The notes under the pieces: model-generated | What the model was told of the DNA's origin: nothing | What the model saw: the letters and a program-made list of their open reading frames with translations, nothing else | The model's database searches: none | Shown here: positions 1 to 64,000 of the stretch, piece by piece | How positions within the stretch are numbered: position 1 is the first letter of the stretch | How the letters are laid out: each line of letters begins with the position of its first letter | Assembly (NCBI GenBank): GCA_036012755.1 | Contig: DASCPX010000027.1 | Location: 288,001 to 352,000 of the forward strand | DNA from: Myxococcota bacterium | Lineage (GTDB): Bacteria > Myxococcota_A > UBA796 > CAJQPC01 | DNA length: 64,000 nt | Direction of reading: 5' to 3' | Translations under genes and position numbers: made by a program

Positions 1-62
1 TGGGCTTTGCCCTGCAGCTTGAGCTTGGCGTTGCGGAAGCCCTGGGAGAGGGTCTCGAGCAT
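1..62 (-). CDS. ffh: Signal recognition particle protein Ffh, N-terminus only (runs off window)
   Basis: Manual translation from ATG at 62: MLETLSQGFRNAKLKLQGKA, resembling the deltaproteobacterial Ffh N-terminal helix; only 20 codons visible. Confidence 0.65.
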   Translation of the reverse strand, partial: MLETLSQGFRNAKLKLQGKA

Positions 63-80
63 CTGAATCGGCCTCTTGGG

Positions 81-584
81 TCAGTCCTCTCGTCTAACCC
101 GGGCAAGGGACTTCGCCGGCCAGGACAGGCGCGGGTCGAGCTCCAGGGCACGCTCCCAGGCGAGCGCGGCCTGGTCCAGACGCCCCAGGCTCTCCAGCGC
201 ATTGCCGCGGCCGTTGTGGGCCAGGCCCAGGCTCGGGACCCGCGCGATGGCCTCGTCGTAGGCAGCCAGGGCACCCCCCGGGTCTCCGCTGAGCTGGAGC
301 GCGTCGCCGCGACCATGCCATGGCCAGGCCTCGGAGGGACTGGCCCGCGCCGCCTTGTCGAAGTGGAACAGGGCCTCGCCGAACTGACCGGTCTCCACGG
401 CGCGTCGGCCCGCCGCGAGGTCGGCGGCGTAGCTGGACGTCGAAGGCCCCGGACCACCTTTGTTCCGACCGGTCAGCGCGTGGAGCTGGTCCTCGTCCGG
501 ACGACCCAGCAAGCGCCCACCCATGCGCAACAGCAGCGTCAGCGGGCGGTCCAGCCGACGGGCCCACTCGGATCTACGTGTCAT
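81..584 (-). CDS. Small TPR-repeat protein
   Basis: TPR motifs (AWPWHGRGDALQLSG, LAHNGRGNALESLG, ALELDP); likely start MTRRSEW at 584. Confidence 0.75.
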   Translation of the reverse strand: MTRRSEWARRLDRPLTLLLRMGGRLLGRPDEDQLHALTGRNKGGPGPSTSSYAADLAAGRRAVETGQFGEALFHFDKAARASPSEAWPWHGRGDALQLSGDPGGALAAYDEAIARVPSLGLAHNGRGNALESLGRLDQAALAWERALELDPRLSWPAKSLARVRRED

Positions 585-654
585 ACCTGTGTCCGATCCT
601 TGACGGCCGGAGGATGCTGGGTCAATTTGCCCTCCCTGGCTGCGCGGAGGAGAC

Positions 655-1644
655 ATGCTCCTGGCTTGGCTCGCAGCTCTCGGCTGCACCGAGTACGACG
701 TCATCGTCCACGACGGTGCGGACATCTTCTACCAGGACCCCGCGAGCGCGGTGGACATCCTGATGATCGTCGACGACAGCTGCTCGATGGGTCCCTACCA
801 GAACGAGCTCTCGACGAACTTCGCCGAGTTCATCTCCTTCTTCGTAGACGCGAACATCGACTACCACATCGGCGTGGTGACGACGGACGTCTACGCGGAG
901 ACTGGCGGGCGCATCACCGACGGCACGGTCATCACGAACGACACCCCGGACGGCGAGGCGATCTTCCAGGATCTGGTCCGCGTCGGAACAGAGGGCAGCG
1001 GCACGGAGATGGGCCTCGAAGCGGCATACCTGGCGCTCACGGAGCCCCGCATCTCCACGAGCAACGCGGGCTTCCTGCGCGAGGAGGCCAGCCTGTCGCT
1101 GATCTTCGTCTCGGACGAGGAAGACAGCTCTCCCCTGCCCACCTACGAGTACGTGCGCACCTTCAACGACATCAAGGGCGCGCGCCAGCGGGACATCTTC
1201 AACGCCTCCGCGCTGGTGGTGACCGACCTCGGCGACTGCGGCTTCGGCCAGTCCAGTGGCTCCTCCGAGGGCGACCGGTACATCGACGTCGCCGGCATGA
1301 CGACCGGCGTCATCGGGAACATCTGCGCCGAGTCCTTCGCGGACATCGTCACGCAGCTCTCGCTGAACGCCTCGCGCCTCCGGGACACCTTCTACCTGGC
1401 ATCGGAGCCGACGGCCTCGACCATCGAGGTGAGCGTCGACGGCGTGTTGCTCGACTGCAACGACGGGGGCTTCAACTACGAGCGCGTGATCGACGAGGAG
1501 GGCGTCGAGCGGCCGGCGATCGTCTTCGAGCGGGACTGGATTCCTGCGCCCAGCTCACAGATCGCCATCCGCTACGACTACGGCGGGGGCGACATCGATG
1601 GCTTCTGCAGCTCTGAGAGCGCGGCCGACACGGGTGGCACCTGA
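655..1644 (+). CDS. vWA (MIDAS) domain lipoprotein
   Basis: Lipobox ALGC at residue 11; DILMIVDDSCSM = DxSxS MIDAS; IFVSDEED; RBS GGAGG upstream. Confidence 0.8.
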   Translation: MLLAWLAALGCTEYDVIVHDGADIFYQDPASAVDILMIVDDSCSMGPYQNELSTNFAEFISFFVDANIDYHIGVVTTDVYAETGGRITDGTVITNDTPDGEAIFQDLVRVGTEGSGTEMGLEAAYLALTEPRISTSNAGFLREEASLSLIFVSDEEDSSPLPTYEYVRTFNDIKGARQRDIFNASALVVTDLGDCGFGQSSGSSEGDRYIDVAGMTTGVIGNICAESFADIVTQLSLNASRLRDTFYLASEPTASTIEVSVDGVLLDCNDGGFNYERVIDEEGVERPAIVFERDWIPAPSSQIAIRYDYGGGDIDGFCSSESAADTGGT

Positions 1645-2324
1645 TGCTGCTCCTCATCGCAGCCCTGGGCTGCAACGCCGGCAAGACGCAGTGCGTCGAC
1701 AACGGTCAGTGCAGCGATGGCCAGGCCTGCGTCGCAGAGGTCTGCGAGGACGTCGATTGCCTGGCCTCGGCCGACTGCGAAATCGGGCAGTACTGCAACG
1801 CCGGCTACGCTTGCAAGGACGGCTGCAAGGGCGACGACGACTGCCTCGCGGGGCAGATCTGCGACACGGCGATTCGCCAGTGCATCGAGGCGGGCTGCGA
1901 GTCCACAGAGCTGGACTGCTGGGTCGGTCAGATCTGTGACCAGGTCACCGGCACCTGCAACGACGACGACGCGACCTGTTCGGAGACCTGCCACGTCTAC
2001 ACAGACACCAACTGCGGTGGCAGCGCAAGCTGCTTCATGTCCAACTTCGGCGACGAGTGCTCTCAGAACTCCGACTGCCCCAGCGGCAGCACCTGTGACG
2101 GCTTCGTCGTGAGCGACGACTTCTGCACCCGCCACCAGGACTGCCCAGCGGGCGCCTACTGCTCGGCCTACCAGTGCCTGCAGGACCTGTGCCACGCCGA
2201 CTACTGCTACAACAGCTGCCAGAGTCAGGCCGACTGTCCCGCCGGCTTCAGCTGCCTGGACTCGGGGATCGGCAAGGTCTGCTACGGGGACTGTGCCTAC
2301 TTCAAGCAGAACGGGTACCTGTAG
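1644..2324 (+). CDS. Cysteine-rich repeat lipoprotein
   Basis: MLLLIAALGC; 35 Cys in C-x4/5-C repeats; TGATG overlap with upstream gene. Confidence 0.8.
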   Translation: MLLLIAALGCNAGKTQCVDNGQCSDGQACVAEVCEDVDCLASADCEIGQYCNAGYACKDGCKGDDDCLAGQICDTAIRQCIEAGCESTELDCWVGQICDQVTGTCNDDDATCSETCHVYTDTNCGGSASCFMSNFGDECSQNSDCPSGSTCDGFVVSDDFCTRHQDCPAGAYCSAYQCLQDLCHADYCYNSCQSQADCPAGFSCLDSGIGKVCYGDCAYFKQNGYL

Positions 2325-2360
2325 CCGGACATCTGTGATCCCAGATCACAACTGACGGGC

Positions 2361-2807
2361 TCAGCGGGTGCCGGTGCTCCCGAAGCCGCCACCACCCCGC
2401 TGTGTCGCGTCCAGGTCCTCGACCTCGACGACGGTCGCCTGAACGACCGGAGCGATCACCAGCTGGGCGATGCGCTCTCCACGCTCGATCAGGATCCTGT
2501 CCGTGCCGTGGTTGATCAGCAGGACCTTGAGCTCGCCCCGGTAGTCACTGTCGATCGTGCCGGGGGCGTTGATCACAGCCAGCCCCTTGCGGAACGCCAG
2601 GCCAGAGCGCGCACGCACCTGTCCCTCGAAACCCCCTGAGATGGCGATGCGCATGCCCGTCGGCACCGCCTGGCGCTCCCCGGGCTCGAGCACGAGCGGC
2701 TCGAGCACAGCCGCGCGGAGGTCCATCCCCGCCGAGCCGTCGGTCTGGTAGCCGGGGAGCTCGAGTCCGTGTCCATGGGCGAGTCGCGCGAATCGGATGG
2801 TTGCCAT
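2361..2807 (-). CDS. dut: dUTP diphosphatase
   Basis: Motifs [36 protein letters not shown]. Confidence 0.95.
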
Positions 2808-2857
2808 GGGCTCTGCTATCGCGCCGATCACTCCGCCTGGGTTCCCAGCGACGACGA

Positions 2858-2887
2858 GAAAAGCCCGGAGCCGTGGCCCCGGGCTTC
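2858..2887 (-). terminator. Rho-independent terminator after pnp
   Basis: AAGCCCGG...CCGGGCTT stem followed by TTTT on minus strand, just past pnp stop. Confidence 0.65.
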
Positions 2888-2904
2888 TGCGCTACAGCGT
2901 CGAT

Positions 2905-5016
<2,112 letters not shown>

Positions 5017-5063
5017 GGGTGTTCCTTTGCTGCCCTCATTCGGGCGTTTTGCTTCGGACCCCT

Positions 5064-5133
5064 GCGCCACCCCGTAGACCTTCTCGGAGTGAGCGAGGAT
5101 CGCTCAGTCCGCGGAGATCGACGGTGCAGGCGC
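5064..5133 (-). promoter_or_regulatory. Long hairpin in pnp 5' leader (candidate RNase III autoregulation site)
   Basis: About 70-nt imperfect stem centred on TGAGCGA-GGA-TCGCTCA between rpsO and pnp. Confidence 0.5.
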
Positions 5134-5225
5134 CCGTCGCGCGTTTGAAAACGGAGTTGAGTAAAGAACGATTGGCTAAACGCCAGAAGGGCCAAGGCAA
5201 GAGCCCGGCCCATCTTTTCGGAGGC

Positions 5226-5495
5226 TCAGCGACGGAGCCCCAGGGACTTGATGAGCGTCTTGTAGCGACCCTCGTCATTGGACTTCAGGTAGCGAAGGAG
5301 ACGGCGCCGCTGGCCGACCAGCTTCAGGAGACCACGACGTGAGTGGTGGTCCTTGTGGTGGGTCCGGAAGTGCTCGGTGAGCTGCGTGATGCGTGTCGTG
5401 AGGAGCGCGACCTGGACCTCCGGCGAACCGGTGTCGCCTTCGTGGGTCGCGTACTCTTCGATGATGGTCGCCTTCTCGCTGCGATGCAGGGCCAT
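5226..5495 (-). CDS. rpsO: 30S ribosomal protein S15
   Basis: [34 protein letters not shown]; 89 aa; upstream of pnp. Confidence 0.98.
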
Positions 5496-5594
5496 GTCTT
5501 TGTCCAGTGGCCATGTCTCAGGCCGTCAGTCGGAAGAGTCAGCGTCCCTGGCCATGGCGCCAGCGGGCCGTCTCGACCGTATCCGCCGCCGCAT

Positions 5595-6702
5595 CTAATC
5601 GGTACTGGCGCGTCGGGCCAGCCAGGCCTCCATGAAGGCGTCGAGATCCCCGTCGAGCACGCGGTCGGTGTTCCCGATCTCGAGGCCGGTCCGGGTGTCC
5701 TTCACCATCCGGTAGGGGTTGAGCACGTAGTTGCGGATCTGCGACCCCCACTCGATCTTCTTCTTCTCGGCGTTGGCGGCGTCGATCTCGGCCTGCCGCA
5801 GCTCGAGAATGTGCTGGTAGATGCGCGAACGCAGCATCTTCAAGGCCGTGGCCTTGTTCTTGTGCTGACTGCGCTCGTTCTGACAGCTGACGACGAGCCC
5901 CGTGGGGTTGTGGGTGATCCGGACCGCGGAGTCCGTCGTGTTGACGTGCTGTCCCCCGGCACCGCTGGCCCTGAAGGTGTCGATGCGCAGGTCGCTGGTC
6001 AGGATCTCCACCTCGATGCTGTCGTCGATGTTCGGGTAGGCCCCGACGCTCGCGAAGGCCGTGTGGCGTCGAGCCGCCGCGTCGAAGGGTGAGATCCTGA
6101 CGAGGCGATGCACGCCGATCTCAGCCTTGAGCCAGCCATAGGCGAAGGGTCCGTCGATCTCGATGGTGCAGTGCTTGATGCCGGCCTCGTCGTGCGCCTG
6201 CTCGTCGACCAGGCGGGTCTTGAAGCCCCTCCGCTCGGCCCAGCGGAGGTACATGCGCTTGAGCATCTCGGCCCAGTCGCTGGCGTCGGTGCCACCCGCC
6301 CCGGAGTTGATCTCCAGGATGGCGGAGGCGTCGTCTCCCTCCTCGCCCAGGAGTCGCTGGACCTCGAGACGCTCGATCCGCCCCTCCAGGGCAAGCAGTC
6401 CCGCCCTGGCCTCGTCGACGAACTCCGCGTCCGGCTCCTCCTCGTTCAGCTCGAGCAGCGTGCTGATCTCCTCGACGGAGTCGGACAGCGCGGTCCACTC
6501 ACGGACGACTTTCTCCAGCGTCGCCTTCTTGCGCAGCACTCCCTGGGCGCGCTTCTGGTCCCCCCAGAACTCGGGGTTCGACGCCTGGTTGTCCAGGTCG
6601 GCGACCTCATCCTGCTTGCCAGCTACGTCAAAGATGCCCCCGAAGCTGCTCGACTCGTTCCGACGCCGCGTTCAGACGGCTCTTGATCTCTTCGGGACCC
6701 AT
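5595..6702 (-). CDS. prfB: Peptide chain release factor 2 with +1 programmed frameshift
   Basis: GGQ and SPF motifs; ATG at 6702 (RBS GGAGGA) reads 24 codons to CGGGGG-CAT-CTT-TGA-C, then the +1 frame continues DVAGKQDEV...FWGDQKRAQ. Confidence 0.95.
6627..6642 (-). promoter_or_regulatory. prfB frameshift site (internal SD-like CGGGGG + CTT TGA C)
   Basis: Canonical CUU-UGA-C slippery site; TGA at 6630-6628. Confidence 0.92.
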
Positions 6703-6728
6703 GTCGTCCTCCAACGAGGGCCAGATAG

Positions 6729-7184
6729 TCATCTCACGGCCGAGATCAACCCTGCGCCCTTCCACTGTAGGCGGCCGAGCAGCCTCCGCTCGGCCGCCGC
6801 CATCTCCGCGAGGCCCTCGGCGCCGGTCTCGTGGTCGTAGCCGAGGAGATGCAACAGGCCATGCACCAACAGGACCCGCAGCTCGTCGAGGACCTCGTGC
6901 TGGCGCTCGGCGGCCTGGCGGCGGCAGGTGTGGAGCGAGACGACCACGTCGCCGAGCACGCGCTCGTCGTCCATCGGAAAGGACAGGACGTCGGTCGGAG
7001 CGTCATGGCCGCGCCAGCGCGCGTTCAGCTCCCTGATGTGGTCATCCGAGCACAGGACGATCGACAGCTCGCTCTCGGACAGCTCCGCGCAGTCCAACAG
7101 CGCCTGGCCATCCCGCTCGACCAGCTCGACCAGCTCGACGAGTCCTGGTTCGGAGAGGGCGCCCGCGCGGCTCACCAGGACCAC
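6729..7184 (-). CDS. ybeY: rRNA maturation endoribonuclease YbeY
   Basis: PTDVLSFP and HGLLHLLGYDH motifs. Confidence 0.95.
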   Translation of the reverse strand: MVLVSRAGALSEPGLVELVELVERDGQALLDCAELSESELSIVLCSDDHIRELNARWRGHDAPTDVLSFPMDDERVLGDVVVSLHTCRRQAAERQHEVLDELRVLLVHGLLHLLGYDHETGAEGLAEMAAAERRLLGRLQWKGAGLISAVR

Positions 7185-9613
7185 TAGCGCTCTCGGGGGC
7201 CCCAGCCGGGCAGGTACTCGGGGCTCTCGTAGTCCACGAGGCCCTCTTCCTCAGGTGGCGGGTCGTCCCCAGAGGTCTCGAGCACGAGGTCGGAGGCCGG
7301 GATCTCCAGCGTGATGACCGGCTCATCGACGGCCTCCGTCTCGTCCGGGTCCTCTCCATCCGCGACGAAGGGGCGGGGCTCCGGGTACTCGATGCGATGG
7401 TGGTGGATGGCCAGGACGGTCTTCTTGAGGACGTCCGCGATGACCGTGATCTCCTTGACGGTGAGCGGGCACTGGCTGAACTGGCCCTCCGCCATCACCG
7501 AGTTGATGATCTTCTGGATCATCGCCGCCACGTTCTCGGGGTTCGGATCCCGGATCGAGCGGCAGGCGGCCTCGATCTTGTCCGCCAGCATGATGATGCC
7601 GGCCTCGCGGGTGTTCGGCTTGGGGCCGGGGTACCGGAAGTCGCTCGGATCGACCTTTGGATTCGAGGCCCGCCAGGCGGCCGCGCGGGCCTTGTTGTAG
7701 AAGTAGTGCACCAGGCCCGTGCCGTGGTGCATGTAGATGTTGTCGATGACCGGCCGGGGGAGCTTGTGCTTCTTCGCGATCTTGCCGCCGTCGAGGACGT
7801 GGTCGATGATCACCCTCGCCGACTGGTGCGATCCCAGCCGCTCGTGACGGTTCACACCGTCGCGCTGGTTCTCGACGAAGTAGGCCGGCCGCACGGCCTT
7901 GCCGATGTCGTGGAAGTAGCTGCACACCCGGCACAACAGCGCGTTGGCGCCGATGGCCTCTGCGGCAGCCTCTGCGAGGGTGCCGACCATCACCGAGTGG
8001 TGGTAGCTGCCGGGCGCGCGGAGCATCAGGTTCCGCAACAGCGGGTGGTCGAGGTTCCCGAGCTCCAGGAGCTTGAGATCCGTGTCGAAACCGACGAGCT
8101 CGAATAGCGGCACCATCCCCAGGACGAGGAAGGCGCTCACGACGCCACCAACGAAGGCGAAGACCGCCTCCCAACCCGGGTTCAGGTGCGCCGCCCCACC
8201 TGCGGATTCGGCCAGGTTCGCCTGCACGAGGTTGATGAGCAGCACGAAGGCCGCGTTCATCACGCCGGTGAAGATCCCGGCGCGGAGGATGGCGCTGCGC
8301 TCCCGCTTCTTCCCGATCGAGCCCGCTGCGATGACGCTGGAGACGATGAAATAGATGATCAGGGTCGCCGAGTGCTCCATCAAGAGCCCGGACAGGACCG
8401 CTGCCACCACGGCGAAGACCAAGGCGGTCTCGCTGTTTATGAGAATGCGGACGAGCAGGACCACCCCGGCCACGGGTACCAGGTAGAAGAGGCTGGCGCC
8501 GGCGATCTCGCCCGAGGCCGACAGTGGGACGCTGACGTACACGACCAGCCGCCCCAACAGCAGCGTCAGGACCAGGAGCAGCCCAAGCGCTTCGATGTCC
8601 CTGCGTCGGCTCGAGAACTTGCGGATGGTGGCCCGAGCGAACCAGTAGACGCTCGTGAGCAGCAGGAGGCAAAAGGCGAAGAGCGAGCCGGCCACAGCCC
8701 ACGGGCTTCGTCCGGTGGTGGTCTGCCGCATCTGCTCCAACAGTGCGATCTGGTGGGCCGTGACGACGTCTCCTGCACGCACGAGCGTCGTGCCACGATC
8801 GATGCTGAGCACCACCGGGGCGACGGTCTGTCCGGCCTCCAGCCGGCGGTGTTCCGTGAGCCTGGCGTTGTAGGAGAAGTTCGAGCGGACGGCAGCGCGC
8901 GCGATGGCCCCCGCCGCCCGGGTGTGGGCCCCGTCGTCCTCGCGCTCCAAGAGCGCGAGTGTGATCTGCTGCCGAGCGCCAGCGGTCGTGGCGATCTCGT
9001 CGTAGGAGCGCAAGGTCGTCTGCTCGGTCTCCTCGCCCATCAGTCGCACGACGGTGATCGGGACGACCTCCATCGGAAGCGCCGCCCGGTCGGCGACGAC
9101 GCGCCCCTTCATGGCCGTGCCCAGGAGCTCGGTCGCGGTGCGCTCGATCGAGGGTTCGAAGCCGGAGGCCACCAGGACGGCGATGTCGTCGGCCTTCAAG
9201 GTCAGGGCGAGCGTATCGGCGAAGACGACACCCAGCTGCTCGGTCTGCTCGGGGCTCAGCTCACCCCCGTCGCCGGCCTCCAGGAGGGCCTGTTCGTACT
9301 TGGAGCGGCCGACCTGGAAGGCCGCGCTGATGCGCGCCTGCTGCCGGCCGGCGAGGAGGACGTCGTGGTCGTACACCGGCGCGACACCGTCGACGGCGGC
9401 TTCGATGCGGGCCTGCGTCACCGCCTCGTCGACGAACTCGAACTTCACGGGCGCGCGAATGTCGGAGCGCGCCACCTGGCCCTTGTCCAGGCCCGGGTCC
9501 TGGACCTGCCGGAACTCGGTCAACAAGAGCGCGACCGCGCCGCAGACGAGCACAAGCACGAGGACGGTGCGGACGGCCGAGAGGCTGGCCAGTCGCTCGC
9601 GTAGGGCGCCTAT
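7184..9613 (-). CDS. 7TM-HD (HDIG) membrane phosphohydrolase, PgpH-like c-di-AMP phosphodiesterase family
   Basis: Extracellular domain + multiple TMs + YHHS, HDIGK, HHGT, LADKIEAA; phoH-x-ybeY synteny; start uncertain (GTG 9559 or ATA 9613). Confidence 0.85.
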   Translation of the reverse strand: MGALRERLASLSAVRTVLVLVLVCGAVALLLTEFRQVQDPGLDKGQVARSDIRAPVKFEFVDEAVTQARIEAAVDGVAPVYDHDVLLAGRQQARISAAFQVGRSKYEQALLEAGDGGELSPEQTEQLGVVFADTLALTLKADDIAVLVASGFEPSIERTATELLGTAMKGRVVADRAALPMEVVPITVVRLMGEETEQTTLRSYDEIATTAGARQQITLALLEREDDGAHTRAAGAIARAAVRSNFSYNARLTEHRRLEAGQTVAPVVLSIDRGTTLVRAGDVVTAHQIALLEQMRQTTTGRSPWAVAGSLFAFCLLLLTSVYWFARATIRKFSSRRRDIEALGLLLVLTLLLGRLVVYVSVPLSASGEIAGASLFYLVPVAGVVLLVRILINSETALVFAVVAAVLSGLLMEHSATLIIYFIVSSVIAAGSIGKKRERSAILRAGIFTGVMNAAFVLLINLVQANLAESAGGAAHLNPGWEAVFAFVGGVVSAFLVLGMVPLFELVGFDTDLKLLELGNLDHPLLRNLMLRAPGSYHHSVMVGTLAEAAAEAIGANALLCRVCSYFHDIGKAVRPAYFVENQRDGVNRHERLGSHQSARVIIDHVLDGGKIAKKHKLPRPVIDNIYMHHGTGLVHYFYNKARAAAWRASNPKVDPSDFRYPGPKPNTREAGIIMLADKIEAACRSIRDPNPENVAAMIQKIINSVMAEGQFSQCPLTVKEITVIADVLKKTVLAIHHHRIEYPEPRPFVADGEDPDETEAVDEPVITLEIPASDLVLETSGDDPPPEEEGLVDYESPEYLPGWGPRER

Positions 9614-10602
9614 GACTCGCCTCCACCTGACCGGGCCTCATCATAGGCGCGGATGATCGCGCTTACCAGGGCATGCCGCGCGACGTCGTCCGCCGTGAAC
9701 TCCACGAAGCCGATACGGGGGATATTCCTCAGAATCCGGCTGGCCTCCTCCAGCCCCGAGCGCGTGTTGCCCGGCAGGTCGACCTGGGAGGGGTCCCCTG
9801 TCACCACCGCCCGGGAGCCAACCCCGAGCCGGGTCAGGAACATCTTCATCTGCTCTGTCGTGGTGTTCTGCGCCTCGTCGAGGATGACGAAGGCCTCCGA
9901 CAGGGTGCGGCCGCGCATGAAAGCGAGAGGCGCGACCTCGATGACTCCACGCTCCATGAGGCGGAGCGTCTTGTCGTAGCCGATCATCTCGTGCAGGGCG
10001 TCGTAGAGCGGACGCAGGTAGGGGTTGACCTTCTCGACGAGGTCGCCGGGCAGGAAGCCGAGCTTCTCCCCCGCCTCCACCGCCGGGCGGCAGAGCACGA
10101 TCCGCTGGACGTCATTGGCGGACAGCGCGGCGACGGCCATGGCCACCGCCAGGTAGGTCTTGCCCGTCCCTGCGGGGCCCAGGCCGAACACGATGTCGCT
10201 GCGCCGGATGGTCTCCACGTAGATTCGCTGGTTGAGGCTGCGCGGGAAGATCGCGCGCTTCTTCCGGCCGACGAAGACGACGTCGTTGAAGAAGTCCGCC
10301 AGGCGGGCCTCTGGGTCGAGGCGAATGAGCCGACAGGCGTGACCGACCAGCGGAACGCTCAGGGTCAGACCGCCGTTGATGAGGACGTACAGCTGGTTCA
10401 AGAGCGACGCGGCCAGATCCACGGAGCCGTCGTCGCCGCTCACGGTGAGCGTCGTTCCGCGCTGGGTGATCCGCACTCCGAGCTCGCGGCCGACCTGCTT
10501 GAGGTGGCAGCCACAGTCACCCGTCAGCTCTCGGAGCTGAGTCGAGTGCTCGAAGTCCAGGTTGCGCTGTTGCAGGGATTGCTGGCGCTCGGTGTTGCCC
10601 AT
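9610..10602 (-). CDS. phoH: PhoH-like ATPase
   Basis: [37 protein letters not shown]; start uncertain (10602 or 10641). Confidence 0.95.
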
Positions 10603-10692
10603 CGAGGAGGCCTCCAAACCCAGCCAGGATAGCCACGCCACGCCCGGCAGGAAAGGTTAGGGGCGCGTCCCCGACCACACACGGAGGCTCCG

Positions 10693-11796
10693 ATGATCAT
10701 CGGCGTGCCCAAGGAGATCAAGCCCCAGGAGCACCGTGTCGGCCTCGTGCCCGCCGGCGCCAAGGGCCTCGTCCGCTCCGGACACACGGTCCTGGTCCAG
10801 CAGGGCGCCGGTGCCGGGTCTGGCTTGCCAGACGACGAGTACATCCGTGTGGGCGCCGAGATCGTCCCGACCGCGGAGGAGATCTATGGCCGCGCGGGCC
10901 TGATCTGGAAGGTCAAGGAGCCCTTGCCGGCAGAGTACGGCCTGCTCAGACAGAACCAGATCCTCTACACCTACCTCCACCTCGCACCGGATCCCACCCA
11001 GGCCGAGGCGCTCCTGAGAGCGGGCGTCATCGGCATCGCGTACGAGACGGTCGAGGCAGGGCGAACCCTCCCGCTGTTGACCCCGATGTCCGAGGTCGCC
11101 GGGCGCCTCTCCATCCAGGCCGGTGCCTTCTGCCTGACCCGCCACCAGGGCGGTCGCGGTGTGCTCCTGGGCGGCGTGCCTGGCGTCGAACCCGGCAAGG
11201 TCATGGTGCTCGGCGGCGGCATCGTCGGCCTCAACGCCGTGAAGATGGCAGTGGGCCTCGGCGCGGAGGTCACGGTCCTGGACATCAGCCTCGATCGACT
11301 CCGCTGGTTCGACAACCTCTACGACGGCCGCGTGAAGACGCTCCACTCCAACCCCTACAACGTCGAGCGCATGCTCGGCGCCGCGGACCTCGTCATCGGC
11401 GCGGTGCTGCTCGCCGGCGCGCGGGCCCCCAAGCTGATCACTCGCGAGTCGCTCTCGCTGATGAAGCGCGGCTCGGCCATCGTCGACGTCGCGGTGGATC
11501 AGGGCGGTTGTGTCGAGACGACCCACCCGACGACCCACGCCGAGCCCACGTACATCGTCGACGGCATCGTCCACTATGCCGTCGCCAACATGCCGGGTGC
11601 TGTGGCGCGAACATCGACCTTCGCCCTCAACAACGCCACGATTCCCTTTGGGATCGAGATCGCCAACCTCGGGTGGGAGGAGGCGATGCGGCGTGATCCC
11701 GTGTTGGCGAGCGGCCTGAACGTGGCCGACGGCCGCGTCACCAACAAGGCGGTCGCCGACGCGCTCGGCTACGACTTCGAGCCCTGGGTCGGTTAG
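10693..11796 (+). CDS. ald: Alanine dehydrogenase
   Basis: MIIGVPKEIK, KVKEP, YLHLA, DVAVDQGGC, VANMPGAV. Confidence 0.97.
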   Translation: MIIGVPKEIKPQEHRVGLVPAGAKGLVRSGHTVLVQQGAGAGSGLPDDEYIRVGAEIVPTAEEIYGRAGLIWKVKEPLPAEYGLLRQNQILYTYLHLAPDPTQAEALLRAGVIGIAYETVEAGRTLPLLTPMSEVAGRLSIQAGAFCLTRHQGGRGVLLGGVPGVEPGKVMVLGGGIVGLNAVKMAVGLGAEVTVLDISLDRLRWFDNLYDGRVKTLHSNPYNVERMLGAADLVIGAVLLAGARAPKLITRESLSLMKRGSAIVDVAVDQGGCVETTHPTTHAEPTYIVDGIVHYAVANMPGAVARTSTFALNNATIPFGIEIANLGWEEAMRRDPVLASGLNVADGRVTNKAVADALGYDFEPWVG

Positions 11797-11811
11797 CGGT
11801 AGACTGGCTCC

Positions 11812-13068
11812 ATGAGCGTCCCCTACGACCGCCTTGGCATTCCCAAGGAGCACAGGGCCACCCTCGGGAACGAGGCGCCCGCCGAGACCAAGCTGGCGCT
11901 GGCACGCGGCGAGACCGAGATCGACCCCGACATCCACCTGTCGATGCTCTACGTGCTCGTCGGTGACGCCAACGCGACGGTGCGCGCGACAGCAGAGCAG
12001 GCCTTCCGCACGATGGCCGAGGACGACGTCATCAGCGGGCTCACCCCCAGGACCCACCCCAAGATCCTGGAGTACATCGTCGAGACCCGGCGGGACCCCC
12101 ACATCCGCATGCGCATCTACGGCTTCGCCAACATGAACGATCGCACCGCGCGCGCCATCGTCCGCGAGGCCACCGGCGAGGTCCTCGACGCTGTGGGCTA
12201 CGGCTTCGAGCGCATGCTGATGACGCCGAAGATCTACCTCGACCTCAAGCGCAATCCGCAGGTCACGGAGCAGATGCTCGAGCGCGTCGCGGCTTTCCTC
12301 CGCATGCAGCAGATGCTGCCCGAAGACGAGGCGGACGAGGGCGCGGACGGGGGCCCCAAGGTCATCCGCGAGGGGCAGGAGGGTGACGACGCCTTCAGAT
12401 CCCGACGCCTGGTGCGAGAGGGCGACGCCCGCGACGTGAACGCCGAGGTCGAGGCGGCGCTGTTGGGGCTCCCCTCCCCCTACACCAACCCAGACGTCGC
12501 CGACCGCCTCGACATCCTCGTGCTCGCGGACCAGGCCAGCGCAGAGGACCTCAAGGAGGAGTTCGTCTTCAACTTCGACGACGAGGCCGAGGAGTTCGCC
12601 CAGCGCCTGACGACGGAACAGGAGCTCAGCAGCGAGGAGGCCCGAGGCGTCGCGGGAATGATCGCGGACCTTCCGGTCGGCAAGAAGATCAAGCTGGCCT
12701 ATCTCGGCAACGTCGAGGCCAGGAAGGTGCTCTTGCGGGACACCAACAAGTCGGTGTCGGTCGCGGTCGTCAAGTCCGGGCGGATGAGCGCCGGCGAGGC
12801 GGCGCAGGCTGCGGCGAACAAGAACCTCCACATGGACGTCCTTCGCGAGATCGCGACGAACCGCGAGTACCTGCGTCGCTACAACGTGAAGGTCAGCCTC
12901 GCCAACAACCCGAAGACGCCCGTGAGCATCGCCGCGGGGCTGATCTCACAGCTCCACCGGGCGGATCTGAACTCCCTCGCCCGCAACAAGAACATCAGCT
13001 CGGTGGTCTCGAAGATGGCCAACAACCTGGTCAAGCAACGCACCGAGACGTCCTCGCGCGGCCGCTGA
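11812..13068 (+). CDS. Hypothetical helical-repeat protein
   Basis: Good codon usage; LRV/HEAT-like motifs (KRNPQV, LANNPKTP, ARNKNIS). Confidence 0.75.
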   Translation: MSVPYDRLGIPKEHRATLGNEAPAETKLALARGETEIDPDIHLSMLYVLVGDANATVRATAEQAFRTMAEDDVISGLTPRTHPKILEYIVETRRDPHIRMRIYGFANMNDRTARAIVREATGEVLDAVGYGFERMLMTPKIYLDLKRNPQVTEQMLERVAAFLRMQQMLPEDEADEGADGGPKVIREGQEGDDAFRSRRLVREGDARDVNAEVEAALLGLPSPYTNPDVADRLDILVLADQASAEDLKEEFVFNFDDEAEEFAQRLTTEQELSSEEARGVAGMIADLPVGKKIKLAYLGNVEARKVLLRDTNKSVSVAVVKSGRMSAGEAAQAAANKNLHMDVLREIATNREYLRRYNVKVSLANNPKTPVSIAAGLISQLHRADLNSLARNKNISSVVSKMANNLVKQRTETSSRGR

Positions 13069-15159
13069 TCAGTCGTCCGAGTCCCGGCGGAAGGGGCTGT
13101 CGCTGACGATCTTGTCCTTGAGGTGCGAGGGGACCTCGACGTAGCCGGCGAAGGTCATCGTGAAGGTGCCCTTGCCCGCCGTCATGGAGCGGAGGTCCGG
13201 CGCGTAGCGCTGGATCTCGGCCAGCGGACAGGATGCGTTGATCACTGTCTTCTTGCCCTTGGGCTCCATGCCCATCACGCGACCGCGGCGGCTGGTGATG
13301 TCCCCCATGATGTCCCCCATGCTCGTGCTGGGGACGACGATCTGCATGTCGTAGACAGGCTCGAGGATCTTGTAGCCGCCCTTGTCGAGCGCAGCCTGAA
13401 GGCCCTTGCTGCCAGCCATCTGGAAGGCGACGTCCTTGCTGTCGACCGGGTGGTACTTGCCGTCGGTCAGCGTGATCCGGAGGTCGACCAGCGGGTAGCC
13501 GCTGATGTTCCCCGACCTCATCCGCGCGACCACGCCCTTCTCGACGCTCGGGATGAACTGCTTGGGGATCGAGCCACCGAAGATCTTGTCCACGAACTCG
13601 AAGCCGCCGCCCCGCGGGAGGGGCTCGACGTCGAGGTAGCAGACACCGAACTGGCCAGCGCCGCCGGTCTGCTTCTTGTGCTTGCCCTCGACCTTGATGA
13701 CCTTCCTCCGGATGGTCTCGCGGTAGGGCACGGCGGGCAGGTCGCAGTCGACGGCGACCTTGAACTTCCGCTTCATCTTCGCGACGGAGAGATCGAGGTG
13801 AGCCTGGCCCATGCCCTGGAGCACGAGGGACTTCGACAGCTCGCTGTAGCCGATGGACAGCGTCGGGTCCTCGTCGATCAGCCGATCGACGGCCACCTTC
13901 AGCTTGTCCTCGTCGCCCTTGCTGCTGGCGACGATCGTGTACTCCATCATCGCCGGCGGGTAGCTCTGGGCCGGAAGGACCGTCACCTCCCCGAGACTGG
14001 CGAGGGTGTTGTTCGTGTGGGTGCTCTTCAGCTTCGCGACGGAGACGATGTCACCGGCGATTCCACCGTCGAGCGCTTCGCGTTCGGTCCCGCGCAGGGC
14101 GTAGAGCGTGCCGAGACGCTCGGACTCCTCCGCGCTCGTGTTGAGGATTCCGCCGTCCGCCGGGGTCTGGCCGCTGAAGATGCGGAAGATGCTGACCTTT
14201 CCGGAGAACTCGTCCATGAAGGTCTTGATCACCTGCCCGTAGAAGGCGCCGCCATCGCTGATGACCACCTCCGTCGGGTTGCCGTCACCGTCCTCGCCGG
14301 AGATGGGCTGCCGCTCGAGAGGGCTCCCAACAGCCCAGCACGCGAGGTCCAGGAGAGCCTCGACGCCGATGTTCAGCCCAGCCGAGGTGTAGAGCACGGG
14401 GACGAGCTCGCCGGTCTTGAGGGCCTTCTGGAAACCGCCCTTCACCTCGTCCTCGGAGAGCTCGAAGGTGTCGAGGTACTTCTCGAGCAAGGGCTCGTCG
14501 GTCTCTGCGACGCACTCGACGAGGTTCTCCCAGGCCGCCGCGACCTCGTCGGACAGCTCATCGGGGATGTCCGCCTTGTCGAAGGCTCCGCTGCCGTCCT
14601 TCTTGAACATCAGCGCCTTCATCTGCATCAGGCTCACGACGCCCTCGAAGGAGTCCTCGCTCCCGATCGGCACCTGGAGCGGGACGGGCTTGCAGCCGAA
14701 GATCTCCTCGAACTCGGACAGCGCCCCAGCGGCGTCCGCCCGCTCGCGGTCCATCTTGTTGATGACCAGGACACGGGGCAGCCCCAGCTCCACGGCACGG
14801 TTGAAGACCGCCTCGGTCTGGACCTCGATGCCGTCCGGAGCGCTGACGACGATGAACGCCGCGTCAGCGCCTTGCATCGCTGTGAAGGCGTCGAAGATGA
14901 AGTTGCCGTCCCCGGGGGTGTCGATGATGTTGATCTTCTTCCCGGAGTGCTCCACCCAGGCAAAGCTCGACCCGATCGAGCCGCCGCGGTTGTGCTCCTC
15001 TGGCTCGAAGTCCAGGATCGAGGTCGGCGTTCCCGCTATGCCGAGCCGATTGGTCGCGCCGGAGTTGAAGAGCATGGCCTCCGCGAGAGAGGTCTTGCCG
15101 CTCACGCCGTGTCCGACGAGAGCGATGTTGCGGATGTCAGCGGAGCCGTACTTGGGCAT
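13069..15159 (-). CDS. fusA: Elongation factor G paralog (EF-G2 type)
   Basis: GHGVSGKTS, DTPG, NKMD, GMGQAHL, KHKKQTGGAGQF, YHPVDS; divergent G1/G2 motifs. Confidence 0.9.
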   Translation of the reverse strand: MPKYGSADIRNIALVGHGVSGKTSLAEAMLFNSGATNRLGIAGTPTSILDFEPEEHNRGGSIGSSFAWVEHSGKKINIIDTPGDGNFIFDAFTAMQGADAAFIVVSAPDGIEVQTEAVFNRAVELGLPRVLVINKMDRERADAAGALSEFEEIFGCKPVPLQVPIGSEDSFEGVVSLMQMKALMFKKDGSGAFDKADIPDELSDEVAAAWENLVECVAETDEPLLEKYLDTFELSEDEVKGGFQKALKTGELVPVLYTSAGLNIGVEALLDLACWAVGSPLERQPISGEDGDGNPTEVVISDGGAFYGQVIKTFMDEFSGKVSIFRIFSGQTPADGGILNTSAEESERLGTLYALRGTEREALDGGIAGDIVSVAKLKSTHTNNTLASLGEVTVLPAQSYPPAMMEYTIVASSKGDEDKLKVAVDRLIDEDPTLSIGYSELSKSLVLQGMGQAHLDLSVAKMKRKFKVAVDCDLPAVPYRETIRRKVIKVEGKHKKQTGGAGQFGVCYLDVEPLPRGGGFEFVDKIFGGSIPKQFIPSVEKGVVARMRSGNISGYPLVDLRITLTDGKYHPVDSKDVAFQMAGSKGLQAALDKGGYKILEPVYDMQIVVPSTSMGDIMGDITSRRGRVMGMEPKGKKTVINASCPLAEIQRYAPDLRSMTAGKGTFTMTFAGYVEVPSHLKDKIVSDSPFRRDSDD

Positions 15160-15212
15160 TGAGTCTCCGAGATTCGTAGAGGTTCGACCCTTAATGACCA
15201 CCTCCAAGGTGG

Positions 15213-15983
15213 TCAACGCCTGGGGCGGTTCCTCGCGAAGAGCTTGGACAGACCGCGCAGCGTCAGGTACTCGTCGACGTCATCGATCTCGCCGCAGGCG
15301 CGCCCGATGAGGTTGCTGAAGCCACCGGTGGCGACACAGCGGACGTCCCCACCGAGAGCCTCCTTGCAGCACCGGGCGAGGTGGTCGACGAGGCCGACGT
15401 AGCCGTAGAAGAGCCCGGACTGCATCGCGGTCACCGTGTTCGTCCCGATGGGTGAGCGGGGCTTCTTGACCTCGACCCGCGGGAGCTTCGAGGTCTTCGA
15501 GAACAGCGCCTCTGCGCTGATGACGATTCCCGGGGCGATGGCGCCGCCGACGTAGTCGCCTTGATCGTTCACGCAGTCGAATGTGGTGGCGGTCCCGAAG
15601 TCGATGACGACCAGCGGCGGCTCCCAGGTCTCCAGCGCGGCCACGCAGTTGACGATGCGATCGCTGCCGACCTCCCTGGGGTTGTCGGTGCGGACGCGCA
15701 TGCCGGTCTTGAGGGCCTTGCCCACGACGAGCGGCTCGACCTCGAGGTACCGCCGGCAGGCCTTCTCGATGTTGAACAGCGTGCTGGGCACGACGTTGCT
15801 GACGATCACGCCCTCGATCGCGGCCAGCTCGTGGCCTGCGTGCCGCAGCAGCTCGAGCAGCGTGAGTCCGAACTCGTCGGTGGTGCGCGTGACGGTCGTG
15901 ACCCGCCAGCGCTCGATGACCTCTCCTCCGCTCATGAGGCCGAGGACGATGTTGGTGTTTCCTACGTCGATGACCAGGAGCAT
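15213..15983 (-). CDS. coaX: Type III pantothenate kinase
   Basis: IDVGNTN, VGSDR, IDFGTATT, GGAIAPG. Confidence 0.95.
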   Translation of the reverse strand: MLLVIDVGNTNIVLGLMSGGEVIERWRVTTVTRTTDEFGLTLLELLRHAGHELAAIEGVIVSNVVPSTLFNIEKACRRYLEVEPLVVGKALKTGMRVRTDNPREVGSDRIVNCVAALETWEPPLVVIDFGTATTFDCVNDQGDYVGGAIAPGIVISAEALFSKTSKLPRVEVKKPRSPIGTNTVTAMQSGLFYGYVGLVDHLARCCKEALGGDVRCVATGGFSNLIGRACGEIDDVDEYLTLRGLSKLFARNRPRR

Positions 15984-15992
15984 CGACGGCTC

Positions 15993-18158
15993 CTAACGCG
16001 CTACGCGGTCCACACTGATGACGCCCCGGATCTTCTCGAGGCGGCGGATCAGCCCGGTCAACTCCGCGACGTCGGTGACGCCGATCTCCAGGTCGCACTC
16101 TGCCTTGTCGTCGCCGACGACCTGGACGTTCGCCGCCGAGATGTTGATGCCGGCGTCGGTGCAGGTCTTCGTGATGTTGGCGAGCAGCCCCGGACGGTCG
16201 ACGCAGATGAGCCGGATGCCGCTCATGTGTTGGACGCCCTCGACCTTGGAGTCCCACTGGACGGTGATGCGCCGCTCCGGCTCCAGCGCCAGGAGCTGTG
16301 GGCACTGGCGGCGGTGCACGCTGATGCCGCGGCCGCGGGTGATGTAGCCCCGCACGGGCTCCCCAGGCAGCGGGTTGCAGCACTTGGCGAAGGAGACCAA
16401 CACGTCCTCTTCGCCGTCGATGAGCACAGGGCTGACGCTTCGGCGCCGGATCCGACTGAGCAGGCGCTCCAGCGCGCCGGCCTCCTTCTCGTCCCGCTCG
16501 CTCTCCCAGTCGTAGTCCGGGAGCAACTCGCGGACGTGGCCGGTGATCGGGGAGTGGCCTTGCGTGATGTCGATGAACAGCGACTCCGCGTCGCGGAAGC
16601 CGTGGCTCTTGCACAGCCGCTTCAGCGCACCGCTCTTGACTACGGCGTTCAGGCTCGTCCCCCGCTTCTTGAGCTCGTTCTCGAGGACCTCGCGCCCCAG
16701 GCGCGCCCCGGTCCGCCGCTCCTCCTGGCGCAGGAACTTCCGGATCCGGCCGAGGGCCCGAGAGGTCCGCGCGACGTTGAGCCAGTCTCGCCGAGGGTGC
16801 TGGTTCTTGCCGGTGATGACCTCGACCGTGTCACCGCTCTGAAGCCGGTACTCCAGCTTCACCATCTTGCCGTTGACCTTGGCGCCGGTGCAGGTGTTGC
16901 CCACCTCGGTGTGGACCGCGTAGGCGAAGTCCAGCGCCGTCGCCCCCCGCGGGAACTCGATCACGTCGCCCTTCGGGGTGAAGACGAAGACCTCGTTGTG
17001 GAACAGGTCGAGCTTCACGGCCTCCATGAACTCGTCCGGATCCTCGACCTCGCGGGCGCTCTCGAAGACCTCTCGCAGGCGGCTGATCTGGTTGACGGCG
17101 GCGGCGGACAGCGCGAGGTGCCCTTCCTTGTAGCGCCAGTGGGCGGCCACGCCGCGCTCGGCGATCTCGTGCATGTCGGTGGTGCGGATCTGGACCTCGA
17201 AGCGGCGCCCCTCGGGCCCGAACACCGTCGTGTGGAGGCTGCGATACCCATTGCTCTTGGGCATCGCGATGTAGTCCTTGATGCGGTCGGGTACGGGCTG
17301 GAAGAAGGCGTGCACGTAGCCGAGGGTCCCGTAGCACTGGGTGATGTCGGGCACGATGACCCGGAACGCGAGCAGGTCGTGGAGCTGCTCGAACTCGACC
17401 TTCTGGGTCTGCATCTTGCGGAAGATGCTCATGAGGTGCTTGGCCCGACCGGTGATGGACTCGGGCTTGACGCCGCGCCTCAGGAGCTCTCGCTCCAGGG
17501 TACCCGTGACCCTGCCGATGTAGGCCTCGCGGCTGTCCCGGGTCTCGTCCAACTTGGCGACCAGCTCCGCATGGACGCGCGGATGCAAGTGCTCGAGGCA
17601 GTGGTTCTCGAGCTCCACCTTCCAGGGCGTGAGCCCGAGCCGCGCCGCGAGCGGGGCGTAGATGTCGAGGGTCTCTTGAGAGATGCGGGCCTTCTTGTGG
17701 TCCGGCATGGAGCCCAGGGTCCGCATGTTGTGGAGCCGGTCGGCGAGCTTCACCAGGATCACGCGGACGTCCTGTGACATCGCCACCATCATTTTCCTGA
17801 AGTTCTCAGCCGCAGCCTCTTCCTTGCTGCGGAACTGGAGCTTCGAGATCTTCGTGACCCCGTCGACGAGGTCGGCGATGACGTCCGAGAAGGTCTCGGC
17901 GATCTGCTCCTTGGTGACGAAGCAGTCTTCGAGGACGTCGTGCAGCAGGGCCGTGGCGACGGTGTCGACGTCCATCTTCTGCCCGACGAGGATGCCGGCG
18001 ACGGCCAGCGGATGGGTGAAGTAGGCCTCTCCTGACTTGCGCGACTGGTCCTTGTGGGCCTTCGCCGCGTAGAAGTACGCGCGCATCACGACGTCGAGGT
18101 CGGCGTCGGGTGCGTAGACGGAGATGTCGTCGAGGATATCGTTGAGGCGGAGCGCCAC
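15993..18158 (-). CDS. rel: Bifunctional (p)ppGpp synthetase/hydrolase Rel
   Basis: HD hydrolase (LLHDVLED), synthetase (RIKDY, YRSLHT, EVQIRT), TGS, CC and ACT domains. Confidence 0.95.
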   Translation of the reverse strand: MALRLNDILDDISVYAPDADLDVVMRAYFYAAKAHKDQSRKSGEAYFTHPLAVAGILVGQKMDVDTVATALLHDVLEDCFVTKEQIAETFSDVIADLVDGVTKISKLQFRSKEEAAAENFRKMMVAMSQDVRVILVKLADRLHNMRTLGSMPDHKKARISQETLDIYAPLAARLGLTPWKVELENHCLEHLHPRVHAELVAKLDETRDSREAYIGRVTGTLERELLRRGVKPESITGRAKHLMSIFRKMQTQKVEFEQLHDLLAFRVIVPDITQCYGTLGYVHAFFQPVPDRIKDYIAMPKSNGYRSLHTTVFGPEGRRFEVQIRTTDMHEIAERGVAAHWRYKEGHLALSAAAVNQISRLREVFESAREVEDPDEFMEAVKLDLFHNEVFVFTPKGDVIEFPRGATALDFAYAVHTEVGNTCTGAKVNGKMVKLEYRLQSGDTVEVITGKNQHPRRDWLNVARTSRALGRIRKFLRQEERRTGARLGREVLENELKKRGTSLNAVVKSGALKRLCKSHGFRDAESLFIDITQGHSPITGHVRELLPDYDWESERDEKEAGALERLLSRIRRRSVSPVLIDGEEDVLVSFAKCCNPLPGEPVRGYITRGRGISVHRRQCPQLLALEPERRITVQWDSKVEGVQHMSGIRLICVDRPGLLANITKTCTDAGINISAANVQVVGDDKAECDLEIGVTDVAELTGLIRRLEKIRGVISVDRVAR

Positions 18159-18229
18159 CGGTCACCGTGCGAGGCCCGGCAAGGAACTTAGCACCGGGTC
18201 GTAGGAGTCAAAGCCCTGGACAAGCGGAT

Positions 18230-18895
18230 CTACGGAGTTTTCTGTCCGGCCGGCGTGCCCGCCGCTGGTCTCCCGCACATCGCCTGGACGAGGCCCTCCC
18301 GGCGGCACCGCCTCTGGAACTCGGCGAGGAAGACCGCCTGGAAGCAGCGATGTGCCGTGTCGAGGTCGTCGTTGACCACCAGGTAGTCGAAGTCCCCGCA
18401 GTGGCCGACCTGGTCCATCAGCTGGGCCATGCGGGAGGCGATGATCTCTTCGCTGTCGGTGCCGCGACTCCGCAGACGATCCTCCAGCGCCGCCAGGGAG
18501 GCGGGCAACACGAAGATCGTCACCGCGTCCGGGAAGCTCCCCCGCACCTGCGCGGCGCCCTGCACGTCGATGTCGAGCACCACGCTCCGGCCCTCCGCCA
18601 GCGCTGCCTCGACAGGCGCACGGGGCGTCCCGTAGCGGTTGTCATAGACCCTGGCCCACTCGAGCAGGGCCTCGTCGGCAAGCAGCCTGTCGAAGCCCGT
18701 CTGCCCGACGAAGTGGTAGTCGACACCCTCTTCCTCGCCGGCTCGCATCGAACGGGTCGTCGCGGAGACCGAGAACTCCACGCCGGGGATCTCGACAAGG
18801 GCCTGACGCAACAGGGTGGTCTTGCCGGAGCCGCTAGCGCCCGTCACCACGAACAGCACCCCGGTGTCGGGCCCTTGCCAGCGCAGCATCGCCAT
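18230..18895 (-). CDS. gmk: Guanylate kinase
   Basis: GASGSGKTT, SATTR, GVDYHF, YGTP, DIDVQGA. Confidence 0.95.
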   Translation of the reverse strand: MAMLRWQGPDTGVLFVVTGASGSGKTTLLRQALVEIPGVEFSVSATTRSMRAGEEEGVDYHFVGQTGFDRLLADEALLEWARVYDNRYGTPRAPVEAALAEGRSVVLDIDVQGAAQVRGSFPDAVTIFVLPASLAALEDRLRSRGTDSEEIIASRMAQLMDQVGHCGDFDYLVVNDDLDTAHRCFQAVFLAEFQRRCRREGLVQAMCGRPAAGTPAGQKTP

Positions 18896-19765
18896 CTACT
18901 CGACGTTCGCGACCTGCTCGCGGATGCGCTCGAGGGTCGACTTCATGTCGACGACGAGCGCAGACACCGCGTGCTCGGCTGCCTTGGACCCGATGGTGTT
19001 GATCTCGCGGTTCATTTCTTGCGCGAGGAAGTCCAGCCGCCGGCCGATCGGTTCGGGGCGGCCCAGGGCCGCGAGGAACTGCTTGTTGTGGGACTGGAGC
19101 CTCGCGAGCTCCTCGGCGACGTCGGCCTTGTCCGCCAGCACAGCGGCTTCCTGGGCGAGGCGGTCCGGATCGACCCGGTCCCCGACGAGCTTGTTCAGGC
19201 GATCCATCAAACGCAAGCGGAGCCGCGCCGCGACTCCATCCGCCTCCAGCGCGACCTTCTGGCGGAGATCATCGATCTCGCCGACGAGGTCCGTCAGCAC
19301 CCTGCGCATGGCCTCGCCTTCCTTCTCCCGCATCTCGGTGAGGTGCTTGGCCGCGGCGATCAGCGCGGTCTCGAGGACGTGCCACTCCCCCGTGACGTCG
19401 AGAACCTGCTCCACCGTCACGAGCACACCGGGGAGGCCGGCGAGGAAGGCGAGGTCGACCTCCGCCTCGACTCCGAGCGACCGCGCGAGCTCGCTCAGGG
19501 AGCTGTGGTAGGTCTCGGCCATCGCCTTGTCGACCATCACACCCATGCCGCCCTGGCGGGCGACCCGGCGCACGAAGACATCGATCCTGCCGCGCCCGAA
19601 GCGGGGCTTCAGCGCGGTGGCGATCCGCGGCTCAAAGGCCATGTACTCACGTGGGCAGCGCAGCTGCAGGTCGCGGAAGCGGTTGTTCACCGACTTCATC
19701 TCGACGGTGACGGTGACGCCCTCGCCGCTGGCCTCGCCCCGGCCGAACCCGGTCATGCTGTTCAT
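18896..19765 (-). CDS. yicC: YicC/YloC family endoribonuclease
   Basis: MNSMTGFGR, GRRLDFLAQEMNREINTIGSK, REQVANVE. Confidence 0.95.
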   Translation of the reverse strand: MNSMTGFGRGEASGEGVTVTVEMKSVNNRFRDLQLRCPREYMAFEPRIATALKPRFGRGRIDVFVRRVARQGGMGVMVDKAMAETYHSSLSELARSLGVEAEVDLAFLAGLPGVLVTVEQVLDVTGEWHVLETALIAAAKHLTEMREKEGEAMRRVLTDLVGEIDDLRQKVALEADGVAARLRLRLMDRLNKLVGDRVDPDRLAQEAAVLADKADVAEELARLQSHNKQFLAALGRPEPIGRRLDFLAQEMNREINTIGSKAAEHAVSALVVDMKSTLERIREQVANVE

Positions 19766-19802
19766 GGCCGCGTCTTAACGCGCCGCCTCGAGGGCGCCTC
19801 GC

Positions 19803-20729
19803 TCAGCAATCGCCGCTGTCGCCGTCGGAGCAGGTGTAGACGCAGCTGTCGTCAGCGCCGTAGGTCAAGTCGCAGGTCGTGCCATCACTGAAGGTCCACA
19901 GCCCCGTGCCCGAGCCGTCGTAGTTGCGCTCGGTGTGGACGTCGGCGTAGGGCTCCTCGCTGCCCTCGGCGACCGTGTAGTCCTCGACGGTGAAGCCGTT
20001 CTTCGCGACGTCGGTGGTGCCGATGTAGACGTAGTTGCTGTCCTTGTGGACCTGACTCCACTCCTGGGTCTCTTCTCCCTTGGAGTTCGTCCGGGACCAC
20101 GAGTCGTAGGCGATCGTGTCGCCGTCGTAGCTGACGTTCCGAACGTAGGCGAGCTCGGAGGTCCACTGGCCCCAGGCGCTCTCGATGCCGCTGCCGACCT
20201 CCGTCTCGGCGCTCCACTCGACCTTGTCGTCGCTGACGATGTCGTAGGCGACCTCGTACTGGGGGTAGCGTGGGAGGCTGCCGTCATCCTCCTCCCAGCG
20301 GTACTTGATCCAGCCCTTGCAGCCCATGCGCTCGTCACGGCGAACATAGGTGACGGTGTTCCCGAGGACGTCCTCCTCCGTGATCTTGGCGCGGACGTCG
20401 AGGTTGCCGTTGGTGTAGACCGTCCCGTAGTTGCCGAACTCCGCGATGGTCCGCTTGCTCACCATGTAGCTGTCGTTGGTGTACTCGACCGTGTAGTCGA
20501 AGTTGCCGCTGCGGGTGCTGTAGCTGCCCTTCACGGAGCGGACGTTGGCGGGCTCGTAGTCGAAGTCCCAGGCGTAGGTGGCCTCCGCCCCCTCTTTCGG
20601 CTCGCCGCGGTCCACGTACAGGGCGAGGTCGTCGAACCAGCCGAACACGTCGTTGTCACAGCGTATGTTGCTGTCGAGGAAGTTGCCCCCGACCTCGGGG
20701 TTGCAGGCCATTGCGAGCAGGACGAACAT
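19803..20729 (-). CDS. Hypothetical beta-rich lipoprotein
   Basis: MFVLLAMAC signal; Y/D/T/S-rich; Cys-containing C-terminus. Confidence 0.75.
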   Translation of the reverse strand: MFVLLAMACNPEVGGNFLDSNIRCDNDVFGWFDDLALYVDRGEPKEGAEATYAWDFDYEPANVRSVKGSYSTRSGNFDYTVEYTNDSYMVSKRTIAEFGNYGTVYTNGNLDVRAKITEEDVLGNTVTYVRRDERMGCKGWIKYRWEEDDGSLPRYPQYEVAYDIVSDDKVEWSAETEVGSGIESAWGQWTSELAYVRNVSYDGDTIAYDSWSRTNSKGEETQEWSQVHKDSNYVYIGTTDVAKNGFTVEDYTVAEGSEEPYADVHTERNYDGSGTGLWTFSDGTTCDLTYGADDSCVYTCSDGDSGDC

Positions 20730-20749
20730 CGTGTCTCCAAGCGTCTGGA

Positions 20750-22237
20750 TTACAGACGGCGCCGTCGACTCGCAAGGGCCACCAGGCGGCTCGTCTGGCT
20801 GGCGCTGAGCCCGAAGGCGGAGACGAGGTCTTCGTCGTCGCCGTCGAGCCAGCCGGACGGAACCGGCAAACCCTTGATAACGTTCGGATACAGGTCAAGG
20901 CGCGCGCCGCCTTCGATCCGGAGCAGGCCGTCGACGAGGGGGCTCCTGAGAAGGGTCAAGAGTCTGTCCAGATCCATGTCCTCCATGGGCCGGACCACCG
21001 TGAGCGTGTGCCCGGCGTAGAGACCCTCCAGGTCGATCACCGCGCGGACCGGGTGGGGACCGCGCAGACGCTGGACGAGGATCTTGGGTCCCTCGAAAAG
21101 CGCCGGACGCTTCGCTCGGTGCATCTGTCGGGGTCGATAGTCGAGCCAACGCCGCCTCCCCTCCAGCAGATCCCTCGCGTCCACGTAGGGCACGCGTCCC
21201 CCGCCAGGCTGGTCGCTGAGCAAGCGCGCCTTGCCTCCCTTCGGCCCATGGGCGACCACGCCGGTGTCGACCTCGCACAGCGTCCCGAGGGTGACCGCGT
21301 GCCTCCGCATGTGTTCGACCAGGCCAGGGTCGCCGTGCTCCAGCGCGCGGTCGAGGGGGGCGTTGTCCAAGGCCAGGAGCTCGCCCGCCTCCATGCGCGG
21401 GTCCCAGGGCATCGGCGCGGGACCCTCGCCGATCGCCCAGGTCGCGAGGACGACCTCCACGCCAGCCCCCTCGAAGGGCGTGGGGCTCGACAGCTCCATG
21501 AGGCGGTGGCTCGCGAGCCAGCGCCGGCGCAGCGCCGCGGCATATGGCTGACTGGCCAGGGAGCTCGGCAGCACCAGGGCCGCCCGTCGAGTCGCGAGCT
21601 CCACCGCGTGGGCCAGGAAGGGCACGGCCAGGTCGAAGCGACCGCGAAGCCAGTCGAAGCGCTCCGAGAGGCGCGCGCGCAGCACCTTGTCCTGGTGCTC
21701 GGCGGAGACGAAGGGCGGGTTGCAGAGCACCACCTCGGCGCCCTCGTCCCGCTCGAAGGCACTGCAGCGCTCGAGGTGGGCCTCCGGCACGGCGACGCTG
21801 GCGACGGCCAGCGCTGCCTGGTCGAGGTCCCAGCCCCTGATCCGGCTGGCTCCTGCTTGCTTCGCGGCGAGGAGGAAGGCGCCGGGACCACAGGCGGGGT
21901 CCAGCACGTCGTCTCCGCAGGCGCGAGCGAGCCCACGTGCCATCTGCCGGGGAGTGTCCCAGGCACCCCGACGCTTCCGCCCCGCCAGATCGAGCACCGG
22001 GAAGGGCTCGCCAGCGGAGAAGACCGCCACGGCGCGCGCGCTGTCGGGCTTCAGGCGCTGGAGGCGCTCACCCACGCCGGTGTCCATATCGAGGACGACG
22101 ACCTGCGCACGAGCCAGGGCGCCGGCCACCTCCACGACCCTCCAGGGGTCATCCGCGAGGAGCTCCGCGGCCGCACGACAGGCGATGGTGTGGTCGCCGT
22201 CGTAGACCTCTCGCCACCGGGAGAGCGCCCTACGCAT
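20750..22237 (-). CDS. N6-adenine DNA methyltransferase (gamma class, TaqI-like C-terminus)
   Basis: Motif I VLDPACGPGAFL, motif IV NPPF, preceded by GAWDTP; C-terminal PKILVQRL specificity-like region. Confidence 0.8.
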   Translation of the reverse strand: MRRALSRWREVYDGDHTIACRAAAELLADDPWRVVEVAGALARAQVVVLDMDTGVGERLQRLKPDSARAVAVFSAGEPFPVLDLAGRKRRGAWDTPRQMARGLARACGDDVLDPACGPGAFLLAAKQAGASRIRGWDLDQAALAVASVAVPEAHLERCSAFERDEGAEVVLCNPPFVSAEHQDKVLRARLSERFDWLRGRFDLAVPFLAHAVELATRRAALVLPSSLASQPYAAALRRRWLASHRLMELSSPTPFEGAGVEVVLATWAIGEGPAPMPWDPRMEAGELLALDNAPLDRALEHGDPGLVEHMRRHAVTLGTLCEVDTGVVAHGPKGGKARLLSDQPGGGRVPYVDARDLLEGRRRWLDYRPRQMHRAKRPALFEGPKILVQRLRGPHPVRAVIDLEGLYAGHTLTVVRPMEDMDLDRLLTLLRSPLVDGLLRIEGGARLDLYPNVIKGLPVPSGWLDGDDEDLVSAFGLSASQTSRLVALASRRRRL

Positions 22238-23243
22238 GCGCCGCGAGGACCCCCTGCACCTGGTCCTCGAGGCTGAAGTGGGCCAGCACGTGCTCTCGAG
22301 CCCGCGCGCCTTTGTCGTCGTCCGCAAAGGCTCGGCGGAGAGCCTCGGCGAGCGCCCCGGCGTCTCCGGGTGGAACCCGCCAGCCCACCTCGTCCGGCAC
22401 CAGCTCCTCGAGCCCCGGCAGCGTCGTCGTCACGACCGGGAGACCTGCGCACATCGCCTCCATCATGGCCACCGGGAGACCGTCACGGTCGCCGTCGGGG
22501 GCCTCCAGGCAAGCAAGGGCGAAGACCCGCGACCGGGCTTGGAGCTGCCGGATGGTCGCCTTGTCGACGGCCCCGAGACCACCGAGGCGCTCCGTGCCCG
22601 GACCCGCGAGGAGCAAGGAGACGCCAGCCAGTTCCGCGGCCTCGACCAGCACGTCGAGGCCCTTCTTCGGTACGTCGCGAGCGACGCAGAGCACATGCTC
22701 ACCCCCGGTCACACGCGGCCAGTCAGAGGCCCTGACCCCACAGTGGACCACCCGGGCCGTGACCCCGTACCGCTGTTGGATGAGCTCGCGGTTGTGACGG
22801 CTCACGGTGAGCACGGCGTCAGCTTCGGCGAGGACCTCGGCCAGAGCGGGGCGCGGCTTGAAGAGATCGGCGGCGTGCACGGTCACGGCGTAGGGCGTCC
22901 CCCGGACCTGCCTCGCCAACAAGGCCCACTCGGCAGCCTCGCCCGCGAAGTGGCAGTGGACGCGCTCGTCCGCCTCGAGCTGATCGACAGCCCAGAGGGC
23001 CTTCAGCACCTGCTTGCTGCGCTGGTGGCCGGAGAGCCAGGTCGGCAGCCGCGGCAGGTAGCGCAGGAGGCTGGCGTAGCCCGGGGGACGGAGCACCTCC
23101 CAGTCGGGTCCCTCCCCTTGTTCCCGGCTCCCGATGGCGACGCAGCGCACCCTGTGGCCGAGAGCCGAGAGCGCGCGAGCCTCCTCGTAGACGAAGGTCT
23201 CCGTTGTCGTCGGGTAGTAGCGCAGGAAGTACGCGAGCTTCAC
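22230..23243 (-). CDS. Glycosyltransferase family 4
   Basis: YPTTTETF, KKG, DGLPVAMMEAM (WcaL-like). Confidence 0.88.
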   Translation of the reverse strand: MKLAYFLRYYPTTTETFVYEEARALSALGHRVRCVAIGSREQGEGPDWEVLRPPGYASLLRYLPRLPTWLSGHQRSKQVLKALWAVDQLEADERVHCHFAGEAAEWALLARQVRGTPYAVTVHAADLFKPRPALAEVLAEADAVLTVSRHNRELIQQRYGVTARVVHCGVRASDWPRVTGGEHVLCVARDVPKKGLDVLVEAAELAGVSLLLAGPGTERLGGLGAVDKATIRQLQARSRVFALACLEAPDGDRDGLPVAMMEAMCAGLPVVTTTLPGLEELVPDEVGWRVPPGDAGALAEALRRAFADDDKGARAREHVLAHFSLEDQVQGVLAAHA

Positions 23244-24376
23244 GCCAGCGTGCCGGCGAGCACCGCCTCCAGCTGCCGCGCGCGGCTCTGCCAGCTGCGC
23301 AGCCGACGACGCCGAACCGCCAACCGCCGATCGGGATCCGCGGCCCGCAAGGTCGCGCCCAGGAGTGAGTGAACGTCCCCTGGCCGGTAGAACTCCGTGC
23401 TCTCGGGCCCGAGCACCTCGCGAATCGTGGGCAGATCGGCGGCGACCAGCGGGACGCCGACCGCCAGGTAGTCCCAGAGCTTCAGGGGGTTGGCGAGGTG
23501 GGCACCGAAGAGGTTGTCGTCCAGGCAGATGACGGCCGCGTGCCAGCGCGCGACCCTGTCCGGGATCTCGGCATAGGGCAGCTCGCCGACGAGCCGCAGC
23601 GATGGTCCCAGGTGGCCCAGGGCGGAGCGCTCCTCGCTGCTGCCGCCGAGGATCTCGAGGGTCCAGCCATCCGGCAGCAGGCGCGCCAGGTCGCTCAGGA
23701 TCGACACGCCCTTGAAGCGCCGCAGCGAGCCCGCGTAGCCCACCACGCGCTCGGCCCCGGGCAGGTGGTTCCTCACCCTTCTGGGGTTGGTGGCGTTGTG
23801 GACCACCGCCCGGTTCGGCGGGAGGACCTCCTTTCCGTGGACCTGCTCGAGCAGGCTCAAGGTGCCCGCGCAGTTCGTCACCAGGCCGTCCACCTCTGCG
23901 AGCAGGCGGCGCTCGAGCTTCAGCCAGTCCTGCGGTGTCTCCCCCCGCGTGATGGCGAGCTGGCTGTCGACCTCGTGGGCCTCCATGACGACGGGAGGCC
24001 CGAAGGGCAGCACGAGGTACTCGTCGATGTAGCGCTTGGCGCGGCCCATGATGACGCTGTTGTCCGCGTGCTCACGGGTGCTGTTCCAGATCCAGAACAG
24101 GGCGTGCTTGCGGAACCAGAAGCTCACGGCGGCGGGAATGCTCGTGGGCGCCAGCTTCAAGTCCAGACCCTCCACCGGCGGGAGGTCGTACCAGGCCAGG
24201 ACCTCCTCGACGGTGGGCAGCTCCTCGACCGGCATCCTGTCCCGAGGCGGATCAGCCAAGAGCGTCACCTCGTGGCCGAGGGAGGCCAGCCCGTGGCAGG
24301 TCCCGAGGACCTGGATGGACTGCGCCCGCGTGCTCGGCAGCCGGGGCCGGTAGAGGTGGAGGATGCGCAGCTTCAA
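23240..24376 (-). CDS. Glycosyltransferase family 4
   Basis: YAGSL..FKGV, NPLKLWDYLAVGVP. Confidence 0.85.
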   Translation of the reverse strand: MKLRILHLYRPRLPSTRAQSIQVLGTCHGLASLGHEVTLLADPPRDRMPVEELPTVEEVLAWYDLPPVEGLDLKLAPTSIPAAVSFWFRKHALFWIWNSTREHADNSVIMGRAKRYIDEYLVLPFGPPVVMEAHEVDSQLAITRGETPQDWLKLERRLLAEVDGLVTNCAGTLSLLEQVHGKEVLPPNRAVVHNATNPRRVRNHLPGAERVVGYAGSLRRFKGVSILSDLARLLPDGWTLEILGGSSEERSALGHLGPSLRLVGELPYAEIPDRVARWHAAVICLDDNLFGAHLANPLKLWDYLAVGVPLVAADLPTIREVLGPESTEFYRPGDVHSLLGATLRAADPDRRLAVRRRRLRSWQSRARQLEAVLAGTLA

Positions 24377-25386
24377 CAGAGCGTCTCCAACACGACCGCT
24401 GCCGCGTTCTCCGGACCGTGCTCCGCCTTGACCCAGGCGTGGGCCTCGAGCCCCCTCGCGCCGCTGGAGAGCCAGGTGCGGATGGCAGCGGCAGAGCCCG
24501 CCGCGTCGTCCGGGTCCTCCAGGATCAGTCCCGCCACCTCCGGCACGCCGCCCACATCGCAGCCGATCGCCGGGACTCCCCGGGCGCTGGCCTCGAGCAG
24601 CGCGAGCCCGAGGCCTTCAGCGCGGAGTCCATCTGCGTCGACGCGGGGCAGCAGCATGCAAGCCGCCTTGCCCCGCAACAGCTCGAAGACGCGCCGTCGA
24701 TCGACCCGACCGTGGAAGGTCACGCTGTCGCCTGCCTGCGCTTCCAGCTCTTCGCGGGCAGGACCGTCTCCGACGACATCCAGGGGCCAGCCGAGCGCAG
24801 CGGCGATGCCGATGGCCCTGTCGACCCCCTTGAGCGGGTTGAGGCGCGCCACGACGATCAGTCCCGTCCCGGGCGTTCCGGGCACGTCGATGGGCAGCGG
24901 CATCGGCAGGACTCGCGGTTCGCCGCCATGGCCCGCGACGAGATCACCGAGGAAGGAGCTGACCGAAAACAGCGCGCGCGCACCGTTCATCGCGCGGCGC
25001 AGTCCCCGGGGGGTGCGCCGGAGCGAGGTGAGCTCGGAGCCGTGGAAGGCCACGCCGAAGGGCACGCCACGATGGTGGAGGATGGGCGCCAGGAGCTCGG
25101 CCAGCTTCCAGGTCGCGAAGATCACGCGATCGGTGGCCCCGACCATGGGGTTCACCTGCGGAACGACCCAGACCCCCTGCCACCGGCCCCAGCTTCGGCC
25201 CCGCATGCGCAGGACCGGGAAGGGCAGGATCCTGTCGTACTCGGAGCTCGTGCCCGTGTACTTCGCGTGGACCACGACCTTCTCTCCGGCGGCGACCAGC
25301 GCGCGGGCGAGATCCTCGCACCAGGACGCGAGTCCACCGTCGAAGTCAGGCGGGAAGTCGAGCGTGACGAGATGGATCATCGACAA
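24373..25386 (-). CDS. Glycosyltransferase family 4
   Basis: DFPP..GG, VARL..LKG, EGLGLALLEA, GGVPE. Confidence 0.88.
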   Translation of the reverse strand: MSMIHLVTLDFPPDFDGGLASWCEDLARALVAAGEKVVVHAKYTGTSSEYDRILPFPVLRMRGRSWGRWQGVWVVPQVNPMVGATDRVIFATWKLAELLAPILHHRGVPFGVAFHGSELTSLRRTPRGLRRAMNGARALFSVSSFLGDLVAGHGGEPRVLPMPLPIDVPGTPGTGLIVVARLNPLKGVDRAIGIAAALGWPLDVVGDGPAREELEAQAGDSVTFHGRVDRRRVFELLRGKAACMLLPRVDADGLRAEGLGLALLEASARGVPAIGCDVGGVPEVAGLILEDPDDAAGSAAAIRTWLSSGARGLEAHAWVKAEHGPENAAAVVLETLC

Positions 25387-26189
25387 AGTTCAGCGATCGC
25401 CTCGGCGACCTGCCCGACTCCTATCCCGGTCATGCAGGCGTGGTCCCCGATGGCGCAGTGCGGCCCGCCATGCCGCGAACACGGTCGGCAGGGCATCTCC
25501 AGCTCGAGCGCCCGGCCCGGGTGGCACCAGAACCCGTCGCCCGAGGAGGTCGGCCCGAACAGCCCGACGACGGGCACGCCCAGCGCCGCGGCGAGGTGCA
25601 CCAGCCCGGTGTCACCACCCACGACGACCCGGCAGCCGGCCAGCCCCTCGAGCGTGCGGTCGAAGCCCTCCTCGATGCAGGCATCGCCAGGCAGCTCCAG
25701 TCCATCGTCCGGGTGGCCGAACACGACCACCTCGTCCAGGCGCTCGGCCAAGGCCTCCCAGTGCGGCCAGCGCTTGGTGGCGTGGGCCGCACCGGGAACC
25801 AGGCCGATGCGCGCAAAAGAGCGCTCCACAGGGATCCACGGGCGCGGGGAGGTGGCTACGCGCGCGGCCTCGGCGTAGCGCTCCACCACGAGCGGGATGG
25901 GTCCGCCGGACTTGAGCGCGACGCGACGCCAGCGCGCCCAGCGGTGCATCCGGACGCGCTCCGCGGTGGGCCAGCGCAGCCAGGTCCACGGCGATGACTG
26001 GAGGTCTACGACCCGGTCCACGGCCGGGAGATCCTCGCGCCTGCTGACGACGACCTCGACTCCGGGAAAGCGCCGTACGAGCTCCGCGTACCGCGGCTTG
26101 GTGAAGAACACGACGGGAGCCAGCGCCGCGGTGATCGACGAGGCGAGCACGACGTCTCCCAGGGAGCTCAGCCGGATGACCAGCGTCAC
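25377..26189 (-). CDS. Glycosyltransferase family 9 (heptosyltransferase-like)
   Basis: IRLSSLGDVV, PGAAHATKRW, DTGLVHLAAA, LFGPT; real start GTG at 26189 inside the 910-aa track ORF. Confidence 0.9.
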   Translation of the reverse strand: MTLVIRLSSLGDVVLASSITAALAPVVFFTKPRYAELVRRFPGVEVVVSRREDLPAVDRVVDLQSSPWTWLRWPTAERVRMHRWARWRRVALKSGGPIPLVVERYAEAARVATSPRPWIPVERSFARIGLVPGAAHATKRWPHWEALAERLDEVVVFGHPDDGLELPGDACIEEGFDRTLEGLAGCRVVVGGDTGLVHLAAALGVPVVGLFGPTSSGDGFWCHPGRALELEMPCRPCSRHGGPHCAIGDHACMTGIGVGQVAEAIAELCR

Positions 26190-27007
26190 GGGTGGATCGC
26201 CGCGAGCACGACCTCGACGGGGATGTCGAGGCATGGCACGCCGCCTGCTGTGCAGGACTTCTCGTAGCAGGGTCGGCAGGGGAGCTCGGGCCCCTCGATG
26301 GGGACGGAGCCGACCGCTCCGGTCCGCTCGGGCGAGGTGCTCCCATGGATGACCAGGGTGCGCACACCCACCGCCCGGGCGAAGTGCGACAGCCCCGAGT
26401 CGTTGACCACGACGACCCGCGCGCGCTCCAGGGCCGCAGCCAGCTCTCCCAGGCCCAGACAGACGCCACCGGCAAAGGCCTCTTTGGGACCGACGTAGAC
26501 GACGGCCTCGGGCACGGCGGCGGCGAGCTCGGCGAAACCCGGCCACTGCACGACTGCTCCGGAGGGGCTGCAGGGGATCAGGGCGACGTGTCCCTCGGGC
26601 GCCACGCAAGCCGCCCTCTCCTCGGCGGTCGGCGCGAAGCGTGGATGCGCCTCCACCACTCCGCCGAGGACCTCGACCAGGCGTCGGTACTCGAGGCTCC
26701 GGTGCAAGCCGTCCATCTCGACGACATCGGTGAGCAGCGGGCCCCGCATGTCCCAGCGCACACCCACGCGTCGAGGGACGCGCCTGGCCTCCCAGGCCGC
26801 CCTGAAGGAGGGAGCCAGGAGCAGGGCGACGTCCGCATCCGGCACGGTGCCACGCTCGACGACCTCGACGTCCAGGGCGCGGTAGAGCTCCGCGCCCCAC
26901 GGGGGTGCCGCGACGACGACCTCGCCCAGGGCGGTGGCTGCCTCGATCGCAGGCATCGCCATCACCCCATCCCCGAGGTGGTTCGGAGCTCGAATGTAGA
27001 GCCGCAT
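26186..27007 (-). CDS. Glycosyltransferase family 9 (WaaF-like)
   Basis: APNHLGDGVM, NDSGLSH, HGSTSP, CRPC. Confidence 0.9.
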   Translation of the reverse strand: MRLYIRAPNHLGDGVMAMPAIEAATALGEVVVAAPPWGAELYRALDVEVVERGTVPDADVALLLAPSFRAAWEARRVPRRVGVRWDMRGPLLTDVVEMDGLHRSLEYRRLVEVLGGVVEAHPRFAPTAEERAACVAPEGHVALIPCSPSGAVVQWPGFAELAAAVPEAVVYVGPKEAFAGGVCLGLGELAAALERARVVVVNDSGLSHFARAVGVRTLVIHGSTSPERTGAVGSVPIEGPELPCRPCYEKSCTAGGVPCLDIPVEVVLAAIHP

Positions 27008-27010
27008 CGC

Positions 27011-28360
27011 CTACAGGACGACGTCGTCCATGCGGGGACCGCGCGCTCCGAGACCCTCCGGCGGCACGATCCGGAAGCACCTCGGACGGAGCACCTCGGC
27101 CAGGCCCGCCCGAGCGACCAGCGCGGTGGCGATCGATGCGGCGGAGAGCGTGACGGCGACGATGCCCAGGGGGATCGACGAGAACCAACCCGTCAGCGCG
27201 GCAGCGACCAGCGTCAACGGAACAAGGACGCAGACGATCTTGCGCGCGTGAAGGGCTCGGCGCACCCGGGCCGCCAGCCGCTTGCCGTCGACGTCGGTGA
27301 CCGTCCGCTCGGCGGCGGCGAGCTCCGCCGGCGCACGCTGATCCCCGCGGTGGGCCCACACCAGTGCCCGCAAGAGTCGGGCGGGGCCGAGGTCCTTCGA
27401 CAACTTCAGGGTCTGCTCGAGCACCTCGAGCCCGTCGTCGAGCGACCCACCTCGCACCAGCGACAGCGCGAGGTGGTAGCGCAGGACCCGGTCGTCTGGG
27501 AAGTTGTGGACGCCAATGCGCGCCGAGGTCTCGGCGCTGTCCGGACGACCGAGCATGTCCGCGACCACGCAGGCCGCGACCAGCGCCTGGCGCCGGAATG
27601 CGCACTCGGAAATGGCCGCCTCGAAGCGACTGAGCGCCGCCGCGGCGTCGCCCTCCGAGAGCAGCCTGAGGCCGCTGGCGTAGGGGTCGTCGAGACGCTC
27701 GGGCTCGCTGAAGAGAATCTCGTCCGCAGCACGATCGGCCTCGACGGCGCCAGCTGCGTGCTCGCCCATGCAGGTCAGGACGAGGCCGCAGTCCGCCGTG
27801 TGGTGGAAGGCCACGAGGGTCTCCACGTCCTGCCCATGCGTGGCCTGGACGACGCGCAGCAGGTCGAAGAAGGCCTCGCGCCCGGCGCAGGCAGCGAAGC
27901 TCTCGAATCGGTAGAGGTAGAGGAGGTAGCCGACGTCCTCGCCCTTCCGGGCGAAGTAGGTCTGGCCATCCGGCCGGTCCTCCATCCAGCGGACCTCGAG
28001 TTCCACGGGCTCCTGCTCGCCGTAGAACCTCCGCAAGAACGCCGCGACCTCTCCGGCGAACTGGCCTGCGAGCCCACCCGGCGCGTCCTTGCGCTGGATG
28101 CCGGACCACCCGTAGCGATGGAAGTAGCTCTTGCGAAGCTGCTCGATGCGACGCTGGCAGTGCGCGATCTCCGCGGTGACCACATCGTTGTCGCCATAGC
28201 GACTCGGCGCGCTCGCTATTCGCCGCTGGTAGAGGCGAACGCTGGCCTCGAAGCTGTAGCGCCGGATGATCCCGTCACGTCCGACGATCTCCACCGGGAA
28301 GTCCACGAGCTGCGTGTAGTCCTTCCGGCTGTAGCGCTTGAGCTTCTTCCCTTTGTCCAT
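27011..28360 (-). CDS. Hypothetical protein: unknown N-terminal domain + TPR + C-terminal TM hairpin
   Basis: Basic N-terminus, TPR-like helices, two hydrophobic segments near the C-terminus. Confidence 0.75.
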   Translation of the reverse strand: MDKGKKLKRYSRKDYTQLVDFPVEIVGRDGIIRRYSFEASVRLYQRRIASAPSRYGDNDVVTAEIAHCQRRIEQLRKSYFHRYGWSGIQRKDAPGGLAGQFAGEVAAFLRRFYGEQEPVELEVRWMEDRPDGQTYFARKGEDVGYLLYLYRFESFAACAGREAFFDLLRVVQATHGQDVETLVAFHHTADCGLVLTCMGEHAAGAVEADRAADEILFSEPERLDDPYASGLRLLSEGDAAAALSRFEAAISECAFRRQALVAACVVADMLGRPDSAETSARIGVHNFPDDRVLRYHLALSLVRGGSLDDGLEVLEQTLKLSKDLGPARLLRALVWAHRGDQRAPAELAAAERTVTDVDGKRLAARVRRALHARKIVCVLVPLTLVAAALTGWFSSIPLGIVAVTLSAASIATALVARAGLAEVLRPRCFRIVPPEGLGARGPRMDDVVL

Positions 28361-28421
28361 ATACGGCAGTGGTCGATCCTGAGTTCACAGCGTACCATCA
28401 CAGTGAACCGACTCGCCGACG

Positions 28422-28447
28422 TGAAATAAAGGCTCGCCCCGCTCGTA
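28422..28447 (+). promoter_or_regulatory. ECF (SigW-like) promoter TGAAAT-N16-CGTA
   Basis: One mismatch from the SigW consensus TGAAAC-N16-CGTA, directly upstream of the ECF gene. Confidence 0.65.
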
Positions 28448-28483
28448 GAGCCAAACGAAGACCGCCCAAAGGAGGCACCCGAA

Positions 28484-29053
28484 CTGGCCCTGCGACTCGT
28501 CACCGGAGCTATCGACGAAAGAGAACAGATCCTGGCGGCCCGAGAGGGCGACCGGGGCGCATGCGACTGGCTCATCCGCCAGTACACGCCGGCGGTGTTC
28601 CGCTTCGCGTATCGCATGCTTCGAAACGAGCAGGACGCGCGCGACGTCGCGCAGGACACGCTCATCAAGGTCATGAAGAACCTCCACCGCTACGACGTGA
28701 ACCGCAAGTTCTCGACCTGGGTATTCGGCATCGCCCGGAACACGGCGATCGACGAGCAGCGCAAGCGCAAGCGCAGAGCACCCGCGCCCAAGAAGGAACC
28801 GGCCTGGCAGGGACCCTCCCCGTTGGAGGAGACCTCTCGCGGTGAGCGCGCTCGGCGGCTCCACGAGGCCCTGGGCCACCTCCCCCCGAAGTACCGTGAG
28901 ATCCTCGTCCTGTACCACTTCGAACACTTGAAGTACCAGGAGATCGCGGACACCCTCCAGATCCCCATCGGCACCGTCATGAACCGCATCTTCCGCGCTC
29001 GTCGCCGGCTGCGGGACCTCTATGATGCGGTCGAGGCCTCCCCCATCGCATGA
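28484..29053 (+). CDS. ECF sigma-70 factor (probable CTG start)
   Basis: Region 2 (DARDVAQD, FSTWVFGIARN) and region 4 (YQEIA, GTVMNRIFRAR); GGAGG 8 nt before in-frame CTG 28484. Confidence 0.9.
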   Translation: MALRLVTGAIDEREQILAAREGDRGACDWLIRQYTPAVFRFAYRMLRNEQDARDVAQDTLIKVMKNLHRYDVNRKFSTWVFGIARNTAIDEQRKRKRRAPAPKKEPAWQGPSPLEETSRGERARRLHEALGHLPPKYREILVLYHFEHLKYQEIADTLQIPIGTVMNRIFRARRRLRDLYDAVEASPIA

Positions 29054-29622
29054 TCCAGCATCCCTCCGACGCACACCTCGGCAGCTTCGTCCGGGGAGAC
29101 CTCGGCGAAGCTGACGCCGTCGCGGTCGCGCTGCACCTCGACGACTGTCCGCGCTGCGCGACGCGAGCGGCGGGCTTCGACCCCCTCGCGAGCGCCTTCG
29201 CCAGCTGCGATGACCCGCTGGTGCCAGATGACCTCGTCGCCGCGGTCCTCGCGGCAGCCGCCGACATCCCGATTGGGGTCGCCCCGAGTGGGGTCGCCCC
29301 GAGTGGGGTCGCGCCGGAGCCGGAGAGAGCTCGCATCCCGCTGGGTGAGCTGCTCGCCGCCGCGGGGCTGCTGAGCGCCGCCGCGATGCTCTTCCTCATG
29401 CTCGGCGAGCCCACAGCACTGGCCGCGGACGCTGCGCTGGCCGCGTCCGCCGGGATCACCGCCGCCAACCTCGTGGCGACCGAGCTGTCCACCAGCACGT
29501 GGGTGGTGATGCCGATGGCTGCCCTCGCCTTCCTCTTGTGCCTGGCCGTCGCGTCCGGATTCGGACGCCGTCCCCTGCCCTTCGCGCGGGGGTCCTCCGC
29601 GCAGGGGCCAGACGACCCTTGA
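29050..29622 (+). CDS. Zinc-binding (ZAS/zf-HC2) transmembrane anti-sigma factor
   Basis: HLDDCPRC = HxxxCxxC; TM segments; ATGA overlap with sigma gene. Confidence 0.85.
   Translation: MIQHPSDAHLGSFVRGDLGEADAVAVALHLDDCPRCATRAAGFDPLASAFASCDDPLVPDDLVAAVLAAAADIPIGVAPSGVAPSGVAPEPERARIPLGELLAAAGLLSAAAMLFLMLGEPTALAADAALAASAGITAANLVATELSTSTWVVMPMAALAFLLCLAVASGFGRRPLPFARGSSAQGPDDP
29274..29315 (+). repeat. 15-bp tandem repeat (GVAPS x about 3)
   Basis: tggggtcgccccgag twice plus a partial copy. Confidence 0.8.
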
Positions 29623-29623
29623 G

Positions 29624-30589
29624 ATGCTGAGTCCCGCGCTGATCGCACCGGCGCTCGTAGCCCTCAGTGTCGCTCAGGAGCCAGACCTCGAGAGCGTCCA
29701 GCTCGAGCAGACACAGCGGGACCTCGCTGCTGCCATCGAGCGTCTGGACGTCGCCGAGCAGCGCATCCGCGTCCTCGAGACCGAGATCGCCCTGTCCGAA
29801 GTGCAGGGGGAGGTGGCCGACGAGGCGCTCGGCGAGCCGATCATCGTGCATGCAGGCCAGCTCGTCCCGGAGGCCGTGGCGTTCGCCGCACCGGTGCACG
29901 TACACGGCCGGGTGGACGGAGAAGCGGTGAGCTTCGGCGATGACGTCCGCGTGTTCAATGGCGGGCAGGTCTACGGCGACGCGGTCAGCTTCGGCGGGCA
30001 GGTGGTCGTCGACCCGGGCGGCTCCGTTGCTGGCGACCGCATCTCCTACTCGGACCCGACCACGACCGTCACGCGCACGCGGGCATCGACCGGGAGCATC
30101 ATGCAGGCCCAGACCGCTCAGGGCTGGGCGCGCACGCTGGCCCGCAAGCTGGTCCTGATCCTCACCTTCGCGGGCGCGGGGGTGCTCGTCGTCGGGCTCT
30201 TCCCGAAGCACGTGGAGAACGTCGCAGCCACCATCGCCGCTCGGCCGATGCGGATGGGCCTCCTCGGGGCCGGGCTGACCACGGGCCTCGGCTTCCTGGC
30301 GCTCTTGCTCCTGTTGACCGTGCTCCTGAGCCCGCTGGCGCTCGCTATCGGTGTGGCCCTAGGCGTCGCGTGGTTGCTCGGCTTCGTGGGCCTCTGCCAG
30401 GCCGCGGGTGACCGGCTGCCGATCGCCAGCGAGGGCCTGCGCCGCTGGCTCGCTTTCCTCGTCGGCGTCGTAGTGCTCGCCTTCGTGAGCACCCTGCCCC
30501 TGGTGGGACAGCTCTTCCTCGTGCTCATCGGCTTCATCTGCGTCGGGGCGGCTCTCCACACCCGCTTCGGGGTCAGAGAACTCGACTGA
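29624..30589 (+). CDS. Membrane protein with bactofilin-like/beta-helix repeat
   Basis: Signal, coiled coil, V-x-G-x-V-x-G-[DE]-A-V-S-F-G repeats, multiple C-terminal TMs. Confidence 0.75.
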   Translation: MLSPALIAPALVALSVAQEPDLESVQLEQTQRDLAAAIERLDVAEQRIRVLETEIALSEVQGEVADEALGEPIIVHAGQLVPEAVAFAAPVHVHGRVDGEAVSFGDDVRVFNGGQVYGDAVSFGGQVVVDPGGSVAGDRISYSDPTTTVTRTRASTGSIMQAQTAQGWARTLARKLVLILTFAGAGVLVVGLFPKHVENVAATIAARPMRMGLLGAGLTTGLGFLALLLLLTVLLSPLALAIGVALGVAWLLGFVGLCQAAGDRLPIASEGLRRWLAFLVGVVVLAFVSTLPLVGQLFLVLIGFICVGAALHTRFGVRELD

Positions 30590-31109
30590 TCGCCAGCGCG
30601 ACGCCGACCGCGGACAACGCGAGGAAGGTAGAGCGCTCGCTACCGAGGGCCCGCACGAGGTCGAAGGTGCCCGCGCCGCCGGGGCCGAGAGGAAGCCAGC
30701 GGGGCACGCGTTCGAGGTAGGCGCGGTACTCGGGACCGAGCTCCGGAGCGAGGTTTGCCTCCTCCCACCGGACGACGAGGCCGTAGTGCACCACCATGAG
30801 GACGAGCCAGGCCAGCGCCCAGTACCAGCCCGCCACGAGGCCGACGCCGCTCCAGATGATGATGTTGCCGGCATAGAGCGGGTTCCGCAGCCTCCCGTAG
30901 GGTCCGACCGTCACGAGCTGGCCGACCTCGGACGTGCGAGTGCGGGAGGCAGGACCGATGTACCCGACAGCCCAGAGGCGAATGGCCTCGCCGAGCACGA
31001 TGGCACCGACACCAAGGACCCAGTGGCCCTCTCCTCCCAGCACCAGCTGCGCCAGGAGCAGCGGGAGCGGCACCAGACCGCGGGCTCGGAAGAGCCGCTG
31101 TCCGACTAT
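30573..31109 (-). CDS. Isoprenylcysteine carboxyl methyltransferase / PEMT family membrane protein
   Basis: LVTVGPY.RLRNPLY, EE..L...G..Y..Y..RVPRW; start uncertain (GTG 31073 or ATA 31109). Confidence 0.85.
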   Translation of the reverse strand: MVGQRLFRARGLVPLPLLLAQLVLGGEGHWVLGVGAIVLGEAIRLWAVGYIGPASRTRTSEVGQLVTVGPYGRLRNPLYAGNIIIWSGVGLVAGWYWALAWLVLMVVHYGLVVRWEEANLAPELGPEYRAYLERVPRWLPLGPGGAGTFDLVRALGSERSTFLALSAVGVALAISRVL

Positions 31110-34100
31110 CTGCCCGCCTGCATCAATGTCTTCATCGCGTCGGCGAGTCCCATCGCATCGCTCACGACGACCTCTCCCACGGACTCGCCCAGGGCGACGT
31201 CGGCATCGAAGGCGGCCGCGAAGTCGCTCTCGGCCTTGTCCGCATCACCCACGGACTGCTCGGCGACGGCGCGAACGAGCAGGAGCCGCGCACGCCGCTC
31301 GGGAGACACGTCCAGCGCCAGGGCTCGATCCGACAGCGAGGCGGCGTCTGCCCAGTCCTGCCTGCGGAGGGCGAGCTCCGCGAGCCTGAGGAGCGCCTCG
31401 TCCTGCCCCGGATCGAAGGCCAGCGTCTTCTGGAAGTGCTGGGCGGCCTTGTCGGCCATGCCCATCTTCGCGTCGAGCACGTAGCCCTTCGTCAGGTAGC
31501 TGCGGATGACGTCGCCAGGCTCCTTCGCGTGGAAGATCACGTTGTTGTAGACATTGAGGAGGTTGCTCCACTCGCCGCGGTCGTAGAGCACCGAAGCGAC
31601 GCCCAGGAGCGCGCGGACGTCGTTGGGACGCATCTCCAGTGCCTTGTTGAAGCGCTTGCGAGCCTTGTCCGTCTTGCCGAGCGCTCGCTCGACCTCGCCG
31701 AGCGCCGTGTATGCGTCGCAGAGCTCGTCCTTGTCCGCCGAACCACCGATGAGCTGGAGCACCTGGCGCCATACCGTCTGGGCCCTGGGCCAGTCCTCCT
31801 CGGCCATCCGAATCGGACCCATCGCGCGCAGCGAGGGCAGGTGCGAAGGGTTGAGGTCCAAGGCCTTGCCGAGCTTGTCCGTGGCGTCGTCGTCGCGTCC
31901 CAGCTGCGACAGCGTCGTGCCGTACTGGAAGTAGAACTGCGCGATCTCGACCTTCTCGTCGAAGTCGTCGAGGTCCCAGTGGTCAGCGCCGGCCTCGATG
32001 CGCTCGAAGAGCTGGATGGCGCCCTCCCGATCCCCGGCCCTGAAGCGGTGGTCGGCGACGAAGCGCAGGGCCTCGTCGTGGTCCGGGTCGCGCTCGAGCA
32101 CCTCCCCGAAGATGCCAGCGGCGTCCTCGCGGTTGTGGAGCGTGTCCAGCTTGATGTGGGCGGCCCGCAACAAGGGCTCGATACCGGCGCTGTCGGCCTG
32201 TGCCCTGGCCTGGCGGCGCAGCGCCTCGACGACGTGGTCCCATTCGCCGCGGATGGAGCGCAGGCTCTCCAGCGCGACCGCCGCTTCGAGGTCGGGCGCA
32301 TCGCCGCCGCTGGCGGCATCGAGGAAGCGCACGGCCTCGTCCTCGTTCTTCAAGTGGTCGCGGTACGCGAACCCGATGCGGCGTTGCAGGGCGCTTTGCT
32401 CAGCGCCCTGGCCGTGGCCCGCGAGCTTCGTCGCGTGCTCCACGAAGCTCGACCAGTCCTCGCCCTGTTCGCTCAGGACCAGGAGCCGCTCCAGCGCTTC
32501 GGGGTGTTCCGGAGCGAGGTCGAGGACCTTGCGCCAGCTGTCCGCGGCCACGGAGTCGTCGTCGAGCCTGTCCTGCCAGATCCGTGCGATCCCGGCGTAG
32601 CGGTCGACCTGCTCGTCTCCTGCCACTAGCGAAGCCTCGCGGGCGAGCACGCCCACCATGGCCTGCCAGTCCTCGCCCTTCTCCGCCACGCGGCGGAGCC
32701 CGCTTAGAGCCTCGGCGTCCTCGGACTGGTGATCCAGCGCGGCGAGGAACGCGGCGCGGGCATCGTCCAGGGACTCGTTCTGCTCGTGGATCTCCCCGAT
32801 GCGGCGGGAGTACCGCGCCGACTCGGCGGGTTCGGATGCGCTCTCGGCGAGAGACGACAGGTACTGCACGCCCAGCTCGACCTCTCCTCGTGCGCCTGCG
32901 ATCCGTGCGAGCGCCTCGAGGACATCGCGGTCATCGGGCCGCTCCTCGTGGAGCTGCCGGTAGAAGTCCCAGGCCTCGTCGGAATCGGTGAGCTTCGCCG
33001 CCAGCAGCCAGCGCGCCTTGGCTTCAGCCGCGGCCTTCTGGCCGGCGTCCTGGTGAAGGGCAGCGCGGATGCGCAGGGTCTCGAAGGCCTCCTGCCAGTC
33101 CTCTGCCGCCTCCAGCGCGTGCTCCCGACGCAAGAGTCCGGCGATGTCCTCTCGACCCTCCAGCGCCGCAGCCGCCAGCGCGGGAGCATCCGCCTCCTCC
33201 AAGGTGGCGGAGAGGCCCAGGGCGTCGGTCTCGGGAAGCTCGTCATATAGGGCCTGAAGGCCGTCGAGGTCTTTTCGTTCGAGCAGGATTCGGCGGGCCC
33301 CTTCGAAGGCCTTGCCGGCGCACTTGCGCGCCCCGAAGGCCATGCGGTAGGCCGCCAGGGCGTCATCGCCCCGCTCGAGGCCTTCCATGAGGTGGCCGGC
33401 GAGGATGGAGTGGACGACCCGCACCGGGACCGCGTCCATCAGGTCGGCGACCCGCGCGTGGGCCTCGGCCAATGCTTCCCGGTTGCCGGTCTTGCGCTCG
33501 AGGCGCGCGATCCCAGCGGCCGCGGCGACGTGCGTCTCGTCGGCCTCCAGCACCTCGCGATAGCCAGCCAGCGCCTCGCCCGCGCCGTCGAGGTAGTCCT
33601 CCTGGATGCGAGCCGCGTCGAAGGTGGAGCCCGCGTCGTTCAAGGCGCGGAGGGCCTCCTCCCAGTAGTTGAGCCCCTCGCACAGGCGAGCGACAGCGAT
33701 CAGCGCGCGGTCCTCGGCCTCCTCGGCGCCGATGACCTCTCCGGCAGCCTGCACGGCTCCCATCGAGTCGCCGAGATCGCGCAGGATGTCCGCGAGGATC
33801 GTCGACAGTCGGGCCCGGTCGTCATCGGACTCCGCAGCGCCGGCTGCGTTCCGGTAGATGCCCACCAGCCCGGTCAGGTTGCCGGCTCGGTGGTGCAGCT
33901 GCTCCAAGAGCGCCCGAGCGCCACCGTGGTTGGGATCGGTCTCGAGGACCTCCAGGACGACGCCCGCTGCGTCGACGCCAGGGAGCCCGCCAGCCACTTC
34001 GGCCGCCGCGATGAGCTGCCAGGCCTTCCTGTCGAGCTCGGCCTCTGCGCTGGCTTCACCGTGTTGGAGGTCGAACACGCCCTGCCAGTCGGCCTGGCGC

Positions 34101-36508
34101 GCCTTCATCTCCTTGAGCAGGTAGTGGGCACCGAGGAAACCGGGGGAGAGCGCGAGGCACTTCTCCAGGCAGTCCACCGCCGAGGCCTCGTCACCGACGA
34201 GGTCCGCGAAGATTCGGCCAGCCCGGTAGTAGAAGCTGACCTGCTGGCTGCCTTCCTGGCTTGCGCCGGCGGCGAGCCGGAGGGTTGCGGCCAACGCTCC
34301 CCAGTCCTCTTCCACCTCGAGGATGCGGAGCATCGCGTCGAGTGATGGTGGGAAGTCCGGCAGGTGGTCCAGCGCGCGTCGGTAGAAGTCCCGCGCCCGC
34401 GAGTGGTCGTTCATCCGGAACTCGCAGACCGCCCCAGCGCGATGGAGCTGCAGCGCGATGGCCGCGGGATCCTCGTTGAGGATGGCGCGCTGCTCATAGA
34501 CAGCTGCGAGCTGTTCCCACTCGGCCAGGCGGGTGTAGACCCGCTCCAGGCCTTCCAGCGCAGGGAGGTATCCAGGGGCGATGCCCAGCACCTTCTCGAA
34601 GTGGACACGCGCACCCGCGTGGTCGCCGAGAGGGCCCTCGCAGATCTCACCCATGCGATAGGCGAGCGTGACCTGATGGTTCGGGTCGTCGACGACGTCG
34701 AAGCGCTGCTGCCAGAAAGCGAGCAGTCCCGCGCTGTCGCCCTTGGCGTGGAGCATTCGGGCGACGGCTTCGGCGGCAGGGACCGCAGCGGGGTCCTGGG
34801 CGACCTCGGTGTAGGCCGCGAGCGCACCATCGATGTCTCCGCTGGTCTCGCAGAGCCGCGCGACGCGGTAGCGCACGTAGGGCTTCTCCTCTTCACCGAC
34901 GGCGTCGACCTCTGCACGGAGCGCGGCGAGGAGCTTCTCGTTCCGACCGCTCTCTGCAAGGAAGGCCTGGTACTCGTGGTGCAGCTCCGCCCCTGCGCCC
35001 AGCGCCAGGGCCTGCTCGTAGACCTCGCAAGCTCGCTCCTCGTCGAAGAGCCGAGTTCGGTAGATGCGGGCAGCGCGGGCCGTGAAGAAGGTGGCGTCAG
35101 CAGCGCGATCCTCGCCAGCGGCCCTCTCCGACTCGGCGAGGTAGAGCTCGACCAGCGGCGTCCACTCCGCGGTCTGGGTGTAGAGGCGCTCGCAGGCGAC
35201 GAAGCAGGGCACGTGCCCTGGCGCGGCGGAGTGGCCCGCCCGGAAGGCGGCGAGAGCGCGGGCGTTGTCGCCGAGTTGCTCGCTGTAGACCCGTCCGCGC
35301 TCGTAGTGGAGGCGCGCGGTGAGGGCGCCCTGTCCGAGCGCCGCCATCTTGCCGAGGGTGAGCACGATTCCGCGCCAGTCCTTGCCGGCGAGCTGGACAT
35401 CGCGGAGCAGCTGCAGGCTGAGGAAGTCCTCTGGGTTGCGCTCGACAGAGGACTTCAGGAGCCTCAGCGCCACGTCGTCCTGTCGGAGGTGCCGGCGGGC
35501 CAGGAGCGCAGCGTCCTGGAGGATCTCCGCCGCCGCGGCGTCTTCGGTCTCGAGCTCGGCCAGGCGCTCCATGGCACCGCGGAGCTCGTCGAACTTCTGG
35601 TTGCTGTTGAGCGCCTTCTCGAACTCCCGCACACCCTGGAGGGTGTCGGGGTCAGCCCCGACGGCCGCACGGGCGAGCTCCTCGGCGAGTTGGCTGTCCC
35701 GGAGGCGCGTCCTGGCGATGCGGGCAGCTTCTGCGTACAGCGATGCCCTCTCCTCTGGGGGGCGATCCTGGGCGCCTTCGGCGCGGAGCGCCTCGACACT
35801 GGCACGCCAACGATCGGCCTCGGCCTCGCTGGGCACGTAGCGGACCTGCGTGGCTGCGGGAGGCTCGATCTCCGTGGAGGTCTCCTGCAGGGCTGGGGCG
35901 TCGCTGTCGGGACGAAGGGCCGCCTCGGTCGGTTGCCCGTCGGGGCCGGCGAAGGGATCCTGGACCGTGGCCTTTGCGTCGGAGGGGGGATCGAGGAAGT
36001 CCTCTGCAGACGCCATGACGTCGGAGCTCGGCTCCTCGCTTGCGTCCTCTTCGGCGTCTTCCTTGTCCCAGTCCTCGCCGCCGAAGTCCTCGGGGTGGAG
36101 GACCATGGTCGGTCCGCTGGAGAGCCCCTTGGGCTTGGCGACCATCGCCGCGGCCTGGGCATCGCGCTCGGCCTCGATCGCCTTGGCGAGTGCGGCTCGG
36201 CGAGCAGCCTCCTCCTCCGCGACCGCCGCGGCGGCTGTAGCCGCTGCCTGTTCGGCCTCCTTGGCCTGGTCCGCCGCGACGCGGCGACGCTCGCTCTCCT
36301 CCGCCGCGAAGCGGGCCTCGGCCTCCTGCTTCAGGCGGCGGGCTTCGGCCAGCTTGGCCTCCTTGTCCTCGGCCAGCTTGGCCTTCTTGGCTGCCGCCTC
36401 TTTTTCGGCAGCAGCCTCCGCTGCCTCGTCCCAGCTGAGATTCCCGCCCTCCCCTTCGCTGAAGAAGCTGTCTTCCCAGTCTTCGAATCCGTCTTTCTTC
36501 TTGCCCAT
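31106..36508 (-). CDS. Giant TPR-repeat protein (1800 aa)
   Basis: Dozens of TPR-like repeats (e.g. ALDLNPSHLPSL) after an acidic, coiled, low-complexity N-terminus. Confidence 0.88.
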   Translation of the reverse strand: MGKKKDGFEDWEDSFFSEGEGGNLSWDEAAEAAAEKEAAAKKAKLAEDKEAKLAEARRLKQEAEARFAAEESERRRVAADQAKEAEQAAATAAAAVAEEEAARRAALAKAIEAERDAQAAAMVAKPKGLSSGPTMVLHPEDFGGEDWDKEDAEEDASEEPSSDVMASAEDFLDPPSDAKATVQDPFAGPDGQPTEAALRPDSDAPALQETSTEIEPPAATQVRYVPSEAEADRWRASVEALRAEGAQDRPPEERASLYAEAARIARTRLRDSQLAEELARAAVGADPDTLQGVREFEKALNSNQKFDELRGAMERLAELETEDAAAAEILQDAALLARRHLRQDDVALRLLKSSVERNPEDFLSLQLLRDVQLAGKDWRGIVLTLGKMAALGQGALTARLHYERGRVYSEQLGDNARALAAFRAGHSAAPGHVPCFVACERLYTQTAEWTPLVELYLAESERAAGEDRAADATFFTARAARIYRTRLFDEERACEVYEQALALGAGAELHHEYQAFLAESGRNEKLLAALRAEVDAVGEEEKPYVRYRVARLCETSGDIDGALAAYTEVAQDPAAVPAAEAVARMLHAKGDSAGLLAFWQQRFDVVDDPNHQVTLAYRMGEICEGPLGDHAGARVHFEKVLGIAPGYLPALEGLERVYTRLAEWEQLAAVYEQRAILNEDPAAIALQLHRAGAVCEFRMNDHSRARDFYRRALDHLPDFPPSLDAMLRILEVEEDWGALAATLRLAAGASQEGSQQVSFYYRAGRIFADLVGDEASAVDCLEKCLALSPGFLGAHYLLKEMKARQADWQGVFDLQHGEASAEAELDRKAWQLIAAAEVAGGLPGVDAAGVVLEVLETDPNHGGARALLEQLHHRAGNLTGLVGIYRNAAGAAESDDDRARLSTILADILRDLGDSMGAVQAAGEVIGAEEAEDRALIAVARLCEGLNYWEEALRALNDAGSTFDAARIQEDYLDGAGEALAGYREVLEADETHVAAAAGIARLERKTGNREALAEAHARVADLMDAVPVRVVHSILAGHLMEGLERGDDALAAYRMAFGARKCAGKAFEGARRILLERKDLDGLQALYDELPETDALGLSATLEEADAPALAAAALEGREDIAGLLRREHALEAAEDWQEAFETLRIRAALHQDAGQKAAAEAKARWLLAAKLTDSDEAWDFYRQLHEERPDDRDVLEALARIAGARGEVELGVQYLSSLAESASEPAESARYSRRIGEIHEQNESLDDARAAFLAALDHQSEDAEALSGLRRVAEKGEDWQAMVGVLAREASLVAGDEQVDRYAGIARIWQDRLDDDSVAADSWRKVLDLAPEHPEALERLLVLSEQGEDWSSFVEHATKLAGHGQGAEQSALQRRIGFAYRDHLKNEDEAVRFLDAASGGDAPDLEAAVALESLRSIRGEWDHVVEALRRQARAQADSAGIEPLLRAAHIKLDTLHNREDAAGIFGEVLERDPDHDEALRFVADHRFRAGDREGAIQLFERIEAGADHWDLDDFDEKVEIAQFYFQYGTTLSQLGRDDDATDKLGKALDLNPSHLPSLRAMGPIRMAEEDWPRAQTVWRQVLQLIGGSADKDELCDAYTALGEVERALGKTDKARKRFNKALEMRPNDVRALLGVASVLYDRGEWSNLLNVYNNVIFHAKEPGDVIRSYLTKGYVLDAKMGMADKAAQHFQKTLAFDPGQDEALLRLAELALRRQDWADAASLSDRALALDVSPERRARLLLVRAVAEQSVGDADKAESDFAAAFDADVALGESVGEVVVSDAMGLADAMKTLMQAGR

Positions 36509-36622
36509 GAAGGCTCCATTGGCCCCCTCGAAGGTCGCGCCGAAGGGAATGCCAGTACCCGGGCAGTCCTATCACCCGCGCGGGGCCCTCATCAACGGGC
36601 CGAGCCCAGCTTCACCGAGGCT

Positions 36623-38089
36623 TCACGGCACAGACGGCAGCGTGGCGATGATCCACTTGAAGTCATCGTCGTTGAAGTGGAGTCCCGCACCGACGTACCC
36701 GGTGTGCATCCCGTGGCGCGCGCCCATCAACGCGTTGTAGACCCCGCCCTGGACGAAGACGTGCGGATAGGGCTCCACGCGGACCCCCAACTCGACGTTC
36801 GGGGTTCCATCGAGCAGGGGGTAGCTGGCGTAGGTGAAGTCGTAGAGATCCGCCGAGAACTTCACGCGGTCCTGCCAGAGATAGGCGTCGGCCCCGACGC
36901 CTCCGGAGCTGTGCTTGACCCCGAGGCGGAACGAGAAGTGGTCGTAGCGGCGCGCGAACTGGAAGCTGAAGCGCGCGTCCCTGGTGCGAACGTACTCGGT
37001 GTACCGCGTCCCGAGCTCCGGGCTCTCGACCTGGCGGAAGTCGAAGCTGCCGACAGGGTGATCGACGAACTCGAAGATGTACCAGTAGTCCTCGCGCGGC
37101 ATGATCTGCAGCCCGAGCACGTTCCTGGACTTCATGTGCACCGGGTTCTCGACCAGGGCACCGCTGGAGGGCTGCTGTCCCAGGAAGTACGCGCCGTCGT
37201 AGTAGACCTCTGTGCGGAGGTCGCTCACGCTGGTGACGACCTGGTTCACCTCGCGCAGGGTGGTGTTCACCTCGTTGAGCGTGGCCTCCACCTGGCGGAC
37301 CGGCGTGTCGTCGTTGATGAGCACGCCCAGGGTCCCCTGCCCTTCGTCGATCTTCGAGGTGATCGAGTTGATGTCCTCGAGGCTCTTGTTGAGGCGTGTC
37401 GTGGCCTCTGCGACGGCGGCGCCCTGCTCCTCGACGGTGGTCCCGGTGGCTTCGATGATGGTCTTGAGCGACTCGCTGACCTCGCGGAGGTTCCGGGCGA
37501 TGGCGTTGACCTCTGACTTGTTGGCCGTCGACAGCTCGCGGACCTCTGCAGAGAGCTGCTCGAGGTTCTTGACCGTCGCGTCGAGGCTGGACTTGACGCC
37601 CTCGTCCTCGAGGTAGTCCCGCAGCGACGCCGTGATGGCCTGGACGTCCTCTGTGATGACCTCGAGCTGGCCCTGGAGATTGTCGAAGTCGAGACCGTAG
37701 GGGCGCGTGGAGATGACGTCGCCGTCGACCAGGAGCTCCTCTTCATTGCCCGGCGCGATGACGACGATCTTGTCTCCGAGCACGCCGCTGGATCTGAGCT
37801 CCGCCCAGGAGCCGACCGGGAGCTCCAGCTCGCCGGACATCTCGAGGGACAGCCGCGCCTGGCTCCCCTCCAGGCTGATGCCGCGCACCGAACCGACGCT
37901 GACGCCGGCGATGAGGACCTGGGTCGTGACGCGCACGCCCTCTGCGGTCGGCACGTCCGCGTACAGCGTGTAGCCCTCGATCGCGCCAGAGGGCCGGTCG
38001 TCGGTCTCGAGGATGAAGATGGCGGTGAACACCGCCACGAGGATGGCCAGCAGCCCCACCTTGAACTCGTTCGACCAACCTCGGACCAT
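36623..38089 (-). CDS. mlaD: MCE/MlaD family protein with long helical stalk and beta-rich C-terminus
   Basis: EFKVGL TM, MCE domain (IAGVSVGSV, GVLGDK), GQGTLGVLIND, alternating beta strands. Confidence 0.88.
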   Translation of the reverse strand: MVRGWSNEFKVGLLAILVAVFTAIFILETDDRPSGAIEGYTLYADVPTAEGVRVTTQVLIAGVSVGSVRGISLEGSQARLSLEMSGELELPVGSWAELRSSGVLGDKIVVIAPGNEEELLVDGDVISTRPYGLDFDNLQGQLEVITEDVQAITASLRDYLEDEGVKSSLDATVKNLEQLSAEVRELSTANKSEVNAIARNLREVSESLKTIIEATGTTVEEQGAAVAEATTRLNKSLEDINSITSKIDEGQGTLGVLINDDTPVRQVEATLNEVNTTLREVNQVVTSVSDLRTEVYYDGAYFLGQQPSSGALVENPVHMKSRNVLGLQIMPREDYWYIFEFVDHPVGSFDFRQVESPELGTRYTEYVRTRDARFSFQFARRYDHFSFRLGVKHSSGGVGADAYLWQDRVKFSADLYDFTYASYPLLDGTPNVELGVRVEPYPHVFVQGGVYNALMGARHGMHTGYVGAGLHFNDDDFKWIIATLPSVP

Positions 38090-38101
38090 CGTCGGCGAAG
38101 C

Positions 38102-38878
38102 CTACTCGACCGTCATGGGGCCGTCGAGGCGGCCCTCGATGAACTGGCGAACCAGGGGGTCGCCCGTCGTTCGGAACCACCTGGGCGGTCCCTCCGCGAC
38201 TATGCGGCCGTCATGCAGCATCAGGATGTGGTCGGCGATCTCGAAGGTCGCCTCCATGTCGTGGCTGACGACCAGCGAGGTCATGCCGACGTTTCGAGCC
38301 TGGGTCTCGGTGATGAGCTGGTCGATGGTGGCCGTGAGGATCGGGTCCAGGCCGGTGGTGGGCTCGTCGTAGAGGAGGATCTCCGGCGTGTGGACGACCG
38401 CTCGCGCCAACCCGGCGCGCTTTTTCATGCCGCCAGAGAGCTCGGCCGGGCTCTTGTCGATGGCGAAGAACAGTCCGACCTCGGTGAGCACCGCCTCGAC
38501 CCGCTGGCGGACCTCTGCCTCGGAGAGCTTCGTGTGCTCCCGAAGGCCGAAGGCCACGTTGTCGTAGACGCTCATCGAGTCGAAGAGCGCGGCGTGCTGG
38601 AAGACCATGCCGAACCTCAGGCGGATCTCGCGCCGCTCTCGGTTGCCCATGCGGGTGAGCTCGCGGTCGCCGACCCAGATGCGCCCGTGGTCGGGCAGCA
38701 TCAGGCCCATGGCGTGCTTCAACGTGACGCTCTTGCCGGTCCCCGAGCGCCCGATGATCACCGTGATGCAGCCTCGCGGGATCTTCATGTTGAGCCCGTC
38801 GAGCACCTTCTGGGAGCCGAAGGACTTGTGGATGTCCTCGAAGACCAGCGCGTATGCGTCGGGGTCCTGGGCGCTCAT
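38102..38878 (-). CDS. mlaF: MlaF-type ABC ATPase
   Basis: GRSGTGKS, FQHAALFDSM, LSGGMKKR, DEPTTGLDP, VRQFIEG. Confidence 0.92.
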   Translation of the reverse strand: MSAQDPDAYALVFEDIHKSFGSQKVLDGLNMKIPRGCITVIIGRSGTGKSVTLKHAMGLMLPDHGRIWVGDRELTRMGNRERREIRLRFGMVFQHAALFDSMSVYDNVAFGLREHTKLSEAEVRQRVEAVLTEVGLFFAIDKSPAELSGGMKKRAGLARAVVHTPEILLYDEPTTGLDPILTATIDQLITETQARNVGMTSLVVSHDMEATFEIADHILMLHDGRIVAEGPPRWFRTTGDPLVRQFIEGRLDGPMTVE

Positions 38879-38882
38879 GGCA

Positions 38883-39680
38883 TCACCACAGGCCCGTGGA
38901 CATCAGGATGTCGGTGAGGAAGTAGTCGAGGATGAGGATGCTGACGCTGGCGACGACCACCGCCTGGGTCGTGGCCTTGCCCACACCCTCCGCGCCGCCG
39001 CGCACGTAGAGGCCCTTGTAGCAACCCACGACGCTCATCACGTAGCCGAAGATCGAGGCCTTCACGAGCCCCCAGAGGAAGTCAGGAGGATCGACGTACC
39101 ACTGGATCCGGTACAGAAAAGCGCCCTGGTTGATCTCGAGGAGGTTCACGCCCACGAGCCAGGCGCCGATCATGCCGACGGCGGTGAACACGACGGCGGC
39201 CATGGGCACCATCACGACCCCGGCCAGGATGCGCGGGGCGACCAGGTACTCGATGGGATCCACCGCCATGGACTCCAGCGCGTCGACCTGCTCGGTGACC
39301 CGCATCGTGCCGATCTCGGCGGCCATGGCGGAGCCCGCCCTGCCGGTGATCATCAAGGCAGCGAAGACCGGGCCCAGGGTTCGGGCGAGGGAGATGGTGA
39401 CCGTCGACCCGGTGAGCACCTCTGCGTCGAAGAGGCCGAAGCCGTAGGCCGCTTGCAGCGCGTAGACAGCCCCCGTGAAGCCGCCGGTGACGCAGACGAT
39501 CGACAGGGACTGCACCCCGACGAACTCGAACTGCTTGAACACGAGCCGAACGCGGTAGGGGGGCGTGAAGATGGCGAGGGTTCCGAGCACCATCACCCGG
39601 AGCAGGCGCCCCACGTCCTCGACCGGGCGGATGATGGCGCGGCCGATGGCCTCGACCGGTTGGATCAGCAGCGCCCTCAC
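38883..39680 (-). CDS. mlaE: MlaE-type ABC permease
   Basis: GRAGSAMAAEIGTMRVTEQVDALE, GAEGVGKATT. Confidence 0.93.
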   Translation of the reverse strand: MRALLIQPVEAIGRAIIRPVEDVGRLLRVMVLGTLAIFTPPYRVRLVFKQFEFVGVQSLSIVCVTGGFTGAVYALQAAYGFGLFDAEVLTGSTVTISLARTLGPVFAALMITGRAGSAMAAEIGTMRVTEQVDALESMAVDPIEYLVAPRILAGVVMVPMAAVVFTAVGMIGAWLVGVNLLEINQGAFLYRIQWYVDPPDFLWGLVKASIFGYVMSVVGCYKGLYVRGGAEGVGKATTQAVVVASVSILILDYFLTDILMSTGLW

Positions 39681-40789
39681 CCCTCGAAGCTCCTCGGAAC
39701 CCGCTCGGAGAAGCCGGTCAGGATCTCGTAGGGGATGGTCCCGGCCCAGGCGGCGAGCTCCTCCACGCGCACGCCGTCGCCGAGGAGCTCGACCTCGTCT
39801 CCAGGGCGAACGCGGTGGGGGACGTCGGTGACGTCAACCAGGATCATGTCCATGCAGACCGCTCCGCGCACGGGAGCGCGGACTCCGTGGAGGAGCACCT
39901 CGCCGACGCCGGAAAGAGCGCGGGGGTAGCCGTCCGCGTAGCCGACAGGCAGGGTCGCGAGGCGGGTCGGGCGCGGGGCGATCCAGCGGCGCCCGTAGGA
40001 GACCCCGGCGCCGGCGGGGATGTTCTTGACGAAGAGCACCTCGGTCGTGACGCGCATCACCGGACGCAGGTCGAAGCCGGACTCCGCCGCGGGGGGAATG
40101 CCGTAGAGAGCGAGGCCGGGACGCACCATGTCCCTCTGGAGCCGTGGGAAGCGGAGAGCCGCCGCGGAGTTGGCGATGTGGAGGGTGCCGGGACCGAAGG
40201 CGCGGACGCGGGCGGCCTCTACGGCCTCGTCGAAGCGACGGGCCTGCTCGATCGAGAAGGTCTCGTCGAGATCGGCCTCCGCCATGTGACTGGCGATCCC
40301 CTCGACCTCGATGTTCGGGAGATCGGCGAGGCGGTCGAGGAAGTACTCCCAGTCCCCTGGGACGACGCCGAGGCGACCCATTCCGGTGTCGACCTTGAGG
40401 TGGACCCGGGCCTTCTGTCCGAGGGCGCGCCCGGCGTCGTCGAGGTCCTGGGCCGAGTCGAGGTCATAGAGCATCGGCGTCAGGTCGTGACGCAGGGCGT
40501 CGTATGCACCTCTGTGCCCGATCCCGCCCAGGAGCAGGATGGGGAGGGTGATCCCAGCCGCACGCAAGGCCTTTCCCTCCTCGACCAGGGCCACGCCGAA
40601 TGCATCGACGCCGGCGTCTTGTAGCGCCAGCGATGTCTTCGTCAGCCCGTGCCCGTAGGCGTCGCCCTTGACCGGCGCGAGCACGGCCACGCCGGGCTTC
40701 AGGTGCGAGCGCACCACGCGGAGGTTGTGCTCCAGGCGGTCGAGATCGACGTGCACGGTGGTGGGTCGAATCTGGTTCACCGGGAGCAC
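39677..40789 (-). CDS. alr: Alanine racemase
   Basis: [29 protein letters not shown]. Confidence 0.95.
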
Positions 40790-40823
40790 CTATCCCGCGT
40801 TATGCGAGCCGCCCGGAGGGTTC

Positions 40824-41759
<936 letters not shown>

Positions 41760-41765
41760 GCGGTT

Positions 41766-43133
41766 ATGGGGGCCGGCTCAATGATCCTCGCACTCGCCGG
41801 TGCTGCTCTCGCCCAGGACGTCAACACCGTCCTGCTGCCGGACATCACTCCGGAGGCGGTGAACGACTACTCGGTCGCGATCATGCTGACCGACCAGCTG
41901 CGGCGCGACCTCGAAGCCCATGGCCTCACCGTCATCGGCGGCCCCGAGCTGGTCGAGACCGTCGGCGAGGATGCGGACGGCTGCGCCGACAACCCCGAGT
42001 GTCCGGGGGTGCTCTGGCAGCACTACTCGGCGCCGATGGCGCTGGTCGGGGAGCTCTCGAACACCGCGGCCGGGCTGGACGTCACGGTCTCCTTCCACCA
42101 GCCCGACGAGGCCTCGGCCATCGCCGACTACAACGAGGTCATCTTCCCGGGCGCCGAGTTCGAGTACACAGCGGTCGTCGCCGACAAGACGGTCGACCTG
42201 CTCAAGCTGCTCGCGATGTTCGAGCTGGACGATCCCATCGTCGAGCTCGTGCCCACTCCCTACGAGGAGCCCGTGGTGGTCGAGCCCTTCGAGGACCCCC
42301 CGCCCATCGGCAGCGACCCCGTCGAGGGGCTCTTCATCGACAACAAGGTCGAGCGTCGTGAGATGGGCATCAACAAGCGCAACTACGAGTCCTACGCGCT
42401 CTCCGGCATGGGCCGCGAGGAGTGGCTCACGGACCGCAGGGTCCGCGCCGGGTCGTTCTTCGTCGAGGTCGGTGGGGGCATCGTGATGGGCTCGGTCGAC
42501 CGCAGCTACACGGTGGAGCTCGCCCTCGACGAGCAGGACGACGGCAGCTTCGTCGAGACCGAGCGCTACGAAGAGGACGTCTTCGTCAGCGGCTTCGGCG
42601 GTCAGGGCGGCGTCGCCCTTGGCGTCAACCTGGGCAGCCGGGTCGACGTGCTCGTCTCCGGGGGGCTGCAGTCCGGGCGCAAGCACCTGAGCACCGGCTG
42701 GGAGCACTACCTGGACGGCTCACTCGAAGGCGTGAGCGAGGACGGTCCTCCGCCCCCTGCTGCCGCAGCCGTCGGGTGGGTCGAGCCCCGGGTCCGCGTC
42801 TACTTCCTGCAGACAGGCATGGTGAAGCCCTACGTGCTCGGCGCTGCCACGCTGCGCTTCTACGACGCCTACGTAGTCGAGGACACCTCCGAGGTGGTCA
42901 GCTTCCAGCCCGGGCGGCCGCCGCTGCACCCGGTCAGCGTCGGCGGCGGCGCCGGCCTGATGGTCGACATCACCCAGGAGCTGGCGGTCTTCGTCGAGCC
43001 GGTCTGGAACCAGATGGTGTGGGGCATGGAGCCCTACCGAAAGACCGCGGACGCCCTCGAGACCTCGCCGGCAGCCACGGAGCCGATCACCTCCTCGATC
43101 CGTGTCACGGCTGGCCTCGGCGTGAAGTTCTGA
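41766..43133 (+). CDS. Secreted protein with C-terminal outer-membrane beta-barrel
   Basis: Short signal (MILALAGAALA), amphipathic strands, terminal GLGVKF. Confidence 0.7.
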   Translation: MGAGSMILALAGAALAQDVNTVLLPDITPEAVNDYSVAIMLTDQLRRDLEAHGLTVIGGPELVETVGEDADGCADNPECPGVLWQHYSAPMALVGELSNTAAGLDVTVSFHQPDEASAIADYNEVIFPGAEFEYTAVVADKTVDLLKLLAMFELDDPIVELVPTPYEEPVVVEPFEDPPPIGSDPVEGLFIDNKVERREMGINKRNYESYALSGMGREEWLTDRRVRAGSFFVEVGGGIVMGSVDRSYTVELALDEQDDGSFVETERYEEDVFVSGFGGQGGVALGVNLGSRVDVLVSGGLQSGRKHLSTGWEHYLDGSLEGVSEDGPPPPAAAAVGWVEPRVRVYFLQTGMVKPYVLGAATLRFYDAYVVEDTSEVVSFQPGRPPLHPVSVGGGAGLMVDITQELAVFVEPVWNQMVWGMEPYRKTADALETSPAATEPITSSIRVTAGLGVKF

Positions 43134-43144
43134 GAGGACGCACC

Positions 43145-45646
43145 GTGGCGGTCGAGGTCCACAAGTTCGGAGGCACCAGCCTTGGGTCAGCCGAGCGCAT
43201 GGTGCAGGCCGCGGGCCTGGTCCGGGCCTGCGACAGCTCCGTCGTGACCGTCGCCTCGGCGATGGGGGGCGTCACGGATCGGCTCGTCCACGCCGCGACG
43301 ACCGCGGCCCGGGGCGCGAGGGGCCAGGCCCTGGAGGCGGTCGAGGCCCTGCTGGCGGTGCACCTGGAGGCCCTGCGCGAGCTCGGCGATCCGCCAGGTG
43401 TCGGCGAGCAGATCGAGGACATCGGCGCGGAGCTCGCGGAGCTCATCGGCGCGGTGAGCCGCCTCGCCGAGCTCACTCCCAGGGTCCGTGACCGTGTGCT
43501 GGCCTGCGGGGAGAAGCTCTCGGTGCGACTGCTCGCGGCCGCGATGCGCTCAGAGGGCGTCGACGCGCTGGCGGTGGACGCGGACACCTTCCTCGCCACG
43601 GACGGACGGCACGGAGAGGCCAGCCCGCTGTTGGTGGTCTACGAGCGCACGACCCGCGCCGCGCTCCAGCCACACCTGGACGCGGGTCGGGTGCCGGTGG
43701 TCACGGGCTTCTGCGGCCAGGCTCCCGACGGCGCCACGACGACCCTGGGCCGCGGAGGCTCGGACTACACGGCCACCCTGATCGCCGCCGCGCTCGGTGC
43801 TGACGAGGTCTCGATCTGGACCGACGTCGACGGGGTCTACAGCGCTGACCCGCGGGTGGTGCCCCGGGCCCGCATCGTGCCCCACCTCAACTACCGCGAG
43901 GCGGCCGAGCTCTCCTACTACGGCGCCAAGGTGCTCCACCAGCGCACGATGATCCCGGTGGCGCGAGCCGGCATCGCGCTCCGCACGCGCAACAGCTTCC
44001 GCCCGGAGGAGCCCGGCACGGTAGTGGACAGCCGCTTCACCCCAGGCTCGCACCCGGTCAAGGCCATCAGCGCCATCCGCGATCAGCAGCTCCTCAGCGT
44101 CGAGGGCAAGGGCATGGCAGGTGTCCCCGGGGTGGCCGCGCGTGCCTTCGGGGCCCTGGCCGAGCGGAACCTGAGCGTCACGATGATCAGCCAGTCGAGC
44201 TCCGAGTCCTCGATCTCCATGGCGGTGCCGGCGGTCCACGCCCTCGCGGCGGAGTCAGCGCTGAAGGCGGCCTTCAGGGACGAGCTGGGCCGCGGGGACG
44301 TCGAGGAGGTCGTCGTCGGGGACGAGGTCGGCCTGGTGGCGGCGGTCGGGCTGGGCATGGCCCACACACCTGGCGTCGCCGCGCGCCTCTTCGGAGCCCT
44401 GGGGGACGCCAAGGTCAACGTGCTGGCCATCGCCCAGGGCAGCTCGGAGCTCAACGTGTCGATCGCCGTGGACCACGGCGACGTCGACCGCGCCGTGCGC
44501 GTCCTCCACGACGCCCTGGGCCTGCACCGCATCGACACCGGCGCCGAGTCGGCCGATGGCCTCGACCTGATCCTCCTCGGCCCGGGAGCCATCGGGCGCG
44601 CTGTCGTCGAGCAACTCCAGGCCCGCCGAGAGGGCATCGTCGCCCGCTTCGGTCTCAGCCCCCGGGTGGTGGCCGTGGCCGACACCTCGGGCTGGGTGCT
44701 CGAGCCAGCGGGGCTCTCGGACGAGCGCCTGGACTCGCTGCTGGCCGCCAAGACCCAGGGCACCCCCCTCGCCCGGTCCGGGGGGACCGCCGGCTCCGCG
44801 GATCAGCTGCTCGACGCCGCCTTGGAGCTCCGCCTCACCCGTCCGATCCTGGTCGACTGCACCGACGCCGCCTCGGCCCCCCTCTGGCTACGGGCCATGG
44901 GCGCGGGGTGCGATGTCGTCACCGCGAACAAGGTCCCGCTGGCGGGCTCCTTCGAGCTCCACACCCAGCTCCAGGAGACCGCCCGGACTCGGGGGCGGCT
45001 CTTGCGCTCAGAGGCCACCGTCGGAGCCGGGCTGCCCGTCATCGAGACCCTGGAGATGCTCCAGCACACGGGCGATGCCCTCACCCTGGCGGAGGGCTGT
45101 CTCTCTGGGACCCTGGGCTTCCTGATGGCCAGGCTCCAGGCCGGGGACCGCCTCTCGGAGGCAGTGAAGACCGCGATCGAGCTCGGCTACACCGAGCCGG
45201 ACCCGGTGACGGACCTGAGCGGAGTCGACGTGGGCCGCAAGGCGCTGATCCTCGGTCGCCTGTCCGGGCTCCTGGGGGCTGACGCCGTCCTGGAGGTCGA
45301 GGGCCTGGTCGAGACCGCCTGGGCTGGACTGCCGATCCCGGAGCTGATGGAGCGCCTGTGCACCCTCGACGCGGGCCTCGCGGAGCGCTGCGACAGCGCC
45401 GCTGCCGCCGGCAAGGTCCTTCGCTACGTCGCGAGGGTGACCCGTGGCCGCGCTGTCGTCGGTCCGGCGGAGGTGGACCTGGACTCGCCGATCGGCCGCC
45501 TCTCGGGCAGCGACAACCTCGTGCTGTTCCGGTCCGAGCGCTACGCGGAGCGCCCGCTGGTGGTGATCGGTCCCGGCGCTGGCGTGGACGTCACGGCGAT
45601 GGGCGTGCTCGGTGACGTCCTGCGTGTCGCCGCGGAGCGCAGCTGA
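43145..45646 (+). CDS. thrA: Bifunctional aspartokinase/homoserine dehydrogenase
   Basis: HKFGGTS, TLGRGGSD, ACT domains, VTANK, EATVGAGLP, GYTEPDP; GTG start 43145. Confidence 0.95.
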   Translation: MAVEVHKFGGTSLGSAERMVQAAGLVRACDSSVVTVASAMGGVTDRLVHAATTAARGARGQALEAVEALLAVHLEALRELGDPPGVGEQIEDIGAELAELIGAVSRLAELTPRVRDRVLACGEKLSVRLLAAAMRSEGVDALAVDADTFLATDGRHGEASPLLVVYERTTRAALQPHLDAGRVPVVTGFCGQAPDGATTTLGRGGSDYTATLIAAALGADEVSIWTDVDGVYSADPRVVPRARIVPHLNYREAAELSYYGAKVLHQRTMIPVARAGIALRTRNSFRPEEPGTVVDSRFTPGSHPVKAISAIRDQQLLSVEGKGMAGVPGVAARAFGALAERNLSVTMISQSSSESSISMAVPAVHALAAESALKAAFRDELGRGDVEEVVVGDEVGLVAAVGLGMAHTPGVAARLFGALGDAKVNVLAIAQGSSELNVSIAVDHGDVDRAVRVLHDALGLHRIDTGAESADGLDLILLGPGAIGRAVVEQLQARREGIVARFGLSPRVVAVADTSGWVLEPAGLSDERLDSLLAAKTQGTPLARSGGTAGSADQLLDAALELRLTRPILVDCTDAASAPLWLRAMGAGCDVVTANKVPLAGSFELHTQLQETARTRGRLLRSEATVGAGLPVIETLEMLQHTGDALTLAEGCLSGTLGFLMARLQAGDRLSEAVKTAIELGYTEPDPVTDLSGVDVGRKALILGRLSGLLGADAVLEVEGLVETAWAGLPIPELMERLCTLDAGLAERCDSAAAAGKVLRYVARVTRGRAVVGPAEVDLDSPIGRLSGSDNLVLFRSERYAERPLVVIGPGAGVDVTAMGVLGDVLRVAAERS

Positions 45647-46584
45647 TGCGCTGGGAGGTGAGCACCCAGGCGCCTGCGACGGTGGCCAACCTCGGGCCCG
45701 GCTTCGACGTGCTCGGCCTGGTCCTGGGCGGTCCCGGGGACATCGTGCAAGCCCGCCGGGCCCCGGGAACCGGTGTGCGACTCGTCGAGATCACCGGGGA
45801 CGGGGGTCGCCTGCCTCGAGCGGCAGCGGACAACACCGCGGGGGTGGCTGCCCTGGAGACCCTGAAGGTCGCCGGCGTCGAGACGGGCGTGGAGCTGGCC
45901 TTGCACAAGCGCCTGCCGCTCTGCTCCGGGCTGGGCAGCAGCGCATCGAGCGCCGCCGCCGCTGCCTACGCGGTCAACCTGTTGATCGGGAGCCCCTTGC
46001 GCAAGGCGGAGCTGGTGGCTCCATGTGTCGAGGCCGAGGCCGCGGTCAGCGGTCGCCACGCCGACAACGTCGCGCCTGCGTTGCTCGGCGGGCTGGTCCT
46101 GGTCCGGGGCATCGATCCGGTGGAGCTCTTGCGCCTTCCGGTCCCGCCCGGCCTCACGCTGGTCGTGGTCACGCCGGAGTTCGAGCTGCCGACCCGGGAA
46201 GCACGCGCGGTGTTGCCGGCGGAGGTGACGCTGCAGACGATGGTGAAGCAGTCCGCCCGCCTCGCTTCGCTGGTCAGCGCGCTGCACACGGCCGACATGG
46301 CGCTCTTGGGCCGCTGCCTGGTCGACGAGGTCGTCACCCCCCGGCGCGCGGCCCTGGTCCCGGGGGCACCAGAGGCGATGGCCGCCGCGCTGGGCGCCGG
46401 CGCCCTCGGGAGCTCGCTCAGCGGCTCTGGGCCCTCGGTCTTCGCCCTCTGTCGCTCGCCCAGGAGCGCGGAGGTCGCCGCGACCGCGATGGGGAGGGCT
46501 TTCGAGACAGCCGGGCTGGCGAGCCAGCTGCGCATGTCCCCGGCAGACGGCCCGGGAGTCCGACGGGTCCGAGGTGTCTCATGA
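45646..46584 (+). CDS. thrB: Homoserine kinase
   Basis: PATVANLGPGFD, PLCSGLGSSA, HADNVAP, SGSGPS. Confidence 0.95.
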   Translation: MRWEVSTQAPATVANLGPGFDVLGLVLGGPGDIVQARRAPGTGVRLVEITGDGGRLPRAAADNTAGVAALETLKVAGVETGVELALHKRLPLCSGLGSSASSAAAAAYAVNLLIGSPLRKAELVAPCVEAEAAVSGRHADNVAPALLGGLVLVRGIDPVELLRLPVPPGLTLVVVTPEFELPTREARAVLPAEVTLQTMVKQSARLASLVSALHTADMALLGRCLVDEVVTPRRAALVPGAPEAMAAALGAGALGSSLSGSGPSVFALCRSPRSAEVAATAMGRAFETAGLASQLRMSPADGPGVRRVRGVS

Positions 46585-47849
46585 AGCTCCGCTGTGTCCT
46601 CTGCGCGCAGATCCATCCCCCCAACGAGCCGCGCTATCGCTGCGACTGCGGCGCCACCCTGGACGTCGTGCACGATCTGGACGCGCTGCAGGGTGTCGAC
46701 CTGCTCGGGCTCTGGGAGTCTCGCCGAGGCTCACCAGCGCGCCTCGATCGCTCCGGTGTGTGGCGCTACCGGGAGCTGATCGCGCCCGGACTCGAAGAGC
46801 ACGTCGTCACTCGCGGCGAGGGCAACACCTGGCTCTACGACAGCACCACGCTGGCGGAGCGGGTCGGCCTGGACCGCCTGCTGTTGAAGCACGAGGGCGA
46901 GAACCCGACCGCCTCCTTCAAGGACCGCGGCATGACGGTGGCCATCACCGTGGCCCGCTGGCTGGGCATGGAGAGCGTGGCCTGCGCCTCGACGGGCAAC
47001 ACCTCTGCGTCGATGGCGGCCTACGCGGCGCTCACGGGCATGCCCTCGCTGGTCTTCGTGCCGGCGGGGAACATCGCCTACGGCAAGCTCTCCCAGGCCC
47101 TGGCCTACGGAGGACGCACGCTTCAGCTGGCTGGGGACTTCGACGACGCCATGGCGCTGGTGCAGCAGGCCTGCACGGAGCGGGACATCTACCTGGTCAA
47201 CTCGGTGAACCCCTTCCGCATCGAGGGCCAGAAGGCGATCGGCTTCGAGCTCCTGAGCGACCTCGGCTGGCAGGTCCCGGACTGGATCGTGCTGCCCGGT
47301 GGCAACCTCGGGAACAACACGGCCATCGCCAAGGGCCTGATCGAGCTCCACGAGCTCGGTCTCATCGAGCGGCTGCCTCGCATCGCCGTGATCCAGGCGG
47401 CCGGCGCGAACCCCCTCTACACGGCCTGGACCACGGGGTCCGAGGTCGTCCCGGTCAAGGCGGACACACGGGCAACAGCCATCAAGATCGGCGCGCCGGT
47501 GTCCTGGCGGAAGAGCCTCCGCGGACTGTCCGCCTGCGACGGCGTGGTGACGCAAGTGGACGACCAGCAGATCCTCGACGCGAAGGCCTGGGTGGACGCC
47601 GCGGGCATCGGCGCCGAGCCCGCCTCCTGCGCGACCGTCGCGGGTGTGAAGCGCCTGGTCGACGAGGGGGTCATCCGCCGCGGGGAGATGGTGACAGGGG
47701 TGCTCACGGGCCACGTGCTGAAGGACCCGGAGATCGTGGTCCGCTACCACCTCTCGGAGCTCGAAGGCATCGAGTCGCACCACGCCAACGCGCCGATCGA
47801 GGTGGCCGCCACGCTGGAGGCGGTGCTCGCGGCGCTGGGTCTTGGCTAG
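46581..47849 (+). CDS. thrC: Threonine synthase
   Basis: N-terminal CxxC/CxC, NPTASFKDRG, CASTGNT, NSVNPFRIEGQK. Confidence 0.93.
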   Translation: MKLRCVLCAQIHPPNEPRYRCDCGATLDVVHDLDALQGVDLLGLWESRRGSPARLDRSGVWRYRELIAPGLEEHVVTRGEGNTWLYDSTTLAERVGLDRLLLKHEGENPTASFKDRGMTVAITVARWLGMESVACASTGNTSASMAAYAALTGMPSLVFVPAGNIAYGKLSQALAYGGRTLQLAGDFDDAMALVQQACTERDIYLVNSVNPFRIEGQKAIGFELLSDLGWQVPDWIVLPGGNLGNNTAIAKGLIELHELGLIERLPRIAVIQAAGANPLYTAWTTGSEVVPVKADTRATAIKIGAPVSWRKSLRGLSACDGVVTQVDDQQILDAKAWVDAAGIGAEPASCATVAGVKRLVDEGVIRRGEMVTGVLTGHVLKDPEIVVRYHLSELEGIESHHANAPIEVAATLEAVLAALGLG

Positions 47850-47879
47850 TAGTCCACAAGGGATTAGGTACCGCGTCGC

Positions 47880-47952
47880 GCCGAGATAGCTCAGTTGGTA
47901 GAGCAGCTGATTCGTAATCAGCAGGTCGTCGGTTCAAATCCGATTCTCGGCT
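47880..47952 (+). tRNA. tRNA-Thr(CGT)
   Basis: GCCGAGA/TCTCGGC acceptor stem, AGTTGGTAGAGC D arm, GCTGA-TT-CGT-AA-TCAGC anticodon arm, GTTCAAATC T loop; CCA not encoded. Confidence 0.96.
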
Positions 47953-48049
47953 CCTCAGACCCTGGCCTCGGCCGGGGTCTTCGCACTCAGCAGGTCGTCG
48001 GTCGTGCGCGACCCCGGCGGGTGCCGGCCTGTCCAAATCCGGTTTCCGG
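47911..48049 (+). repeat. Repeat A copy 1 (139 bp; tRNA 3' half + terminator + downstream)
   Basis: Matches 50279-50417 with one mismatch. Confidence 0.95.
47957..47982 (+). terminator. Hairpin after tRNA-Thr (duplicated at 50325-50350)
   Basis: AGACCCTGGCC-TC-GGCCGGGGTCT stem; weak U tract. Confidence 0.6.
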
Positions 48050-48117
48050 TCGAGATCTTCACCCATTGGGTTAGCCTCCGTCGCCTCACTGATTGAGCCG
48101 AAGGGCATGGAGGTGTC

Positions 48118-49218
48118 ATGGTGCGAGTTGTCATGGTGGGTGGTGCTCTTCTCGTGTTGCCCTTCCTCTGCCTTGCGGGCTGTGGTCCCTCGGCAGAGGA
48201 GATCGCTCAGACCATCGATGAGCGCGTCGAGGCAAGGCTGGTCGAGGAGCGGCTGATCAAGAGCGAGGATGAGCGACAGGCCGAGGCCGCCGTCGAAGCT
48301 GCGAAACCCGAGTGGGAGAGGTCGATGGACTTCCTCGCCGATCTCGACGAGTTGATGGCGGGCTACAGCCCGACCTTGCCCGACGAAGTGGACAACACCG
48401 ACGTGCTGCGATGCACCACAGACTACGAGCTCGGTGTGGACAACGAACTCAAGATCGGCGCGAGGTCACTCGTGAAGCAGGCCGAGGCCTCCGCCAGGGC
48501 CAGGGACAAGCAGCGAAAGGACTTCGAGAAGAACAAGTGGGTTCAGTATCGAGTCGACTACTCGTGGGAGTCCCGCAATGGGACGAGTCCGGTCGCGGGC
48601 TGTCGCTTCGAAACCTGGCAGCCATACTGCTGGCGTGGATGTGTGGGGCCGAACACCTGTGATGGTTCGCACGAATGCCACTACAAAGGCATGAAGGGAT
48701 GCCGTGAGATGTACGACAACGGCAAAGGGGACTTCGCCGATCAGTATGTCGTGAAGACGCGGTACTACGCGGAGGCAGATGCGCCTTCGTATCGCTACTC
48801 GGAGAACGGGATGAACCGCTACTCGCGGACAACGACCCCCGACAGGCCCGAGCTGATGAAGCGTATCGACTCTGAGCAGCTCGCCATACCCGAACGCTTC
48901 CACTGCAAGGTCGTCAACGCCCGAAAGGAAAAGGACCAGATGATGGTCCAGTGCAAGGGCGACGATCCGGTCCTGACGCATCTGCAGATTACCGGTGACC
49001 TGACGCAGATGGTCCATCGTGGAGACCAGGTCAGCGTGCCGATCGGGACGGGGAAGGCCTCGCAGGCGGTGGATGGGACGATCACGAAAGACGAGATCCG
49101 CATCGGGCGGGTGGACTACCGAGTGTGGCTGATCCATGCGAATGGTGATGCGCTCGTGTTCGACGAGCTGGGCGAGTGCCCCACCCGCGAGGCCGTTCTG
49201 GAGGCCGCCTCGAAGTGA
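48118..49218 (+). CDS. Hypothetical lipoprotein (island cargo)
   Basis: LAGC lipobox, Cys-rich middle, RBS GGAGG, lower GC3 than flanks. Confidence 0.75.
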   Translation: MVRVVMVGGALLVLPFLCLAGCGPSAEEIAQTIDERVEARLVEERLIKSEDERQAEAAVEAAKPEWERSMDFLADLDELMAGYSPTLPDEVDNTDVLRCTTDYELGVDNELKIGARSLVKQAEASARARDKQRKDFEKNKWVQYRVDYSWESRNGTSPVAGCRFETWQPYCWRGCVGPNTCDGSHECHYKGMKGCREMYDNGKGDFADQYVVKTRYYAEADAPSYRYSENGMNRYSRTTTPDRPELMKRIDSEQLAIPERFHCKVVNARKEKDQMMVQCKGDDPVLTHLQITGDLTQMVHRGDQVSVPIGTGKASQAVDGTITKDEIRIGRVDYRVWLIHANGDALVFDELGECPTREAVLEAASK

Positions 49219-49429
49219 CCGTCAGAGGGGCTCAGAGCATTCGATCCCGGTGACCGGCGCGGCCATCGCCACGATGGCCGATCCGCATGGCGGCTACGAA
49301 CTCCGAGTTCTCGGGGAACATCACCGGGCTCCGCAGTGTCCACTCTGCAGGTCAGTACGAGGAAGACCATCCATCCGGGCTCGCCGTGTGGCGACCGGTA
49401 TGGAGGTCATCTACAGGACCAGGGCGCCA

Positions 49430-50038
49430 ATGAACCGACGTCGTTTCTTTGCTGGATTGCTCGCCACCGGCGCCTTCGCTGCATCAGGACCCGCCCGCGC
49501 CGGGGTCGAGTGCATGGACGGCTGGGGCACGCGCACGTGCACCGCGGGTATCGCGCGCTCGCTCATCGATCAGGCCGTGGTCGATGACGAGCAGCACGCC
49601 TCTCAGTGGTGCTGGGCCGCCTGCATCTCGATGATCTTCCAGTACTACGGCCACCCGGTCGACCAGGAGCGCATCGTCGAGGAGACCTTCGGCACGATCG
49701 TCGACATGCCGGGCGAGCCCGAAGACATCCTCCGCGCGCTGAACCGCAGGTGGAAGGACGACGACGGCGACAGCTTCCGGAGCAGCGGCGACCAGATGAC
49801 CGCCAACCTGATGACGGCTGCCCAGGACCTCGCGGAGGACCAACCGCTGATCATCGGGGCCCTCGCACACGCCACGGTGCTCACTGCGATGACCTACACC
49901 GCCCACGTCTACGGCCACTTCCAGCACGACGCGCTGACTGTACGAGACCCCATGCCCGGCCGGAACCAAGGCCGACGCGTGCTCTCGGGGGCCGAGTTCT
50001 ACAATATCCAGTTCCTGGCCCGTGTGCGGGTGCGGTAG
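49430..50038 (+). CDS. Tat-exported papain-like cysteine protease (C39-like/AvrRpt2 C70 type)
   Basis: MNRRRFF...ARA signal; Q-x4-WCWAAC, HATVL, VRDP catalytic pattern. Confidence 0.75.
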   Translation: MNRRRFFAGLLATGAFAASGPARAGVECMDGWGTRTCTAGIARSLIDQAVVDDEQHASQWCWAACISMIFQYYGHPVDQERIVEETFGTIVDMPGEPEDILRALNRRWKDDDGDSFRSSGDQMTANLMTAAQDLAEDQPLIIGALAHATVLTAMTYTAHVYGHFQHDALTVRDPMPGRNQGRRVLSGAEFYNIQFLARVRVR

Positions 50039-50105
50039 GCCGACGTCACTCGGGCTGGCGCCAGCCCAGCGTCGACAGCCCCAGATCGAAGCCGAGGTCC
50101 GAGCT
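50039..50105. repeat. Repeat B copy 1 (67 bp; duplicate of the 3' end of the lamin-tail gene)
   Basis: Identical to 51447-51513. Confidence 0.93.
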
Positions 50106-50198
50106 GGTGCCCACGGACCGCCAGCGAGCAGCTGTTTGCGGCCTGCGAGGCGGCCAGCAGTCACGGACCGCACAGGAATCTGGCTACTGCCAAGGACT

Positions 50199-50222
50199 CG
50201 TTGCAAACAGCGTTGCAAACAG
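50199..50222 (+). repeat. 12-bp tandem repeat CGTTGCAAACAG x2 (candidate integrase arm sites)
   Basis: Exact tandem; inverted GCAAACAGC at 50131-50139. Confidence 0.7.
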
Positions 50223-50278
50223 CCGATTTGACCGCTGTGAACGGGCCAAACAGGCCAACGCGCCGCCGTGCCCCCTGC

Positions 50279-50417
50279 TTCGTAATCAGCAGGTCGTCGG
50301 TTCAAATCCGATTCTCGGCTCCTCAGACCCTGGCCTCGGCCGGGGTCTTCGCACTCAGCAGGTCGTCGGTCGTGCGCGACCCCGGCGGGTGCCGGCCTGT
50401 CCGAATCCGGTTTCCGG
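50279..50417 (+). repeat. Repeat A copy 2 (attR-like, tRNA-Thr 3' half)
   Basis: Duplicate of 47911-48049. Confidence 0.95.
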
Positions 50418-50472
50418 CCGGCCCGAGGCCCCGGGGTGAGATCGCCCGCCCAGGAGAGCCATGGCGGCGAAT

Positions 50473-50521
50473 AATCGACCGTCCAGTAGATTTAGCACTG
50501 CAATCGACCGTTCGGTAGATT
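50473..50521. promoter_or_regulatory. Pair of 20-bp palindromic operators AATCGACCGTYCRGTAGATT
   Basis: Copies at 50473-50492 and 50502-50521 in an AT-rich patch upstream of the 50566 gene. Confidence 0.7.
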
Positions 50522-50565
50522 ATGCTCATCTGCCCCCCCACGCTCCCCCGAACAACGAGCCCGTC

Positions 50566-51222
50566 GTGAGCACACCTGCAGCCTCCATCCTCCTGGTCCT
50601 CGTCGGCCTCGCCTGCACCGACACGGCGACCCCCGTCGACAGCGCGGACCCCGACAGCGACGCCCCGGTCGAGACCGACGCGGACACCGACGCGGACTCC
50701 GACTCCGACGCCGATGCCGACGCCGACGCTGACAGCGACGCCGACAGCGACACCGACAGCGACACCGACAGCGACGCCGACTCCGACGTCGGCTTCACGC
50801 CAGCCGCGGGCACCTGGATCGTCTCCTCCTCGGAGACGCTCGATGACGGCTGTGGGGTGTCGGAGCTGAGCGAAGACGGTGGGCCGGGCAGCACCATGGA
50901 CCTCGCGTTGTCCGGAGGCGGTGGCTTCGTGATGACCTTCGAGAGTGGACAGGTGATGACCTGCGCCATCGACAGCGAAGGCGGCGACTACAGCTGCGGT
51001 CCGGACCACTCGACCGACGAAACGGCCCAGGACATGGGCGTCGACTGCCTCCTCGAGCTCGAGATCACAGGCTCCGGCGCCTTCTCCGGGGCCGAGTCGG
51101 TGGTCGTCGAGTCACACGTCGACATGGACGGCAGCGGCGGGTCCTGCGCGCTCCTGGACTACGTCGGCATCACCCTGCCCTGCTCGATGGACACCCGCAC
51201 CGAGCTCGACTTCAGCTTCTGA
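50566..51222 (+). CDS. Hypothetical lipoprotein with D-A/D-S/D-T linker
   Basis: GTG start, GLAC lipobox, DADTDADSDSD repeat, small Cys-containing beta domain. Confidence 0.78.
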   Translation: MSTPAASILLVLVGLACTDTATPVDSADPDSDAPVETDADTDADSDSDADADADADSDADSDTDSDTDSDADSDVGFTPAAGTWIVSSSETLDDGCGVSELSEDGGPGSTMDLALSGGGGFVMTFESGQVMTCAIDSEGGDYSCGPDHSTDETAQDMGVDCLLELEITGSGAFSGAESVVVESHVDMDGSGGSCALLDYVGITLPCSMDTRTELDFSF

Positions 51223-51446
51223 CTCGCGTCTCGACGATCACCGCCGTCCGTCCACGCGAAGTCGATCGCTACGAACCTTGGCGACCATCGGCCGGAGCAA
51301 GCCCACGCCGCTGGTGTGCAGCACTCTCTACGCCGGGCGAACAGCTGAGATCCACTCGACCAACTCGCGAGGCACGTTCTGGTAGAGGAGGACCGTCAGG
51401 TCAAGAGGCACGCGGGATGACTCTCTCCTCGTCTACGACCATGCAC

Positions 51447-51513
51447 GCCGACGTCACTCGGGCTGGCGCCAGCCCAGCGTCGACAGCCCCAGATCGAAGC
51501 CGAGGTCCGAGCT
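51447..51513. repeat. Repeat B copy 2
   Basis: Identical to 50039-50105; contains the stop codon of the lamin-tail gene. Confidence 0.93.
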
Positions 51514-52566
51514 CGTGGCCGCGGCCTGGTGGACCTCGACCGCGATGACGTTCTCACCCTCGACCAGGGAGCCGTCTGGCAGGGAGTACGTCGAGATCGC
51601 AGACTCGGCCGCGTCATCGACCGCCTCCACCGCCCAGGTCAGGTGGCTGACTTCACCCTCTGGGAGGTTGACCCGCACAGCCTCCTCGCCGTTGACCCAG
51701 ACCAGGGCGCCGTCGTCGACGTTCAGATCGATGCTCCCGCCCTCGACCTCGCCGAGCTCGACGAGGCGGCGGAAGTAGATGGTGGGGGTCCGGTCTCCCT
51801 CGGGGCCGCTGGCGACCGTCGTGGTCCGGGTGGGCTCGCCGAAGCCGAAGTCCCCCTCGCCAGTCGACCACTCCGAGGCGTCGTAGTCGGTCCCGCTCCA
51901 ACCAAAGGGCGCCTCGCCGGCGTCCCACCAGCTCCATGTCGAGCCGAGCGGGAAGACCTCTGTCTCGACCAGGGTGTCGTTGGTCTCGCCGGGGGTGCCA
52001 CGGAAGACGAAGTCCAGGCAGCCCTCGCCGCTGCAGCAGTCGGAGACCCGGGACACGCTGAAGTCCGACTCGACGTGGCCATAGTGGATGATCTGGCCTC
52101 GACCGTCCGGGTGCCAGATCGCTACGTCTCCACCGTCGGAGGAGAGAGCGAATGGCATGTGGTCGTCGCCGCTGTCCGTGAGCCCGTCGGCGTAGAGCAG
52201 CGTGAAGCCCCCCGCGGCCACGTAGACGTCCCCGAGCACGTGAGGGAGCTCCTCGTCGATGTCGTCGGAGATGGCCCAACCGCTCAGCGCGATGTACTCG
52301 TCGGTGGGGTTGTGCAGCTCGATCCAGTCCGGCGTGCTGCCGTCTTCGGCGATGAGCACGGACTCGTTGTCCGCCATGAACTCGTTGATGCACAGCGGCA
52401 AGGGCTCCGGCGGCGGGTCCGAGTCCACCGGCGTGGAGTCCACCGGCGTGGAGTCCACCGGCGCGCTGTCGGTGGAGTCCAGCGTCGCCGAGTCGGACCC
52501 CTCGATGGGCCGGAAGTTGTCGACCGGCGTCTCCGGAGGCGTACAAGCCAGGATCAGAAGCCCCAG
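51454..52566 (-). CDS. Lamin-tail-domain lipoprotein with C-terminal beta-sandwich
   Basis: INEFMADN, DWIELHN, FALSSDGG; DDGALVWVNG...GENVIAVEVHQ; start unclear (CTG near 52566). Confidence 0.8.
   Translation of the reverse strand: MGLLILACTPPETPVDNFRPIEGSDSATLDSTDSAPVDSTPVDSTPVDSDPPPEPLPLCINEFMADNESVLIAEDGSTPDWIELHNPTDEYIALSGWAISDDIDEELPHVLGDVYVAAGGFTLLYADGLTDSGDDHMPFALSSDGGDVAIWHPDGRGQIIHYGHVESDFSVSRVSDCCSGEGCLDFVFRGTPGETNDTLVETEVFPLGSTWSWWDAGEAPFGWSGTDYDASEWSTGEGDFGFGEPTRTTTVASGPEGDRTPTIYFRRLVELGEVEGGSIDLNVDDGALVWVNGEEAVRVNLPEGEVSHLTWAVEAVDDAAESAISTYSLPDGSLVEGENVIAVEVHQAAATSSDLGFDLGLSTLGWRQPE
52421..52465 (-). repeat. 15-bp tandem repeat (PVDST x3)
   Basis: gagtccaccggcgtg repeated. Confidence 0.8.
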
Positions 52567-53846
52567 AATGCCTCCATGGTGGCGTTCTGGCTCTCGAGCC
52601 AGGCACGCACACGGGCCTGCTCTGAGCGGGCCGAGTCGACCGAGCACTCCCGCCGGGGATCCGATGCGATGTCGGCCACGATGAGCGGGACCATCTCGTC
52701 CATGTGGCCGACGAGGTCCGTGGACTCGGCGATGCCCAGCAGCTCCTTCGAGGCCTGCCGGCGCTCCGAGTAGCAGGCCGAGTCCACCATGCACCAGTAG
52801 GCGAGGTGGCCGGTGGGCGAGGACCACGAGCGCCCCCACGAGTAGTCGTAGAGAAAGCTGTAGTCGAGGTCCCAGGGGACGAACTCGAGCTTCCCGTCCA
52901 TGGGGTCGAAGTAGAGGCGGTAGTTGTTCCGGTTCAGGCCATAGCCATCGTTCTGGCCGACCCACTGCTCCACCGCCTGGAACATCAGGAACTGCTCCCA
53001 GTCCACCAGCGCGTCCATCTCCCCGAAGAACCCGGCGGTGCCCTTGTGAGCCGTCAGCGCCTGCGAGACCGCCATTACGTCAGCGTGCCCTACGTCGGTG
53101 CCCTCCTCGAGCTGGAAGAGCGTGTCCACCCCCAACATGAAGTCCAACAGGACGTAGCTGTAGCCCCCGTACCAGACGTACTTGCCGTCGTAGAGGTTGC
53201 CGCTGGAGTCCTCCTGGGTGCGGTCCAGGAAGCGGTCGTCCGGCGTCTCGATGATGATGTACAGCCCGTAGTCTCCGCCGTTGAGGGAGACCCGCGCGAA
53301 GGAAGTGCGGGGGGCCGCGATGCCCGCCTCGCGGAAGAGCCTGTAGGACAGGTTCTCCTTGACGAACGAGCAGTCGATGACACCCCCGGCGTTGAGGCTC
53401 AGCCCCTCGAGCCCGAAAAAGCGCTGGTCCTCGACGAACTGGTTGAAGTCCAACTTGAACTTGGGCTTCCCCGACAGTGGACGCAGCGACCCGATCTTGC
53501 CTCGAATCCGGACACCGACATCTTCGATGGTGTACTCGTCGAACTCGACGGTGGCCTCCACGTAGCTGAAGGGCTCCGTGATCAGCCCATCGGTCGAGCT
53601 CGTGGGCAGCTCGATCGAGATGGTGTGGATGACCCCGTCGTCGAAGATCCACGAGGTGTCGACCTCCTGGTCTGGCACGGTCTCCTCTGTGACCTCGGGT
53701 GGCTCCGGCTCGGCTGGCTCGCTGTCCTCTGGCGCCTCGCTGTCGGGGGGACTCGACTCCACGGGGGCCTCGGCCTCCGAGTCCACCGACACGGGATCCG
53801 CGGGGGTCGAGCCCGGGTCCGTGCAAGCCAGGAGGAGGGGGAGCAT
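52554..53846 (-). CDS. CotH-family kinase lipoprotein
   Basis: MLPLLLAC; VGVRIRG, KPKFKLDF, GNLY, DGY..NRNNY, VPWDLDYSF. Confidence 0.88.
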   Translation of the reverse strand: MLPLLLACTDPGSTPADPVSVDSEAEAPVESSPPDSEAPEDSEPAEPEPPEVTEETVPDQEVDTSWIFDDGVIHTISIELPTSSTDGLITEPFSYVEATVEFDEYTIEDVGVRIRGKIGSLRPLSGKPKFKLDFNQFVEDQRFFGLEGLSLNAGGVIDCSFVKENLSYRLFREAGIAAPRTSFARVSLNGGDYGLYIIIETPDDRFLDRTQEDSSGNLYDGKYVWYGGYSYVLLDFMLGVDTLFQLEEGTDVGHADVMAVSQALTAHKGTAGFFGEMDALVDWEQFLMFQAVEQWVGQNDGYGLNRNNYRLYFDPMDGKLEFVPWDLDYSFLYDYSWGRSWSSPTGHLAYWCMVDSACYSERRQASKELLGIAESTDLVGHMDEMVPLIVADIASDPRRECSVDSARSEQARVRAWLESQNATMEAFWGF

Positions 53847-53895
53847 GCAGTGAGCATACCGGCCTGTCCTTCCACCTGTGCGCTTTCGACCCTGT

Positions 53896-54687
53896 TCAGC
53901 GAGCGGGCGGCCGCCGGTCCTCGCGCCAGTCGTGGCCTGCAACGCGGCCCACGCAGGCCGCCATCGCGGAGACGTGCTCCACGCCGTCGATGCCGGTGAG
54001 CTCGTGGACAAGGTCGTCGTGCCAGGCGCCGACACAGCAGACCCCGAGCCCCAGGGCAGTAGCCACGAGGTTGAGGTTCTCGGAGATGTGTCCGGCGTCC
54101 CACCAGACGTAGCGGTAGGCGCGCTCGTGGTACTTCGCCCGAGTCCGCTCCAGCACCGCCGTCCAGAGGAAGTTCACGGCCGCGGTGCGCGCCATCTCCT
54201 GACCCAGGAGCGCCTTGGTCGCCGCCCCGGACAGGTCTCCGAGCTCCAGCCCCTCCAGGGCCCAGCCCTTCACGTCGAGGTGGTACAGCCCGGGCTCCAT
54301 GCCCTCGACGCGGTTCACGACCAGGTAGGTCTCGACCGGGTACAGGGCTCCCGCGGAGGGAGCGGTTCGGAGCTGGTAGTCCCCCATGTCCGCGGTGACT
54401 CCCTGGGAGCCCCAGAGCAGGAGGTTCAGCTCCTGGAGCGTCAGCGGCTCCGGCAGGAAGTTCCTCTTCGAGCGCCGCGCTCCGAGGACGGACCAGAGGT
54501 CGGGGCACTCCGGGAAGACCGGCGGACCCAGCTCCACCCTGCAGACGGCGTCCGGGAACACGAGGTAGGTCTCGGGGCGATTCGCCCGGTCGTAGCTCCG
54601 GCGCTTCTGCGCCTCCTGCAACTCCCCTGGGGAGTACGAAGTCGCAAGCATGAACTCGGCGCAGATCCGTCGCCACTGGGGGTGCAC
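53896..54687 (-). CDS. SagB/ThcOx-like nitroreductase
   Basis: RRSKRNF, RTAPSAGALYPVE, DAGHISENL. Confidence 0.9.
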   Translation of the reverse strand: MHPQWRRICAEFMLATSYSPGELQEAQKRRSYDRANRPETYLVFPDAVCRVELGPPVFPECPDLWSVLGARRSKRNFLPEPLTLQELNLLLWGSQGVTADMGDYQLRTAPSAGALYPVETYLVVNRVEGMEPGLYHLDVKGWALEGLELGDLSGAATKALLGQEMARTAAVNFLWTAVLERTRAKYHERAYRYVWWDAGHISENLNLVATALGLGVCCVGAWHDDLVHELTGIDGVEHVSAMAACVGRVAGHDWREDRRPPAR

Positions 54688-54725
54688 GGCGGCCCTCCTT
54701 TCGGGGAGCCACCGTACCAGGGCGC

Positions 54726-55229
54726 CTACTCCGTCTTCTCTTCCGCTGGCGCCTCGCCCTCACCTTCGGCGGCGTGGCCAGACATGGACATCGCTCCGGT
54801 GAGGCCCGCGCAGGCATCGAGCAGGCCGTGCTTGTCGACGGCGGCGCCGAGCAGGCCCGCCTTGTCCTCTGCGGCGGCGTGGGCGATCTCGCCCAGGACA
54901 CCGACCTCCATGGAGAGGCCCTTCGCCTCGAGGTCGGCCTTGGCCTTCTCGACGAAAGCTGCGTCGACGGCCTCTGCCGTGCCGTCCTCTCCGGCCTCGT
55001 CCTTGGCAGCCTGCCAGGCGGCACACGCGATCTCGAGGGCCTCCTTCTCCTTGGCGTCGTTGTCGGCCGACGCGCCCTCTGTCGCCTCGGACGGGGCGGG
55101 TGCCTCCGGCGGGGTGGGGACCTCTGGCGCGGCCTCGGGCGCGGCGGGGGCCTCTGGCTCGGTGGGGGCGTCCTCGTCGCCACAAGCGACCAGCGCGGAC
55201 AGACCCAGCATCAGGACAACACATCTCAT
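54726..55229 (-). CDS. Hypothetical Ala/Glu/Pro-rich lipoprotein
   Basis: MRCVVLMLGLSALVAC; PEA linker; helical domain. Confidence 0.7.
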   Translation of the reverse strand: MRCVVLMLGLSALVACGDEDAPTEPEAPAAPEAAPEVPTPPEAPAPSEATEGASADNDAKEKEALEIACAAWQAAKDEAGEDGTAEAVDAAFVEKAKADLEAKGLSMEVGVLGEIAHAAAEDKAGLLGAAVDKHGLLDACAGLTGAMSMSGHAAEGEGEAPAEEKTE

Positions 55230-55293
55230 TCGTTCATTCCTCGGCAAGGAGGGGGACTCTAGCACGATCGCAGAGTCGCCTGGGCCGTCCGCC

Positions 55294-57021
55294 TCAGAGG
55301 TTGTCCCACCGGTACCCGTTCACGGCGAGGGCGTCGTCGGCCAGGGCCTTGATCAGGTCGTCGTCGTTCAGATCGATGTGGGCGAAGTTCCCCTTCACCC
55401 TCTCCAGCGCCTGGCCGGAGAATGCCCGCAGGATCTGCAGCTCCGTCGCGCAGGCTTCTGCGCTGGTCTCGCTGATGGCCGTGCTCACGCGGCTGAGCAC
55501 GGCGGCGAGCACGAACAGGTCGATCATGATGTCGGCCAGGCGCTTCGAGGCGAACTGCTTGCCGATGATGTTCTTGCCGTGCTTGCGCAGGATGCGGTCG
55601 ACGGCGACGCCGAGGTGCCGCGTCGCGTCCTCGAATCCGGCGGCGGGGCTGGCGACCTCTGGCACCAGCTTCGTCCAGCCGCGGCTCCCCAGGCCCGCGA
55701 GGCTGGCGCGTTTGCGTGCGTAGCCGCCGAAGACGCCGAAGCCCTTGATCGGGTCGTCGAAGACGCCGCGCAGGCTCGTCTGGAGCTCGCGCAGCTCGTT
55801 GCCGACATCTCGCATGGCGGTGAGCGCCACGAACAGCCGCAGGACCTCGTTGGTGCCCTCGAAGATGCGGTTCACGCGGCAGTCCCGGACAGTGCGCTCG
55901 TAGCTGTACTCGCACATGTAGCCGTTGCCGCCAGCGATCTGGAGGGCCTCGTCCGCGCTCCTCCAGAGGGCCTCGCTCGCGAAGATCTTGGAGATGGCGG
56001 CCTCTACCGCGTAGTCGTCCACCCCTCCGTCGATCAGTCCGTTGACGGCGTTGACGACGCTCTCCGAGGCGTAGCAGTCGATCACCATCTGGCCGAGCTT
56101 CTGCTTGACCAGGCCGAACTCGGAGATCGGCCTGCCGAACTGCTCCCGCTCGCCTGCCTGCCGGGTGGCTTGCTCGATGAGCTTCTTCATCGCTCCGACG
56201 CAGCCACCGCCGAGCCCGGTGCGCCCGCTGTTGAGGATCTTCATGGCGATCTTGAAGCCCTTGTGCTCCTCGCCGAGCAGCGCGTCGGGCTCCAGGCGCA
56301 CGTTGTCGAAGAAGACCGAGGTGGTGGAGGAGGCTCTCAGGCCCATCTTGTCCTCGTGAGGTCCGACGCTGACCCCTTCCTGGTCGGAGCGCACGATGAA
56401 GGCGCTCATGCCGCGGCGTTCGTCGGCCAGCCCGGTCTTGGCGAAGACCGTGAAGAACTGGGCGATGCCGCCGTTGGTGATCCACAGCTTGGAGCCGTTG
56501 AGGACCCAGCCTTCGCCGTCGCGCTCGGCGGTCGTGCGCAGGCTGGCGGCGTCCGAGCCGGCCCCCGGCTCGGTGAGGCAGAAGGCCGCGATCATCTCGC
56601 CGGTGGCGAGCGAGGGCAGGTAGCGGGCCTTCTGCTCGTCCGTGCCGAAGAGCAACAGCCCCCGCATGCCGATGGAGCTGTGGGCGCCGATGGTGACGGC
56701 CACCGAGGCGTCGTGTCGGGAGAGCTGCTGCAGAGTGCGCGAGTAGGCGGTGGCGCCGAAGCCGAGGCCGCCGTCTTCCTCTGGGATGATCAGGCTGAAG
56801 AGGCCGAACTCCTTGAGCTCGTCGAGGAACCCAGGCGGCAGCTCCCCTGCCCGGTCCCAGGCGCGGAAGTCCTCGCCGCGAGAGCCGAGCAGGTCGTCGA
56901 TGGACTCGGCGACTGCCGCCACGGTCTCCCGCTCCGTCTCGGCCATCGAGCGGAAGGGGATCAGCTGGTCCTCTTCGATCCGTCCCATGCACAAGCCACG
57001 AATAAAGCCGCTGTCCGACAT
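55294..57021 (-). CDS. Acyl-CoA dehydrogenase (long ACAD9/VLCAD-like)
   Basis: FCLTEPGAGSDA, GSKLWITNG, KMGLRAS, RIFEGTNE, C-terminal extension. Confidence 0.93.
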   Translation of the reverse strand: MSDSGFIRGLCMGRIEEDQLIPFRSMAETERETVAAVAESIDDLLGSRGEDFRAWDRAGELPPGFLDELKEFGLFSLIIPEEDGGLGFGATAYSRTLQQLSRHDASVAVTIGAHSSIGMRGLLLFGTDEQKARYLPSLATGEMIAAFCLTEPGAGSDAASLRTTAERDGEGWVLNGSKLWITNGGIAQFFTVFAKTGLADERRGMSAFIVRSDQEGVSVGPHEDKMGLRASSTTSVFFDNVRLEPDALLGEEHKGFKIAMKILNSGRTGLGGGCVGAMKKLIEQATRQAGEREQFGRPISEFGLVKQKLGQMVIDCYASESVVNAVNGLIDGGVDDYAVEAAISKIFASEALWRSADEALQIAGGNGYMCEYSYERTVRDCRVNRIFEGTNEVLRLFVALTAMRDVGNELRELQTSLRGVFDDPIKGFGVFGGYARKRASLAGLGSRGWTKLVPEVASPAAGFEDATRHLGVAVDRILRKHGKNIIGKQFASKRLADIMIDLFVLAAVLSRVSTAISETSAEACATELQILRAFSGQALERVKGNFAHIDLNDDDLIKALADDALAVNGYRWDNL

Positions 57022-57072
57022 CTCGGCACCTCCGAGGGAGCCATAGCCGGATTGGCTCGTCCGCCCAGGGTT

Positions 57073-57450
57073 TCAGTCGATGGCGTGGCGCTTCATGAGC
57101 TCCCAGAGGTGCTTGCGGACGTTGCCCGGCCAGGGATGCTCCTCGAGCATCGCGAGGGCCTCTGGGCTGAGGTCCCTGGGGGTCTCGGGGGAGCGCTCCC
57201 TCAGGGCCGCGAGGAAGCACCGCGCCAGGGGCGCGATGTCCTCCGTGCGCTCCCGGAGCGGGGGCACCAGGACCTCGAAGGCTGCGAGCCGGTAGAGCAG
57301 GTCCGCCCGGAATCGGCCGGCTGCGACCTCCTTCCGCAGGTCGCGGTTCGAGGCAGCGATGAAGCGGACATCTACCTCGATGGTCGCGTCAGCCCCGACC
57401 GGGAGCACCTCGCGACTCTCGAGGACACGCAGGAGTCGGGCCTGGGGGGC
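57073..57450 (-). pseudogene. Fragment of sigma-54-dependent (NtrC-type) activator
   Basis: [40 protein letters not shown] joined directly to an HTH tail; Walker A and GAFTGA absent. Confidence 0.85.
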
Positions 57451-57467
57451 CTCTTCGACAGCGCCTG

Positions 57468-57667
57468 GTGAGCCAGCGAGATGCGGGCCAGCGTGCCCTC
57501 CATGCCATCCGCCCTCGAGCCCAGGCTGAGCTCCCCGCCGAGGGCGTCCACGATCGAGCGGGACACCGCGAGACCCAGCCCAGTCCCCTGCCCTGTGTCC
57601 AGGGTGGTGAAGAAGGGCTCGAAGACCCGGTCACGGATCCCCGGGGGAATGCCGGGGCCGTCGGCCA
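57468..57667 (-). pseudogene. Fragment of histidine kinase HATPase domain
   Basis: [26 protein letters not shown]; no H box, N box or start. Confidence 0.85.
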
Positions 57668-57671
57668 GGGA

Positions 57672-58238
57672 GAGCTCACCTGCGAGACCGACCCCTGCGG
57701 CGCTGACGCGGTCTGCAACGACCTCGACGCTGGCGACTACGAGTGCACCTGCGCGACGGGCTTCTCCGGAGACGGCTTCGACTGCTGCGCTGACGACGAC
57801 GGCGACGAGACCTGCAACGACCTCGACAACTGCGTCTCCGATGCCAACCCCTCCCAGGACGACTTCAACTCCGACGGGACCGGCGACGCCTGCGACTCGA
57901 TCGTGATCATGCTGTCCGACCTCACCACCACCGCGCAGTTCTACGAGTACGAGGCGGTGTCCGCCACGGTCCACTACTTCGCGCTCCTCGACGAAGGCGG
58001 CGAGCCACACGTCGCAGTCGACGCTTGCGATGTCTGCTACGGAGCCAAGAAAGGCTACCGGCAGGACGGCGACGAGATGGTCTGCAACAACTGCGGCCTC
58101 ACATTCGACATCGACGGCATCGGCTCCGAGAACCGGACCGGTGGCTGCAACCCCGGCTACATCCCGATCGAGATCACCGCCGAGTCCGTCATCATCGAGC
58201 CAGAGGCCCTCGAGGCCGCGAGCTGGTACTTCGAGTAG
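57672..58238 (+). CDS. DUF2318/FtrD-like Fe-S protein with EGF-like and TSP3-like repeats, 5' truncated
   Basis: [13 protein letters not shown] (EGF-like), DNC....[14 protein letters not shown] (TSP3-like), [25 protein letters not shown]; no credible start. Confidence 0.7.
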
Positions 58239-58241
58239 GTC

Positions 58242-58838
<597 letters not shown>

Positions 58839-58841
58839 GCC

Positions 58842-60932
58842 TCAGTAGCTCTCGCTCGCGCTGCCCCCGTCGCGGTCTCCGAAGTCCCACCCGTAGCGCT
58901 CCGCCACTGCCGCCCCGTAGTCCCTGCGGACCACCGTCGCGGTGACGGTCAGCCCCGCGGTAGAGGGGAAGCGGTGCTCGCTCGTGGCGCTGGAGAAGGC
59001 GGCGATGCGGTTGTCGCTGGCGACGTCGAGGGCCCTGTAGTGGGCCACGCCCCGGCGGCCCTCGCTGTCGACGAGGACCTTTGCGTAGAGCCAACCCGGC
59101 GCGCCGGCGTGGTGCCCCTCGGCGCAGAGGAAGACGACATCGCCGCGACGTGTCTCCGGGGGCTGCGAGGCGAGGATTGCCGAGTCCCCGGTGATGGAGC
59201 TCAGCTCGACCTCGCCGAGGAACTCGTAGACAGGCAGGCCCTTTTCTGCGGCCGTGGCCTCGGCGAACGAGGTCGTGCCAGGCCCTGAGTAGTCGGTCCA
59301 CTCCCCGGTCGGGCGGACGAAGCGGGCGATCAGCGCCCCCTCCAGCTCCTGGCCCGAGAGCTCCAGGTCCAGCTCCGAGACAGACGCGTCAGCGCCGATG
59401 GTCCCCATCGCCAGGTAGCCGCCGACGTCCGGAACGACCTGGCCACCTGTGGCTTCTACCGGCTGTCCGTCAGCGTCCAGGGCGCTCACGAGGACGATGA
59501 TCTGCCTCAGCGGCTCCCCGGTCGGCACTGCGTGTGCGGCCCGATTCGTCAGCTCGACCGTCGCGCGGAGCTCGCCATCCTGCTCTTCGAGGGAGAGCAG
59601 GAGGTAGGGATCGCCGAGGTCATCGGCGCGGGGGAAGTGATGGTGCCGGACCTCTCCCGCCTCGCGCAGCCAGCCCTGGGTGGTCGAGGGGATCTGGCCC
59701 CGGTCGACGATGTCGTAGGTCGAGCTCGGGAGCTCCAGCGTCGGCATGTGGCAGCCCTGACAGGAGAAGCCGGCCTCTGTGGAGCCCGCCGCTTCGAACT
59801 CGGAGAAGGTCTCCAACACGGGCAGCCCATCGGGCCAGCGTTCGGAGTCCAGCTCCTCGCCGGGTCCCAGCGCCGGCTGGTAGTACTCGTGGCAGGCGGA
59901 GCAGAAGCGCGCCTCGCGGAACAGGGGGTTGTAGCTCCCGTTCATGATCGGCACGACCACGTCGGGGTAGGGGCCGAAGATGATTGGGTCGAACTCCTGG
60001 CCGCCGATGCGCGACTCCTCGCTGGGGCGCTCGAGCTGGATCGCCCCGTCGAGTCCAGGGGCGGGACCGGCGACGACGGAGCGGATCTTGTGGCAGAAGT
60101 CGCAGGTGACCCCCTCGTGAGCCACTCCGGTCGAGGCGGCGAAGTCGATCGACCCGGGCGTGCCGCCGTCGGTGGCGGGGGTGTGGCAGTCGCCGCAGCT
60201 GCCGAAAGCGGTGAGGGTGTCCCGTCGATCCGGGTGGTCGCAGGCCGGTCCACAGCCCTCGTTCAGCCAAGGAAGCACGCCCTCGCCGAGGTAGCAGTAC
60301 TCCGCGACGGTCCCCTCCTCTCCTGGCAGCTGGCCCTCTGCCAGGCTCCCGCCAAGGGCGTCGCAGTCGTCTGTCTCGGAGGCCCGCCCGGTGTAGATGT
60401 CCCACACCTGTGGGTCCGAGGCGGCCTTGGCGTGGGTGGAGTCCGCCCAGTCCCCGGCGATGTCCCAGTGGCAGTGTCCGCAGTAGCTCGTGTCGGGGCT
60501 CTTGATGTCCCCACCCTTCTGGAAGGGGTAGTCGACGTTGTCGACTCCCAGCAACGGCCGCATCGTGATGGTCAGCGGGCCTGTGGGATCCTCCTCGGGC
60601 ACGGCCACGGACCCGCTGATCCAGCCCTCCTTGCCGGCCAGCAGGTGACGCTCGGTGATGCCGTCGTCGTCTACCTCCAGGGTAGCCAGACCCTCTGCAT
60701 CGGTGGTCACCCAGCGGTCCTCGGGCCAGCCCCCGACCATGGCCACGGCTCCCTCCACGACAGCGCCGTCGGGGTCCACGACCACCACCGTCGCGGCGCC
60801 GGTCCAGCGCTGCGCCTCGATCTCGCTGTCGTCGACGGAGCTCTCGGCCCGGCTCTCGGTCGAGCTCTCGTCAGGCGCGCTGTCAGCTCCCCGGCCGTTG
60901 CAGGCGAGGCAGAACAAAAGCGGCGTGATCAA
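58842..60932 (-). CDS. Multiheme c-type cytochrome lipoprotein (5 CxxCH)
   Basis: CGHCH, CGDCH, CDFCH, CSACH, CQGCH; CLAC lipobox; TTG start overlapping upstream TGA. Confidence 0.85.
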   Translation of the reverse strand: MITPLLFCLACNGRGADSAPDESSTESRAESSVDDSEIEAQRWTGAATVVVVDPDGAVVEGAVAMVGGWPEDRWVTTDAEGLATLEVDDDGITERHLLAGKEGWISGSVAVPEEDPTGPLTITMRPLLGVDNVDYPFQKGGDIKSPDTSYCGHCHWDIAGDWADSTHAKAASDPQVWDIYTGRASETDDCDALGGSLAEGQLPGEEGTVAEYCYLGEGVLPWLNEGCGPACDHPDRRDTLTAFGSCGDCHTPATDGGTPGSIDFAASTGVAHEGVTCDFCHKIRSVVAGPAPGLDGAIQLERPSEESRIGGQEFDPIIFGPYPDVVVPIMNGSYNPLFREARFCSACHEYYQPALGPGEELDSERWPDGLPVLETFSEFEAAGSTEAGFSCQGCHMPTLELPSSTYDIVDRGQIPSTTQGWLREAGEVRHHHFPRADDLGDPYLLLSLEEQDGELRATVELTNRAAHAVPTGEPLRQIIVLVSALDADGQPVEATGGQVVPDVGGYLAMGTIGADASVSELDLELSGQELEGALIARFVRPTGEWTDYSGPGTTSFAEATAAEKGLPVYEFLGEVELSSITGDSAILASQPPETRRGDVVFLCAEGHHAGAPGWLYAKVLVDSEGRRGVAHYRALDVASDNRIAAFSSATSEHRFPSTAGLTVTATVVRRDYGAAVAERYGWDFGDRDGGSASESY

Positions 60933-61648
60933 GAGCCCGCGTGTTCGGCGATCACGTCCCTGAGCTCCTCGAGCCCGTGGCCGGTCGTGCACTCCAGCAT
61001 CTCCATCTCCGGCGACAGGGCGCACTTGCCGGGCAGGCTCCTGCCATCGTAGGGCGTGACGTCCAGCAGCAGGCCCTCGGTGTCCGCCAGGACCGGGAGG
61101 TCCGGCGAGCCGAGCCGCTCGTGGTACTCGGCGGCCATCTCGGGTGGGGGCGGACCGGGATCCATGCCCTCGAAGAGGCCGACGATGTAGCCCATCTCGA
61201 TGCCGGTCTCGTCGGTGAAGTCGACGCTGTCTTCATAGAGGCTGACCGCCTCCGTCATGCAGACGCCTCACCAGGCGGCGGTCATGAAGAGGATGTGGTA
61301 GCTCCTGGCGAAGTCCCAGAGGTCCACCTCGTCGCCGCACTGGTCGACGAAGGTGACGTTGTCGACCACGTCACCGACCTCGGCTCCGGTGGAGCTCAGG
61401 TCACCGGGATCGTCGTGGCGCCAGCCGCAGGCGTAGCACTGCTCGTCGAGGTCCAGCGGGCTGGAGCCGCAGTCGAGCTCGTCGCCGTCGTCGAAGCCGT
61501 CGCCGTCGCTGTCCGCCAGGGTCGGATCCGTGCCGAACTCGTCCTCTTCCATGCAGTCTTCGAGCCCGTCGCCGTCAGCGTCACCGCCGCAGGCTCGGGC
61601 GACGTCAGTGCCGGTACAAGCGAGGCCAAGCAGGAGCAGGGAGTTCAT
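60929..61648 (-). CDS. Selenocysteine-containing redoxin (UxxC) lipoprotein with Ca-binding DxDxDG repeats, 239 aa
   Basis: Track ORFs 61268-61648 and 60929-61258 are in frame; TGA 61270-61268 gives TAAW-U-GVC; SECIS-like hairpin follows. Confidence 0.82.
61229..61267 (-). promoter_or_regulatory. Bacterial SECIS-like hairpin
   Basis: GTCT-GCATGAC-GGAGGC[GGTCA]GCCTCT-ATG-A-AGAC; G-led loop starting 21 nt after the UGA. Confidence 0.7.
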
Positions 61649-61719
61649 GGGCAGTTCCTATCGGACGGCCCAGCCTATCCTCCGAGAGGGTGCCTTCGGT
61701 CCGCGGTCTGCAAACAGCC

Positions 61720-62589
61720 TCAGTCGGAGGGGTCCAGAGCGGCCTCGATGCCCCCTGGGGTGTGGCACGCCTGGCACAGGGCGCCGTCCTCCAGAGGCAG
61801 CCTGGACAGCGCCGAGTCCCCCGCGACCGGAGCCGCGTGGAGGCCGATCGACGGCGACCCCTGCTCCAGGCTCGGAGCCAGGACCTGCTCCAACCAGGAC
61901 TCGGGGAAGGGGGACGAGTCGGGGATCTCACGGCTTCGCTGGGTGATCCCGGGGGGATGGGGGTCATGGCAGGTCGAGCAGACCAGCTCGCCCTGGGGAG
62001 TCAGCGGCAGGCCCGCTGCCTTGGCCCGCTCCGCCATCTCCGGCTCCATCGGCCCACGGTGGAGCGCGGATCCCGCGTGGGCCGAGAGCTGGTGGCAGGC
62101 CACGCAGATCTCGTCGCCCTGGACCGTCGCTGGGGCGCGGCCCGTGTCGGCAGGGACCGGGTCGTGGCAGCCCAGGCAGCGGGTCGGGATCGCCGGGTCC
62201 AGCATCGCCTGGTGGGGGTCGAAGCCCACGCTGGTCAGCTCCACGTGGCAGGCGGCGCAGAAGCCGCGCTCGTTGGGATAGGTCCCCCTGAGCAGGCCGG
62301 GGCTGGCCGCGTCGCCGTGACAGGCGGGCTCGTCGTGGCAGCTCAGGCAGGCCAGCTCGCCATTCACCAGCGGAAAGACCCCTGGGACGGTCGCCGTCTC
62401 CGGCTTCATCCCGACGGGGTGGGGATCGGCGGCGTGGCAGCTCAGGCAGGTCTCGTCCGCGGAGCCGTGGGTGAAGGAGACCTCCTCCGGGGCGGTCCCG
62501 ACCGATGCCTCGGAGTGGCAGGCGGCGCAGCCCTCCGCGTCGCCATGGGGGTTGGCAGAGGCGCTCAGCAGCAGCAGGAGCCCGGTCAC
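61720..62589 (-). CDS. Octaheme c-type cytochrome (doubled-CXXCH type)
   Basis: 8 CxxCH motifs, HPVG and CH-DPH patterns; GTG start overlapping upstream TGA. Confidence 0.88.
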   Translation of the reverse strand: MTGLLLLLSASANPHGDAEGCAACHSEASVGTAPEEVSFTHGSADETCLSCHAADPHPVGMKPETATVPGVFPLVNGELACLSCHDEPACHGDAASPGLLRGTYPNERGFCAACHVELTSVGFDPHQAMLDPAIPTRCLGCHDPVPADTGRAPATVQGDEICVACHQLSAHAGSALHRGPMEPEMAERAKAAGLPLTPQGELVCSTCHDPHPPGITQRSREIPDSSPFPESWLEQVLAPSLEQGSPSIGLHAAPVAGDSALSRLPLEDGALCQACHTPGGIEAALDPSD

Positions 62590-62879
62590 TCGCCCTCTCC
62601 CGTGTCGACTCGGAGCGCCTCGACGCCGTTGTCTCCATGACATGGCACGCAGGTGGACGGGTCCTCTGGATCCGCCTCGATCTCTTCGACCTCGACCCCG
62701 CCGATGCAGTCCTGGCTGTGGATGTTCCAGGCCTGGTGACACTGGAAGCACTGCTCCTGGCCCCAGCCCACGCCGTGTTCCTCGGCGGTCAGGGTGAGCG
62801 CCGCCGGAGACCTGGTCAGGTCCCGCGTCCCGGCGCAGGGATCCGGATCGCCGCAGGCGAGCAACAACAGCAGGCTCAC
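62586..62879 (-). CDS. Small diheme cytochrome c lipoprotein
   Basis: MSLLLLLAC; CFQCH, CVPCH. Confidence 0.82.
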   Translation of the reverse strand: MSLLLLLACGDPDPCAGTRDLTRSPAALTLTAEEHGVGWGQEQCFQCHQAWNIHSQDCIGGVEVEEIEADPEDPSTCVPCHGDNGVEALRVDTGEGE

Positions 62880-63460
62880 AGGGCACCTCCATCTGCGTGG
62901 CAGGCGACACAGTCGGGCTGGAGGTGGCAGGTGCTGCAGGCGGCCGGATCAGCACGGGCCGCGATCCCGTGGATGCTGATCCAGCTGCGGTCGTGCACGT
63001 CGAAGGAGATGGACTCCTTGTTCTCGTGGCAGTCGATGCACTCGGAGCTCAAGTGGCAGTCCTTGCACTGCAGGAGCCCCATGCGGCTCTGTCCCCCGTG
63101 GAGCTCCAGCCACCCGGCCCCGTGGCTCGCTGGTGGGGCGATCTGCTCGTGGCAGGTCTCGCAGCGCCCCGGGGCCTTGGTCCGCCGGTCGTCCGCCGGG
63201 TTGTGGCAGTAGTGACAGGCCTGCTCGGGCGGTCGGAGGAAGACCTCGTCCACCGCCTGGGGCGAGGCCGGTGTGGGCGCCGCCGCCCCCACCTGGTGAC
63301 ACGCAGTGCAGGAGAGACCCTCGCGCTTCAGGGCGCGCTCGTGGACCTCGTGGTCGAAGCGATCGAAGATCTGCTCTGAGTGCCCGGACAAGCTCGGGGC
63401 CGCGGCCCAGGCCAAGGGAGGGGCCAGGAGCAGGACCATCGCCGAGCTGCGCCACCTCAT
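62876..63460 (-). CDS. Heptaheme periplasmic cytochrome c (c3/c7-like N-terminal part)
   Basis: Signal peptide (AWA), FDHEVH, 7 CxxCH. Confidence 0.88.
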   Translation of the reverse strand: MRWRSSAMVLLLAPPLAWAAAPSLSGHSEQIFDRFDHEVHERALKREGLSCTACHQVGAAAPTPASPQAVDEVFLRPPEQACHYCHNPADDRRTKAPGRCETCHEQIAPPASHGAGWLELHGGQSRMGLLQCKDCHLSSECIDCHENKESISFDVHDRSWISIHGIAARADPAACSTCHLQPDCVACHADGGAL

Positions 63461-64000
63461 GGCAGGCTCACGACGAGGCCGGCGTTGCCTCGCAGATCGA
63501 AGCGATGGGTGGCGTCAGAGGCCGCCTCGACCCCGGCCTGGACGCGAAGCCGTTCCGTGAGCTCTGAGTGGACCTCGAGGCCCCCGGTCAGGACCGTGTC
63601 CCAGGGCTCGTGCAGCTTGCGATAGGGCACGACCGCCGCCGTGGCGTGCAGGCTCCGCGCGTCCGACAGGGACAGGGTCGCCCGCGCGCTCAGGGCGTGG
63701 AAGACACCGCCGGGCCCAGACCGGAAGGCGTAGGCAGGGGCGACGGTCCAGAGCCGAGCCCGTCCCGGCAGCCAGGCAACGTCGACGAGGTGGCCCCACT
63801 GACGCACCTCGTCCTCGGAGTGGGATGTGAGGGCGTAGCTGGTCCACAGGGTCGAGCGCCGAGCGCCTCGAAGACGCACGCTCCCACCGACCTGGTCGAC
63901 CCCCTCCGGCGCAAAGGCGGCAGTGATGGCCTCGCCGAAGAGGGAGTCCGGGTCGAGCGCCTCTCTGTGCTGGGCGTGGATCGAGGCCCGCACTCCAGGG
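63457..64000 (-). CDS. Probable outer-membrane beta-barrel, C-terminal part (runs off window)
   Basis: Continuous alternating amphipathic strands; ATGA overlap with heptaheme gene. Confidence 0.6.
   Translation of the reverse strand, partial: PGVRASIHAQHREALDPDSLFGEAITAAFAPEGVDQVGGSVRLRGARRSTLWTSYALTSHSEDEVRQWGHLVDVAWLPGRARLWTVAPAYAFRSGPGGVFHALSARATLSLSDARSLHATAAVVPYRKLHEPWDTVLTGGLEVHSELTERLRVQAGVEAASDATHRFDLRGNAGLVVSLP

What the first reader, a model, noticed from the sequence alone, without database searches (positions are those of the whole stretch)
60929..61648. Hidden selenoprotein: UxxC redoxin lipoprotein split by an in-frame UGA, with SECIS
Seen: the 126-aa ORF ends ...HILFMTAAW-TGA and the next three codons are GGC GTC TGC, in frame with the 109-aa ORF below. 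The joined protein reads W-U-G-V-C at the point where TlpA/AhpC-like thioredoxin folds carry W-C-x-x-C, after a typical 'VGDVVDNVTFVDQCGDEVDLWDF' lead-in. A hairpin (GAGGC-GGTCA-GCCTC) with a G-led loop sits 21 nt downstream. Established: this is the layout of bacterial Sec insertion. Inference: a 239-aa lipid-anchored selenoenzyme with DxDGDG Ca-binding repeats, which gene callers would break into two hypothetical proteins.
Basis: partly seen in the sequence, partly recalled or inferred. Interest (0 to 1): 0.88.

Follow-up and report, generated by a model that had tools for sequence, protein, structure and literature searches.

The report
Selenoredoxin paired with five-heme cytochrome
The apparent stop codon in this gene almost certainly encodes selenocysteine in the active site of a membrane-anchored thioredoxin-like enzyme, a known kind of marine selenoprotein, whose uncatalogued subfamily usually sits next to the gene for an unstudied five-heme cytochrome.

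Summary
Confirmed. The minus-strand gene 61648-60929 encodes a 239-residue protein with in-frame TGA at codon 127, in W-U-x-x-C. All 59 full-length database homologues have Cys there. Of 105 distinct DNA loci, 84 have TGA, 21 TGC/TGT and none TAA/TAG; the downstream stem is intact in 81 of 82 close TGA loci and 0 of 17 Cys loci. The genome holds selA, selB, selC and selD. The fold is ResA/TlpA-type thioredoxin behind a probable lipoprotein signal and two DxDxDG repeats. UxxC redoxins of this type have been catalogued since the 2000s; no curated model covers this subfamily. It is distantly related to the selenoenzyme MccSep but lacks its Sec and, by a weak alignment, its Cys heme ligand. Most likely the selenoprotein is an exported disulfide reductase serving that cytochrome. 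Expression, activity and binding are untested.

The parts
60929..61648 (-). Selenoprotein gene, 239 aa (UxxC redoxin lipoprotein)
   Evidence: full-length Cys homologues; AlphaFold2 mean pLDDT 93.5 (39)
61616..61648 (-). Probable very short lipoprotein signal, residues 1-11, with Cys11
   Evidence: Cys at this column in 59 of 59 full-length homologues; first Cys at position 8-23 in 55 of 58 (76). No basic n-region and Gly at -3 in the window protein; no signal predictor was available, so this is an inference
61451..61582 (-). Two DxDxDG repeats (bacterial TSP3-like, probably Ca-binding), residues 23-66
   Evidence: PF18884 25.6 bits, cut-off 25, two stretches; Asp/Gly residues conserved. Ca binding not tested
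60941..61387 (-). Thioredoxin-fold domain of ResA/TlpA type, about residues 88-236, with U127, C130, E133 and P206
   Evidence: Profile hits to pneumococcal Etrx and ResA; Foldseek E 4e-8 to 1e-7 (46); PF00578 and PF08534 below their cut-offs
61268..61270 (-). In-frame UGA read as selenocysteine 127
   Evidence: 84 TGA, 21 TGC/TGT, 0 TAA/TAG of 105 distinct loci; Cys at +3 in 84 of 84 TGA loci
61237..61253 (-). Bacterial SECIS hairpin (+15 to +31 after the UGA; invariant loop G at 61246)
   Evidence: Core stem intact in 81 of 82 close TGA loci versus 0 of 17 Cys loci; pair +15/+31 G-C 42, C-G 33 (70), at least 6 switches on the tree
58842..60932 (-). Partner gene: 696-aa probable lipoprotein, five-heme c cytochrome related to PDB 5ZE8 and MccSep; its TTG start overlaps the redoxin stop
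   Evidence: conserved neighbour; no Cys at the MccSep Sec site in 120 of 120 homologues
61720..63999 (-). Upstream multiheme cytochrome genes (61720-62589, 62586-62879, 62876-63460) and a heme-free gene running off the window; local context, not a conserved part
   Evidence: Pfam/NCBIfam; found beside the redoxin only in L064 (near-identical to the window) and L065 among 105 loci

Best explanation
UGA127 is decoded as selenocysteine by SelB/tRNA-Sec through the hairpin at +15 to +31 (strongly supported by comparison, not shown by experiment; about 0.97 on its own). The product is exported and lipid-anchored at Cys11 (inferred). Its ResA/TlpA-type domain works as a thiol-disulfide reductase: the U127 selenolate attacks a client disulfide, C130 resolves the mixed selenenylsulfide, and DsbD re-reduces the Se-S bond (inferred from the family). 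The most likely dedicated client is the co-encoded five-heme cytochrome: the redoxin keeps its five CxxCH motifs reduced for heme attachment by the Ccm system, or sorts them from its four extra conserved cysteines (inferred from gene order).
For: Sec reading. Fold and active site: ResA and Etrx are the best sequence and structure matches; E133 (58 of 59 homologues) aligns with the ResA Glu three residues after its second Cys, and P206 (57 of 59) with the conserved Pro (that this Pro is cis is recalled). Reductant and maturation system: a three-part DsbD-like gene and ccmE (59) are in the genome. Partner: the start overlaps the redoxin stop; neighbour in 39 of 82 close TGA loci versus 2 of 17 Cys loci, and 13 of 16 versus 1 of 11 where both flanks are long; in whole genomes 20 of 30 versus 2 of 13 (104, with two mislabelled rows corrected by 106); it occurs directly downstream, one gene downstream, upstream and once on the other strand. 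Other neighbours are also c-type cytochromes: SO2930-like diheme and MbnH-like diheme genes, both below their cut-offs. ResA's role in keeping apocytochrome Cys reduced: PMC9145763 passages.
Against: The cytochrome occurs without this redoxin: 17 of 22 family genomes have it against 12 of 22 for the redoxin, and in 9 of 11 extra cytochrome regions no redoxin domain was found, some of them cut by contig ends. 5 of 18 well-flanked TGA genome loci lack the cytochrome. Loci are related and share genomes, so the counts are not independent. The genome has several other redoxin paralogues, and I did not look for a general CcmG. No resB was found, so this is not a System II ResA. No RNA, protein or activity data.
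Confidence: 0.55

Rival explanations
1. Two-part selenoenzyme. The mature cytochrome and the redoxin exchange electrons: the heme chain re-reduces the U127-C130 bond (or is reduced by it), and the selenolate cleaves S-S bonds such as polysulfide or organic disulfides. The Sec/Cys pair that MccSep carries in one chain would here sit on a separate subunit.
For: The partner is related to MccSep and 5ZE8 (50, 72) yet has Glu 102, His 6, Ala 5, Asp 3, Ser 3, Lys 1 of 120 at the U325 site and no Cys at the putative heme-ligand site in the 96 of 120 that matched the pattern. Pairing is much commoner with the Sec form than with the Cys form.
Against: The similarity to MccSep is weak (E 0.004) and the heme region of the model is poor (pLDDT under 50 over most of 245-369), so the ligand site is placed only roughly. 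The redoxin looks like an ordinary ResA-type fold. No fused form was found (115, weak evidence). The cytochrome often lacks the redoxin. One-electron heme to Se-S transfer between separate proteins has no precedent that I found.
Confidence: 0.2
2. General extracytoplasmic antioxidant or repair thioredoxin (like pneumococcal Etrx, or a peroxidase-like Prx-like protein) with many clients; the cytochrome is a co-regulated neighbour.
For: Etrx1/Etrx2 rank with or above ResA. The genome has further candidate UxxC redoxins in other contexts. Most Cys members and a third of TGA members lack the cytochrome nearby.
Against: The gene pair survives several rearrangements, which co-regulation alone explains less well. 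A W-x-x-x-C with resolving Cys and no TxxU/C motif argues against a true peroxiredoxin (sequence; motif classes from PMC13188914 Table 1).
Confidence: 0.22
3. The TGA is a true stop (two genes or a nonsense allele), a sequencing error, or the genome reads all TGA as a residue.
For: The window has an ATG four codons after the TGA with GAGG upstream of it.
Against: Only 6 of 84 TGA loci have that ATG and 26 of 84 have any common start codon within ten codons. TGA or Cys, never TAA/TAG, in 105 loci. Among loci not cut by a contig end, the frame stays open for 103-120 codons after the TGA. TGA ends 2,071 of 3,008 long coding frames, so it is the main stop codon. Other assemblies keep the TGA.
Confidence: 0.02

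Closest known systems
Prx-like 1 (PF00578, UxxC) and Prx-like 3 / 'Redoxin family protein' (PF08534, UxxC) marine selenoproteins; 'Thiol-disulfide isomerase-like' (cd02966, UxxC). PMC2398784 Table 2; PMC13188914 Table 1
   Same: UxxC in a thioredoxin fold with the same weak Pfam hits. The GOS dataset holds similar active-site stretches, and its Figure S1D shows a Prx-like 3 fused to DxDxDG repeats.
   Different: Here the repeats are N-terminal behind a lipoprotein signal, not C-terminal. There are extra conserved Cys (60, 71, 74, 104, 209, 220). Subfamily motifs were not found in the four GOS supplements searched. No cytochrome partner is mentioned in the passages read.
ResA (Bacillus subtilis), TlpA, pneumococcal Etrx1/Etrx2
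   Same: Fold (target-normalised TM about 0.73), W-C/U-x-x-C, Glu at +3 after the second Cys, conserved Pro, membrane anchor.
   Different: About 20% identity; Sec instead of the first Cys; Ca-type repeats; far below the NCBIfam cut-offs for TlpA and ResA; the host has ccmE but no resB hit.
MccSep/ExtKL (NF040886; PMC13510729) and the Thermochromatium tepidum penta-heme cytochrome c552 (PDB 5ZE8), for the partner gene
   Same: Five CxxCH motifs in the same order followed by an Ig-like region with the same H-x-x-P-x-G-x-P loop (50); 5ZE8 is the top fold match, E 2.4e-9 (72).
   Different: No Sec or Cys at the U325 site and none at the roughly aligned Cys-ligand site (61, 117); 29.8 bits against a cut-off of 250 (23); extra N-terminal beta domain, a four-Cys insertion, and a probable lipid anchor.

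Membership tests
Bacterial selenoprotein | In-frame UGA aligned to conserved Cys in homologues | tested here: met
   Cys in 59 of 59 full-length proteins; 84 TGA and 21 Cys codons in 105 loci
Bacterial selenoprotein | Similarity on both sides of the UGA | tested here: met
Bacterial selenoprotein | bSECIS consensus: 3-9 nt loop, 4-16 bp stem, G in the first two loop positions, 16-37 nt spacing, MFE at most -7.5 (PMC13188914) | tested here: met
   Window: loop 5, stem 6, spacing 20, -10.2. Permissive scan of my own: 82 of 82 close TGA loci, but also 5 of 17 close and 3 of 4 distant Cys loci, and 1 of 2 distant TGA loci
Bacterial selenoprotein | selA, selB, selC, selD in the genome | tested here: met
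   All over their cut-offs; tRNA-Sec anticodon TCA; selA in 21 of 22 family genomes, not found in G007, which has TGA copies (56, 29)
Bacterial selenoprotein | Se in the translated protein | not testable with these tools
   Needs 75Se labelling or MS
Prx-like UxxC redoxins (PF00578 / PF08534 type) | UxxC in a thioredoxin fold | tested here: met
Prx-like UxxC redoxins (PF00578 / PF08534 type) | Pfam domain match | tested here: inconclusive
   22.2 bits (cut-off 26) and 17.8 bits (cut-off 26.6); the GOS paper itself lists Prx-like 3 with a weak Pfam match
ResA / TlpA (NF002854, NF047696) | Score over the curated cut-off | tested here: not met
   13.6 bits versus 230 for TlpA; best member E 1.8e-6 (79)
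ResA / TlpA (NF002854, NF047696) | Reduces apocytochrome c or CuA-site disulfides | not testable with these tools
   Only gene context supports it
Bacterial lipoprotein | Hydrophobic signal ending in a lipobox Cys | tested here: inconclusive
   Conserved Cys and mostly L-x-[AGS]-C in homologues; the window signal is short and atypical; no predictor run
MccSep/ExtKL (partner gene) | Five CxxCH motifs | tested here: met
   120 of 120 homologues
MccSep/ExtKL (partner gene) | Sec/Cys at U325 and Cys239 heme ligand | tested here: not met
   Glu at the U325 site in the window protein and 102 of 120, Cys in none; no Cys at the roughly aligned ligand site (61, 117)

The most novel reading that the evidence does not exclude
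The redoxin and the five-heme cytochrome form a surface-anchored two-part selenoenzyme in marine Myxococcota-like bacteria: an MccSep-fold heme wire that has no catalytic Sec/Cys of its own, coupled to a separate UxxC subunit that does the S-S chemistry. This would be direct heme-to-selenothioredoxin electron transfer, bypassing DsbD.
Probability: 0.12. Interest if true: 0.82.

Novelty: new variant of a known kind. Interest (0 to 1): 0.47.

Why it matters
The Sec reading corrects a gene that annotation cuts in most carriers: 31 of 44 matches in 39 of 151 sampled genomes of the order contain the TGA. Most UxxC redoxins in the catalogues have no known client. This subfamily comes with a conserved neighbour, so it offers a testable substrate, and a set of Sec and Cys versions with and without SECIS for asking when Sec is kept in an exported reductase. 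It also flags an unstudied cytochrome family related to the recently characterised polysulfide reductase MccSep, with relatives labelled Sorangium and Minicystis. If the two proteins prove to be one enzyme system, that would be a new way to couple heme chains to selenol chemistry.

Tried and rejected
Hairpin stability against shuffles was uninformative. Rfam found only a tRNA in the window. No promoter or terminator consensus in 58200-64000. The representative-protein search was swamped by DxDxDG-repeat proteins. No RNA holder listed, so expression is open; runs X7 and X11 did not cover the TGA with a long piece. No fused form among proteins of 420-2000 aa (weak evidence). Repeated Sec-to-Cys change: FastTree on 160 rows needed 13 changes, but IQ-TREE quick on 97 DNA-locus rows (7 distant names excluded) needed 4 and strongly supported branches force only 1; the careful search did not finish, so I do not claim repeated loss or a direction. 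The +15/+31 covariation is partly relatedness: a control pair (+15/+40) also correlates (p 2e-8). Toxin-fold hits for the cytochrome model have TM under 0.1 and were dismissed as beta-sandwich noise. The upstream cytochrome cluster was rejected as a conserved part. MccSep membership of the partner was rejected. Literature searches showed no paper on this subfamily or pairing; Haft and Tolstoy 2025 on selenoprotein neighbourhoods was not held and the BSepDB entries could not be searched, and either may already cover it. Look-ups of earlier findings by sequence and by words were empty.

Full report
Observation. The feature is on the minus strand. From ATG 61648 the frame reads 126 codons to a TGA at 61270-61268 and continues for 112 codons to a TGA at 60931-60929, giving 239 residues with W126-U127-G-V-C130. 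A hairpin pairs +15..+20 with +26..+31 after the UGA and closes a 5-base loop. By itself the hairpin is not unusually stable (z -0.34 to -1.83).

Is the TGA selenocysteine? The genome (G000, 95.95% complete, 68% GC) has selA, selB and selD over their curated cut-offs and a tRNA-Sec with anticodon TCA; its SelD has its own in-frame TGA. A protein search found 234 relatives and listed 120. The 59 of 200 aa or more all have W-C-x-x-C at this column, and the other 61 all end at the residue before it. At DNA level, 116 loci (the window's, 17 from genomes, 18 from the family search, and the best 80 of 102 from metagenomes) reduce to 105 distinct ones: 84 TGA, 21 TGC/TGT, none TAA or TAG. In a sample less biased towards the query, 39 of 151 genomes of the order hold 44 matches, 31 with one internal TGA. 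TGA is the main stop in this genome (2,071 of 3,008 long frames), so general recoding is excluded. Contigs from two other runs span the gene without a listed difference at the codon; one is from the study that may be the source, and they are contigs, not reads.

SECIS. Among loci of at least 37% identity, the five core pairs are intact in 81 of 82 TGA loci and 0 of 17 Cys loci. The RNA constrains the protein: residues 135 and 136 are only Gly or Val, and Gly, Ser or Arg, in TGA loci but vary freely in Cys loci. The flanking pair +15/+31 is G-C in 42 and C-G in 33 of 82, with at least 6 switches on the tree; relatedness inflates this, as one of six control pairs also correlates strongly. The element meets the published bacterial consensus (PMC13188914, passages); my permissive version of that test passes 82 of 82 close TGA loci but also 5 of 17 close Cys loci.

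Protein. Residues 1-11 look like a very short lipoprotein signal; Cys11 is conserved in 59 of 59, but the window's signal is atypical and no predictor was run. Residues 23-66 hold two DxDxDG repeats (PF18884 just over its cut-off). The rest is a thioredoxin fold: AlphaFold2 mean pLDDT 93.5, best matches pneumococcal Etrx and Bacillus ResA by profile and by Foldseek. E133 and P206 align with ResA's Glu three residues after the second Cys and with its conserved Pro. Six further Cys (60, 71, 74, 104, 209, 220) are conserved in 58-59 of 59; I infer structural disulfides. No NCBIfam 20.0 family matches the window protein at E 0.001, and other members give only weak hits. Named relatives are mostly labelled Myxococcota or Deltaproteobacteria, and the runs that hold the DNA are marine.

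Partner. The next gene starts at a TTG that overlaps the redoxin's stop and encodes a 696-residue probable lipoprotein with five CxxCH motifs. It neighbours the redoxin in 39 of 82 close TGA loci and 2 of 17 Cys loci; with long flanks, 13 of 16 (the window's own copy included) and 1 of 11. In 43 regions from whole genomes other than G000 it is 20 of 30 against 2 of 13; one search mislabelled two TGA rows as Cys, which one search corrected. These sets overlap and the loci are related. The gene order varies: adjacent, one gene apart, upstream, and once inverted. The link is not obligate: the cytochrome is in 17 of 22 family genomes against 12 of 22 for the redoxin, and 9 of 11 further cytochrome regions show no redoxin domain nearby, while one has a more distant Cys redoxin directly after it. 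The cytochrome's nearest solved relatives are 5ZE8 (E 2e-6) and MccSep (E 0.004); 5ZE8 also tops the fold search of a partly poor model. MccSep reduces polysulfide with U325 beside a Cys239-ligated heme (PMC13510729, parts 1-2 of 8). The partner family has Glu at the U325 site in 102 of 120 and Cys in none, and no Cys at the roughly aligned ligand site. It is therefore not an MccSep. It has four extra invariant Cys (22 of 22).

Mechanism. Shown by comparison: Sec decoding signals, the fold, the gene pairing. Inferred: export and lipid anchor, reductase chemistry with U127 as nucleophile and C130 resolving, re-reduction by the DsbD-like protein of the genome, and the cytochrome as client during Ccm-type heme attachment (ccmE present; no resB hit). 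The analogy is ResA, which keeps apocytochrome Cys reduced (PMC9145763, passages). I give this 0.55. A general periplasmic antioxidant role gets 0.22, an electron-exchanging pair with the mature cytochrome 0.2, and a true stop or error 0.02.

Comparison and novelty. UxxC selenoproteins with PF00578, PF08534 or cd02966 domains are listed in the 2026 catalogue (PMC13188914, parts 1 and 4 of 10 and passages) and were abundant in the GOS survey (PMC2398784, passages). That paper's Figure S1D already shows such a redoxin fused to DxDxDG repeats, at the C-terminus. Motifs specific to this subfamily were absent from its four supplements. Searches listed no paper on the subfamily or the pairing; BSepDB was seen in passages only, and Haft and Tolstoy 2025 was not held, so prior coverage cannot be excluded. 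Earlier notes of this scan describe other selenoproteins in the same genome; they are leads, and I saw matching sites myself.

Verdict. A real, misannotated selenoprotein of a known kind, in an uncatalogued subfamily with a conserved and unstudied multiheme partner. New variant of a known kind; interest 0.47.

Noticed in passing
window 58242-58838 (+): Convergent lipoprotein gene with a thioredoxin-like domain matching NF053656 (TUGYCR-motif family) at 53 bits, cut-off 100; Cys form, no TGA; also near the redoxin in L046, L075 and L087.
   Followed up: partly
window 61720-64000 (-) and L064 1-3200: Cluster of multiheme cytochrome genes plus a 376-aa heme-free gene with no NCBIfam hit (possibly a beta-barrel, my guess). 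With the partner gene it holds 6 of the genome's 32 frames with two or more CxxCH motifs.
   Followed up: partly
G000:C9:99274 (+), locus L013: Second UxxC redoxin lipoprotein paralogue with in-frame TGA and a downstream hairpin.
   Followed up: partly
G000:C137:129117 (-), C70:223778 (-), C70:137246 (+), C135:2965 (-): Further candidate Sec sites from the genome scan: a UxxC redoxin at the end of a long frame, a redoxin resembling the TUGYCR type, an AhpD-like CxxU, and a CxU site like UshA-type selenoproteins (family names are my reading of motifs).
   Followed up: no
L093, L034, L078, L082, L098, L103: A mostly Cys-form group sits with an MbnH-like diheme gene (352.6 bits in L093, cut-off 362.85), and in several loci with genes that look like a multicopper oxidase and a heavy-metal efflux pump.
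   Followed up: partly
L030, L031, L033, L035 and related loci: In one large TGA clade an SO2930-like diheme cytochrome gene lies between the redoxin and the five-heme cytochrome.
   Followed up: partly
window, e.g. 62879, 61648, 60932, 58242: Many predicted lipoproteins begin with very short signals (Met, a few Leu, Ala-Cys) and no basic n-region; homologues from other genomes do too.
   Followed up: no
G011:C351:75649-77592 (L158): The cytochrome match is split over two pieces near its C-terminus: a broken gene or an assembly fault.
   Followed up: no
window 47880-47954 (+): tRNA-Thr(CGT).
   Followed up: no
window 57372-57718: A sigma-54-activator-like fragment and a histidine-kinase-like fragment lie back to back without full-length frames; possibly a rearranged or broken pair (read by eye).
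   Followed up: no

Follow-up and report, generated by a model that had tools for sequence, protein, structure and literature searches.

Background

In the Geobacter conduits ExtABCD and OmbB-OmaB-OmcB, a barrel gene is flanked by genes encoding periplasmic multiheme cytochromes and small lipoprotein cytochromes, accessory cytochromes are variable, and cytochrome b-type inner-membrane neighbors occur in some genomes; the heme proteins comprise, in the available text of these reports, one periplasmic and one or two lipoprotein cytochromes (PMC6148476, PMC4245776). A barrel is also combined with multiheme cytochromes in MtrCAB and MtoAB. The MtrB barrel is composed of 26 strands.

Pentaheme cytochromes of the c552 type are present in PtdABCDEFG (10.1101/2023.11.21.568154), PCC4 (PMC5566968) and T. 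tepidum (PDB 5ZE8). According to the accessible parts of the Ptd and PCC4 sources, the pentaheme gene lies beside a porin and other multihemes of unknown function, together with a tetraheme cytochrome, an FAD oxidoreductase, an Fe-S protein and a ferric-reductase-like (b-type) inner-membrane protein. MccSep/ExtKL (PDB 9WT8), encoded within extHIJKL, joins a pentaheme to an Ig-like domain, carries selenocysteine (Sec) in an HxxPxGxP loop and a Cys at heme 2, and has a porin nearby, as presented in the available portion of PMC13510729. Bacterial selenoproteins of the UxxC/UGC TlpA-/AhpC-like type have a thioredoxin fold with Sec at the first redox position, and Cys orthologs; the accessible portion of their description makes no mention of selenoprotein–pentaheme synteny (PMC13188914).

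Genetic organization of the locus

The window (the whole stretch of 64 000 nucleotides that was analyzed) originates from a Myxococcota bacterium of the class UBA796. As an earlier note on this DNA had described, six co-oriented genes, all on the minus strand, occupy positions 58842–64000. A total of 22 CxxCH heme motifs was counted across six frames (base shuffles: mean 0.22, maximum 3, n = 200), and four of the five in-window junctions, including G/H, are 4-bp overlaps. The exception is a 71-bp gap between the 8-heme and redoxin genes (F–G), in which no terminator-like site was found. The six listed genes are real, but this inventory was incomplete, with the operon start lying outside the window. 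Retrieval of the upstream contig sequence (L009) completed barrel gene C to 376 aa and added genes A and B, whose junctions (A/B and B/C) are also 4-bp overlaps. The complete set (8/10/barrel/7/2/8 plus redoxin/5) consists of eight genes with 40 heme motifs. The localizations of cytochromes and lipoproteins listed below are based on N-terminal Cys positions read by eye.

A: L009, 8330-10273, minus strand, wholly beyond the window; 647 aa lipoprotein-like octaheme cytochrome with two CarboxypepD_reg domains
B: L009, 7584-8333, wholly beyond the window; 249 aa lipoprotein-like decaheme cytochrome (9 CxxCH and 1 conserved CX3CH)
C: 63457..64000 and 587 bases further past the window end (L009, 6457-7587), minus strand; 376 aa outer-membrane beta-barrel
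D: 62876..63460, minus strand; 194 aa 7-heme cytochrome, signal peptide without early Cys, likely periplasmic
E: 62586..62879, minus strand; 97 aa 2-heme lipoprotein-like cytochrome
F: 61720..62589, minus strand; 289 aa 8-heme paired-CXXCH cytochrome, likely periplasmic
G: 60929..61648, minus strand; 239 aa lipoprotein-like TlpA/AhpC-type redoxin with UxxC (Sec127)
SECIS-like hairpin within G: 61237..61253, minus strand; 18-34 nt from the UGA at 61270-61268
H: 58842..60932, minus strand; 696 aa lipoprotein-like pentaheme cytochrome of the c552 (5ZE8) fold
I: 58242..58838, plus strand, convergent to H; CxxC thioredoxin-fold lipoprotein

Gene I recurs as a neighbor of G or H among relatives and is a possible accessory part. 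An FtrD-like gene also adjoins the cluster.

The barrel operon (A–F)

The protein that the note had taken for a barrel was modeled as a 22-strand open barrel (pLDDT 87) without a plug domain, and all of its fold matches are barrels. No match to C was found in Pfam, NCBIfam or by PDB sequence search, and 15 homologs gave no Pfam or NCBIfam match except one chance hit. This non-match may not extend to OmbB/ExtB, since the libraries may contain no models of them. In 14 of the 15 relatives' barrel loci, D and then E follow the barrel gene, and C-D-E is conserved together with A-B; F varies. D has 14 invariant His residues. The relatives' loci additionally carry OmcA/MtrC-family, NrfH-like or cytochrome b genes, and the slot after F, occupied here by G-H, is filled by 15-heme and NrfH-like genes.

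Judging from comparative sequence data, A–F is a porin–cytochrome operon that is conserved within the Myxococcota class UBA796. The MtrC-family, NrfH-like or cytochrome b genes that accompany it in relatives make it a likely outer-membrane electron conduit, and the trans-envelope conduit proposed earlier is judged likely. In such a conduit, D would thread barrel C and E would cap it, lipoproteins A and B would lie on the cell-surface side, and F would serve as a periplasmic relay. The quinone-side partner would be encoded elsewhere in the genome, candidates being an ExtM-like 9-heme or an ACIII/QrcA-like cytochrome. Since MtrC-family and NrfH-like genes are absent from the host genome (96% complete), its own copy of the conduit may be trimmed. 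The genome encodes a heme-copper oxidase, so the host is no obvious metal respirer.

The operon shares with the Geobacter conduits the barrel flanked by periplasmic and small lipoprotein cytochromes, the variable accessory cytochromes and the cytochrome b-type neighbors of some genomes. It differs in its heme set (8/10/7/2/8), in a barrel without a named family match and in its host. The architecture is also unlike MtrCAB, as the note had maintained: C has no MtrB/PioB-family match, and the best score against the DmsE/MtrA decaheme profile was 38.6 bits (cut-off 192.2). C, with 22 predicted strands in 376 aa, is smaller than the MtrB barrel, and MtrC is missing from the host, whereas true OmcA/MtrC-family genes occur in the relatives' clusters. 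D also shows a weak match to MtrA (6R2Q, chain A).

Redoxin G as a selenoprotein

Gene G contains an in-frame TGA at codon 127 (WUGVC). All 23 homologs examined at this position have TGA, and Cys orthologs also occur. The five-pair SECIS-like stem is intact in 25 of 28 TGA-type sequences and in none of the five Cys-type sequences; taken alone, its stability is unremarkable (z about -1.2). The host genome has the full Sec machinery (SelA, SelB, SelD and tRNA-Sec). Together with the UxxC motif, these features strongly support the designation of the redoxin as a Sec protein.

G resembles the UxxC/UGC selenoproteins in its predicted fold, Sec position and Cys orthologs. In comparison with those treated in the accessible part of PMC13188914, it is lipoprotein-like, carries acidic TSP3-like repeats and extra conserved Cys residues, and has no curated model above cut-off. 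Its matches to the TlpA and ResA models are weak, far below cut-off, and it lies outside the ccm operon, which has a separate CcmG. Some G homologs occur without H. Three of these have di-heme peroxidase-family genes close by, adjacent in two cases and 3 kb away in the other, and one of these genes exceeds the MbnH cut-off. In genome G002, a heavy-metal-type P-ATPase gene, identified by eye, is located near G.

Pentaheme H and its neighbors

H contains an N-terminal prealbumin-like domain, five CxxCH motifs and an Ig-like C-terminal domain, and its fold is that of c552 (5ZE8), related to MccSep and PtdA. Four non-heme Cys (C190, C213, C227 and C231) are conserved, and Met330 is invariant. H shares with MccSep the pentaheme, the Ig-like domain and the HxxPxGxP loop, and its locus likewise includes Sec and a porin. 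However, at the aligned MccSep Sec site (U325, HxxPxG-U/C-P loop) H has E in 71 of 80 rows and otherwise H, A, D or S, and no Cys was found among the commonest residues of columns 372-374 of this 80-row alignment, which correspond to the heme-2 distal ligand (C239). Sec resides instead on the separate redoxin. H differs from MccSep, as covered in the available text of PMC13510729, by its larger size, its lipoprotein-like character and four additional Cys. It scores 29.4 bits against NF040886 (cut-off 250). None of the additional Ptd/PCC4 components named above is present in the L009 gene content and, unlike in the accessible accounts of those systems, the pentaheme is no fixed part of the barrel operon.

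The H family comprises 533 matches in GTDB. Among 80 loci, H adjoins a Sec-redoxin in 23 and a multicopper oxidase in 36; for one neighboring oxidase, the top NCBIfam match is of the copper-resistance type. This division, largely by clade, suggests, on sequence grounds, that the electron acceptor of H is exchangeable. The partners are not strict alternatives, since G005 and G008 have both of them next to H, and seven of 48 loci with full flanks have neither. Within the 80-locus set, no redoxin adjoins H in the 42-row oxidase clade, which keeps the same Cys.

Relationship between the two modules

The earlier reading of the locus as a single coupled system was not borne out in its stated form: the G-H pair is a module of its own, adjoining the barrel operon in only two of 20 other barrel loci, in differing arrangements. 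Conversely, barrel-operon genes are present in two of 80 pentaheme loci. Counting the host, three arrangements are found: tandem (host genome), convergent (G002) and H directly before A (G051). The two modules nevertheless co-occur in genomes above expectation. We favor, with about even confidence, a juxtaposition of separately conserved modules: A–F, the likely conduit, and G-H, a pair within which electrons likely pass from the hemes of H to the selenium–sulfur center of G. H would be a chain of low-potential hemes that lacks the Sec/Cys site built into MccSep and hands its electrons to a separately encoded acceptor, which in two clades would be a Sec-redoxin and in the third a multicopper oxidase reducing O2. 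Once reduced, G would act on disulfides of the periplasm or cell surface, on polysulfide or on peroxides (candidate substrates), to repair or detoxify them. Electron exchange between A–F and G-H would be possible and is not required.

It is unlikely that A–F exchanges electrons with H and G as one system, in which G-H would replace the relatives' inner-membrane cytochromes and connect the thiol pool with the exterior. G-H does take the slot that the 15-heme and NrfH-like genes have in relatives, three arrangements with adjoining modules are found, the F–G gap has no terminator-like site, and the barrel is present in eight of the 10 genomes that carry the window's H clade versus eight of 51 others, kin not being independent. 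Nevertheless, G-H is not near the barrel in 18 of the 20 other loci (several being short contigs), no barrel-operon genes accompany H in 78 of its 80 loci, the convergent arrangement in G002 makes a single transcript impossible there, and shared habitat could explain the co-occurrence. A low probability is likewise assigned to G-H being a split MccSep-like catalyst, with the pentaheme keeping the loop and the redoxin supplying Sec in trans, that beside the barrel operon would wire the periplasmic thiol/selenol pool to the cell outside, the same hub swapping its sink between Sec-redoxin and multicopper oxidase across Myxococcota, including Enhygromyxa salina.

The note had regarded the redoxin as either a terminal partner or an apocytochrome reductant. 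The genome's ccm operon encodes a CcmG (WCVPC) and a CcmH of its own, and in the 42-row H clade the same Cys are kept although no G adjoins; both findings weaken a dedicated CcmG/ResA role. We consider it rather unlikely that G is a CcmG/ResA/DsbC-like maturation or isomerase factor outside the electron path, kept reduced by DsbD and sorting the ten heme-binding thiols of H from four structural Cys. The weak TlpA/ResA matches, the conserved non-heme Cys, the 4-bp overlap and the DsbD of the genome would fit such a factor, but G also occurs near unrelated di-heme enzymes. A role of the barrel and cytochromes in metal or chalcogen uptake or handling, rather than in respiratory electron transfer, appears very unlikely. 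ExtI serves in selenite uptake and handling, and the genome has an ExtM-like and several ExtKL-like genes; a copper function would be in line with the copper-resistance-type oxidase and the MbnH-family enzyme among the neighbors, and the FtrD-like gene and the P-ATPase of G002 also favor a role of this kind. However, an unplugged barrel surrounded by 35 heme motifs and accompanied by MtrC-family neighbors is more in keeping with a wire than with a channel.

Of the possibly undescribed system announced by the note, the heme–redoxin pair apparently is undescribed so far, whereas the conduit is a variant of porin–cytochrome conduits; the two may or may not be coupled. Neither module is described in the openly accessible main texts searched. 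The 606 novel multiheme clusters listed by 10.1101/2022.03.26.485925 could include these proteins unnamed. The operon represents a further conduit family, from an uncultured Myxococcota class, whose barrel is unclassified and escapes MtrB-type models. To our knowledge, no function of the c552/PtdA fold is known apart from that of MccSep. The partners of H, which defines a widespread pentaheme lipoprotein family, offer a first handle on this fold, and the oxidase-type pentaheme occurs in cultured strains, e.g. Enhygromyxa salina.

Organization of the gene cluster

The window covers C27:288001-352000 of the source genome. The six genes recognized in the earlier note (a barrel-like protein, 7-, 2- and 8-heme cytochromes, a Sec-redoxin and a 5-heme lipoprotein-like cytochrome) were all located where it had placed them. 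Their region contains 22 CxxCH motifs (mean of 200 shuffles, 0.22). Four of the five gene junctions are 4-bp overlaps; the other, from the 8-heme gene to the redoxin gene, is a gap of 71 bp. The contig runs on past the window, and two further cytochrome genes, A and B, precede the barrel gene, again joined by 4-bp overlaps. The order is thus A (8 hemes)-B (10)-C (barrel)-D (7)-E (2)-F (8), the gap, then G (redoxin)-H (5), with 40 motifs in total; A-F and G-H are referred to as modules 1 and 2. The c554-like A protein carries two CarboxypepD_reg domains, and B has nine CxxCH motifs and one CX3CH, the latter kept in 11 of 11 sequences compared. Relatives point to Myxococcota; class UBA796 has been placed in Myxococcota_A (10.64898/2026.07.10.737566). 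Beside H lies a convergent gene, I, for a CxxC thioredoxin-fold lipoprotein, directly preceded by:

57468-58238, plus strand: EGF-like repeats and a C-terminal FtrD-like domain; a sensor kinase and a sigma-54 regulator lie just upstream as broken-looking fragments

Barrel protein and porin–cytochrome operon

The predicted structure of C (376 aa; folded from 15 sequences) has 22 antiparallel strands and no plug (pLDDT 87). Foldseek matched it to ushers and porins (7-13% identity), and no match was found in Pfam, NCBIfam or PDB sequences. A profile search yielded 94 representatives among 1.84 billion; 22 of them, mostly distant, gave one sub-cut-off Pfam match when scanned, ten that were looked up were all unnamed or hypothetical, and the Atlas neighbours are hypothetical proteins. 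C is present in 16 of 61 close genomes (source genome counted) and, across the phylum, in 21 of 401; its strong matches are confined to the same order plus two genomes of the same class.

D and E follow the barrel in 14 of 15 relatives' loci, the remaining one being cut short by the contig end. Nine of the loci have A and B in front of the barrel, two have them partial or cut off and four lack them; F is variable. Five further barrel loci show the same set. The additions seen in fuller copies of the operon are an above-cut-off OmcA/MtrC decaheme (G031, G046), an NHL 15-heme, a 6-heme protein with a weak, sub-cut-off resemblance to NrfH (E 1e-7; 5 of 21 regions) and a cytochrome b561-type domain (3 of 21). 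Together these make up the parts list of a quinone-to-surface conduit, as described for Mtr and Geobacter clusters (PMC4245776, PMC6148476). MtrC and NrfH-like genes are absent from the source genome, which has an ExtM-like 9-heme, a QrcA-like pentaheme and a heme-copper oxidase. We infer module 1 to be a porin–cytochrome conduit, together with its function, topology and direction of electron flow. Porin–cytochrome clusters are a known, variable kind, and an abundance of unassigned multihemes has already been reported for Myxococcota (10.1101/2022.03.26.485925); no description of the C family, the heme set or the pentaheme–partner module was found in the full texts searched. Other multiheme loci were observed:

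L238, 6626-19888 (source genome, C190): cluster of an ExtM-like 9-heme and an 8-heme cytochrome c, a candidate quinone-side partner
L225-L226 (G293, C8, 50000-81900): multiheme island of ~30 kb, in which the barrel is matched three times and the many cytochromes carry as many as 16 hemes
L240, 11062-17225 (source genome, C129): large beta-propeller cytochromes, one weakly matching the hydrazine synthase alpha middle domain

Redoxin G as a selenoprotein

With TGA read as Sec, G is a single 239-aa protein with the motif WUGVC. One TGA occupies the Sec site in all 23 homologues at H loci (E<1e-25); Cys orthologues also exist. A five-pair stem lies 19-33 nt from the UGA; 25 of 28 distinct TGA-type sequences keep it intact, vs 0 of 5 Cys-type ones, although the folding energy of the stem, taken alone, is unremarkable. 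The source genome has tRNA-Sec, SelA, SelB and SelD, and two further loci with a TGA codon of this kind:

L244, 3666-4610 (C9): redoxin paralogue whose motif (W*SAC) likewise contains an in-frame TGA
L247, 1598-2962 (C135): UshA-like multiheme whose frame starts directly after PCG-TGA, likely a second selenoprotein; paralogue at L248

Partners of pentaheme H

GTDB contains 533 matches to the H family. Among the best 80, a three-domain multicopper oxidase lies within 2.5 kb of H in 36 loci, G in 23 and an SO2930-like diheme in 11, with no such partner in 18. All four copper motifs are present in 21 of the 22 oxidases listed (36 in total), the other being cut by a contig end. The 48 loci with full flanks divide into oxidase (23), G (16), none (7) and other (2). 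In the FastTree tree, the oxidase clade comprises 42 rows, another clade has 16 (eight of them with redoxin plus diheme), and the window's H falls in a redoxin clade of 19-21 rows. Strict redoxin/oxidase swapping is disfavoured, because G005 and G008 have both partners at H and Cys-type G homologues occur near di-heme peroxidase-family genes without H. No multicopper oxidase was found in the source genome. Related loci are:

L178, 10001-13413, and L185 (Enhygromyxa salina): pentaheme, then a complete lipoprotein-like multicopper oxidase; found in cultured strains, the pair is a tractable test case
L127, L133, L134 (three genomes): unclassified 10-heme protein of ~870 aa or more adjoining G-H
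L241, L242, L243 (source genome, C23, C71, C9): three further pentahemes weakly like ExtKL, two with an HxxPTGxP loop without Sec

Possible function of the modules

The most likely reading, held with moderate confidence, combines a porin–cytochrome conduit (module 1) with an independent redox pair, in which the hemes of H would pass electrons to a separate partner and G, putatively bound to H, would be the acceptor. It is favoured because the alternative partner of H is an oxidase, because a fold related to that of H drives Sec chemistry in MccSep, and because a redoxin–octaheme fusion exists in the source genome:

L237, 4321-5685 (C137): c554-like 8-heme cytochrome with a fused CxxC redoxin (P0102)

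That G supplies its selenol in trans to the pentaheme is doubtful. A role of G as maturation factor, for which the presence of DsbD would speak, is unlikely, since the ccm operon already has its own CcmG; metal or chalcogen handling is quite improbable.

The two modules might also form one coupled system. They adjoin in tandem in the source genome, convergently in G002 (same genus), and as I-H-A-B-C, with G ~12 kb upstream, in G051 (another family). Eight of the ten genomes in which the window's H clade occurs also have the barrel, vs 8 of 51 others, the kin not being independent, and G-H occupies the position of inner-membrane genes in fuller operon copies. This co-occurrence and position are suggestive of coupling. 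The modules adjoin in two of 20 other barrel loci (G002, G051), and barrel-operon genes appear anywhere in the locus in two of the best 80 H loci; a single coupled system is considered unlikely.
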